DNA of 63,915 bases, filler included, from Choristocarpus tenellus KU-1152 (lineage: Eukaryota; Protista; Phaeophyceae), in assembly GCA_964200185.2 (NCBI GenBank). It is 9 parts of 9 records of this genome, joined end to end, with 100 filler letters (N's around TTAATTAATTAA, not from the genome) between each part and the next. Parts side by side here need not be neighbours in the genome. Positions count along the whole stretch, not along the records: positions 33,018 to 41,127 come from CAXNAD020005130.1; 8 more parts are not named here. One strand, given 5' to 3'. The translations under genes and the position numbers were made by a program. Positions 1 to 63,915 of the stretch are shown one piece after another. The notes beneath the pieces were generated by a model that was not told the origin of the DNA, did not search any database, and saw nothing but the letters and a program-made list of their open reading frames with translations. How positions within the stretch are numbered: the first letter of the stretch is position 1; every line of letters starts with the position of its first letter.

Positions 1-70
1 CTTCTCCTGATCAGGGCCCGAATTGGCACCCTGGTGTAGCCCCCCCCCCTCCCCCCAGATACTTCGAGTC
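1..70. mobile_element. Sola2-like MITE family B, partial copy
   Basis: caccctggtgtagccc...cccagatacttcgagtc matches the end of the copy at 37242-37417 and the reverse complement of the start of 9050-9229. Confidence 0.7.
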
Positions 71-494
71 AAACATTGAGGTGTACTACTATTTCATTGG
101 GCCAGACAACCGCAAATACCTGCGACACCTCCTGCACCTAACGTCAAATTCCTCCCGATTGCTCAGGTCTTCTTCTGCTACTTCTTCTGCTCACCAAGAG
201 TTGTCAACCCAGGCACTGCTACACTAGACTACAAGCAGAAGATTAGAAAGATCCGGATAGCATCCATCAACTACTGAAATAAAGCAATAGGTTCGGACTA
301 AGAGACGGTCGCCCTCTTGTGCCACCTCGTCAACCACAGACCCCTTCCCTTACAAGTTCCCCTAACCCTAAACCCCCTAACAAAAAACTGTTCCCCCCAA
401 TCTATCGAGTTCATAGCATCTTACAAAATCCCCCATACACATACACATACACATACACAACACCTGTCCTATACAAAAAAAAAATGTCTCTTAC

Positions 495-3400
495 CAGGCA
501 TGCAGCGCACGCCAAACCTCCTGCGGCACCATCTCAAAGTGGAAACCCCTCACCAGGTGGAGGCGGAGCCGACGACCTGTCCCTGCAACTGTGCCTGGTG
601 CCCCTGCCTCCAAAACTAGGGACGAATTGTCAATTGGGCCAGGGCTCGGAAAGGTGGGGGCTGGGGTAGAAAGAGGAACAGGAGGAGGAAGAGAGTCTAC
701 TTCGACATCAGGGACAGGGCCATCTTTTGGTCTTGGTGGGGGCAGCATTTCCCTCCCATCACAAACATCATTGGAGATACTGCCAGAGACATTTCCATCA
801 CTACCATGTCCAGGAGCAACTGAGCCCCCCACAACGCCACTGTTGCTGGCAGCAGCAACAGCATCGGCACCTGGATGAGTGTCATCACAATTGCTGCCTC
901 CATTTTCAACATCCACGCCTACCTTACAGCCTCCTTCAGCACTGACCACAGCACCAATACCCTCCTGGTTAGCACCATCGTCAAAAATTCCCTCAACACC
1001 CTCCCCTCCAACCCCTTCAGCCAAGTCAGTCCCTGCCACCTCATTAGATCCAACCTCTAATACAGCCCCTGCCCCTTCCACCAACTCACTGTCTGTGCCA
1101 ACCTTGACTCCCGTATCAACAGCTACTACATCAACTTTTTCATTCCCACCCCCACCCCCCAGTCGCCCTTCCTTTTCCACGATGCCACTGGCCGACCACA
1201 ATTCCTCATCACCGTGGTTGGCACCAATATCTCCTCTCTCACAGTTCTCCTCAGGTCTGGATACCTCCTCCTCATCACCTACTGCCCTATCACCTTGCCC
1301 CCTCTGCTGATCACCACATAGGGTGGGGTTGGCTCCCCCTTCGAAGGAGCAGGATTTCACTGAGACATTTCCATCACTGCCCTCTACCCCCACTCTCGAC
1401 ACTGCACCACAGTCCAAAGCAACCTTAACAGCATCAGACTCGTCACTGTGACCATCATTGTTGCACCCCCCGTTGCTATGAGCCTCTATCCCTCCAGCTC
1501 CCTCTACAAATATCCCCTTTTCTTGCTGCCCTTGGGCACTGCAACTACGACTCTCCTCACCTCCCTTACCGCAGTGACAACCCTCCCTCTTCCCCTCCCC
1601 CTCACTGCTTTCAACGTCTACCATACCATCACCATCCTTCTCCTTCATCTTGACCCTCTCGCCCTGCCCCTCACCATCACTAACCATGATCTCAGACTCA
1701 CCATTGCCCTTATCCTTCCCTCCAACACCACCCTCATCCTCTGCTTCAAGAACCTCTCCAACCAAACCATTGGCATCCTTGCCCCCACCCCTCTCCGCTC
1801 CCTGAGCACCCTGGCCTTCTTCAACCTTTACAACACCCTTCCCTGGTCCCTGCTCCGGGTTCTCTCCTCCGCAACCTAGTTCCATGATTGGAGGGTCACC
1901 ACTACATGGATCTCCTTCCTCACAGCCCACATGTCTGCGCCACGCCAACCACCATTTACGGTTAACTACAAACCAAACATCTCCCTCACTCATCTGCTTG
2001 CAGAACGTAGTTGTGCAGGACAGTGTTGGACATATGCATGTGAGAGCACGTGCGTTTAAGAGCACGAGTTTAAGAGCGCGTTCAGCACGCACAGCAAAGT
2101 CAAGGATGCCGCCAAACACAGTCGTAGGACAAGGATACATAACGAAATACTACTGCAATGTATAAACTGAATATACGCTTCAAAGTATAGAAGTACGTAC
2201 TGCCATTTGTCAAAGTACATAGATGAACTCCAGATTATGGACCCAGAGCAACGCCCAGAGCCCCCCCCCACCCCCCCTTCCCCAGCCACCTTGTAAAACA
2301 AGAAGAAAAGGCAATACTTTCGGCAATCTTACCAACAAGGAGTGGCACACCATTCCAGCATACAGTCAAGGGAGAGGGGCAAGACACTTCGAAATCTCCA
2401 CAAAGCACAAATGGCAAAACACAGTTTAGGGTATAACCATGGAGAGGGGAGAGGGCACCTTGCCTTATATTATAGATGCAACATGAAAGTGGGAATTCCC
2501 ACCACAGCAAATGCTCATCACTTGCTCACTAGCATCTATTCGGCACAACCCACATAAAAAAGCAAAACAGCTTCCCTGAGGCTGCTTCCACATCAATATC
2601 CACATCTACCACCACCACTGCCTACAAACCCAACAAGATACCAAATATAGAACATCACCACTACCTCCTTGCTGACTCACACACACCTGATCTTCCGCTT
2701 GCCTAAACAGCCACCGGATATTCTCAGCTTGCACATCAGGAGGAGGCAGTGACACCTCTCTTCTCTCTTCCCCCTGCCCACCCCCATGCTCTCCCCTTTT
2801 CTCCACATCCCTAGATATTGAATTCATGCCCCACGATTCCAAGCATTTGCCTGCTTCCACTGTCCCATCTGCAACGGTTGTTGCGGCAAGGCAGCACCGC
2901 ACGGAAGGATGCGCTACAGCAGGGCTCTGGGCCGCCGGGAGCTGCCCTGGAGAAAACGAGGTTGAGAATGATACCAACGCCGGGGGAGAACCTGATTGCA
3001 TTCCCTGTAACCCTGTCATATGAGTATCGATATCTCCAAGTGCGCATCCCTCTGCCTCATCTCCCACCCCACCATCAAACCGGTCTGCCTCACCCTCAGT
3101 AGAACAATCACCAATGTATTCCACTCCCTTAGTCCGACCCAAATCTTGGCCGAGGCTGTGGCTTGGGTTTGGAGTGTGCTGGCTTCCATTACATGAGCCG
3201 AAAGGGTTGGGAGCACACGCCTGGCTCACAATTTGCGTCTGGTTTTGGTTCTGGTCCAGTGCAGGATCACAGCATTGGCTATTGTGGCAACCACCATCCC
3301 CATCCATCATAGTGGAGACATTTGACTTGGTGCTCATCCCCCCTTCCCTTGTCCCGTCCCCCTCCCCCTGTTGACCCTGCCGACTATCCTGACTTGGGGA

Positions 3401-4490
3401 ATCCCGCTGGTCTGTAGAAGAGGCACGTTCTCTCTTGCGAGTTGATGTCTTACCACGTCTTGCCAGTCGAGTCTTGGCTTCAGAATGCCCCAGAGCTGCA
3501 GCCTGTAGCAGATCCTTTTGTGCCTGACGAAGGAATGCGTATGAGTGTAGTAACCTATTTCAGTGAGTAGGACAAAATGTGTCGGGTTGCATCTTACAAC
3601 TCTCACAGCCTTTAAAAACCATAGATCATTCAAATGGAGGTGCATGTGTTATCACAGATGTTTCTGTTGCTGTTATGGATAGCATCTATCAATCAATTCC
3701 TTCTGATGTAGTATCAGGAAACAATTAGGTGGTGTGGAACATAAGGATTTTGGTGGCCAAAGAGTATTTTTAAGACACAAACAAGAACAAAGAGAAGCAA
3801 TATGAAGATCTTTTCAGACACAATAAAACTGGAAGACACCAGGACTTTTCTGCCAGCGTATATCAACCCATACTGCCAAACCTCATGGAACCCTAGCATA
3901 GATCAACACACCTGCTACACACTGGAGTAGCTGACGACTTAACTTCCCCTTCGCCAAAACAAGTGAATGAATGTACACGACTAAGTATACCAACATATAT
4001 ACACACACTTTGTCTCTATTCTGTTCTATTCCAACAAAAGAATGTGCGAGGACATGTAACAAACAATGACCCAAATCATCACCTCTTCTTTTCTACCAAG
4101 CTTTTGAAGGACCTCACTCCTGACATACACAGCAGTGGCTTTCTCTTGGTCACCAACATCATCAAGGGATGTCACCTGTGGCAAGGGGAATGAGCATTTG
4201 GAGTCAACTCATGCATTTGATACAATCATGAGAGTGCTTTTGGTTAAGGTCCTTCCTTCAGATCTGACAAAGAGTACCTCCAGCTCTAATTGTAGGGCCA
4301 ACAGCACCAGTAGAACGACATTCAACATCAAGAGATTGCTCTTGACCTCTTCTCTTCTTACCTGGCTGCAGTCCCCTAACGCCTCGGTCATTTTTCCAAG
4401 CTTGAAATAACACCTTGCCCGGTTGTTGAGATTCTTCGCCATCATCAACGAGGATGTCACACCAAATGGACTATTTGGCGTCCGCTGTAC
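495..4490 (-). CDS. TPR + DUSP domain protein, probably the N-terminal part of a ubiquitin-specific protease (partial; continues beyond the window start)
   Basis: Phase-compatible GT-AG exons 4490-4362, 4175-4083, 3523-2687 and 1993-495. TPR-like NLNNRARCYFKLGKMTEALGDCSQ and AVYVRSEVLQKLGRKEE|AQKDLLQAAALGHSEA. DUSP motifs GDVWFVVNRKWWLAWRRHVG, PGPIDNSSL and LVRGFHFEMVPQEVWRALHAW. Confidence 0.8.
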
Positions 4491-5040
4491 CTGAATCAGG
4501 GGCGTAAATTCAAACACAAATAGTATACAAATGGAAGGAGGGTCAGGTTGAGTGCGTTGAGCATGGAATTTGAAAAACACGGCACACCTTGCAAGTGGCA
4601 GGCACGCCGCAATAGATCGTCATTGGGAGTTGAGGACATTGCTTGGTTGGCTCTGCAGAAATATGGAGGAGGAGATGGCCATATGGGTCGGGATCCACAA
4701 TCCAATTGCAAAGTTTGTGCAAAAGTAAGAAGCTTTGTGAGGGATAAAACATTAAAACCCCACATTGAAATCTCATCAAAGGAATCTTTCCTGGGAAGTC
4801 ACTCTCGAATCAGCAAGTGATGAGTCTTCATTCTGCCTCGCTAAGGTACATTATTGCGGCACGTACAGACGAGATGGATGCATCTAGTCCGGAGGGAACA
4901 TGAAAGAGCAATGCATGGAACCGGAGCGAAGGCTACAGTCAGGAATATAGCCAATGGCGGTAACACCTAGTTTGAATCGAAGGGGGTTCAACTGATAGTA
5001 AGGAAGGCATTTTTCATCAGCAGAGATTGGAGTCAGACCG

Positions 5041-5140
5041 NNNNNNNNNNNNNNNNNNNNNNNNNNNNNNNNNNNNNNNNNNNNTTAATTAATTAANNNN
5101 NNNNNNNNNNNNNNNNNNNNNNNNNNNNNNNNNNNNNNNN
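5041..5140. other. Artificial contig spacer (N44-TTAATTAATTAA-N44); also at 11616-11715, 18506-18605, 23754-23853, 32918-33017, 41128-41227, 44206-44305 and 56295-56394
   Basis: Identical 100-nt N blocks with a six-frame stop linker. Confidence 0.97.
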
Positions 5141-5209
5141 GTTTCTTTTGCTGAGCCAGTCACTCCTAGCTAGCCTAATCACTACCCCCCAGACCAACCA
5201 AACCAGTAG

Positions 5210-5354
5210 GATTGATGATGGGAGCATCACAAACGGGGGTGGAGGGGATGTCGCAGGGGTGGCGAGGGAAGTACATGCCGCAGTTGGACTAGCAGCAATG
5301 ATACTCGTTGTGGTTCATGCCTTACTCGGTCTACAGCTAGGGTTGTCTTTCTAG
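5210..5354 (+). CDS. Possible terminal exon with a C-terminal hydrophobic segment
   Basis: Open frame IDDGSITNGGGG...HAAVGLAAMILVVVHALLGLQLGLSF* following an AG near the contig start. Confidence 0.3.
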
Positions 5355-5787
5355 ATTCATTTGCGAAATAATTTTGAAGTCAGGGTATGCACTACTAGCT
5401 GCATAGGGGGTTGGGGAGTGATGTGATAGCGAGGGAAGGGTACTCTCCTTAACCTCTCTGTTGTCAGGAGGAAAATGTGCTTCTATGGCATGGTGTGGTT
5501 ATCACTCTCTTCGCACAGCAAATTGGGAAGGAAGGATATTATGAAATTCAAATAGATGGCAGTATCTCAGTTGAAGACACACTACGATTGCAACTATCAG
5601 TCAGGGCGAGTTTCACCATAGTACAATGGCATTCATAACCTTGTATTGTAAACCCATTTCTCTTTGACTATTTCATAGCCTGAGTAGGATGCAGAAACAA
5701 AGTGGATTTTGGAAATATCATAATGACCTCCCATTTGTTCAAATACTGAGTGCTGTAACTTTCCAATGCCAAATTATGCATGCATGT

Positions 5788-6045
5788 GAGTGAAAGTATC
5801 TTAGAGGGTACGAGTTTTTCCCTGTTTGTCCTTTTGGGGTTTGGCTTCCCCCGTTTTTTTTATGACATTTTCCTTCTCCAAAATATTTCGGAGTAGGTAA
5901 AGTGTATACGTTATGAAAAGGTGTGTCCGCAACATACATATTGACGCTTCCTAACAAACACAATAGTCAAAATTACATCGAAATTGCAACATTGGATTTT
6001 GGCCCCCAAATGGACGCGACTCTACCCTCTAAGATACTTTGGCTC
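5788..6045 (+). mobile_element. Sola2-like MITE family A (~258 bp), copy A1
   Basis: Perfect 18-bp inverted repeat AAAGTATCTTAGAGGGTA (5793-5810 / 6023-6040), extended by GAGTG...GGCTC termini. 4-bp TSD ATGT on both sides. Confidence 0.9.
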
Positions 6046-9000
6046 ATGTCTTGACCTTGATCTATGGGTAATAGTGTCATACTTTATGACATTACCAACT
6101 GCCCCTGATCATAACTGTTTTCGTCATGACTCGCCTGCCATCTCACTGACACTGTTACAATAATCTTTGGAGGAGATTTATTGCATTTACTTCCCACGGT
6201 TGGTGTGTGTTGCATAGAATCGTAGAGAGAGAGAGAGAGTTGCTGGAGGATTACGACTAACTCAAGGCCAACCCCTTTTTTGTATTATGTTGCTATGCTA
6301 TATATAGCATCAAAATAGTGTTTATTTGGTAGTGCTCATGGTACATACATATATGTATATTCATCGGACAGGTGGAGAGTGTGCACTACATACAAGTAGT
6401 AATAACACTAGAGCTCGACTTACATTTTTTCTACATCTAGGTTGTGTATCAATAATGTAAGTATCGCAATGCACAATTTCTACTAGTAACGCAGATAGTC
6501 TTTTTAACGAGCCTGATTAAAAACAGTGAAAGAGAACAAAATATGTTGTACCAGATACGCGCAACCAACGTACTGCTAATATATGCAATACTAACTCTAA
6601 AAATAGTACATACTTCGGAGTAGCAGGTCAAACCATGTTGATTTGTGGCCACAAGACAAATCAGCATTTTCTTTGTCAGTGGCTTGTGTACACTGTCAAA
6701 TCAACCTTCTCTCAGTTTTTTTTAAATTCTGTAGTAAATGCCACACATACTACTAAGAACTCCTTACACTTCAGAGAGGGTAATAGGGTGCAGGTAGACT
6801 GGCGTGGGAAGTACCTACCTGCTGCCTACATACACAGAAGTAGTAGAGCTCTGAGCAGCATTAAATAGCAATGCTTCCTCTTGTACCATTTAAGAAAGAT
6901 CCAGACCATCCTGATGAATGATGATATTGAAGGGTAAGTTGTGCTGGGACTAGTACAATAGTTATCCATGTAGCTACTACGATAATTGTTCACACCAATA
7001 AGAGGCAAAACCCATATTCAGAGTGGAGCAGCAAAATATACCATCGAGTAGATGAAGACAAGAATTTATAACCTCGCGATGAGCCAGTCTACTTTCTTCA
7101 AAAGTTACTGTGTACACAAGGATATCCTCCTTCTACTTGAGCCAAAAAAAGAGGTCATTAGAAAGACACAGAACACTCGCTCCTCTCTGTGATGGAGTGC
7201 TGCAATCAGGACAATAATAAAAGGTTGATGGGGCTACGGGAACCATTGTCTGGGTTAAGGAGACCAGTACTAGTAGTATATATTACAGTTGCGATATCTA
7301 TATAGCTACCTCCAGTACAAATCCGTGCAGGTAATACCGGAAAACCATAAGGAGGGAAGGAAGCTAGAGGGTAATATTTTATGTGACTCATTTATTTGAG
7401 CCTACAACATACGGCAAACAGCATTATTACCGATTCTACACTTCTATCTACAATGCGGACGATGATCGTTCCCATTAATAACTAGTACTATTACTCGAGT
7501 ACAACAATAAGATGATGTAGAGAGTTCCGTAATGAGCCGAACTGAGAGGTAGACAGGCTTGGACCCTTTTGCATTCCAAGCTGTCTTTCTTACCCTGAGC
7601 AATACACGCTGTTTCATTGCTTTTATGCGCAACAGTTACGCAAAAGTTGATTTTCCCACTCTCCAATCCTAAAGCGACACCACAATCCAACAAAGACTCT
7701 TCACTTGTAAAAAATGTCATTTTTTTTGTTCTTCGAGATTCGTAAAATGAAACCCTTCCTATCTCTCACGCCATAATAATAATTGTCAAGATTATGCTTG
7801 ACAATTTGTGAGAATAAGATTTGAAGTTAGTTTTTATGTACGCACAGATGATGATGCGGGACATTAAGGATATTTAGGGTTAGGGTATTGACTAGAATTA
7901 ATTGGCGGAATGTTAGAGTCGGAGTGTTTCTGACGTGTACCGCAGAACTGTTGAGTCATTTACTGTAAGTCTTGGTCAGTCTCATCTATCTAGTGATGAT
8001 GGTGTCTCACACTCTTCTCAGCTTTGATACAAGCTACTACACAACAATATAACTGGATGCGTGGGACAACAAGTCGTCAAGGACAGCTTAACAATAATAA
8101 TCATAATTAACTACTTTGTTCTGTTAGGTCTGTTCTCTGCATCATCACGCTACATATGAATGGAAAACACAACGTTCTTATTTCCAGGTTCTTGCAGTAT
8201 GAATACATAATCACATATAATATTGGATGGACGGACGGACGGATACATTATGCACCAATGTTCTTAAAGATCCATACGCTCATCCATCACTCATGAAAGT
8301 ACCAAGCCTCTCTTCTTCAGGTGGATCGTTGCCCATTCTTCTTTTTTACTACTACTGCACAGTTGTATAAAATTCATAGGGTATCTCTGTACGGCCTTCC
8401 TTGGGTTGCGCAATACACCTCACAAGTTGGAAAGTACTTGGACTGCATTTAAAGCATCTTATTTGCTGCAGCTCAATTCAAAACGCTTGTCCTGTGGAGC
8501 AAGTGCCGTAACACTCACAACACAGATCTGAGATGCAGTTGGTGAGCGGACTGAGATGATACCAATGCGAGCAGAAACTATATCCAGAACTCATCTGTCC
8601 TCCTATCAACTTCCATCATTACTCCCATTCCATCTATCTGATTTATTTATTTTTTCCAAGAAAGTTCTGTATACTGTAAACACGGTCAGTCGTTGAATAA
8701 ACAGAACCATTCCATTTCTCACAAAGAGTCAAAGCAAACAACAATTACCCAAGAGCTGCACATTTCAAAAGGACGCCGAAAAAGAATATTCACAGAACTT
8801 TCCATTTTTATTTTACGAATGTAGGACAAAATCTGAATTGTGTCGGAAAGGTTTCAAATAACAGAGAAATAAACGCTCTCAAGTCGAACTAAGAACTCCA
8901 TCCATAAAAATAAAAATATGGGAGAATCACAAAAGATAGAAAAAAACAGGCTGAAAGTGAAAAACGGACAAAATCTGGGAACCTCTCTTTTACTTTGGCT

Positions 9001-9049
9001 CCAATAGTTAGACTCTCCACATTTTATTAGAAGAGTCTCAAAAAAAGAA

Positions 9050-9229
9050 GACCCAAAGCATTTGGGGGAGGGGGACGGTCTACACCAGGGTGTCAATTTG
9101 GGTCATAACCAAGAAAAGTGCACTTTCATTATCCATCCGAAGTATGGAATCAAATCACCCAAAATCGGGACATGAAAAAAATGGTTCCAAATGGACAGCC
9201 ACCACACACCCTCCCAGATATTTTGAGCC
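9050..9229. mobile_element. Sola2-like MITE family B (~180 bp)
   Basis: GACCCAAAGCATTTGGGGG...CCCAGATATTTTGAGCC termini, 4-bp TSD AGAA, homologous to 37242-37417. Confidence 0.85.
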
Positions 9230-9979
9230 AGAAGGGAGCTTGAGAACCATGAATCATGCTGCTTGATATGTTAAGAGAGAAACACAACTGTATCATGAAT
9301 GTATGTGGGACTTAACTGGGAGGGAAGTTCAGAGATCTAGATAAAATTCGAATTCAAAAAGATTTGTATCAAAAGGAATTACTGTAGTACACAAAAAAAC
9401 AAGCAAAGATGTAGACATACAAAACACATGGGTACCTTCCATTCTTTTCTCCTTTCACCTGTGCAAGTGCATCATCGACATTATACAAGCAACTCAAGTG
9501 GCCCCCCACCTGTCCTGCAGCTTTCTAGCCACATCATCAGGTGGAAGAAGGCGGTTACCTCCCACACACACTACCACGCACATGGCCTGCATGTGAACTT
9601 GTTTCTATGCTCTGCTCCTTTGAAAACTTAGGCAGCATCCTATTTCTAGTGTTTTTTCCTTTTGCACACTCCCCCCAGCTCCCCCCCTCCCCCCACCATC
9701 AACTCATTAACTACCCACATGGTGGTGTATAGAGCTCCCCCCGCCCCCCCACCCCCCTCCATTCCCTACCCCTCTCTCAGGAAACACTACATTCCACAAC
9801 TTGAACATCAACACAAACACAAACACAAACACAAACATACACACAAACACGCGCGCGCGCGCACAACACACACCTCAACCCCCTGCCCTCTGTTGTTGTC
9901 TGTGTCACAACAACAACAAGAAGAGATGAAGGGAAGAAAAAAATAAAAAAATAAGACATTTGAATACGAACAACCACAG

Positions 9980-10328
9980 CAGTAGAGTTCCTCTCACACA
10001 CTTTCAACGTACTACTCAACACCTGCTCATAACGTGAACAGGAGACAGACGCCATCAACACACTATAAATCCTCAATTGTCGCTCTGTACAGATTGACGC
10101 CCTCCCTCTCTTTCATCCTCTTTTTGGTACATTCCACTTCCTCCAACTCTCTCACTGACACCGATTCAAACTCCATCACCCTGGAATCTGCTCTGGGCAA
10201 CGGGCTGGGGAGGAAGGGGACCTCAGCTTCCTTCAACAGCTTACATGGATACTGCTTAAACAAGGAATACTTCAATGGGTTTTGGCGTGCACAACGCAAC
10301 CATCCCGTTGGAAACGCACACTCCTACC

Positions 10329-10359
<31 letters not shown>

Positions 10360-11515
10360 TTCAAACCCCAACAACCACCCCCCAAAAAAACACATCCCAC
10401 ATCACCACCTCGTGGGTTATTAACAAACATCACAACCAGANNNNNNNNNNCCCCCCAGACCTCCCCCCCTTCCCCCCCCGCCCCCCCTCCGACCCCCCCC
10501 CCCCCCCCCCCCCCCCCTGCCCCCTCCTTATTCTGAACCTACCAATCATCCTACCCAATAACCCTTCTCACAGCAGGACTCGGTTGGTATGCATCACACA
10601 TTCCAACTGGAAAGATAAACAACTAGCAACACTAAAATGATCGGATCTCGAGCCCTGTCACCGCAACCCTTCTGACATCGACACAAACTTCACAAGGCCA
10701 ACACCGGAGCAAGCACTTACAGGTGTTTTACACCCACTCGTGTGATACATCCTCCTCATGTACTTCCCTTCCCACCCTCATCCTCACTCACCCTCACCCT
10801 TCCCCCCCCTCCCCCTTTTCCTACTTCTGTCCCTCTTCTACACAGAGTAAATAAAAAATGTCATCAAAAGGTACACTAATTACGCCTCATGCAGACCCAC
10901 CTCCTTACTCCTTCTGAGTCCCCCCACCACTGCAGGCTATAACAACTCCTCCCTAACCCTAACCAGAGGTAGCAACAGCACCGCCTGCTACTGATTCTGA
11001 CTCCTGCCCTGGTGGAACACTAGTACTACCGACACTAGGACTTTGTTGAGACAGAGCACTGTGATTCGCCAACACCTCTCCCACCTTTACCTACGGAACC
11101 ATCACTGCCGCCTACACAACCAGGTACCCTTCCCGCTGCAGACTCGCCCTCCACTTCCAAGGGGGAAGGTCCTTTGAACAGGGTAAGTTCAACCACACTC
11201 TTCAGCCCCTCAGCACCACCTGCACCACCACTAACCAAACCAGAAACAGAAGAAGCAGCAGTGGCATCCATAGTTGAGGAAGACTCAGCAAATCCCGGTA
11301 GACTCTCCTCAAAAGTTGGGGTGACAACTGAGCCATCTTGAGCAGGGGTTGATACCGAACCTGAAGCAGCACTGGTCATGCCTGCAGCAGCTGCTTCAGT
11401 TGTTGCAGAGGCTGTCTCTGTGGCAGTCTTGGTATTGAGTGGACTGCTTTTCGGGCTTTTGCTTCCCCCTGCACTTGCCCTTTTCCTTTTACCCTTCTTG
11501 GACTTACTCCTTTGA
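9980..11515 (-). pseudogene. Exons of an unknown gene, apparently frameshifted (pseudogene or assembly error)
   Basis: Lys-rich and Ser/Ala/Gly-rich ORF 11035-11515 continues in a shifted frame (QSPSVGSTSVPPGQESES). A second coding-like stretch at 10063-10320 also changes frame. Confidence 0.35.
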
Positions 11516-11715
11516 AGGATAATTATGTGGGAGGGGGGGGGGGGGGGGGGAAAAAAAAAAGTTTTTTTTGGGGAAAAAAAAGAAGGGTTGGGGGCCCCCC
11601 CACGGCCCAAAAGGGNNNNNNNNNNNNNNNNNNNNNNNNNNNNNNNNNNNNNNNNNNNNTTAATTAATTAANNNNNNNNNNNNNNNNNNNNNNNNNNNNN
11701 NNNNNNNNNNNNNNN

Positions 11716-11740
11716 CCCCCACCCCCAGATACTTTGACCC
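11716..11740. mobile_element. Terminal fragment of a Sola2-like MITE at a contig start
   Basis: CCCCCAGATACTTTGACCC is the family terminus. Confidence 0.6.
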
Positions 11741-11932
11741 TGAATCATGACAGTTCAATCAGTTTCAGTTCAATTTATTGGAACAACCGAATTACCGAAC
11801 CAAAAAAATTTGCTTACTCAATTATTTTCATTGCTCATCACAAATAAAAGCAGATTTATGACTTCTGAATGTGTCAAGAGGTCACAGAACCAAATATTTG
11901 CCAAAAGGTGTCACATCACTACCTACAACTCA

Positions 11933-14900
11933 CTACACATGCCACTCTTCTGGCATCAGATCAGCCAACCAAGGCCTGTAGAAGCTTTGGAGGTTTTGCT
12001 GCGTGGTGACTATCACCACTCGTTGTTGACCACTTGACCACTCTTTGACCTGGGTGCGTTTCACATGCATATCACCTCATGCACCAACTCTTCAATTGGA
12101 TTAATCGAATATATTTTCAAAGCCAATTTAATCGTAGCGGAAAATGGCTTCCGTTCACAAAACTGCTCTACATATCAATATTTGCACAAAGGCTAAGTTC
12201 AAAACCGCGACAGAACATCAAGACATCAGGCAGGCGCAAGGGGGGCTAGAGGGCAGGAGTTCAGAGGGGAAAATTGACCTGAGCATCCTTGATCTTCTTG
12301 AGATGTTTCTTGCACTCCTTTCGCAACTTCTTGAGCTGGGGATTAAACTTGGCCTCCTCCAGTATGGCTTCAAGCTCCTCCTTGTTCTGCAGCCCAACAT
12401 CACCCCACCAGTCAGCAAAAGTGGATCGGTGCAGGCAGTTGCAATATGAACACAAACCCAACACACCAAAAAAAAAAACTGCTCTTGTCCCTCCCCCTGT
12501 CCTGCTCACACAATAGAGGACATCTAGCCACCCCATGTACAGTAACATGCATTCCTACTTACCCCTGGGAAAGTTCTTGCAGCAACAAAAAAATCAAACT
12601 CCTGAACTAGCATGAAAACACACATGCTACTGTACTGATACAAGTAGAGGATGAAATTATTCCTAAGGACACCTGCACAACACATAAGACACAGAGAACC
12701 CCCCCACACAACCACCCACATATCTAAACCCCAAGGATCCCACCCCCTGAACACACACACATACACTCAATCACATGCGCCTTCACACCTACTTACAAAC
12801 TCCTTCCACATCAGTAAACAAACAAACAAAAATTTCAAGTATCTTAACGACACCCCCCCAAGTCCCTTCACCTTATTTGCTGCAGCCTGACCCATCCTCC
12901 ACTCCAAACTGTGCTCCACATCAAAGCCTCCCGCAGCCCAATGTATGCACCCACGATTAGGAATGGGGATATAATACCAAAGTTACAAATGGGGTCTCTA
13001 CTTTTCCAAAGCCCTAGGGTTAGCTTTTGAGGTGGCAATAACTTTTCGTGCATGTAAGAAAAAAAAGGAGATAAATAGAAATTACTGGACAAAAAATATT
13101 GGAAAGTATCAGCAGGCAAATGACAAAGGTGGGGCCTTCATCAGCAGCACAATGCAGCAGCAACAGTCCAGCACCAGAATCCGTGAGACAGACGACCCAC
13201 AGGAGATATAGGATAGGTACAAGTTTGAAAGGTGGGCCACAAATGTAGTAAGTCAACTGTACAAACATCCCATCAAATCAACACACACAAGGGTCGCGCC
13301 TCCCTTTTTGGTTGACTGCACCATACCCTGCTCCTCCCCCAACTCTCATTAATCACCTACTGGGATAGCAATGGAGTCTTGAGCAGCACTAGCAGCAGGA
13401 GTGCGCACTATAGGGGTGGGTTTAACTTTGCGTGTTACATGTTGAACTGGCTGCATTGCAGTCGAGCGTGATGCAGATGCAGCGGCTGCTGAGGGTCTAT
13501 GTCCTACTGTGTCTGAAAGGTTGTGCCCCCCTGGAAAGACCATGTCCTGGCAATGGCTCACTGTTAACTTGAGGTCATTTTTGGTTACCTCCAGGTACAT
13601 GTCAACCACATCTATTGAACACAACAGGTGGCAGGAGGGAGGGGAAGGGGGTTATTGGGAGAATGTCAACAACAGATGTGGTATACAAGGTGCCATCAAT
13701 GGAGTTAGTGTTCTGTATTCTTGTTGGGGCTTTTGTGGTGGGAACCCACGACCAGCTACGGTGTGATTGTGGCATTTAACACAGAATGTATTACATGTCC
13801 ACCCTGGGTGGGACCAACAACACCAAAAGGGGCTTATGTAATGTTCTCACCCTCCTGAACACGCCCCTTGAACATCCTCTTTATCTCATCCGGTGATGTG
13901 GACACTCCTTCTCCAAGCACCTTCACGGTATAGCTCAGCACTGATTGCAACGAAGGGTCTGATTCCTCCCCACTAACCTCCGGAACACTGCCCTTCCCTT
14001 CTCCTTTAGCATAAGTAGCAGTGGCAACAGCCTTGGCTGCCGCCGCCTCTGCTTCCATCTTAGCACTCACCTTTTTTGCAGCAAGGGCCCACACAAATGG
14101 GAATAATGGCGGCTTTGCCAATTCCCAAACTTTAATCAACTTATCCCGTAGCTCACGGTAAGGCTCCAGGGCAGCTTCGAGACTCGCCTCAGTCTCATCT
14201 ACCCCCAGCAGTTTCCTCCATGTTACACCAACCACAGCTGATAATCGTGCTGCATCCCTCACCACCTTCATATCATCCCGGTTATTCTTGGCAAATGTGA
14301 TAGCAGATTCCTCCATTCTGTCTCCCCCCTTCCCTGCCCCCTTGACATCCCCAGCTGAAATTAATTTATGAGCCCCACTCGCCTTGTTCTCCTCCTGTAC
14401 CCTTGCAGTAGCAAGCTGGAGCTTCTTGGCAGGGGTAGGGTCAGGAGCAGAGCGAGCAGGTACAGCCCTTGAGACAGTGGCAACAGGGGGTGCACAAGCA
14501 GCAGCCCCAGCTTGGATCTGCTGTACCTCCTCCTGGGAAACATTACTGGGGGCTTCAGAGCTGGCAGGTGCAGGTGCAGCTTCATGGCCCAGCAGGGGGG
14601 CATTGGCTAACAAAGTTTGGGTTGACGTTGGCGTGGTGTAAAGATCAGGTGTCTCCTCACTTAGAGGTGGTCTGGATGGGGACTCATCTGCCATGTAGTT
14701 CTGCACCTTGCAGAGACAGGCACGTGCCTGCAAGAAAGTCAGAGGAGGGATCGTGGACGAGCAAATGTAGTGATGTGGGGGGGGGGGGGGGGGGTGGGTT
14801 TGCACTTAAGAGATCCAAAAATAGAATGAAATAACACAAACGGTTCTAATGACAATTGAGAGTGGAGACTTGAATGCAGAATATAAACACTGTACTGCAA

Positions 14901-15252
14901 TTCCACTTGATAAGGCATGAATTCATCTCCCCACCTTCCTGAGACTAGACTGGCTCAGTTCAAGGCCGCAAGAATTGCAGGTACGCTTTCGAGATGCACA
15001 CACAATGCATGCGTCTGCCCCACATCCCCCAAAGGTTGGCTGAGAAGGACAGAAAAGAAAGAAAAAAGCAAGGTTGCAGGATTTGGAAAGGATGGATGAT
15101 TGGTTTGGTACATATGACCCAGCCGTGATAGCTGGAGATGGAGCAAGGCAGAGGAAGCAGGAACCACAGTAACAGCAAGAAGGAGGACTCACATCACAAG
15201 GTACATCCACTGGAACCCCATAGTGCCGTTGCCAAACTGACTCACATTTCAT
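11933..15252 (-). pseudogene. Multi-exon gene with an N-terminal Cys-rich finger and a degenerate beta-class N6-adenine/N4-cytosine DNA methyltransferase-like C-terminus
   Basis: Phase-compatible exons 15252-15193, 15039-14935, 14727-13851, 13611-13361, 13256-13086, ~12940-12872 (acceptor not canonical), 12601-12563, 12386-12279 and 12049-11933. Motifs CxxxxCxxC...CxxC, then YICGPPF, LLHCAADEGPTFVIC, GFDVEHSLEWR and EFDFFVAAR. The gene is well supported; the methyltransferase identity is tentative. Confidence 0.45.
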
Positions 15253-15829
15253 TCTTTTAAATGAGGACTCGCATTTCCAAACACACACAATACACACCAT
15301 ATAGATGACAACATGACAACCTCACAGAATTCTGCTTTGACTCACGATGAATTCAATCATTGCATCTGAAGTTATGCCACCAATAGACAAATGTACTTTT
15401 CTCCTTCCTCAGCTGCAGTAATACAAACAACTGACTTTATGATGATGGATGGATGGTGACCCTTACATATGAACGCAAATTGAGAGAAAAAATCCTGCAG
15501 AGGGAGAACCCGCCCACTAAGGAGATGGTCATAATCACTAATCTGCGGTAGTCACATACTAACTAACACACTCAAGCCTTGAAACCAAATCATCTCACAA
15601 AGTCGCATTTTTTTACACAACAAATTTGACCAACACCTCAAGCTCATTTGTTGGAGGGACCTACAGACCTAAACCAAGTGGATTACTGCGAACGCTGTGG
15701 ACATGTGGCCGTAACGTTGGTTTCTGATAGGGACGAAAGGCATGAGGGAAGAGAACAGCACCCATTCTTAAGGGCTTTCCGCCAACAAATGCCTGGCAGA
15801 GCACTTGAAACTCATTTTGCTGAACATGA

Positions 15830-18434
15830 ATACTCTATTTCAGTGCAGCCATCATGGAAAACTAAACACCACTCCAATAAAGCTCATGGCATGGTGCAGC
15901 CCTGAGATCTACCCTCGAAGTCACAACAAAATGATGTGCATGCTTGAAAGAAAAAGAGTTTACACACCTAAATGGCACAAATAACCCTCTGATTCAACTC
16001 ACAAGCAAACTCGTTTTTACAAAAAATAAATAAATATATATATATATATATTCAAGGGATAATAAGATTCAATACATGCGCACAATCACACCAAAACAAA
16101 AAATACTACTTTGTTTCACAAGCATCTCACATCACAGGCACCCGCTATCACCATGCCAGACTCCTTGCACCTCTTGCAGCAGTTGTAGCTCTCACATCTT
16201 GGGCAAGACTGGGTTTGTGGGAGAAGGTGGGGTAACAGTGCACAAATATAGAAGCGGTTGAATTGTAGACTTGCCAGGAGATGGCAAAGAGTGTTGTTTA
16301 TGTCATCAGTACTAACTGGAAGATAATACGAGCAACCATTTTGGAGTATGAGCAATATGTTGTAACCCAATGCTTGGGGTACCCACTACACTTCATAACC
16401 AAAGGTGCAACGGCACAATGGTGCCAGTGAATCCTGGACACTGACTGCCTCACAATATACACTAATGGGTACGCATACACGCCTCTGAAAGGATATTAGT
16501 ATGTCCTATAGACTGTACAGGCTACTACGCAATAAGTGGATGATTTACCACTTACGTGTAACTCACAAATCAACGTGTAACCTATCTTGTGGTGGTTAAA
16601 GCAAAGTGCACCAAATTTGCGCCATCATGATCTTCACACAAAAAGCACTTCCTGGCAACACATGACCAATCTGTGCAAAGTAAATGGAGCTGAGATAACA
16701 CATCACTCCACCACAATGGTTGAACCATACCATGCCTGTCCATTTTAGGAATCAATTGCAGCTGGTGGGCAGATTATTGTCTGCAAACAAGCTGCTCTGC
16801 GATCCACTTTCGCCCTTTTAAGTTCCTTTCGTGGATGCACTAGGCACTAGGCACTAGTCTCATATATACAAGAGGACAACACAAGTGCAAGCTGGAACAC
16901 CACGTTCAGCACAAGCCCTGTCCTTGAACAATTATCCCACAATCAAGGCTTGAGCCTTCACTAGCAGTCCCTACAAAATGTGCAACATGTGCACATAACT
17001 TCCAGATATTTTGTACGCAAAGCGGATTCAAACACCACCCATGGGGGACTTTTTCAGACCCCTCAACAAAGCAGCATGGCCTTGCTTGATCAAATTCTGC
17101 AAACCAATGAAGCCCCTCCCTTGCCCCTCCAACCCTTCGTCCCCCGATTCAACCCCCTTACTTCCTCCTTCCTACCCTCATCGAATCTTAGGGTTCTCCT
17201 GCTGTTAACTCACCCAACGACAGTCGTCACACATGACAGTCTGGCACACATAGCACGTGTAAGCTGACTCCTGGCACAAAAGACACACAACCTTTCCAGA
17301 GCAAGAAGGGGTGTAAACATGGGGCACAGAGGTGGATGCAGGGTTGGAGATAAGGGAAGGCTATGGCCAGTACAGTGGCGTCCACAGAATGAGTACGGAA
17401 GAGGAATACATGTAAGGAGCTCAACTTGTAATGGGAGTATCTTATTTGATCGACTGATTTGGGAGGTATATTGCAGTTACCTATGGTCAGCTGGGGTGTA
17501 GAACCTAAGTGTGAGAATGAGTTATTGCTGTTGTGAAAGTGTGTGTGTGTGTGTGTGTTTGTGAGGGTGAATAATCATAATTAATGACAAAATTTGGCCC
17601 CAGCACCAGCAGACTCATAGAGGTGCAAAAGCAAGAACTAGCACAGAATGATTATGTGTGCTTTGAACGGAGTACATTAATATTTCAAGTCTGGCTGTCG
17701 TCGAGAAAATTACTTGGGGGGAAAGGCATATCCTTTTCTTTGTTTGATTGGAAAGTAGAGCTCTCACGATGGAGAGGATGGAGCATGCTATTGAACCAAC
17801 ACCAGTTTTCTTGAGAAATTGAAGGTTGAATGTGGAGATGAGGTTAGCAAAGTTGGAAGGATACGCCCCATTGCGATTGAGCCTGGAAAAGTACAAATAA
17901 TGGGGTGGCCGTGTATACATGGGTGTAACAACATCCATAACAATCACCTGGCATCCGCCTTAACGAGGTATCAGTCGGTCTCAACAGCAAACAACATACT
18001 TCTCCACATTCCATATCTTGAAGAGGAAACCTCACCTTCTCGCAGTCATGACTGGCGCTGCATGGAGTAAGGCAAGCATCATCAACTGATTCACTGTTTT
18101 CATTATTACCAATGGGGCAAAATTTGAGCAGACACCCTGAACACTCCCCCATCGTGTCCATGCAATTTCCACAGTAGGGTGCCTTGTAGAAGGGGAGATG
18201 AGTGAGTAAAGTTACATTGATCAAGCAGCCTTCTTGCTCACGAAATTCAATGTCCCCCACGCAATAGAGGTTGTGAGAGAATAGGGAGAGAATAAGCTCG
18301 TCTCGAGTCCTAGAGTATGAGAAAATGTAATGAAACCAACTTGTTCCAAATAAAAGATCTTGCCCAAATACATCGAAGACTTGACTTCTTGCTCTTCTTC
18401 CAATAACAATAGGTAGGAAGCTAGAAAATTGCAC
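15830..18434 (-). pseudogene. Decayed Cys-rich multi-exon gene, possibly the N-terminal half of a KDZ/Zisupton-like transposase
   Basis: Fragments YCGNCMDTMGECSGC, QPCIH, VYCEAVSVQDSLAPLCRCTFGYEV*WVPQALG and CKRCKESGMVIAGACD|GCT, with in-frame stops and frameshifts. Confidence 0.3.
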
Positions 18435-18605
18435 AAGAACCCCCCTCCCCCCCCCCCCCAGTAACGCACCCGGCAGTCTTCATCCGTACACTCAGTCTAA
18501 TTACGNNNNNNNNNNNNNNNNNNNNNNNNNNNNNNNNNNNNNNNNNNNNTTAATTAATTAANNNNNNNNNNNNNNNNNNNNNNNNNNNNNNNNNNNNNNN
18601 NNNNN

Positions 18606-21004
18606 GGGTACAGTAGGAGGAGCAGGTGGCAGTGGGGGGGTGGTTGGTGGGAATATGGGTGGGGGTATTGTTGGGGGTGGTGGGGGAGGGTATGCAGGCC
18701 AAGCTGCTGATGAGAGTGCTCTTCCTCCTATTATGGGTATCCTGGGTAGCAATTCGAAGCTTGGGGCAGGTGCTGGTCAAGGAGGAGGGGGAGGGGGTGG
18801 GGGAGGAAGATATGGGGCCCAACCAGGACCTGGGGGGGGGCAGGTGAGAATTGGAAGGGGGTCATCAATATAGGAGGTGTTTGAAGGTCCGTGTGCATGC
18901 AGAAAACTGGGGGGAAGTTGGGAGTTGCATGGGTCTTGAATGATTGACTGCAGTCTCATCAATGGATAAATGACTAGGTACAGCCGGAACAACCGATATT
19001 AATTGGTGTCTGTGTCCTGTACCATGGTGAATTCAATGTGTGTTCTGCATAAGCTCGAAATATATTATGGACAGCCTGTAGCAGGCCCTAGTATTCACTG
19101 TGACGTTAGCTACTGAAAGGATTATTTCCCCGCCTTCAACCTCTTCAAAGGTTCATGACATGACAGAAGAGGGATAGGTGTGGGATGACACGTGGCAATA
19201 GTGGGAAAAAATAGTAGAGTAAATCGTCAAAATGCAGAGGCTAGCCTTGCTACATCTCTACAAGGGGGGAGCATTTTGGTCCATCAATACGTTTAACGCA
19301 ACCAAAGAAACTAAGACTTGCCCCCCATCTAATGCCCTGGTAACAAAACAATTTTTTTTTGAGTCCACAGGGCGCTACAAAGGCTCCATCAAAAAAGAAG
19401 AAAAAGAACAGGACCATGGGGGTAGAAGGTACCATGCGGGCCAAGCATGCCGGGATGGCTGGAGGAGGGGCAGGAGGGTATGCAGGAGGGTATGCAGGAG
19501 GCGGGGGGAAGGTGCGTCTCTAACTCTTGACACATTTAGGAAAAGAAAAAGGAAAAGGTGAGGTTTAGGGGTGGACTAGAACTTCTGTGCCACCAATGCG
19601 TTCTCCTAAACCAAGAACTTCACACCAGCAACTGACAAAAAAGATAAAAGCTTTCATTACTTTCACTCAACCAAAGACTTTACCTGGACTCACAAATATT
19701 GTAGCCGTGGTGTTAGAGGTATACAAAGCCATCTGCAGAAGGTATGTAGCCCATTGGGTGTATGCTGAGAAGGGAGTGGATACAAGAACTAGCCCATAAT
19801 AATCAAGTGGAGAGTTTATTGTGACACAACAGGAGATGTTTTTTTTGGAGGGGGTGTAGGATGTGACTGCAGACATGACCTTGGAAAAGATATAGTCTTC
19901 CAACCTACATGAAGTAGAAATAAAGGCCAAAGCATTTTAGAAGGTAGGAGTTCACCCCTGTTTGTCCTTTCGGGGCTTGACTTCCCATGGGTTTTTTATG
20001 CCCCTTTTCGGTTTTCTGTATGAACATGGTTACCTAAAATGTATATGTTATGAAAAGGTGTGTCTGGAGCAAGGATATTGACACTTCCAAACTAACACAA
20101 TAGCCAAACTTACATCAAAATCGCAACATTGAATTTATGGTCCCGAACGGACGCGGCCCTAACCTCTTAAGTGGTTTGGGTCATATGGTTGTTAGAACAA
20201 AGACGAAACTGTGTTACTCTCCTCTTGAGAGCTTGTAGCTGGACTTCTGCCCTTCTTTCTTTCCTGGGGACAATGCTGAGAGCCAAAGTATATTAGAGGG
20301 TAGAGCCACGTCCATTTGGGGAGCAAAATCCAATGTTGCGGCTTTGATGTAATCTTGGCTATTGTGTTTGTTAGGAAGTGTCAATATCCATGTTCTTGGC
20401 ACACCTTTTCATAACGTAGATACTTTATCTACTCCTAAACATTTTGAAGTAGGAAAATGTCATAGAAGAACCCATGGGAATCCAAGCCCAAATGGACAAA
20501 CAGGGCAAAACCCGTACCCTCTAAGATACTTCCACTCTGAGGCAACAAAAGATTAAAAAGTACAACATATTTGATTAAGCATATTACTAATATATGTATG
20601 GACTCTGTGACAAGAATTTAGTTTGAATTGTTGTGCCTTTTCTGTACCATCTTTATAAGGGTGCATATGATAGCCAATCGGTGGTGCCTCCCCTAGCCCA
20701 CAACAGACAACTCCTTTTCCCACCACCATTCCATGCACCTTCCCACTTTCTTATATAGGGATATGCAATTTCCACTAGAGGGAGCTTTAACCTGACGCAA
20801 GCCTCTGGAGGAGGAGGATTGGGAGTCGGGAATGGCGTTGTAGGTGGAAGTGGGGAAGGAGGAGGAGGGGGCGTAGGAACAGGAGGTGGAGGCATGGGGG
20901 GTGCAACAGGGGCAGGTGGGGGAAACACCATGCCTGCTCAGGCACCGGAAAAGATTCGAGGTATCAAGAACTCTACTCGACACCGCCAGTATGGTCTACG
21001 TTGA
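18606..21004 (+). CDS. 3' exons of a glycine-rich protein of unknown function (partial)
   Basis: Gly-rich exons ~18606-18843, 19371-19511 (GATKAPSKKKKKNRT...) and ~20759-21004 (…KIRGIKNSTRHRQYGLR*), with GT/AG borders. Confidence 0.65.
19924..20182 (+). mobile_element. MITE family A, degenerate copy A2
   Basis: Colinear with 5788-6045; flanks ATAA/ATAT (3 of 4 match). Confidence 0.85.
20280..20537 (-). mobile_element. MITE family A, copy A3 (inverted)
   Basis: GAGCCAAAGTATATTAGAGGGTA...TACCCTCTAAGATACTTCCACTC, with TGA(G) duplicated at the flanks. Confidence 0.9.
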
Positions 21005-21550
21005 CACTTTCAGGAACCATTAGAAGTGTGTTGTCGACAGTTGCCTTTGGGGGGCACGGGCAGACTTACTTTGTGTGAGTCCCTTGCCTTCTCCAACCGG
21101 GTTCACATGAGGAAGCAACAGAGACGGAGATAGAGCAGGCTTCATGAAACAGAAAGCATCATCTCAGTACTCTAAGGAATGGATGGGGGCTGTATTAAGA
21201 GCAACCTGGTCCTGAGGACCCTTGGCCTGGGTCTCTATTGCCGGACTCTTGATGCACTAGGTGTTGTGAATTTTTCCTGAACAGCCCCAAACTGATTCAT
21301 TTCCCGGACTATTGGTCAGTGTTTTTTAGCTTTGTGCGCTGCACATGGTTGCACATACTGAACATTATGGCGCAGCATTTTATTTTGTGTGTTATTTGTA
21401 GGAGCAAGTGGTCATGTTGATCGCATGGTAATTAGTTCTATTGTTGTAGCTGACTAGCTAGGGTAAGAGGAGTGGGGTTCTTGAGGTGAAAAGAAGCATG
21501 GTGAGAAATGCAGAGGGTGCACACCTGCTGATGACCCAAGAGACCCCCGC

Positions 21551-21602
21551 CACACAAACACACACAAGTGCACACATACACTCACTCACTCACTCAGCTC
21601 AT

Positions 21603-21672
<70 letters not shown>
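21551..21672. repeat. (CA)n microsatellite
   Basis: Long CA tract, purest from ~21603 to 21672. Confidence 0.95.
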
Positions 21673-21676
<4 letters not shown>

Positions 21677-21739
21677 TAAGCCCCTGCAGCCCCCATCCCC
21701 ACGATAGACAGAGGATATTTGGAATTGGTGGGGCTAAAT

Positions 21740-22876
21740 AATAAAGAGAGGTACCTTCATTCACAGATGCCCGCAAATATTCATGGAGACCTTGAACCAA
21801 CAACCTCAAGGTACTGCCTTTATTTGCAAGCGTATCCAGGTTGCAATAATGCTCAAGGAATCCAAAGTTGTGACTGCAGCTCTAAGTAATGTGGCTAAGG
21901 CCGTGCAGAAAGACTTGGAGAGGCGTTTCTATGAGGTTACCACGCTGGAAGTGTTTGGCGCGTTGGGGGCACATAGTTTCCGAAAGAAAATGATAGTAAT
22001 GGATTTTGTTTATGGTAATGACAAGATTAAGGAGTTTGCTCTATATTGTGGTATCAAACGGGAAACGATTCCCCTGTTGTTGTGGATGGAGATGCCTTGG
22101 CATAAGAGTACAAGGTGTCGACATCGTCAAAAGTTTCAAGATCTTTTTGATGCGACCAAATCCCGGTGTGGGGGGTAGGGTGCATTGAACAGGCGAAGGA
22201 GAAAGACCAAGGGCATGAAAGGAGGGTCGCTTCAGTAAAGCAGACGGAATGGAAGCGCAGGAGTGATGCCTTCTTGACTTTGCAAATTTTGGTGTATATT
22301 AGAGAGTGAGTGTGAGGCACACAGTCAGTTAAAGTTCGTAGAAAATGATATTGTGATGCCTCACACCTTAGTAGAATGTGAGCTGGAGTTTTCATGCATA
22401 GACTTCACCTATCATACACCTAGTACACAAGAGTTCAAAGCCTACACTGATGGCACTTAACGAAATCAATATGGCAATCGTTCACCCGCCCATGTACCAC
22501 ATCATGCTGACCAGTGCAAACTTAACATGAAGTTTTCAAAGTCTGTAATCTGTAATGTACATGCATATACTACTCTCCTTGGGATTCGGATGGAAGAAAA
22601 TTATTGTCTGAATTGAAGGAAATCCAAAAACGAGAGTTGAATAGACCATCAATCTGAAGAGAAAACGGTTCGAAAAAATTCGTCTCCCATGTTATTTTCC
22701 AGGGTTGTGTATCTACACGAGAATTGCATATCTACCCCAGCCGACCGTTTTTTTTACATGCCGGCACGAGCCCGCCGACCGAACCTCAACCTATTTAAGG
22801 CGTGGACGAAAACACGAGGATCAACCATTAATATTAGGAAAACCCCCCCTTTTCCTCCTTTTGTTTCACAGCACTA
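21740..22876 (+). mobile_element. hAT transposon remnant (transposase C-terminus and probable 3' end)
   Basis: DLERRFYEVTTLEVFGALGAHSF...YGNDKIKEF, then the dimerisation-like motif IVMPHTLVECELEFSC (22350-22397; cf. LPxSxAxCERxFS). Candidate terminus GTTTCACAGCACTA at 22863-22876 (5'-TAGTG on the reverse strand). Confidence 0.65.
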
Positions 22877-23559
22877 ATAGCAAACTACATCTTCAAGATT
22901 CAGCATGGCAATTGTGACAAAAAAATGGAATAATCGATTTTTTTTAGTTCTGTTGTTAAGATATTCAGTAATTCTCAATTCTTATTTCAACTTAAGTCAA
23001 TGGAAGTACTGTGATAATTTATAGCACCGATATTTATATTGTTGTGTTGTGTTAGGAGGGAAGACTTATTGTATCTCTGTTTGACCAGATAGTGTGTGCT
23101 CAATGCAGAAATTTATCTGGCATTGAGAAATTTATTTCGTTGTCCCCTTTTTTTGTCCTGATTTGTGCTGAGACATACTGAATGAAGTGTGTTTTGAAAT
23201 GTGGTTGATGCTGACATATGGATGGCTTAAGACATGGATTTTGCATTGCGTCTGTGTATGACTGATGGTTTTTTTGTTTGTTGTCGACTGATTTGTGAAA
23301 AGTCAACAAGTATGACTCGCATCATTTGCTTTGTGACTCTTTTAGAGGTAGCCTTTACCTACAACTTGTTAGTTGATTGGTTGCAGACGAAGGGATTTGT
23401 GAATATGAGAGTTCCTTTCCCAAGTGTACCCAAGCACATTATTAACTGTGTAAAATCATTACAACATACAGCTGGCGTTCATAGCCAGATAATATGCTCA
23501 ACCTAGAATTAGCATCATATTGTTAAGACTTCTCAGTGTTCACCTGGTAAGCATATAAA

Positions 23560-23753
23560 GGGGGGTCACCCACCGAGTGAAAATTGGTCTTATTTACCCA
23601 CCTTTGATTTGGCTGGAAAAATGACGCCTCCATCCCTCTATAACAGTGGATTTTAAAAATTGAGGATGGAGCGGGGCTATGAGGATGGTTGTTCTGCGAA
23701 AACGGTCTTGAAAAAGTACCCGAAGGTTTTTTTTTGCAACTGTTTTTGCACTT
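23560..23753 (+). repeat. Unclassified dispersed repeat family C, truncated by the contig end
   Basis: TAACAG...AAATTGAGGATGGAGC...AGGATGG...CTTGAAAAAGT...TTTTTTTTG aligns with the reverse complement of 44306-44425. Confidence 0.7.
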
Positions 23754-24830
23754 NNNNNNNNNNNNNNNNNNNNNNNNNNNNNNNNNNNNNNNNNNNNTTA
23801 ATTAATTAANNNNNNNNNNNNNNNNNNNNNNNNNNNNNNNNNNNNNNNNNNNNGGGGGGGGGGGGGGGGGGGTGGTTGGGAAAAAATTGGGCAGAATAGG
23901 GGGAGGGTGTGGGGGTAACCGTGCTGTGGAGTGGAGACGGAGGCCGATATAAGAGTTTGCTAGAGGGTTGGGAAGCTTTTGTCTTGCCTGATCTTGAGTG
24001 GGGGTTGACAGACAATGGAGGTAAGAGTATGGGTGTGAGTGCTTTGCCTGGCAGGTGCGTAATTGGGAGATAATGCTAAGCAGGGTTCTGCAAAACCCAG
24101 CCCCCTCCCCCCGCCATTGCTGACCCCATCTCCAAGGTCAGTTCCCAGGCAGAGCAGTGTCTGTGTTCTGCCTCTACAACACAGCTTGTACTTTGAAGAA
24201 AGGTTCTTCTGGCCTACACGCCATGTGTCTATACTCCAAGACACCCAAGGAAGCCAACTCACAACCAACAACACTGCACAAGGGTAGAAACAGCTTCTCC
24301 CACATGAAAAACAGTGCTATCCCTACTGTCTGTCTGTCTGTTCCATCCAACACGCACACAAGGGGCTGACTTAACAAGAAAGTTCTACATGAACAAGAAA
24401 GTTCTACGTGAAGCATACAAGTTGACATGAAAAAAAGAAAACATTTGCCACTGTTCCCAATCTTGTTTGACAGACAACTCCACCTCACCACCCAGACTTG
24501 AAAGAGTGACTAACTGCAGCACCTCACCTTTGATAACATTGCTACCAAACTTATTCCTGCCGTACACATCATTACCACTCCTCATACACACCCCAGTCCC
24601 CACGTCCCTCTCCATCAGGTGGAGGCCCTTTAAGACCCTACTGTTGAGCACACACACAGTAGTACCCTAACCCTACCCCCATCTCCCTTTTTTGCATAAT
24701 GCATAAATCGATCTTTTCCACGGGGGAGACACAGTTCATCCTTGGATAGAGCTGATAGAGCCCCCTCCCCCAGCTCCTTCCCCTCCCCCCACTGATCAAG
24801 CCCTACCCCAATGGGCAATGAGACATCTCA

Positions 24831-27410
24831 CCCTCATGCGGCAGTCATTGATCCACTGATCATAGTTGGGGACAACTGAACACCGATCTGAGAACAATTC
24901 CGAGTTCACAGCCTCATTATAGAAGGCACTGCAGTTCACCTTGAGGTGGGGAATTTGTACATAAGCGAAGTAATGAAGAATTGAGAATCAGGGCAGGGAG
25001 AGGGGGGGATTGTGTTTCAGGTGGGAGGTTACCATGAATTGGAAATATTATGTGAAAGGAGGTTGATACATGATAGATGCACAACACCTGCCCCATGTCA
25101 CACACTGGGTATACAGAGAGGGGGGGGGGGGCGGGGGAGGGGCTGGGAAATATGCAAACTTCAATGAGAGGAGCACCTTCTAACTTCAATTTCACCGCAC
25201 TTCCACAATAAAAATAAAAACAAGGTCCAAGGGCATATAGCAGAGGGGAGGGAGGAAGGGTGGGCTTGATGGGGAGACACATCAATGAGTGGGGGGCTAG
25301 TGGAAGGGGCAGGGCTGAGGAGTCAATCATTGGCATGTATTCATAGGGTTAGGGAGAAGAAAAAGATGCTCTTAAAGTGTGTGTAGGAAAACAGTGGCAA
25401 GGAGGACAGGGGAGATGACAGAGGTCATGTGGCGCCTTCCATTGCAGTAGTCCATTGAATCTCTCCCATCACTTCCACACAGGTCCTGATGCTTGCAACA
25501 CGATGGCCTCTCGAAGATCCCTGTAAAAGTAATCTCTTGCAAAGCATCACTATGGATGCTCATCCCTCATATGAAGGGATGCATGGTAAAAAGAGCGGAG
25601 ACCCTCCTAGATACACTTTTTCACATACTTGGTAGTGGTTGTGCATCCGTTTCAAAATACCTTGGGTGGGCCCTTCTGATTTGCTTTGTACAGCAACCGG
25701 AGACACCTCACGGCTGGTAGAATTGTGTCTGTGTCACCTCCAGCATACAGTTGTATCGCTATGTACTGCTGCATGGCACCAAGATACCTTTTGTGTGTGT
25801 GTTGATGTGCAAGCATACATGTGGGGGGGGGGCATATATGTATGCCCATTTGCCACGTATATTCAGGATGCAAATAGAACAAGGGTGTGTGGGAGTCGGC
25901 AATGCATGCATTCATAGCATTTATTCACATAGCATCAACAGTAAGTCATGCAATAAATGAGTAGCAAACACACAGTGAGACTCCTGGGTATATTTCTTGG
26001 TTCACTCTGCACCCAATATAGTGCAGTAGTAGTCAGCAGAAGACCCACCTTTCAAAGCGCTCCTTGTCCAACATGGCAAAGTGCGAGACTATGCATAATT
26101 TCTCTGCCTCTTCCAGCTGCGACAATGCCTTGTATGTAAGCTTTACTAAGTTGTCCAGATCCGGATCCTGGAGACACGGGCACTCTAGTATGAATGCCAG
26201 TGTGTGCAAAATTCCCAGCCTTGTCCCCCCCAGACCCACTGACTGGTTGTTTGGTCCTGTTAGATCATAGCCAAGTGCTTCCAGGGCATTCCAAGCGGCT
26301 TCCAGGACCCCATCATGACCCAGGTTGCATAGGATACTCCACACTGCCTCTGCCGCCTCTAGGTCCATACCAAATGGCAAGCCATCAGGTGTAGGTGTTT
26401 CCATTTGCGGGTTTGCACTCACACAACCTTCCCCAGCACCACTACCTCCAACAGCTGTGTTATCTCTTGGCCCTGTCATACCCGCCTGGTTCTCCCTTTT
26501 CTCTACTGACATCTGAGTCTTGTTGTCCTCCTGTCCATGACTCTCCCCATCTCGCGGCCCCAGACGACTCACCGATTCCCCTTCTGGTCCCTGCCCTGGT
26601 AATATTCCTTTCCCTGACGGAACAATCGTTCCCTCCAAATCTAGCATGAAGCTGGTGGCGATGGACTTCACCTTCGAGAAAGTTCTACCCACAAAATAAA
26701 CGAGCACCGTATAATTGCCACCTTTGAGACACCTTTCCGCCATCTGTTCGATCCCCGTCGGAGTGATTCGTTCCAGGGAACCAATATCCACAGATCTGTC
26801 GTATTCCTCCAGGCATCTGCTTGCCCCCAGAACTGAGTTATTACTCCCGTTATCACTCTCGCAGCCAACAATATCACAGCCGCCATCAACAATATCTTTG
26901 ATTTCCTCGTCTGTACTATCGTCTTCTAGATCGGGCATCTCGTCGCTGCTACCATCCGCTGGGTCAGGCATTTCATTCGTAGTACAGTGTGTGATTGTAT
27001 CGACGCCGCTTGTTGTGTTGTCTCCCTCTCCGTGACATGATGGTGGTTCCTGTTTAGTTGCTACATCTCCCTGAGCTTGTGCATCTGAGGGGATGAAACC
27101 CACCCCATCCAAATCCATGGCTCTGGCTTCAGACATACGGGCTACCCCTTCAATTTCAGCTACTTCGCTCCTTCCACCCCGGTCTTCTTCGAGGGCTCTT
27201 GAAGTAACTTCGTTATGTGGCAAGCTTATCTCAACGAGACCCTCGAATAAGTGATCGGATAGCCTTGAGAAACCAGAGTCCATGATTCCTTTGACCACCG
27301 CGAAGAGTACTAGAGGAAGGTGATGAATCAGATATTCCAGGGCTAAGGTTGAGAATTTGTACCCATACACCCCCTCCTTGATGCAGCGCTGGGGAAAAGG
27401 TTGAAGCTCT
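24831..27410 (-). CDS. UBE3A/E6AP-like HECT E3 ubiquitin ligase, N-terminal part (HECT domain not in the contig)
   Basis: MAERCLKGGNYTVLVYFVGRTFSKVKSIATSF, MDLEAAEAVWSIL, FILECPCLQDP...KALSQL, QQYIAIQL...ILPAVRCLRLLYKAN (25660-25787) and AFYNEAVN...YDQW (24831-24938) follow the order of UBE3A pre-HECT motifs. Start codon uncertain. Confidence 0.8.
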
Positions 27411-27968
27411 TGCAACAAACTAAGGTCAAGATGCAATTAGATCAAAGGATGTAACAAGTAATACGAGATTTCATTGCAACAAACTCTCCAGTCAAACTGC
27501 GTACTGGGACAAACGTTCTGACAGTCAAAGGACCACAATTTTCTTTCTGACAGGAGATGTCCTCAGGTAAAGTGGTGGTGGTCTCTAATACAATATGGTT
27601 TAGTGGAGTAAACAGAGTAGCAGATTGGGTAGATGCTATGTGGCGGTATATGACCGCTCTGTGGCGACAAAGGTTAAACATGAATCCAGGTGGCAAGGCT
27701 TTGAGAGGGAGCCCTGCTTGACCTTACTTATCCCCCCTGGAGGAGACTGTTTGGACCTGTACCGTGTATGTATTGGGGGCTGTAGATGCCGTGGTTTTGG
27801 CAATGGGAAACTCTGGTTGACTCTAGGTTAGTGTGGGGGTCGCATTTCCCAGCTTTCTGCCCTGCACATTGCACACCACGCCGCAGCTGGACGAGGACTG
27901 TACAACGTGGTGAATCGTCTGCGATTTCAAATATTTCAGGATGGAAGAAGGTGTTGCCACGACGCTGC

Positions 27969-30527
27969 ATGGCTGCCACTCTAGAGAATGATGACCCCGG
28001 AGAGAGGAGTGCCCACTCATCTTTGACCCCTGAACAGGTTGAACTAATACAGGACCTCAAAGCGATGGGACGAAAGAGGCAATGGAGGACTGCTCTAGCA
28101 GCATTTCATCGTGCCAAAGCTAACGGAATGCCTGGAAACGACAGGGTGTACAGGTGCCACCCCCCTGCGTAAATCTCTGAAGACTCCACATCTTTACCCA
28201 CATAGGTGATCCATAGCCCACATTATTGAACCATTCTTTGATTCAATGGCCAAGCGCACCTGCACATAGGCGAAGACAGTATTATTAAACAATCTTGCTT
28301 TGCTCAAGCAGTTTATGCAAAAGTGAAGTGCTAGCCTGCTGTTATCTCACCACCAATCGGGATTTCTAACACCATTTCAATCTCACTCCTGCGTTTGATG
28401 TGTCCTCCGGGAACAATAATCGCTTCAGTTGCATCATTAGTGTAGTCGCTAAGAGTGGACGCTGGTCGGAGGCGGTGATGCTTCTAGAAAAGGCCCGAGA
28501 AGATGGTCTAACAGCAAATGAGTACTGCTTCTCCGCGGCCATCAGTGCGTGTGCAAAGGGTCGGAACTGGAAGCTGGCACTCTCACTCCTAAGGCAAATG
28601 CGTACAGAGGGGTTAAAGGCAGATGTGATCACCTACGGAAGTGCTATTAGCGCCATGGCAAAAGGTGGGCAATGGCAACGTGCCCTCGGTCTCCTCGACA
28701 GAATGCGATCAGAGGGATTGACACCCAATGGCAAATGTTATGGTGCAACTGTTGATGCCCTTGCGAAGGGGGGTGAATGCCAAAAGGCGGTGACTCTTCT
28801 AGGGGAGATGCAGACGGCAGGAGTTAAGCCAGACTTGTGGTCCTTCAATGCTGCTGTGCATGCATGCGGCCAGGCTGGGCAATGGGAGATGGCCTTAGCC
28901 CTGGCAAAGGAGAGGATGCCCCAGGCTGGCGTTCATCCTGATGAATTCACTTTTAACTCTGTGTTGCATGCCATGGCAAATGCTGGACAGTGGGAGAAAG
29001 CACTAAGCTTGCTTAGTGAGATGCCTGAGAAGGGAATTTTTCCAGATGTGGTCAGCTTCAACACAGCAATTGGAGCCTGTGGCAAGGTCTGTCACTGCTG
29101 CTGTCTTTTTTATTTTTGATTGTGTTGACATGCATGATCCGATTTCCAACTCCTCCCTGGTACTGCTCAATAAATGTGTTTGGGTTGTCTCCCTCCTCTA
29201 TCTTCCCTCACTGGCCTCCTGTCTCATCTCACCCTTTCAATTGGACCATCACCCCCCTTCCCTCCCCTCATCAAACTATCTTCCAACTACACCACTCAAG
29301 GCCTACACAAAATACTGAATAGTTGTTCTTGGTAGGCACACACTCTGACTTTCCTGTCCTGTCCCCTCGCCTCTCACCCCATTTCACCTACCATTTTCAT
29401 ATGCTGAAAATAAGCAGATGGGGGAAGCAACTCGTGCCGTTGCCCTCCTCGAGGTCATGAAGGCAGCAGGAGTTCCTCCAGACCTAGAGACCTATTCTGC
29501 TGCAGCCAGGGCTTGCTCTGTCGCTGGCCGAGGGGTAGAGGCCCTCGCGCTTCTGGGGCAAGCACGATCAAAAGGTATGAGACCATGTGCCCGAGAGGTG
29601 ACAATGGCACTTGCAACCTGTGTCCACGCCAGGGTCAGGGAGGGTGAGGAGCATGACCTGGGACTAGACGCTTGGAGACAAACCGCTTCAATAGTTGCTG
29701 CTGGGGCTGTCAGGGATGGCATTAGTACTTGGGAGCAAGCCCTGTCCCTTCTTGGGAAGACTGGACCACGAGTTCCAGGAGGTGCAGGGGGAAGAGAGGT
29801 GACTGAGAATGAGGTTGGGGGCAAGGGGGGAATCCTTTTTCCACTGAAGCGGGAGGGTGCAGGTCTTGGATCAGGGGGGAAATCCCGTGAGGTAGTGGAG
29901 GAGGTGGGTGAGGTGGTGGGGAAGGTTAAGAATCGAGGAGGCGCTAATTTGGCCTATCAGGCAGCGAATGCTGACACTGGAGTTGGGGAAGGGACAGGGG
30001 TAGGGCTGGAGGCAGAGCCTGGAACAGGAGATGAGATAGAGAGGGGGGGTAACAAGGAGGTGCTGAAAAGAGTCTCAGCTACCGCTGTGAATGGATCTAT
30101 TCGGCAATGTGACAATTCTACTATATCAAGTGTTATTGATGATGCTGATGACCAACTAGTAACATACTCTGCCCCAGCCCCAGTGGCATCGATGCCTTCC
30201 TCGCCAGAGACTATGTCTTTGTTGAGATGTGATTCTGGAGATTCTGGACTGGCCTCTGACCCAACCTCCAACCTCAGAGAAGAACAACAGGAGTGTGATC
30301 TCCCAGAGGAGGATCTTTCAGTGAAGGGGAATTTAGAGAATGACAGGGTCACTGGGAGCGGGCAGGGCCCAACTGAACCAGGAGAAGACGTTCATAGTCA
30401 TGTGGGTGTAGAGGTGGGAACAGAAGGGATGAATCTGTCAGGAACAGTGGGGGGGGTAAGGAAGCTCTCTGGGGACCCTGGAAGGAATGAACCTTGCACA
30501 AGGTTGTTGTACAGACGAAACTCTTGA
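27969..30527 (+). CDS. Pentatricopeptide repeat (PPR) protein
   Basis: Exons 27969-28153, 28429-29086 and 29418-30527, phase-compatible. About eight 35-aa repeats (e.g. VITYGSAISAMAKGGQWQRALGLLDRMRSEGLTPN), followed by a low-complexity tail. Confidence 0.93.
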
Positions 30528-30759
30528 GTTTAATAGGGAGCTCCAGGACTGCAAATCCTGGAATGAAGGGTCACAGTGTCCTGAGGTGTGCTTGATGCTC
30601 CTGCTAAGGCGACAAAATTGAGTGCTTTGGGGTGGTTGCTCTATTGGTCCCATCTGTGTATGTATGATGTTGTGTGTTGCCAGCTGGGCTCACACTTGTG
30701 TGGCTAAACTAAATCAGTCGAATGTTTTTTCGTGACATACATAATGACACAAGTCGTCA

Positions 30760-32570
30760 TCATTGATGTGGAAGACATGCTTCCTGTGTTGTGAGTCGAA
30801 TGGCTTTGTGGTAATATAATCGTATCGTCTCTAGAGCTTTGGGTGCACTCCGATTAGAACTGAAGTATCTGTGCAGCAGCGCGTGAGGCAAGACGATTAG
30901 GCCTTGCGGCTGGCGAGGGATCCTCCCGGAGCCGACTTTATCTTCAGTAATGCCATTTGCGTTCTCCTTAGCCACTATAGACACACACCGCAGCATGTAC
31001 CTGAGGTAGGTTTTTGAACCATTGTTTGTCTGAAAGGCGCAAGGAATGCTGACTCAAAGAGTCATCAAGAGGACACTTCTTCTTACTACTACTACTTCTC
31101 ATACATTGTGCCTAGAAGAACTCGCTTGCGACTACCACCGCTGCCGTATCACTGTTTTCGAGTTGTAGTCTTTTTTGTTCTTCCCTCCTTGGCAGAGATG
31201 CGTTCGCCTTGAGCCAGGTGTTGCGCTGGAAATCATGGAGCTGCGCGTCATCTGGATCCCAGTTTGTGTCATTTTTGTGTTGCAATATTCCCAACAGCTG
31301 TTGAGAACACACACACACACACAACACACACACACTCTGAGTTTGCCCGTGTATGTATGATAGTGAGAATGACCTGATCATGGAGGGCAAGTGTATTGAA
31401 AGTTTGAAGCCCTTTACGACCCTTTCTCACTACCAGTAGAGAGGGCCATCGTGATCTCCACTCTCATCTGTCGTTGCAAGCACTGTCACTCCCCCGAGCG
31501 TCTCAACCTCTGCTTGTACTTCTTGCCTGCTGCCTGCTCTTGCCGACATTGAGTTCTACCAGCACTTTTCACAAGATCACCAGTTAACTCGTCCAGTCTG
31601 GTTACCACCTGTGACAACCCCGTTACACAGTATTTCACCAGGGTCAATGCACGCTCCAGTCCTGTTGAAACATATGGTGTCAAGGTTGATATGTGACCCT
31701 GTCCAATTGCAATCTCTCTCAGCCCTTGATACATATCAATGATAATGATTTATTGCCTGATCAGGATGGTCCTGTCAAGAGTTGCTGGACTGACCCCATA
31801 TTGTTCAAAATCCATCCAGGAATAAACGCTTTTTAATAATATTTTTTTGAACTGATGGAGTTGTCACTGTATCGAGAATATCCTGTAGTTGACTAATACG
31901 GTTGGTTCCTTATCAGGTAAGGAGCGCAATAATGCGCGTTTCAAGAGTGATGCAGACCGGTCTGGTTACAGTACCATGTCACGAACCTGGTCCAGCCTTC
32001 TCGAGTACTATTAATAGCACACAGAAATAACTTTCCCAGGCTGACCCAGTGCCCAGTCTGGTTGAAATCTCCGACGGCCCTGGACCAAACCTAATATTAG
32101 ATGTATCACTTGTACTACGTAGTAACATATTTCCTTCACATCTTACCGGCGCCAGCCTGCAGCTCAGTCCTGTCACGTGTATCTGGTCCGTTGAAAGTCC
32201 CTGAGTTCCACCCCCTTGCTGGCAACAGCTGAGGTCCCCTCACACGTTACGAGCAAATCTCTTCTGGCAAGGCTTTCTCTCTACCCAAGCAGAGTGCGGG
32301 CAGGGCACTATTAACATTTCCATCCCACGTCACCTGTGCTCAACACTGCTTTCCTGTGGTGTGCACTACACCTCCACAATACCGACAACTCTCAATTCAT
32401 GATCTTTTACTTATCCCCCCGCAGCACTCAGAGTACCCAGGCTCATCCATGAACGCAGTTGGTCATACTTGCTTGTGGTATAGCGTGAGAGATGTGGAGT
32501 CGGTCCGGATGAAAACAAAATTAGGCAAGGTTGGCCCACATTCTATCGCGGGATTGGGTACGTCCTCCTC
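30760..32570 (-). pseudogene. Coding-like, stop-interrupted exon fragments of unknown identity
   Basis: Fragments such as WDPDDAQLHDFQRNTWLKANASLPRREEQKRLQLE and YMLRCVSIVAKENANG bounded by AG/GT, with internal stops. Confidence 0.25.
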
Positions 32571-33169
32571 CTCTCTAAGGTTACAAAACCAGAGACACCA
32601 ACAACACGAAACTCATCAAAAATACAATCAATATGTAACATGTCCAACGTCCAAAAGTGGAAAATAAAACAATCTATCGAACATTTCGATTATTTCTACA
32701 ATCTCAATTGTTCCATTATCGTCCAGTCGACCGCAACATCATACAGTAATACTGATCGTATCGTTTCCATTCACACCCCAATCTTTTCCTCGCCAAAAAG
32801 TCCTAACTCTCAAAGGCTCCCCTACCGCTGACGTTCTTGTCGTCGCAGTAGCCCCCCCCCCCCCCCCCCCCCCCTCTCCCCCCCCCCGCCACCCCCCCCC
32901 CCGCTACCACCGCCCGTNNNNNNNNNNNNNNNNNNNNNNNNNNNNNNNNNNNNNNNNNNNNTTAATTAATTAANNNNNNNNNNNNNNNNNNNNNNNNNNN
33001 NNNNNNNNNNNNNNNNNCTGAGGTAGCGTTTTTTGTGTTTTTAGTGGTACACCGCCACGCTGTGATGAGGCGCCGTCTATACCACTCGCCCTACATCTCT
33101 CTCTAAGCGTGCAGTCTGGTGGGCATGCACTGGGGGTGCTGAATGGTCTGCTCTGCCTTGATTGACGTC

Positions 33170-33550
33170 ATCAATCTGCAGCCCATCACATGAGGATTGC
33201 TTCCTTGAAAGGGCGAGTGCTGTTGATTTGGTTACCTGTCTGCAGAAGCACTGTTTGTGGTCTTTTGACATTGCACTGTTTGTACGATGATATTTGTTGG
33301 AGGTGTGGTATGCTCGAGTGCTCAACTCAGCATCTGATAGATACAGGCCCGGAGCTCTACAGTTGCAGTCGATGATTGACATGGTGCGGAATTTGATGGA
33401 GCGGGTTACGCATTGTGTGCGGCTCGAATAGGCGTTGGGTGTATATAATATGGTGGCTTCCATGCAAGTGGAGTTTCGCTTGGGGTGTGCAGGGGAGAAG
33501 GTCCGCACACACAAGCACCCCAAGCCCCCCAGCATCTTGTGGTTGGTGTA
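33170..33550 (+). pseudogene. Decayed ORF of unknown identity
   Basis: ~125-codon frame (ERASAVDLVTCLQKHCLWSFDIALFVR*YLLEVWYARVL...MIDMVRNLMERVTHC) with isolated stops. Confidence 0.25.
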
Positions 33551-36379
33551 TTCTTGCATCTGAAGACAATATAATAATATTTAATATATACATGTGGTAG
33601 AGATAAATAGAACTCCTTCCACCTCATAGGAAAGGTTGGAATTTCACCTGTTCGGGGAAGCGGACGGAGTGAGACAACCCAAGATCAAGAGTGAGGAATA
33701 ATCTGAACTTGCTCACTTGCGGAGGCACGCGCCCCCCAGCCTCTGCTCTACTTCAGAGTAGGAAATAACCGTGGCCAGGTAACATGTAAAATAGGATGAG
33801 CTCTATATGGGTTCACTGTGTGAATGATCACGTTGGTTGTGTTATACTTCAAAGTATTATTTCGTACCCCAACTGATGTTTTTCAGGTTGTGCCGATATG
33901 GAGTGCTGCAGCAGCAGCGCTGTATGTTGCAGACTCGTAGTGCCATTGAGACACATAAACGGGGAGGTGCACTGCACACCAGGCATAGCGTGAAAGCATT
34001 CATATGCCAGTCAGTCAGTCAAGCGCAGTAGTCCTTCCAATATTCCTTCTCCGTGACAGCATCTGCGAAAATATCAGTAAGCACGAAGTAGTGCAAAGTG
34101 GTCCTCCTCAACATAAGTGGCAGTGGTATAAACAACGTGGTCCGGCTGGATCATTTGGGGAAGTTCACATTACATCCATAGCATTTTTTGAACGAGCTCA
34201 GATAGTTAAACATTGAGATACCACCCTTCCAAATCGCTCTTTTTAGTAAGAAAGGAAGGAATCAGCTTTGCGTTACCTCCTCGTTGACTTCGCACTGTTT
34301 ACGCGCGGTACAACTAACACACAAGCGCGAGAGTAGGTCTCAGGAGCATCTGCACTCGTATCCATGCACCTGGTGACTGACAAATATTGATCAATGACCG
34401 CCAAGAAAAAATGAGGCATGCGTAGTAGATATGCTGAAAATCGTAGCAAGTTCGCCGCCATTTGCTGGTGATTCAAGTGTGTCTAGGGTAGCTGGGCGTT
34501 ATTACTAGCATGACTGTGCGTCCTTGGATCGGGAAGGGCCATATATTACAAGCAGAGGTTCCTCTGGATATAGAACACTGCCTGCTTGTTACCCAGGAAC
34601 AAGATCCTCCCGAGGGGACCATCACCAAGTGCGTCCTCGTGGAAGCACGTGGACGAGATGCACCACACTGAGCGAACAAACAACTGTTGAATAGGCAATA
34701 CCCAGTGTGTCACGGCGCCCTTGTGGAAAAATTGCGCATAGGCTTAGAGCAAAGTTGCCATCGTCGTGCTTTATCCATTTTTATCTTCCCCAACAGACAT
34801 CTGGAAGATCTCAGCGGGCAATGATCGAGGTCTACGCTCTGGCATGCAATTCATTACGTTAGTACGAAAAAACTAAGTACGGTGAGGAAAATAGATGCTC
34901 CTACTCCTACTCCTCTAGTATTGCCGTGTACATGTACATGCGAACAAATTGAATATGGGTACTCAGTATTTCCTACTATTGCTAGATACTGCAGAGTATT
35001 TACAGTTGACAAGTGCTCCAAAAAGAAATATTCCAAGCCGAAGGAGGGGCCTCAAGCAGCGCGGCCAATTTGCATTCCTACGCTCGCTCGCTGTGTGTAG
35101 CAAGAAGAGCAGAGTACCTTGTTTGCCACACCCGATATTTTGCACACGTCCAATTTGCTGCATCCTTTTGCTCGCTAGATCACAGGTGTGGGGGGCAGAG
35201 ACCAAAACGCTCACTGGAATGAGGAATGCACAGCTAGTGCGTCAACTATTGTTCTAGACAAGTATTCTGAGACAATATGCTCTGAAGCAAAGAGTGGATC
35301 ACTGCCTTGACGGGAGCCAGTCAGGGCTCGGCATGGTTAGAGGCCAAGGGTTTCAAAGTCGGCGCAAGCTAATGACATACGGCAGGCAAGGTGTGGTGGT
35401 GCTAGTGCCGACTATGTCGCTACCCGACCCAATCTGCGTAATGTTCGGAAATCATCAATAAACCATGAAGAGTCAGCTCCCAGCACCCCCATCAACCTCC
35501 ACATTTCTAAACCTGTGAATATCCAGTTAATCTCATATACCTGACCAGGGATATTCCTCAGACCTGGCCGGGTCGGGAAATGCAAAGGGACCAGTCCACG
35601 GTCGTGCCCATTCATTCAGAAACTCGTTGTACCATGCCTTTCATTATTTCATGTGTTAACCCTTCCACCAAGGAAATATACATATAAATAAGAACACTTG
35701 GAAGCGCAATATTACTCAGAAATGGCACGAAGTATCTGCTACGAACTATCGATGCAACAACAATACAACACCTGTGGAAAACGGGCAACCAACAATGCCC
35801 AGGGCCGGGTTCAGAGATTAGCACAAGGCTACCCAAACCGCAACAACCGGAGCAACCCCGTACACAGCGTATACGACTGAGAGATACCCAATAGAGTACA
35901 CCGGTAATGTATATATTTTATTGTTTTGTAACTGAATGTCTGCTAATGAGTTCGCCACGAACTCGAGAGGTCGTCAAATTATCTCTAGATAGTCGTTAAC
36001 CCACACCTTATATCGTTTGGAAGATCGTACAGTTTTTTCCCCGAGATATTCCCTCAATAGTTAAGGCCAGGAATAGGATTCCGTAGGGTATTGTATCAAC
36101 CCATATCCACTGGCCAGCCAGTCTAACTTTTTCCCTTGCCTGCCTGGATCATAGCCCCCCATCAGTCAATTATTTTCTGGCATGTCCGGACCATGTCCAG
36201 TACGTGCTATAGAAGTGTGAACATGAGACATTCACACACACACCATCACAATTCTCCTCCGACACCCAACAATATATTTGTATAAAAATTACAACTGCAA
36301 TATTCTAAATATAACAATATCAAATTATATAGAAATACCACTACATAGTATATTTAGTACTAATCTGAATCGTGTGATG

Positions 36380-36695
36380 CTGTGGCGGCGTGGTTCACTC
36401 AGGGGAGGGTGGTGAAGACAATCACTAGGCGAGACCGACCAGACAGACCAAGACGAACAGCAACCGACAGGACGAAGTTAAGGTTGGACAAGTGCAAGAC
36501 TGCAAGGACTTGCAGGAAATTGTGGAGGGGTGAGAATTTTATGAGAGGGGCATCACCACAAACGTCAAGACGTAGCAACAAAGAGAATCTTTGATGTGTG
36601 GCATCTCTGTTTGAAGAGATGTCCAGTACTTGTGGGATTGATCTCTCGAAAACTCCAAATCTCAATTATTATTATTATTATTTTATTATAATTAT
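36380..36695 (+). mobile_element. 5'-truncated LINE-like (RTE/CR1-type) 3' end
   Basis: RRDRPDRPRRTATD...CRKLWR resembles the R-x-GRP-x-x-W-x-D...R-x-x-W end of ORF2, followed by a short UTR and an (ATT)n tail at 36665-36693. Confidence 0.45.
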
Positions 36696-37241
36696 GCCAT
36701 CTCACATTGTACAGATGTGTCAGGGGCAAAACCAATGAAAACTACCCTTAGTAAGACACGCAATAGGGGGGAGAGGGACGGGAGGCTACAGGAGGAAAGG
36801 GCCGGCCAAATCCTGCCTACGACAAATAGTCTCTGTTACAACGCAGGTGGCCCTGTCTAGATGTGCGTCATGCATTTTAAGCTGGAGACACCAAGGAGAT
36901 GGGCAAGGAGGGGCTTGTTAGATTCTTGGGATGCTTCCCTACCTACTCACCCTGGGGTGCAGGACTAAGCTTGGTCGGAGGCACAGGAAGGTGATGGTAC
37001 ATCGTAGCTGGTAATAAAATAGTAAATAGATGAATGTTTTTCACATTTATGACAACTGTTACTTTTTTAGGGATTTTTCTGGCATGTGAATAGTTTGCAT
37101 TGGTCTTTCCCCCAACACATCTGCAAAGTGTCGGAGGGCGTAATAATAAAATAATTATTAAGACCCTCCACTGGAATTGGAATCGGGGATTCCTGACAAG
37201 GAAACCTCAATCCATATAACGGTATATGTCATATGGCAATA

Positions 37242-37417
37242 GGCTCAACATATCTGGGGTAGGGTGGCGGCTGTCCATTTGGGGTCACATTTTGTATGTC
37301 GTGATTTTTGTGTGATTTGGTTGCGTATGTCAGATAATGTAAGTACATTTTTCCTGGTTATCGTCCAAATGGACACCCTGGTGTAGATCCCCCATCCTCC
37401 CTCAGATACTCTGGGTC
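37242..37417. mobile_element. Sola2-like MITE family B
   Basis: GGCTCAACATATCTGGGG...CTCAGATACTCTGGGTC, flanks AATA/AATG; reverse-complement homolog of 9050-9229. Confidence 0.85.
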
Positions 37418-38205
37418 AATGACGCCCTAACAACAGAAAACCTGCTTTCCATACTTTCAGTAGAAATTTGAAACAGGATAAAATAAAACTGAAGAATAAT
37501 GTCAAAACCTATCACTGGAGGCATGGCCACGACCTTGTCGTCTGAGTGTAAAAAAAATTACCTGAATGGCCATAGATAAAGTGTTAAAACATGACCAAGT
37601 CCTTGGCCATCGCCTACTCAACATGAATGGGGCCACTGCCTGGCCATGTATGACTAAGTTCGATAATGCTCGAGTCCGTGATCATCACTGACTCATCATT
37701 ACCAGGGCCACCACCTGCCATGTATAACCAAGTTCGAACATGGCCGAGTCCATGGCCATTGATTGTTTCAACATGGCTGGGCAACAGGCTGTCCCATGCC
37801 CATATGGCCGACAGTGGACATGCTAACTGCCCGGCCCCATGAAAACACCTTGACTTTTCCAGGTTGGGAATTTTCACTCTCGTCTTCAAACGTCGATATT
37901 GGGTATGACATTTCATTTATAATACACGCTGCCTAAGAGACCAACCTGTAAGCAGTGAACACTAGAATCTTTGCATTTTCTCAGCGGCAACAAACATTTT
38001 TCTGGACTGCCCTACACCAGCATTCCTGCACCTTCTCTCCTTACGTCCACAGTCAACATCATTGAGCCCTCAATATCAGCCTAGCAGCCCTTGGTACCCA
38101 AACATGACTTCACTTATCCATACATTTTTGCATCTACTAGGGTCCCCAAGTTAGTATAATGAACGGATTTTGCTACATGTCTATGCCAAAGAATCGCAAT
38201 GACAG

Positions 38206-39390
38206 TTACAACAAGAATTGTGGACGCCATCCAGCACGTAGAGCAATCACAATACCTCCCATAAAGAGTATCACAACAGCAAACAAGCATTGACCCCATC
38301 GGAGAGGCCACCCTGCAACGATTCCATCGATTACCCCTCCTAAGAGTCCCACACCAGGGAAGGATAGGCCACGGAAAGGTATATCAGAAATATGTATCTC
38401 ATCTTCCAGATTGCTGGCAGCATCTTCAAGTGGAAGGGGTACTGATGGTGGAAGATGTTGGCTGTGTCAAATTATCTTATAGGGTAGAGCCGTGTCCGTT
38501 TGGGGGCCAAAATTCAATGTTGTGATTTTGATGTAATTTTGGCTATCGTGTTTGTTAGGAAGTCTCAATATCCTTATTCCGGACATACCTTTTCATAACG
38601 TATACATTTTACCTACTCTGAAACATTTCGGAGTAGGAAAGTGTCATAAAATAAAACGTGGGAAGTCAAGCCCCAAGCGGACAAACAGGGCAAAACACGT
38701 ACCCTCTAAATTCTTTCACTCGGCTTTACCGCGTGTTCTTCGCCTTATCTAGCTTGGTCTTCGACTCCCCATGCTCACCCCTGCTCATGTCCTTATCCTG
38801 CACCTCATCCTCGCAAAGTGAAACTGTTTGGAGAACATTCACAGCAACACGAACGCAACATCCATGTAAAAACAGGGTAGTGGTTGAAACATAAGGCTGT
38901 TAATCTGTTTTTCCTTGATACGATACAGTTCCACCAGTCAACACTGACTCATGATTGGTCTGTTACGCACTGGTCGTTACTGTTACTAGTCATCATGGCC
39001 ACATCAATTACCGTCAGAACACCGCAGTACAAAACAATCGCTCTGCACTCACTCTACACAGAGGAATAGTGTGCGTCACTTGAGTTGCATCACGTATTGA
39101 TTCAAGTTTGTTCTCTTGTTCTCTTGTTTGTTATTCTTTTTTCTCTCTCTCGTTCTTCTTATCAGGAGAAGATGACAGTTGTACGTTAATCGTTGAATAA
39201 TGTTTCTTTCTTGGCCGTCATTGATCCCACAAAATGCACCAACCTAACTCTGGAATAAGTGAATACCTAACATACACCTGGATGTAAATAATCAGAGTTA
39301 AAACCATCCACGGAAACCCTTGCCAGGCAAGGTAACAAGCCTCTCCACAGAGGATGGACTTTTCCCGTTGAGTATGTCATGAAAGAACAC
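38206..39390 (-). CDS. 3' exons of an unknown protein with a C-terminal transmembrane segment
   Basis: Exons ~39390-39278 (phase 1), 38823-38730 and 38461-38206 join in frame: ...LHP|VSLCEDEVQDKD...KNTR|QHLPPSVPL...CLFAVVILFMGGIVIALRAGWRPQFLL*. Confidence 0.55.
38464..38721 (-). mobile_element. MITE family A, copy A4, inserted in coding sequence
   Basis: Colinear with A3; perfect 4-bp TSD GGCT at 38460-38463 and 38722-38725. Confidence 0.92.
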
Positions 39391-40499
39391 TGAATTCACA
39401 TCACATCATTTTCGACGGAGAGATCAATGACCTCGGTCACAGCAGAATAAATACATCGGTGCTTTGCGGCACAATCACATCTATTCACAACACAGACTAC
39501 GAATATTACTAATAGGTGCTTTGCAACACCATGATTCCTCATCGCTCGTAGTCTACGCATTTTGCTTACATGTACGATACATTCGATTTAGGTTTCAACA
39601 GTAATTAAACAGAAGAGATATTGAATTGGTCGAATACATCAGTATCCTGACCAATTAGAGGCCCAAATTTGACCAAACTGGTATGGGTTGGACGGCACCA
39701 TATTAAGCGTTTCTGTTTCTTCTGTTTGTGTGTGTTGAGAGATTTTTATCCACTCTGGCTCGGGGACCGGACAGTTTCTAAATCTTGATGGAGCTGGTTT
39801 GGACAAGTCAGAAAATGATGGAACCATTCTGTCGGGTTGGTGGTCTGTTTTTTCACATTTTCATGGACACTTGGAAGGCGGGTTAATAATACGCGTATGT
39901 AAGAATGGTGATACTCGCCTTGAAGTATCATACAACAGTACCTAGAAGTAGAGAGAACTCTCTAGCATAGAAAGGTTCAAATCTTTTCAGGAGCATCGTT
40001 GTTGTGCCAATGAAACGCGAAGACTAGAGGGAGAAGCGTCGTGTGCTGAAACGACGGTTGCAACTGAAGAAGGTCGAGGTCGAATGATCGTTCATTACCC
40101 ACGCTAAGGTGAGGAACTCAAGCGAGGGGTGGAAGGAGGGAAGGGTGTATCGTCAAGATCAGATGTGTTGTGGCAGTGATTCACCCCCATTCGCCTCGTA
40201 GGATGGTGAGTTGTGGATAGAATTCATTTCCACCCCTGACGTCGCGTTGGGTTAGGGTTCTTGGGTATTTTTTATCCTGCACGGGAACGTCAGGATATCT
40301 CGTGATGGAGCATGGTTATGTGCCCACATTTCAGTATCATCTTATGGCAGGAGGTTGAGGTCTCAGGGCGGTGACGACATTCGCTGGGTGGTGGACGCTG
40401 ATTTTTATGGTCTCGTCTGGGAGGCTCTGTCTTGTACTCAGAGGGCAAAGAAACCACCCTGAGACATCTCAAGTCCACAAGTGGTGAGAGGATGCCGTT

Positions 40500-40960
40500 C
40501 ACTCTCTTGTTAGTACGTACCCCCAATCAAAGTCCTCTGTTAGTGTTTGGACGAATAGCACCCGCATCGTATTGTTTGGATCTCTCCCATCGCGATCCCA
40601 TCTGGTCGAATAGTTTGCTACGTGCTTACTCCCATTCCACAAGACAGTCCCTCTTCCCTTCGTGGTTCCTCACTGTTGGTCGGTTTCCATGTGTAGACAA
40701 CTTCTCGTCGTCTGGCCACGTTCCACTTCACCGCAGCATTACCCTAGCATACCCACGGGGTGTTCCCTCCTTCCAAGGCCACCCTCCCGCCTGAAGCATC
40801 AACAGATTTTGTCTGAGGGCTTGGTTGTCCGAGATCCGAGACTCGAATCGATTGAAGCCGGAAGACCGAATGCACCTCGATCTTTTTTCCGTCTAGTAGT
40901 GGTAACCCGCTTAGCACTGGCATGCAAACTCCGAACATCGATGCTTGTAATGTGCAAGGC
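40500..40960 (-). mobile_element. Decayed Ty3/gypsy chromovirus-like pol 3' end
   Basis: KIEVHSVFRLQSIR (cf. integrase C-terminal IHPVFHVSLL), then chromodomain-like HEGKRDCLVEWE, then a G-rich tract. Frameshifted. Confidence 0.4.
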
Positions 40961-41105
40961 AAAGGATACGGCTGGGAGTAAGGAGCCTGCTAGGTGGTGA
41001 ACCTTCCAGATTAGTCTGTATGTGTTACTGCAAGAACTTGAATCTGATCTCGCGCGAGTCGACCCTGCGCACTTGACTTGATTTGTTTCTCTCGTGTTAG
41101 CCTAT

Positions 41106-41127
41106 GGGTCAAAGTATCTTAGGGGGG
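41106..41127. mobile_element. Terminus of a Sola2-like MITE at a contig end
   Basis: GGGTCAAAGTATCTTAGGGGGG. Confidence 0.65.
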
Positions 41128-41648
41128 NNNNNNNNNNNNNNNNNNNNNNNNNNNNNNNNNNNNNNNNNNNNTTAATTAATTAANNNNNNNNNNNNNNNNN
41201 NNNNNNNNNNNNNNNNNNNNNNNNNNNCCTAACCGCTTTCTCCCCCTCTTCAAAATGCTGCCCGCATTTTTTTTTGTCAACACCCCCCCCCCCCCCTGAA
41301 ACTATTATGTTCTTGTTCATCTCTAAGAAAAACGAAGAGCATCCTTCGCCTCAATGGCTACGCTGAACTATTGGGTTGACAAGTACTACTCGTTCCAGAA
41401 AATACTTCGTTACTCTGTAATTCCGTTTAGTACCACCTGTGATTGTGCGAATTACATACAAATATCACGTAAGAATCAAGAGCGGTATATTTTTTCGTTT
41501 TCTACCTGGTTGCTGCAGCACCCACATAACGTCTTGTTCCTACCCGTCAGTAGGCCAAATATCACCACTACACGATGCAGAAACGTCTTGAGATTTTGCA
41601 TGAAATGTGTCCCAGTTGCCCGGGAAATAGCAGATCAGGTTATTCTTC

Positions 41649-43698
41649 TCATCCTTTGAGGGAGAAGCCTCCATCTATAAGGTGGATGGAGCCCGTCACA
41701 ACAGAGGCATCATCACTTGCCAGGAATGCCACAAAGGGAGCGATCTGTACAGGAATATTATATGTTGCGTAGAACGGGTGGGATATAGTTGGGAGGATGA
41801 ATTCACACACGATTTACGCAAGTCAAACCATCTATCGTGCTCCTTGAGTTGAATAGAATGCAGTATACTGGCATACTACTACTATATAGTGAATAATCAT
41901 TAGGTTGTGGTGATGAGGTGCCTGAACTGTGACTCCAGGAAGATGGTTGAATTGATGTATGATATTCCTTGAGCTGAAGAAAATCTCGTATTATACGAAC
42001 GGATGTACCACTGTATAAATATATCCTCCAGGTTACAACAACATAGGTCCCCTGGTGCGAGGCTGGCATAGGCCTATCAGTCAAGGAGTCATCAATAAAA
42101 TTAAAGATTATACTTCATTGAGTAAAAGTTAAGAGAGCTACCCATGATTAGGGTTTTTCGCATCTTAAACGAGTTATATAATCTTTTACAATTGACAAAA
42201 ATTTCTATGGACGGAGTGCTAAGTTTGACTTAAGATTATCGCAATTTCTCTATTTGAAACTCTCAACATAATCTTTAAAAGTCTAATCGCATTTGAAAAA
42301 AGTCGAATTTTGTACAGAATTGTCAGCATCCTTAAATTAAACACCTCTTGTTTACTTCGACTCATCATTACACACAGACGATTTAGCGCACTTCAAACTG
42401 ATGGATGTTGCAGCATGCCACACATGCCATGAATACTACCTCCTAAAGATCTGCTTCCACATCAATGAAGATGTCGTGCACCACTTTGCAACTATTTGTA
42501 GACCAATTCATTCCACACATCTGCACCTCTATACAACCAAAAAATAGTTTGAAAACTAGCAATTGCTCACCTCTGAGGTGGAGGACATCCTCTTGTTTAG
42601 GTGAGCCCTCTCACCCCTGGCCTTCCTTGTTGCCTCATCCACTTCTTGCTCAGTCAGTTCCGTGGTAACAAAGCAAGGGGCAATGCCGGTGACCCGAACA
42701 TTGAGGGGGGCACCCTCAATCGCTCCATACTTCACCTTTGCAGTGGACAATTGACGGACTATTACTACAATGCATTACGTATAAGTTTGCAATAACATGT
42801 GTTGTGTTTGAGATACTTCAATGTACTGCAAGAATGGAGCAACGGAAACGAAGGGCTACTGCACGACACTTGTCATCAGAGCTTTGTTCGGCCTCATTTA
42901 GAACAGGTTCTTATTCGTTGCCTGTTTGAATGGAATACAAAGAGACAAACACACAATTCACGACACAAGAGGTCAACGGCACAAATCCAAGAAACACTTT
43001 ACCCATTCACAGCAAAGGGGAAGTGTTACACTCTTGACTAGCCTTGCGAAAGCATCATGCCAACACTGTTCATGCTATAGTAGTACTACGTAGAATGCAG
43101 TCCTGATCATGTGGAAAGAGATTAACCCAATGTGCTGCGCATATTCTCCTTCAGGCAAGCTCACCAACATGACTGCCCCAGCTTTGGAAGCGGCGTAAAT
43201 GCCCTCAGTGGGGAACCCAAACGTCGGCCGCTGGGTAAGGGCTGTGGTGTTGACCACTACTACCCCCTTATCACTGCACTTGGAAAGAGCAGGAAGCTAA
43301 TTAAGTTGAGTCCGAAGGCCACGTGGCAAACACCCGCAGAGTGAATGCAGAAGACGAGAGGGGCATGAGGAGGGTTATCAGCGGAGCAAGTGTGGAGGGA
43401 ATTTAGGTGGGGGAAAGACTTTCTAATGAAATGGAACTCTCACAAGAAGTCCGCATGGTTGGTTTGGTGGTATCATTCGTAAGGATGAACGTTCTATCAG
43501 CACCAAGGCCGCATTGTGCACCTGGTGCTTGAGAGCATATGCGACACTCTTCAGATTGGCGCCAATAAGCCTTTCCACGACTTCCTCTGTTATGTCCACA
43601 AGCTTTGTGGGCTGAAAAGCCCCAGCATTAACAAAGGTGATGTGCAGCTCACCATACGCCTCCAGCGCTTTTACCACCATTTTCTTGTTTTCCTCATC
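41649..43698 (-). CDS. Short-chain dehydrogenase/reductase (5' part missing)
   Basis: Exons with FVNAG (43698-43522), YAASK (~43297-43164), VRVTGIAP (~42735-42571) and FLASDDASVVTGSIHLIDGG* (41744-41649). Confidence 0.92.
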
Positions 43699-44305
43699 CT
43701 GTGTTGTGGGAAGGAGTAACCGCCGGAAGTAGGCCATGTTTGTCATTGCTGAATTGTATTAGTGCAAATCATAATATATAAGACTTGATGAGAAAATTAT
43801 TGCTATATTTTCAAGTATCAATGAAGAGTAAAAAAGGTTCTCACCACAACACGATAAGAATTCAGAAATCCACTGTATTACTGCACCCACATACTCTGTA
43901 GGCTAACATCTACAAAAACCACCACGACTACTGAATTTCTAGACCAATATATTGAGAAGAAGCAATGTTCATTTGACCCAGTACTGTTCATGTTGTTCAT
44001 GTTTTCCTTTGGCTCGGCTATCCACTCCTTACATGTACTATCCAGTAGTGCGAACATACATGTTGTTTGTAGTGTACGTGTATGAGTATATCCCTTCTGC
44101 ATACCTACAGGCCTGTTGACAGGCTAAACGTGACAGTCTAGGGAGCTGCTCCACTACTCAATATCTCTTCTGTGAGGGCCGAACGTACCTGGGTGGGGTG
44201 TGGCGNNNNNNNNNNNNNNNNNNNNNNNNNNNNNNNNNNNNNNNNNNNNTTAATTAATTAANNNNNNNNNNNNNNNNNNNNNNNNNNNNNNNNNNNNNNN
44301 NNNNN

Positions 44306-44430
44306 CAACATTTACAAAAAAAAACATATCAGCACTTTTTCAAGGTCAATTTTGGGTCAAACCCATCCTCCATAGTATGCTCCATCCTCAGTTTTGCTGA
44401 GACGCTGTTAATTGGAAGTGGGCGAGGGCC
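44306..44430 (-). repeat. Repeat family C, second copy
   Basis: Homologous to 23625-23750. Confidence 0.7.
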
Positions 44431-45382
44431 CTTGATTGCGCTTACGATGAAGGACTTCCACTGTTCATATATGAGGTGGGTATATGTTTGTCTTGGAGGG
44501 GTCCAGAAAGCACAATTTCCTGGAGTGTATACACCTGCTAACTTACCGCTTGGAAGTCCGAAATAATGTAAAGTTTGGGTCTGGGGGAACGGCTGGCCCA
44601 TGAGATGAGCCTACTGGTGTCTTCACTGCATGTTAAGGACACCTGGAGACCTTGAAATGATCTAAATGGTAATCTCCAACCACTGTCCCGTGCTAGACTT
44701 GCGTGAACGAATTAGTAGCGTATATAACTACTGAGATTTGGTGCAGTTACGAGATCAAATTTAGGCAATAGCGATTAATACAATCAAATGCAGGTACTGC
44801 TAATAAAACAAGATTGCAGATTCTCTTCCCAAATCAAGCAGTAACAAGGTGGGAAGGAAGACAACGTGTGCCATGTACCATTTTTTTTCTTTGAAGTGTG
44901 AACATGTCACCTCTGAAGGGAAACTGTCTATACTCAGGGTCCCTTGGCAAACACATACAAAGTACCAACCAAACACACATAACCTCTACAAGGAAAATAC
45001 GATATGCAAATATCAAATTATGGACCACTTCTATCCTAACCAAGTCCACCACTGAAGCAGTGTGCTCTGCTGCTACAGGGCAAGCGTTCACAGTCACCAA
45101 CCAATTGACTGTAACTGCAACACTTTGCAAGCCTGAAAATTCTATCGGTCACTCCCCACCAATAATGATGCCATGGTCGCATCTTTCAAAACATGTCATT
45201 TGATTATCTAGAATGTGGATTCAATGTCCACATTCCGAAGGCACAAAGGGGAAATATCTCCTGCACCAAAGGGGTTCAGATCCAAGAGTCAAGTCTCCCC
45301 TTGTTGATGCTGTTGAACCAGCCAGTCGAACGGTGACATCACAAGTCACCACTGCAAAAAGAAACCGTGCATGACTGAATTC

Positions 45383-48300
45383 TCAGTCGGATTTTGCCTT
45401 AGGCTTGGGCTCGACACCTTTCCACAGCAATGTTGCTGCCACAGCCCCTGCTGTGGGCGCCAGATGGTAGATGAGGAAGTGGTCCAGAGTGAGGATGCTG
45501 CTCTTATCAGTGTAGAAAGCCTGCAATAGGTGAGGGAATGTTGGAAGACAGTTTACATTTATCAGTACATCATATGGTAGGATGTGAGGGTCTGTTGAGA
45601 GTACAACACGTATGAGACACAATATTTAAGCACAGGGAAGGATAGAGTGCTCACATCAGCTCTTTCCAACACTTTGTGAAAACACCAGTTGGTGTTGGGA
45701 TAACTACTTTGATCTACATATTCCATCTGTTCACATTTAAAAAATGTTATGGCTGGAACACAATATTACAATTTCCCCCATAAGTCCCTACCTCTCTTCT
45801 TGGTGGGAGACTCTTTTAATAGCACTAGAATGCAAGGCAAAAAAATCACAAATCTCGGAGCACTCTGATTAAGAGGAAAAATCGCAGTCTTAATCTCATG
45901 TTCATAGATTCACAAACTCCACTCCCTGTATAACAACCCCACCCTTGTCAGTACGACAAACACCTACTCACCCCACTTACTAGTTACACACTAGGGCAGC
46001 AATAAAAACCACTAAAGAACATCAAAAGCACAATGAAATAATGGCGTTATGGTGTCTTACCCATGATAAGGCAATCATAGGGTTCATGGCGGGCCCACTC
46101 TTTCCCGCATTGTAGTAGATCAGAGCACGGATAGCTGTGGCAATCACCACACGCTGGGAAGGCAGACCAACCTGTAACAATAGAGGTAGGGTGGTCAGGT
46201 ATCAGAGGTGATAGAATGCGATTCTCAAACAACTGCTAAAAACTTCATTGAAGGGGTGGGGGAGGTTTCAATGTGTCAAGTCTTGAGACAACACCATAGG
46301 ACGGGATCCAGCACGAAAGCGATGACTTCAGAGGGATAAAATATCAAGGTCCTTCAGCTAACATTGTCGAACTCAAACAAATAATTCACCCCCAACGCTC
46401 TTTCTTGAGGTTGGAGGGGGGTTGAAACCCGGTGCTCGATGAAATAGAGGACCCCATCCACATAGATGGCAAGATATTCGTAACGCATGCAGGAGTGAAC
46501 TAAAATGATACTATCATGGCGAAGAAGGCATTTGACATCCTTCTACGCCACTACTTTAACAGACAAGAATCGGGACGAATTTTCAACACCCCACAAAAGG
46601 CCTTGCTTGAGAGTCCATGTGAGTCTTCTCACCCCCATCCCTCACTGTTCATCTGAGCCTTTGCATGACAATTGTAAAAACCTAACCCAATTTATCACGA
46701 ACTGGGATAACGCAGCTAAGACAGCTACACTAGATTATCTACTGCCTCCCTCCCGTTCCAAAACTCAACACTCAATGGCTCAACCACATTTCTGACACAA
46801 ACCTGCAAGGCGTTTTTTCTCCTTTATTGTGTAGGGCACCATGCCCTGTGACTAATAGATAATCCAAACTCAACCCAATCAATCAATCAATTCTCACTCA
46901 AGTTGATACTCAACAGAGCCCTTCTCGATGTTCACAGAACAAGGACATATAACATACGCAAAATCAAAACGTTCCTCCTCTTCCCCTTCATCCAAAATCT
47001 CAACTCCCTGCCGCCTCCCATACTTTTGACCGGGTTGGACACCGAGGAGGTGAGGCAAGGTTCTGTTGCGGACAAGGCCTGCCCAGTGGAAAAAAGTGGA
47101 AAAAAATATATATATTTTCTATATTTGCGCGCACCTGTGTGGCTGCAATGTAGATGATGACCATGAGGGTCATGGTCATAAGGAACTCGTACATGCAACC
47201 CTCAGCCACAGTGACACCTTCACCAAGGACCGGGCCACCCATCTTGTCAAGAACATAACCAGGCATCAGGTTGGTCATGATGGGGAAGGCATAGATTCCT
47301 CCAGCCATCTGGGCAACAACACGAACAATCTGTACACCGAACACATCAAGAGCAACACACAAAAGGCGTTTTGAGCGACAAAAAAGGAATAATGGCAAGG
47401 CCGTAGAAGACTGACACTGCATTGTGTCTGCTGGGGACTGGCAAGGTCCCATATTGCAGCTACTCGAGATAAAATGTGCTTTGTTGTAGTTGTGGCAGTT
47501 AAGATGCAAATCAAAACATACACCTGGGGGTTAGACATTCAAGAAACATAATGTCACACAATAATTTCAGTGACTGTAATGATTATGTCGCTCACGGAAC
47601 ACTTTAAATCAAGTGCAAAATTTCTTGCCATTTGAAGTCTGCACGAGATTTGAAATTTTCACAACATGGTCGTAACTCTTAAAAACTCAATTCCAAGTTT
47701 CAGTCATAACGGGCTCAACAGGTCACAACAGCACCATGGTCAAATCAATGCTTGCCTAAGGTGTAGAAACTGATTCTATTTCTTCAAATCTATCCACATA
47801 CAGGGGTGAGAGTATATTTCTCATCAGTATGCCATACCAATAGCTAGGAAAACTTGCATGATCTACAACGATCAGAAAAACCAGGGAGTTCCCTACACCA
47901 TAGCACTAAACTCAAATCACACACACAGTGTAAAAATCTCTGCACTATAGCACTGAACTCAAATAACACACTCAGAGTAAACCTCTCTACAACAGCCGGA
48001 CAAGATTCTTCTTTGTTGCACTGTAGTCCAAGAGAGACTTGAAATGTGATACCAGTGGAATAATTGGACCATAATTTCATCAAAGCAGGTGCAACATGCT
48101 GCCATCAACACTTGGTTGTACACAGAACAAAATTATGTATATATTGTGTCTAAATCTACAAAGCAATAGCACAAGTACCTCTGTATCTAGTCAAATTCAC
48201 ATTTTACACTGGTCGGGAGCTCATTAAAAATAAATTGCAGCCGAGTAGAGATCCACTTGGAAAGGCAAATCACAACAAAAACAACCCAACACGGGCACGG

Positions 48301-49434
48301 CTTTCCCCTGTATTACTGGAAGGTGTAAGCGAGGGCATTGAAAGATGTGTGTAAAACTGCGACATCTGCCATAGGTAGTGGAGAAAGCACATGGAGAAAA
48401 ATCATGGGAACACCTCTTACAGTGCTTAAAATCAAAAACTGGTCGCTCAATTACAAATGTAGAGCTTTAACAGCTTTCTACAAATTACACACACACAAAA
48501 ACACAATATGTACCCTACTCACTCTCCCCATCCCTCCCCATAATCCTAACGAGCACCCACTCTTGTCAAGTGGGTGAAAACTTCATGGAGGAAACAGACA
48601 GGAGTTGTACACAATCCCACGATAGTATAGCTAGCTCACAGAAGCCCACTACCGCTCCTGACTCCAGACGGCATACCATGGATTTGAAATTGTTCCAGCC
48701 GTAGAGAGTAGAGGCAATTGACACGCTGGGGTTGACCTGGGCACCCCCTGTGACATAATCCATCTATAGTCACACACAGAGAGGGTGGAGGGTGGTAGAT
48801 AGCACCGCAAGGAGAGGGCACATGAGGTGAGAACAGACAAGAGCAATAATTGACAGAACATGGACACATACGGTGCATTGTGGTCCCAGTGAAGAACATT
48901 GTGGTCCCAGTGAAGAACTGTATGTGGGAGACTGGCGTCCTCAGCATGCATACATGGGCTTTGAATTTTCGCAATTTTACATTTTTATCAAGATATACAA
49001 ATGAGAACATCGAGATTTTCCACTCAACAGTAGAGCTCGAAAGTGAAAGCATTTTCTAGTGAAGTAGCCTCACCATTATTACACAAAAGAAATGTTGGAT
49101 CCACGCTGAATATGTGTCTCCAAGGAAAGCATTGAAGGGGAATAGTAGCAGCAGCAGCATGAAACTGCCAAAGCTTTCCTGTCCCATACAAATGCATTGG
49201 AAAGAGGGGACAGGCAGAATGGTGAAGCTCTGTGATGATGAAGGCAGTTAAATAGAGATAAAGGGTGCAATTTCTTTTCGACTTCCTAGTAGATGGAAGG
49301 GGAGAGAAAGCACGTGTTCAAGACAGTGCGAGTCACGCTGTGGCAGAGCCAACCTCGAATAAAAGGTTCACAGAAATTATCACGAGGGAGCACCTGTTGA
49401 GAATCCTACAAAGGTCATTTGATAATCCGACCAT
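45383..49434 (-). CDS. Aquaporin / major intrinsic protein, LIP-type (NPS / NPM), ~238 aa
   Basis: Six phase-0 exons: 49434-49354, 49178-49074, 48763-48677, 47329-47135, 46171-46061 and 45520-45383. Motifs GGAQVNPSVS, AQMAGG, EFLMT, GPAMNPMIA and YHLAPTAGA. Confidence 0.93.
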
Positions 49435-50786
49435 TTAGGAGACTCGGGGACATGGGAGTTCGAGGTATAATTAACACTCGCTCATTCACTAGGATAGGAT
49501 AAGCCGCAAAATGTAGTCTCCGATGCAAAAGAATGCAACTACTGTTGCCCTGAGCAGAGTATCATCTAGCAATCATCTCAATATTGTCGATACACACCAC
49601 TAAATGCCACCTTACAGGCGTTCAGCGACCTTAAAAACGTTGAAATCTGGAACCTATCAAAATGGTCGCCAAGAGGTATGTCATCGTGAAATAGCCCGTT
49701 CTCCAAAGGCGTATTCTCCTTTCTTTAACACTCGCCTTTAATCTAGTTTTTCCCTACATCTTTAATTGAGCAATATCGAGCACGGCAACAGCAGTATCCC
49801 ACGTGTTGGGAGTTGAGTGTAAGAAAGTTGGAGAACCCACGTCTCTAAAATGGTCCGTTCCTACTCGCTTAGGTTCTACAGGAGCAACGGCAACCCTCGC
49901 ACAACGGCGGAAATACCTACGTAATTAAGCCTTCACTATATCTCTCTTTTTCCTGCAGGGATTTTGTGCTTGGGGTGGACAATCAACTGCATGAAGGGAC
50001 ACCAGTGAGGTTGCAAGATGCTTACCTGAAGGAACATTCCCACATATTTAGACATGTTAGGGTAACAGTTCCTACTCCACTAGTAAGAGTAGTGTGTGCC
50101 AAAGAGATTGGTGTTGACCACACAGAAAAATGTAGCCACTTGGGGCACACTCAAGTCCAAGAGCCCATACAAAGTGATGACTTGTGGAGGAATCAGGAAC
50201 CATGGGGCATTTCATAATGTATGGAGGCGTCGCCCACTGGAGATTTTAAAAGTGTTGGAGTTGTGTTTCCGAAGTTGGTTGTTGGGATTGTGTTTTCAAA
50301 GTATACCTAACCTGCATATATTCCTTGCAAGTCGAGAGCGCAACTGATGGAAAGGAAGGTAAATTTCATTGGTAGATCTTACTAGTGAGTTCATTAGGTA
50401 GGCCTCTGGGACAGCGAATGCGTATACCTGAATCTGTCTACTTGTGCACCTCGTAGGGCAGTCATTCGTTCTCCTGGCGTGTTGCATTTCAATTCCCATC
50501 TGAATAGGGGAGCCAAAGCAGAGTCCAAAATATACTGGTATCTATACTTACCATACGTTTTCGTACAGGGTCTGTGACCAGTCATGAGTTGGACGAGTCG
50601 GAGTAGATCGAAAGCTCGACAGTCTGATCTTTCGAGTTGAAACTAGTAGGGGCGGTGACGATTCCCTGGCACCTCGTTGGGAGAACCTGTCGGACTGGGG
50701 GTCAAAGTCCCCCCAGGTGAACACGTTATAACAAGGAGCCATCGTGGAAAGTAGTGATTGTCTTGGGTGATTTCTAGCTGTGAGGA

Positions 50787-53700
50787 ATGTCCAGCAAGGC
50801 GTACCACGACCATCTGCACTCCCAACTCAAGGGTTGGGAAGTCGCATTTCGCGGTAAACACGGCCGACTACCGAGCCGTGAGGACTACAATGCTCTGGAA
50901 CATGAAGACACCATGCGCGCTAAGCTGGTATACAGGGCCTATGTCGAGCTCAACAAGGCGACTGGGGACAGCTTCACCAAGGTGAGGTGGTTCAGGGTAG
51001 CGCAGTCTATGGTCGTATTACTCTGGTGCAGGAGTTGCTCTGTTGTGCAATGCCATGAGGTTGGACCTCAAAGTACCACGGAAACATATTTATTTTCGTG
51101 TACTGGCATAACTCGATACTTCTTCCCTCATAGAAATCCTTAGGGGTATTCGTCCAAGCAACGCCGTGTGCAAAGTCATGTTCACACGGCTTTCAACCTC
51201 GCGCCCCCTTCGAGTCACCCTGAGGGTGAAAAGGCAGCTGCCCCTCGTTACCGCAGCCTTCCACGATTACTTATTGGCATGCAATATAACGAACTTGCAA
51301 ATGCCAGTGAGTCAGGATCTTGCCACTCGCATCCTCGTTGCCTGTGTGCTCAATCCCCATATATAACCGCAACGATAGATTGAACCATACAAATGATCCG
51401 TGCCCTTTATGTGAGATGTCAGCCCATTAACAGGTATTGTAGTTGCGACCAAGACTTTGCATCCCCTGCCTTGAGAAATCTGTCCACAAGAAAGACCACA
51501 AGAGGCCCTTAAACTTGCCTTCACCTCTTTTGCTTTGGGAAGAGTCTGGCATCACGTGGCAAGACTAAAAGTTTGATCATTATTGGAGGACCGGCTAGCC
51601 AACAAGGTGCACCTGGGACACCACACGCCATTGGCAATCATGGGCACACCAGCAGTACCACAAGAGATCCTATAGCTACTGTGCGTGACCGCAAATCCCA
51701 GAGCAAGGCAATCGCTGAACATGAGGCTATCACGGAGTTGTTGCGGCCCAAGGTTCAACCCCGCAGTCTCAGCCATACGGCGCTTGGAGCTTCAGGGAAT
51801 GCCGTCCTCGCGGCCAGAGATGGACATGAGCACGCTAGAGAGAGGCAGGTAGCCCGGCGTAAATGGCTGTTACCAGGTTCTGGTGGTGCTAATGGTGGTG
51901 GTGGCAGCATCTCAACCTCAGCTCGTGCACGAGCTATGGGTGCAATGGCAGAAGCAGAGGCGGATCTTTGCAAGCCTACTAGGAGAGATGCTAGTCTTGG
52001 ACCAAGGAGTTGTGGAGGCAGGCATGGTAATAACAGAACAGAAGCTGTTGGTGAGGTGTCTGAAGAAGTGGGAAAACGTAAGGATGGAGGACATGTTCAA
52101 GGCAGGGGCAAGAGATCAGAACAGAGTGATGGGTGCGATGGTTCTCATGACCAAGAAAAGGATCTGACACTGGAGCAGGGTTGCAAGGGGGGAGAGGAGG
52201 GACAAGTCGAAAATCCAGACATAGGAGCACGTGGTAGGCCAGAGGAAAACACCATGCTCCCCAACAAAAAAACAAGAATGATTAGCAGACCTCAAGTCAG
52301 AGGCATAGGGAGCTTCCCAACACCACTTGGAGTCACCCACCCTGTAAGGAGAAAACACCCTTCAGGGACTAGAGGAAGTTCGTCCGTGGCAACAGCGGTA
52401 CCAGGGCTTCCAAGACGAGGACCCACTATCAGTGAACGTGAGTCACCAAAGCAGGACAAAGCTAGGCTGGCTGCTGCGCTTGCTGATGCAGTCAGGGATG
52501 ACAAGGGTAGCAGTGGCAGTGGCACATGCGTTGCACATACCCCACTCATAGTGGACACCACTGCCTGTGGCAAAGCTAAGGCCGACTGTAGGACCGAGTC
52601 TGAACGGATTATTAGCAGTGTGATTTGTGGAAGTAGTAAAGCTGTTTCCCACCGTACGTCATGGAGTTCCAGAGGTAAAGGAGGCGTTGTTCCTTTCTCC
52701 TCATCAAATCCATCCTCTAAATGTGATGAATCTCTAGTGCCGGTCAGTAAAACAGACCATTTTGGTCTGGTCGAGGGAGGAGATACAGAAGAGAGATGCC
52801 TAGGAAATGAACAGGCTTTTTTGCTGAGGCAGCAGCAGAGCCTAGGCGAGATATCTCGGCAAGATTGGAAGCTAAGAGTGTCCCGTGTTGTGGAGAGACT
52901 GAGGGAGGAGGAGCAGGTAGAGCAGGCAGGAAGGGGCTCTGGGACCATGGATGCTGCATACCTTGTTGAGGACAGTCCCTCGGCAATCACAGGCAAGGTG
53001 AGGAATAATGACTGCCATGGTAAGGGGTGACACAAAGTTTGTTTGGTGTGGGCAGTGGGAGTGACAAGAGCTAGTTCGTGATCATGCCATTGAAGCAAGG
53101 ACTATGCCGAGCGAAAAGCCAAGAGTACATCCACCAAGCAGCCTATTACAGAGCATCTAGTGACCGTTCACAGGGTATCTTTCGTGTCTTCTTTGCTAAG
53201 TCAGGGTTAGGATTAGGATTAGGGTTAGGGTTAGGGTATCTTTTGCTGGGTTTCACGTTTATGGCAGTATTTTAATTTTGATGCTCTACTACTGGTGGTA
53301 GCTACATATTGGATAGACTGTAATGGACGCATGAATGTCATGGTGACACTGTTGTGGACGGCATAGGCACCGTGTTTTGTAGGTCAGTGGATGCGCTCCT
53401 CAGTTTACAAGGGGTTGGTTTACAATAGTACAAGCTGTTCCAACACCTCTCACCTCCATCCCCCTTGACACGGCCTTTTCTGCGTCCAGGTAACAATAGG
53501 CCTTAGGTCTCCCCCACCATAGAGGTGTGTATTAGATTAACGTTTTGCAAACTACTGGCCCCTATTCCTGCATCAACCTGTACCTTATAGCCTCCACCTA
53601 CAGCCCCTTCCATTTCTTCTTGCTCGGCCAAAAGACAGCTCTCCTCTGTCATACATTAACCCTAACCCTAATCCCTCCTTGTTGATTGCAGGACTAAAAA

Positions 53701-55317
53701 TAAACTGCCACTACAGATGTCTAGGAAGGGACTCACCATGTCCGTTTTTCTAACCTTAGCCCTAACTCTTGCCCCTTCTAATTTACAATGATAACCCTAA
53801 CCCTATCTTGCCCCAAATATATTACAATCACAACACTAACCCTAAATCTGACCGTGACCCGGACCCTAAGGCACAGGATGGGAGCAACGGCCTCAACAGC
53901 ACCGATGCATGTGATTTCAGCCCAGAATGTAAATTAAAGACTCTTGTTGGAAGTCTTAAAGAGAGTTTGGTGCAGAGGAGTAGTGTACCTCAAAGGAGAG
54001 AGGAAAAAGAAAGTGAAGGCTGCTACACCTTGTGTAAAGGAGGAAGGCAACGCTACGAAGACCTACATCGGGTCGGCAATGCAACCTCCGGTGATCCTAC
54101 AGAAAAGGGTAATGAGGGAGGTGTCGTGGTGTATGGATCAGACCACGATGAACCCAATGCCCAGACCAGGAATCCTCAGTCTCAGGTTAGGGCAGAAGGC
54201 AAGACAATAGATGGCCCCAGAATTGAAGCTGGGGTCAGGTTCTGTGCTGTAGCCAACTCTGGAGTCAGTGCTAGGGCGGGGACTAGGGCTGATCGAGGTG
54301 ATGGTGGCAGTGGCAGTGGCAGTGGCAGTGCTTTGAGGGGAAGGAGGGTCATCTCCAAGCAGAAGGGGCGGCAGGGGGAGGTAAGAGGTCACACCTAGCC
54401 CTATCCTTAACCCTAACTGTAGGTGTGTATGATAGAATTTGATAGAATTTTTTTTATCGCTGAGAGGTAAAGACATTCTACTGGCTGAGTACAATAATAG
54501 TATGTTATTTCTACGGCAATACCATGTTGTTGACACAGTGGGCATGGCAGGCGGTGTGCTCTCTCTTCTTGTTCAAATTGGTGAGAAATAGGAGGGCTTT
54601 CATCAGTGAAGAGCTACTGACTCCACCAAGGTGTTGCCTGATTTTGAGTTTGGATCATATATGCCGAAACCACAAAAAGTCCTGTTGCCAAGGGTATTGG
54701 ATGTTAGGGTCAGGGGAAACAATATTCCTTGTCAACCACGTTTACTGATTGCTCTATGTAGCAAGAACCACTGCTTGTTTGTGTACTGAATACTTGTGAC
54801 GATGTTTTATATACAGTTTAGATACAGTTCACATGTCCCTCTCCCACGTTGACGGGTTGATGACTCAGGTAAGAAACACGGCCTAGAACTACCTCAACTC
54901 ATCCCTTAATCTCACAGTCAATCTATTGTTTTCTCGTTAGTATTTGTATTTGTATTTGTATTATATTTATATATGTAGTTGTGGCGGAATGAGAGTGTAG
55001 CCTGACCTCTGTTGTTGAAGAATGATGCCTTGCTGGTTATAGACGTGCATTGGAGCACAATTTTACAACCATTTGCAGCAACATACATACATACATACGT
55101 ATGTTCATACACAGACCAGCCAATGAGCTGTTGAACTATCAAATATCCCGACCCAACTGCCAAACAACGTGAAGGTGAGTGATAACTTTGTCCGTACAGA
55201 TCTGAAGAGTAGGGGGAGCTCCCGTTTCAAGCGCAAGGGTAGTCTACGAAGCAAGGCTAGGGGGGGTGCCACCGCCAGGGGTCACCGTGTAGGAAGGGGT
55301 TTCCATAAGTTCAGCAG
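50787..55317 (+). CDS. RECQL4: RECQL4/Sld2-like protein, N-terminal part (helicase core not in the contig)
   Basis: Exon 1 (50787-50981) has the Sld2/Drc1-type LKGWEVAFRGKHGRLPSRED...YRAYVEL. Exons ~51543-52997, 53877-54380 and 55175-55317; the last has VSDNFVRTDLK (cf. RecQ4 SxNFVRLN). Confidence 0.78.
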
Positions 55318-55442
55318 GTTTGTGCCGCATTGATTGGAGCTGAAGGCTTCTTTTTGTTTCTTTGAAGTATCCACATTTTGGTAATTCCCCTGTTGGCAGA
55401 GGGGTTTGATTTGATTTGTTCGGAAGTAGGTAATGAGTGAAA

Positions 55443-55480
<38 letters not shown>

Positions 55481-56165
55481 GTGTTTTGTTTTGTTTTGTT
55501 TTTATAGGTAGAACGATGTGAATGGATGGAAATGGAAATATTCTCCAGTATTTATGTATGTGTATGTGTGCGTGTGTTTTTGATTTTGAAGCAAATCGAA
55601 AATAACATCTTTTTTTTTTGAAGCTTACTTGGTACCTGGGAAAGAACCAAGCCTGTCCCCTCGAATCTGTACTTAGGGTTAGGGTCCAAGGATTTTTGGT
55701 CTTACTTATTGTTGTGCTGGGATGGTACATACATGTAAACATAGAGCACATAGTGCACATGTTTTAGGTATCTCGGGCAGAGCATCAGATTAGGGTCAGG
55801 GTTTCCTCCCTAGCCCTAACCCTAACCCTAACCCTTTTTTTTTACAAGGTACCGTGTGCAGAGCGTGATTAAGTGCGCAAGCACCCAGTTCACAGTACCT
55901 TGTGAACTAAGTATGTGGACAGAATCTTCAACGGAAGGGGACAGGAGAGACTTAACTTTTTGTATGCAAATAACTTTCCCTGAGGTGTTAGATTTCCCTG
56001 TGCTGTGTGAAGTCTGCTAGGGTATGGTTTTTTCATGTTTCATTTTAGGGTTAGGGTTAGAAGGTTGGAGTGGCTTAGATTGGTACTTCTTTTCTATTTC
56101 AGGCAGGAACCGTGCTTGAATTTTTTTGCTCTTGTGGCAAGAGTCCTAACCCTAACCCTAACCCC
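53202..56165. repeat. Short interstitial TTAGGG/CCCTAA tracts
   Basis: Tracts at ~53202-53236, 53657-53674, 53751-53843, 55674-55686, 55790-55833, 56045-56060 and 56147-56164. Confidence 0.85.
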
Positions 56166-56772
56166 TTGCACCCAATATAACCCAATATAATCAACCGACA
56201 CTGCATGTTTTGCCCCACCTCCCCCAGCCCAAGACCCCACCCTGTCCCATCACCCGTAACCCCCAGCTGGCCGGTCCTCCTTGATCTTCACCCCNNNNNN
56301 NNNNNNNNNNNNNNNNNNNNNNNNNNNNNNNNNNNNNNTTAATTAATTAANNNNNNNNNNNNNNNNNNNNNNNNNNNNNNNNNNNNNNNNNNNNGGGGTG
56401 GGGGGTTGGGGGGGGGTTGCCGCCCCCCCCCCCCAACCCCCTTCTTTTTAATCCTTGGTTTTTTTCCCCCACGCCCCCCCCCCCCCCCCCCTCCCCCATA
56501 CACATACATGCCTTACTGGACCTCATTCTGCCTTCTCCTTAAACCTTCTCCTGACTCATTCCAGTGCCTGTTCAATTAGACCAATGTCCCTCCCTGTTCT
56601 ACCACATCAAAGTGTTGTGTTCTTGTATTGTATTGTACTTACACCTTTGCCTCCACTCATGCACATGAACATTCTGGTCTGTCTTTTTCTATGATTGCCT
56701 GCCTGCCTGCCTGCCTGCCCTCTTTATTGACTGGATGATGGCGATCGTTTCATTGCTGTTGCTTGATTTCAG

Positions 56773-59710
56773 AGCTACGGCATGTCTCCTGTCATGGCGG
56801 GCTATATATCCGGTGTGTGCCTAGAAAATAAATATAAAAAAAGGATCAAGATAAAACTTTCATTAGATTGTGATTATTTTGAATGTAGGGAGTTATATTG
56901 GTTTGTGTTGGAGATGTGGATAGGGAGGTGGTATTATATTGTGACTTGGGGGTTGATGGACTTACCCATATCGATAGACAGGCTCTTCCTCTTGTTTCTC
57001 CAGAAAAATCTCAAGATTTGCATTGCACACCAGTCCTCTCTTTGTCCCACCATTCTACTGAATTGCCCCAGGGCTGTTTCTTGTTGCTACGTAGTGCATC
57101 AAACCGCCCACAGATTTCCGACTCGTGAGAGATAACGTCCTACTGTAAAGAAAGATGGTATTGGAGCGTGAGCACAATTGCCCTGTGGCATCAACACAAA
57201 GGCTTTCTGTTCATACCCAAGAACCATGCATGATGAACCATGCATGATGAACCATGCATGATGAACAGATGCCCGTGCGACATGGATGTTGCACACACTT
57301 TGTCCAGTTGACATGGATGCTTCGGTGAAGACCCCACGCTTTGACTCTTGAAGCTTGACTCTTGAAGCTTGACTCTTGAAGCTTGACTCTTGAAGCTTGA
57401 CTCTTGAAGATTGACTCTTGAAGCTTGACTCTTGAAGCTTGACTCTTGAAGCTTGACTCTTGAAGATTGACTCTTGAAGCTTGACTCTTGAAGCTTGACT
57501 CTTGAAGATTGACTCTTGCATGTGTCTGCTTGCATCCATCACCGCTTACGACCCTAACCCTAGCAAATGCGTAAGTGATAAGGTCTGCCGGAATGGGATG
57601 GCTTTACTTCTGTGAAAGAAACTCATGATGGTATGAGCCATTTAGTTTATATCGTCGGTGGTACATATAGAAATGTATTTTGGCTGTATATGCTAACACT
57701 CTCACACCGATTTGCTGATCCCTGCATTATCTGGTTGGTGTGAATCATAGATTCATTGTCAATATTTGTGTGCCGCTGATTTTTTTTGGATATGTTTATT
57801 TATTTCCCTGGACTTGATGACATGAAGACTCTGCTTGTGGAACAAATTGTTGCAAAATTGATAAAAAGGATGATGTTGATGTCTTGCACTCAGCCCTCCA
57901 CCTCTGTTCAATGATGGTGACTTTTTTTGTACCCTTGGTGCATGAGCGATCTCGCTCTTACTCTCACTCTCTGACATCAAATCTTAAGTGTACTATCTTA
58001 AACACCCTATCTTAAACACCCTATCTTAAACACCCAATCTTAAACAGATGCCGAGATTTAACAATGTTGGTGATTGAGAGTATGATGGAGCGAGTAAGAT
58101 AGGGGTTGTCGCAGGAGAGCAAATGCATCCTATTGGCTGAGGGCAAGATAGAGGCAATGCCATTGGTGCAATTCTTTCTGTTTACACTTTCCTATCTAAC
58201 CCCCTAAGGCACCCCCCACCCCCCACCCCCCACCCTCCCGTCCCGTCCAGCGTTGATGCCTCTCGTGGTGGTGTTTTGTGCACCTCTGGCAGGGCTAGTG
58301 CTAGATTACTTTGGCCACCAGATATACGTTCTTCTTATTGCTGGAGTGATCACAACAGCAGGCTACATCTTTCTTGCCCAGGCAAGAGCACACTTATCGT
58401 CATGATAGCAACAACTTGTGTGATGGTTTGCATTACTACTCTTCTACTACATAATATATATATATATATTATATATATATATATTTTAATCTCTGTATGA
58501 ATATTCGTGTGGTATATGAAGGTTGGAAACATTGAGAAATCGATTGCAATCTTCTTAGTGTGAGTAAGAGCTGTTTCGAAGTTGTGGACTTGAGTGCTCT
58601 CAATGGGATGGTCTGGTTTATTCAAGTCGCTTGATGCACTCTACTGGTACTATCCTGACTCTGCACAGCACGGCACTTAATTTTTATCTCTTCCTGTATC
58701 ACGGACAAATCACAATGTGTTTCTCGAATTTACATCGCAATACATGGAGCTATTGGGACACATGTCACAATCCTTTCAATGTGAAACACACACATATAGT
58801 ACTATCTCCAACTGCTGGCATTGAATACCCAAGTGGCGTGCTTCTGGAAGAGGGACACTATGAAGCATTTACACCATTATGAAGGAACCCTCCAACCTCT
58901 AACAAGTCTTGGCTACATTGTTACATATGTGTATGTGTTTGTATACACTGCCTATCCCTCTATTCCCATCCTCCTATCTTCCCGCTCTCAGGACAAAATC
59001 AATCCAGTTGTGTGTATCCTGATGCTGGCTTTGTGCGAGTCCTTCGTCCCAACAATTTTGCTCAGTGCACTACCTCTGACAGTGCATCACTCTGTCTATG
59101 GGGCTGCCTTTGGCATTTGTGAGGTTAGTGTTTGGTGCTGTGGTGTGTTGCCTTGAACAACTCGGTGGTTTCGTGAGGGTGATGGTGAACACACTTTCTC
59201 GTTGGTTTCGTTGAGTGCCTTTAGCAGGAAAGTTTTGATCATTTTTGTTCATGAGATGACGTAAGAATACAGTTTCTATTTGTTGCTCCGCAGTGATGTC
59301 ACATGAAGGTGTGGATAATTGTGCCTACGTGTCTAGGCTGATCTGTGGTTGTGTAGAGAAGGTTCTGGGCAAGGGTATAGCCTTGTGTGACGACAAATGC
59401 ATGTATGTACCAATTCATTCCCCCCCTCCCCCCCACCCCCCTTCCCTTCCCTGCTTCCTGATCTGATCGTCCATCCCTTCAATACACGTGAATACAGGTC
59501 TTTTCTGCAGTGTACAATGTGTTCAGCAATTGGATGTTTGGACTCTCCCGAAATGAGACCTCATCCTATAATGCAGACATTTTTGCTTTGGTATTCATAT
59601 GCTTTGCATGCCTTGCCCTTACAGTATACCTCCTTGTCTGGGATTTGCAGCATGGTGGCAATCTCAATATGCCTAGGAAGCGATATGGGCTAGCATCTCT
59701 AGCCTCCTGA
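56773..59710 (+). CDS. MFS transporter, MFSD1-like (C-terminal part)
   Basis: Exons 56773-56812, 58251-58381 (GC donor), 58992-59123 and 59498-59710. Motifs APLAGLVLDYFG, LPLTVHHSVYGAAFG and WDLQHGGNLN. Confidence 0.85.
57341..57518. repeat. 14-bp minisatellite (TTGACTCTTGAAG[C/A]) x12.7
   Basis: Direct tandem units with no spacers, inside an MFS intron. Confidence 0.97.
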
Positions 59711-61711
59711 TTTTCCGATTTCAAGAGCCAGCGGGAAATGGAGTCGATCGTTTTTTGATGTTACGTAGGGTCCCCTTGTGAGCAGGAAGGCCTATGACTG
59801 AGGAGTATCTGTCTAACAGCCACATGCAGGAGGCATAGAATTTATCTGGTTTATGTAGACTTCATAAATTGTACAGTTTGTACTTGTGATGTGGAGTTGA
59901 TGGTCCATGCGTGGTGTGTGTAGATGTGATTCACCTAATGTTGCATGTCCTGTACTATGTGATGTTCTTGGTTGGATGGAAGAGACTGGCGAGATTATTA
60001 ATTCAGTGGTGCCCTCGTCGTAGTCTTGACAGACTAGGCGACTTGGCAACAAGATAAGTGTTTTTGAATGTTTATCTGCTTTTTTGGTGTTTGGCGGGGT
60101 ACTTGAAAGTGCACCCCTATGTAGGGTAAGCTCTGGTGTTGCTATTCGCAGGTGAAGCGACAGTTGTGCAAATCGTTTTCTTCTTCAGCATTGTAACTCT
60201 TTTGTTGCATACATTTTGACACACCTGTCATCATGATCAGAATCGAAGGAGTCCGTGCTGTGTGACGCAAACCTAGCTAGGTGATGGTGAAGGAGGTTTC
60301 CTGTGATTGAATGTTGCTGTATCTTGCTCATGTATGTGGAGATTCTGTTCTTCTTACGTTATTGGTGAAATTGCTTCTTCGGAAGTACCTAGAAGAGCTC
60401 TAATTTTGTTTTTAATTGGTCCATGTCTCCCACCAGGAATTTTCTTCTCTCTATCTGTGCGTGTGTGATCCATTGTAATAAAAAAAAACGTCGCTCATAT
60501 AAAATGGGCACGATTGTGAGAGCCATCTTCCACAGAAGGTATACCCTGATGGTGACCTATCTTGAAGATTATGATATTCATATGACATATGTTCTGGCAT
60601 GTTGAAGGTAACATCTGCTTGAAGTAAGATCGGATGGTTTGGAGTGACCTTACCAAACCCCCCTCTTTCAGTTACCACTACTGGAATACTCTTTTCCTGA
60701 GTGATCTTCTGAGGGGTTGCTCTCCCTTTTTTGACTTGTCTCTCTTTGATCTTGCCTCCTGTGGGTCTTCCCGCTCTCCTTCATTACGAAGAACCTGTCG
60801 GCTTGTTTCCATCATTTTATTTATAACGATCTGTTTCACACCTGGTCACATTTATTTATAACGAATGAAAAGCCGTTCTTTCCTACCGATCTTTTTATTA
60901 TAGAAGGGGAACAAGGGCATTTTAGAACACACAAAAAATTGATTCTTTGGGGAGGGCGGAAGCACTGTTGGTGTTTTTTCACCCCCTTTCTAGACGCTCG
61001 GGTATGCCCACTCCCTCAACAAACCATAAGTATCAATCAGTCGGTAGGTAACCGGGTGGGTGGGTGCGGTCATTGTCATGTCCTAAATCACTAGATGGCG
61101 AGCTCGGTGATCGCTTCAAAAATCCAGGGAGGAGGTAGAATGAAAGGGTACGTATGTGATGATCGTTACATGTACCCAGTGCTTTACATGTGGCAATAAC
61201 TACTACTATTCAAACGACTTGCTACTTCTTCTACAGCCACAATAACTTCTATTTTTATTATTATGCCCTATAACTTACATCCTGTTATTTCGACTCTTTG
61301 AGTACTTCTCTACTGCACTATACAGTTTATGAATGGAAATTGTTTAAATTATACCACACGTTGAAATACCAACTGCAAACAATTTCCCATGCCCATGACT
61401 CCATCATGATCTTTTCATTATCTCTATTATTTTTATTATTATCTCTATTATTATAAAACTTTCGAAATTTTACGACTATCCTTACAACTAGATGTGGCAG
61501 AGGGAAGAAAAATTTAATCCTACCGATATGAACATGAAGCGTATGACCTAGGAAGGACTCCAACAAAATATTTACATGTAAAGCACCTAGTCAAAATCTG
61601 GTGAAAAATGTATCAAAATCCTTCGCTAGGGGTCAATTTCAGCCAGAAAACTTGTGCACAACTTTTAAGTCAAATCTTGAATAATGGCGCTAAGGGTTCA
61701 TGGGAACATCC

Positions 61712-61972
61712 ATGTTCAAGTATCTTAAGGGTAGAGACGCGTCCATTTTGGGTGCCAAAATCCAATGTTGCGATTTTGATGTAATTTTGGCTATCGTGCT
61801 TGCTAGGAAGTGTCAATATCCTTGTTCGGACACACCTTTTCAAATCGTGTACGTTTTACCTACTCCGAAACATTTCGGAGTAGATAAAATGTAATAAAAA
61901 CCCCGTGGGAAGTCAAGCCCCAAATAATGGACAAACAGGGTAAAAATCGTACCCTCCAAGATACTTCCAACC
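61712..61972 (-). mobile_element. MITE family A, copy A5
   Basis: AAGTATCTTAAGGGTAG...TACCCTCCAAGATACTT, colinear with A3/A4. TSD not recognisable. Confidence 0.88.
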
Positions 61973-62739
61973 GTGGTCGTTCTTTTAATTCTCCTGTGGT
62001 ATTTATTATATTTTTCCATGTCCATGGTGTCCTTTTGACCCTCCTCGCCAAGGAAATGTAAAAAAATAAAATAAATATGCCTTTCCATCAAGTCTTGCAT
62101 CTAATGTATAGTCCTTCCTTGATATCAGTCTTCCACGCAATGCACCACAACCCAACCAAGGCGAAATTGTTCAGTTAGCTTTGACCTGAATCAAGGTTTC
62201 AGAAACGACCAGGTTCATCCTTAGATTGGTGGTCTCAAAAGCTGCAAGTTGTAAAAAGAATGGAGAATATGTACGTAGTATGGAGACAATAGGGTCAACT
62301 TACACATCTCGTTCATCCATAGATGCATCTTCTAAAGTAGAACTTTGATATTGGAGCTAGTAGACACACAGAAAGCAAAACACTTCAAGCATTTGCTTTG
62401 TACCCAACTGAGTACTAAAGTCGACAGTCGGAATATTCAGAGTCCCTCAAGGTACTTCAAAGGTACAACTTCACAGGTACAACTGCACATGCTGAACTTA
62501 CAGGGTCACCGAGTGCTCAAGACACATACTTTCATCCCCTCCTCACAGCACTTTCTTGCTGGAAGAGAGAGGACACATGTAACTGGCACATGGCATCCTA
62601 AACTACGAAACACAAAACGATGACCGAGCATACATTAAAAAAAAAAGAACCAGAAACGTCACCGAATCCCAGTAGTGGAACAGAATAAAATGAACAAATG
62701 TATGCAACACTGTCATGCGAGGTAGCTATATTATGTACT

Positions 62740-63840
62740 CTATGTCAACACGCTCTTCCCTTCATCCATTTGAGATGAATCACTCTTCTCCTCTTGCTCC
62801 ATCATGTCGTGCCCCTCTTCCTCAATCTCCACTCTGGTCCTCTTCACCCCTTGCACCTGTTCCCTGTCGCCACTGCTTCCTTGTCCATCATGGTCAGAGT
62901 TCCTTCCGCCCCCCAGTGTGTCTCTCTCCGGTGTTACTATGGATGAACCCTCAACCTCAACTCCTGAAGCCTTCATGCTATTAACTCTCCTTCCTAGTAA
63001 CTCCATACCAATGGCACCATGTGCCGAACAGGCTCCATCACTGACCTCTCCACCAAGCACCTTAGTCCCAATACCCATTCCCCCAGACTCCCCATGCCCA
63101 GCAGAATTGTGTACACCTTGAGCACCCTTTGTCTTCACTGGTTCTTCATCATGACCCCCCTTACTACACGGTGGATCCAGCATTGACCTTGGTCGCTTAA
63201 CACCTCTCCCAGCTACAGGTTCTATGGGATCACGCAGACACACATCATGTCCAGGGCTACAGGACCCCACTACATCCTTCATCTCCTTTCTTCTGGCAGC
63301 TGGTGATTGAAGGAGATCTGCACCCGACCTGTTTTCAGAACCTGATGTCGCCATGACTCCGGTTCGAGATGCAGTTCCAGCTATTGCCTCCGGACCAACT
63401 TCAGTCCACGCCCCAGTCCCACCTGCAGTCCCTTCCCCATGCCTGGACTTCTCCACAGTGTCACCAGGTTGGAGCCCTGACCCAGCTCCAGGTCCTTCCC
63501 CTACCTTCTCACCTCCCCCCTTCCCAGCACCGGCCTGCTCCTCAGAATCAGTCCCTGATGCAGGGACCGCAGTCCTTGCTGCTTTTAAAGGGGCACCGCC
63601 GATATGAACCCCTCCACTTGAATGTGAAACCACTCCAGCCTTGACCCCAGCAATTGCACCTAAATCTAGGAAGGCTATTTTCCGGGATGGTGGACATACA
63701 CGGGATCGTTGACCTGCCCCAGACAGATCGCCCATGCCACCGCCAGAGGTTGGGGCTGGCCTCTTGAGTCGAAGCTTGGACTTGGCCAGCTTCCCTTTTC
63801 CGAGGCGGTCAGGCCAGAGTGCATTGCAGCATGCCCTTGC
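62740..63840 (-). CDS. Large low-complexity (Gly/Glu/Ala-rich) exon of an unknown gene
   Basis: >330-codon open frame with the same composition as the large exons of recognised genes here. No domain recognised. Confidence 0.6.
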   Translation of the reverse strand, partial: ARACCNALWPDRLGKGKLAKSKLRLKRPAPTSGGGMGDLSGAGQRSRVCPPSRKIAFLDLGAIAGVKAGVVSHSSGGVHIGGAPLKAARTAVPASGTDSEEQAGAGKGGGEKVGEGPGAGSGLQPGDTVEKSRHGEGTAGGTGAWTEVGPEAIAGTASRTGVMATSGSENRSGADLLQSPAARRKEMKDVVGSCSPGHDVCLRDPIEPVAGRGVKRPRSMLDPPCSKGGHDEEPVKTKGAQGVHNSAGHGESGGMGIGTKVLGGEVSDGACSAHGAIGMELLGRRVNSMKASGVEVEGSSIVTPERDTLGGGRNSDHDGQGSSGDREQVQGVKRTRVEIEEEGHDMMEQEEKSDSSQMDEGKSVLT

Positions 63841-63915
63841 CCTTCAACATATATATATATATATAGTTCAACATGGTCAGCGATGCAAGGATGGGGCGGG
63901 GGCGGGGGCGGGGGC

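Follow-up and report, generated by a model that had tools for sequence, protein, structure and literature searches.

A MITE-like element of 258 nt is inserted next to a putative orphan exon in a short contig of the phaeophycean Choristocarpus tenellus KU-1152, and the reading that we favor, with a probability of about 0.35, is that it landed at a position that was already non-exonic, for example within an intron of 75 nt. The contig (CAXNAD020005130.1) occupies positions 33018–41127 of the window, that is, of the whole stretch of DNA that was analyzed (63,915 nt, filler included), and all positions are those of the window. An earlier note on this DNA had proposed instead that the insert created an intron within a coding exon. 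Such a creation is unproven, and other equally tidy splice patterns fit around the element. The element and the repeat that flanks it are the following.

38464–38721, no strand: 258-nt MITE-like element whose terminal inverted repeats are imperfect and which contains a palindrome
38460–38463, no strand: first copy of the 4-nt direct repeat GGCT (target-site duplication); AGCC on the minus strand, its AG being the acceptor proposed by the earlier note
38722–38725, no strand: second GGCT copy of the 4-nt direct repeat, likewise AGCC when read on the minus strand

That the insert is a MITE-like insertion is well supported, on account of its imperfect inverted ends, its hairpin, its AT-richness and the 4-nt direct repeat that abuts it. 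The GGCT copies directly abut the inverted termini (with fixed ends, the chance of this is 1/256), and the coordinates of the element and of the duplication on both sides, as first reported, agree with a direct reading of the sequence. Pairing between the ends is imperfect and comprises the termini G.GT.AAA, the stretch AGGGTA and a core of 12/13, TGTCCG(C/T)TTGGGG; the termini match at 17 of 23 positions with one gap. This inverted match exceeds that of shuffles (P = 0.0055), and an equally good one occurs in none of the 2449 other 258-nt spans of the contig. When folded, the RNA of the element forms a long hairpin (z = −3.7). With 39.5% GC vs. 46% in the contig, the element stands out from its surroundings as AT-rich. 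It is short (the limit for MITEs is under about 800 nt) and non-coding, with stops in all three minus-strand frames. In size, inverted ends, short duplication, hairpin RNA and a position adjacent to an exon, it resembles the ordinary MITEs of introns and untranslated regions. On the other hand, the common Stowaway and Tourist MITEs have TA or TAA as duplication, whereas here the 4-nt GGCT is duplicated. The earlier note called the family of the element abundant, but we did not observe a second copy within 33018–41127. A scan of a metagenome collection with the inverted-repeat pattern gave chance matches only, and a 20-mer taken from the element did not occur in the prokaryotic (genome) or viral contig collections.

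The contig contains other repeats. A second element bounded by inverted repeats is present at 36674–37158, with 68-nt arms (36677–36744 and 37091–37158, 346 nt apart) that are about 77% complementary; its outer ends are rich in AT and (ATT)n-like. This is probably a further non-autonomous transposon, with a sequence unrelated to that of the 258-nt element. Two imperfect copies of a direct repeat, each of ~48 nt (37630–37677 and 37705–37751, 81% identity, spacing about 75 nt), sit within a minus-strand ORF of 100 codons (37617–37916). Finally, a 23-nt inverted match (91%) links 34389–34411 and 39204–39226 (GATCAATGACCGCCAAGAAAAAA and TTCTTTCTTGGCCGTCATTGATC, arms 4.8 kb apart). This match may be due to chance or may be what remains of another repeat.

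Two open frames on the minus strand flank the insert.

38729–38899, minus strand: ORF1, 57 open codons with the end ...DKAKNTR; in-frame ATG at 38788–38786; TAA at 38728–38726
38209–38466, minus strand: ORF2, 86 open codons, (HS)QHLPP...RPQFLL; stop at 38208–38206; hydrophobic C-terminal helix

On its strand, ORF1 runs ...MSRGEHGESKTKLDKAKNTR up to the TAA. There is no ATG in ORF2 before codon 67, so that an upstream exon is needed. The downstream frame is open as the earlier note had claimed (after H and S, 84 codons until the stop), and deletion of the element with one GGCT does give KNTR-stop-SQHLPP, in frame with one stop. The description of an otherwise continuous reading frame split by the element fails, however, since the reconstructed empty site has an in-frame TAA. 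To be in frame with one stop is uninformative in itself, because consecutive stop-to-stop frames of one phase are always one stop apart.

The two frames were taken as two pre-specified ORFs and their codon-position periodicity was compared with a Markov null. The chi2 of ORF2 is 23.0 (P = 0.001), the highest among the 61 contig ORFs of 55 or more codons, and the value for its body is reached by 0 of 971 contig windows. For ORF1, chi2 is 16.0 (P = 0.015), and the last 16 codons of ORF1, abutting the TAA, reach 14.3 by themselves (P about 0.02–0.03). The test is blind to strand. Contig-wide, the periodicity is borderline (the probability that the best ORF reaches 23 or more is 0.048), and the sliding-window maximum across the contig is not significant (P = 0.23). 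ORF2 also holds the most hydrophobic 19-mer among 130 contig ORFs. The AlphaFold2 model of ORF2 (mean pLDDT 66) has a disordered N-terminal part and one long helix at residues 37–77. Altogether, ORF2 is likely to be coding now or to have been so until recently, and the 3-base periodicity of both flanks suggests that there may be a small orphan gene at the locus. Raised 3-base periodicity (chi2 17–20) is also present at 33348–33542 and 34443–34622, where the ORFs are without Pfam match.

Searches for homologs, with ORF1 and ORF2 taken separately, gave little. Ten ORFs looked up by exact sequence in a protein index had no record there. Nothing significant was found in Pfam for about 127 ORFs (40 or more codons) of the 8.1-kb contig, the best E-value being 0.0011 among 97 tests. 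Neither a homolog nor a Pfam family was found for ORF1, and none for ORF2 by word search and Pfam; the plus-strand frame of the locus is without homolog as well. With ORF2, the ESM Atlas returned no usable match and ESM recognition is low. An exhaustive phmmer search of ORF2 against 1.84 billion representatives gave two matches, both to bacterial NACHT-WD40 proteins. We do not retain ORF2 as a WD40-repeat protein. The two matches are inflated by 4–8 near-identical repeats, the Pfam WD40 family gives no match at E ≤ 1, and an HMM of the repeat unit made from the two NACHT-WD40 proteins leaves ORF2 outside its 15 best ORFs. The predicted structure, in addition, is helical and not beta. Shuffled ORF2 never scores against the two targets, which were themselves picked from 1.8 billion proteins. 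In the 8.1-kb piece there is no tRNA and no credible Rfam match, with one chance match to a lncRNA. A variant genetic code with TAA as sense was also considered; no reassignment gives the contig an outstanding frame. CpG is moderately depleted over 33018–41127 (observed/expected 0.68), with an excess of TG/CA (1.24). Together with the lack of a Pfam-recognizable ORF, this points to a eukaryote that methylates CpG and whose genes are sparse or have short exons.

These searches bear on an alternative in which there was never a gene, the element sits outside coding DNA, and it is by coincidence in a stop-poor stretch that the frames are open, share a phase and come with a GT and an AG. At 38117–38522, all but one of the six reading frames stay open for 43–89 codons over ~400 nt, on both strands, and three of them for 86–89 codons. 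The exception, with no open run of 40 codons, is the plus frame codon-aligned to ORF2. Since the stretch is so poor in stops, frame-joining introns are easily drawn there. The open frames on both strands, the empty Pfam search of the contig, the orphan state of ORF1, ORF2 and the plus-strand frame, the low ESM recognition and the contig-wide periodicity (P = 0.048 for the best ORF, 0.23 for the window maximum) are all as expected without a gene. But the periodicity of the frames specified beforehand (P = 0.001 for ORF2 and 0.015 for ORF1), the absence of any equal to the ORF2 body among the 971 windows, and the location of the strongest hydrophobic helix of the contig in ORF2 make this alternative doubtful.

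If there is a gene, the question becomes which splice sites surround the insert. A full listing of the minus-strand GT-AG pairs that enclose the element and enter the frame of ORF2 gave 423 frame-preserving solutions. The splice scores come from a generic matrix and not from the signals of the organism itself. Three spans are considered here (slashes mark the junctions).

38462–38729, minus strand: intron proposed by the earlier note, 268 nt, GCG/GTAAAG ... GACACAG/CC, phase 2
38442–38778, minus strand: rival intron, 337 nt, GGG/GTGAGC ... CTTCCACCATCAG/TA, phase 1, rank 3 of 423
38464–38752, plus strand: control GT..AG span, 289 nt; its removal takes out the element and brings together 66 + 42 open codons (108)

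According to the first of these, the element hit a coding exon and is now spliced as a new intron of 268 nt, with the AG taken from the duplication and the GT 8 nt upstream in the exon. The proposed donor, CG/GTAAAG, has its G at 38729, and the proposed acceptor, TTTGACACAG/C, has its own at 38462. The coordinates and the splice arithmetic are exact. Removal of the 268-nt GT..AG span leads to KNTR/QHLPP, with the stop and the element gone, and the net cost of two codons is right, the candidate splice amounting to −6 nt relative to the empty site. Without the insert, merely 6 nt of the span are left; if the pair 38729/38462 is used, the intron must therefore be new. The joined frame has 141 codons, the longest obtainable. 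In ORF1 the periodicity continues up to the TAA, and in ORF2 it is present from the acceptor on. The TAA falls exactly among the handful of bases that would leave together with the element, as a phase-2 GTAA donor would predict. The GT of the donor would probably result from an N-to-T change that also produced the TAA. Published introners, moreover, take their AG from the duplication, use exonic sites, and gain or lose codons.

Several observations speak against this intron. The empty site is not open, so that a null intermediate and a rescuing mutation have to be assumed. Judged with the generic matrix, donor and acceptor are both weak (the pair comes 38th among the 423), and neither site lies within the element, the donor being 8 nt outside and the AG in the duplication. 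Third-position usage differs between ORF1 and ORF2 (P = 0.016), as do the two-fold R-ending codons (P = 0.04), with no significant difference at four-fold sites. There is also an effect of selection. Insertion of the element was simulated throughout the emptied contig, at each site and in both strands and orientations, and 1.7% of these insertions had GT..AG within 12 nt of the ends joining at least 141 open codons (0.33% with stricter per-side thresholds). This rate of 1.7% is not rare enough alone, because the earlier reader had inspected several copies. No homolog or second copy was found in the searches made, the opposite strand likewise offers a joined frame of 108 codons, and an older intron of 75 nt with better signals explains the same frames. 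On balance, we regard the splicing of the insert as a new intron as unlikely. Two variants were tried and discarded. With exact removal of the element and one duplication, the TAA stays and no GT/GC/GA..AG pair fits the boundaries. With a donor inside the element (GA/GTGAAA at 38719), the TAA is retained and the frame shifted.

With the rival pair, the intron from 38778 to 38442 has a length of 75 nt before insertion, and both the ATG at 38788 and the frame of ORF2 are kept (MSR/VPLPLED...). The donor GTGAGC and the acceptor CTTCCACCATCAG outscore the pair 38729/38462 with the generic matrix. No clear branch-point motif was found in this intron. The 75-nt intron is favored because of the better donor and acceptor, the same ATG and frame, and an ordinary ancestral length. 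In the favored reading, a non-autonomous DNA-transposon-like element (258 nt, 4-nt duplication GGCT) would have inserted just upstream of the coding-like exon ORF2, whose product would be disordered at first and then form a hydrophobic helix. In this, the most economical reading, the landing site would be sequence that was already non-exonic, and the best candidate for it is the short older intron of about 75 nt that extends from the donor at 38778 to the acceptor at 38442. The element would then be removed passively with the older intron, which would be enlarged and not created. No extra mutation is required, since the TAA is simply intronic. This reading is also supported by the ease with which frame-joining GT-AG solutions arise in the stop-poor region. 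On the other hand, the 16 codons from 38776 to the TAA would be intronic and yet 3-base periodic (P about 0.02–0.03), an ancestral length that is a multiple of 3 with a single in-frame stop would be a coincidence, and the gene is without homolog or Pfam support in the searches made. What can be read from the sequence is the anatomy of the element, the frames, the periodicity and the presence of alternative splice sites, whereas the expression of the locus as a gene and the choice of splice sites are inferred.

Several frame-joining GT-AG solutions occur also on the plus strand, and the third span serves as a control. There, the donor GCT/GTGTCA begins at the first base of the element (38464) and a pyrimidine-rich acceptor, GTGTTCTTCGCCTTATCTAG, ends at 38752. 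The periodicity could then come from a plus-strand exon at 38265–38463, with the element in a plus-strand intron from 38464 to 38752. Such a gene would have a donor exactly at the edge of the element, an acceptor rich in pyrimidines and 66 + 42 codons joined; in amino-acid composition the plus frame scores no worse than ORF2, and the chi2 test cannot tell the strands apart. The amino-acid composition score does not separate the strands at the locus either. But the downstream frames that were scored (38726–38891 and 38753–38877, neither being the joined SWSSTP... frame) have a poor composition, the frame is without homolog, and the joined frame is shorter than the minus-strand one. A gene on the plus strand is very improbable.

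Splicing may also be dispensed with. ORF1 and ORF2 could have been one exon of a gene that died recently, with the insertion and the TAA as independent lesions and no rescue by splicing. The frames are in one phase with their codon periodicity still visible, no splice site has to be assumed, and, according to a review, insertion in an exon normally inactivates the gene. Two lesions at most 5 nt apart, with none elsewhere in 143 codons, would however represent a coincidence of about 2% by our estimate, and we found no homolog with the intact ancestral form. We consider a recently dead gene quite unlikely, and retain the insertion in an already non-exonic position as the preferred reading.

The mechanism proposed by the earlier note lies inside the known range of introners. 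Introners (introner elements, or introner-like elements) are MITE-like DNA transposons that create spliceosomal introns, with examples such as IE1 of Micromonas pusilla and those of Chrysochromulina sp., Symbiodinium, Polarella glacialis and Aureococcus. Transposon-made introns are established in Micromonas, Aureococcus, dinoflagellates, haptophytes and fungi. Among the published variants are 4-nt duplications, an AG co-opted from the duplication, both sites drawn from the duplication or the neighboring exon, and neighboring codons gained or lost. A 3′ AG co-opted from the duplication is known in M. pusilla and in Chrysochromulina (with a 4-bp duplication). The element analyzed here is similarly short (258 nt), with inverted ends and a target duplication within the 3–8 nt of introners. 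The candidate acceptor AG would also come from the duplication, with a net change of −6 nt, but other frame-preserving pairs exist and exact removal leaves the TAA. Unlike the introners compared, the element carries neither splice site. Its candidate donor lies 8 nt outside and coincides with the in-frame stop of the empty site. One copy is visible within 33018–41127, and the splicing is here a sequence-based candidate. The comparison with Symbiodinium is less close. In that case, the 5′ site comes from a GHNN duplication and the AG stands at the end of the element, a pattern that GGCT/AGCC does not fit.

In maize, transposons of the Ds/dSpm type are spliced imprecisely out of exons ("transposable elements as introns"), as shown by cDNA of defined alleles. 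Cryptic donor and acceptor sites near or in the element are used, and few codons are gained or lost. The candidate removal from an exon via nearby sites, with few codons changed, would be of the same kind.

At present, the locus amounts to an orphan region that resists annotation and carries a transposon insert. There is a small chance that a MITE family with a 4-nt duplication acts here as an intron source without splice sites of its own, where a duplicated AG as acceptor and a GT donor due to a point change would rescue a small membrane-protein gene with two codons lost. In such a rescue, the GT donor, in the exon 8 nt upstream, would read as an in-frame TAA in the unspliced RNA. If the 268-nt span is spliced, the case would be a clean birth of an intron at a single locus, since no more than 6 nt of the intron could be older than the insertion. 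An element without splice sites would then have been intronized through its target duplication and a mutation in the flank. The gain would be one more family and one more host, and not a new principle, within a range already described for algae and dinoflagellates.
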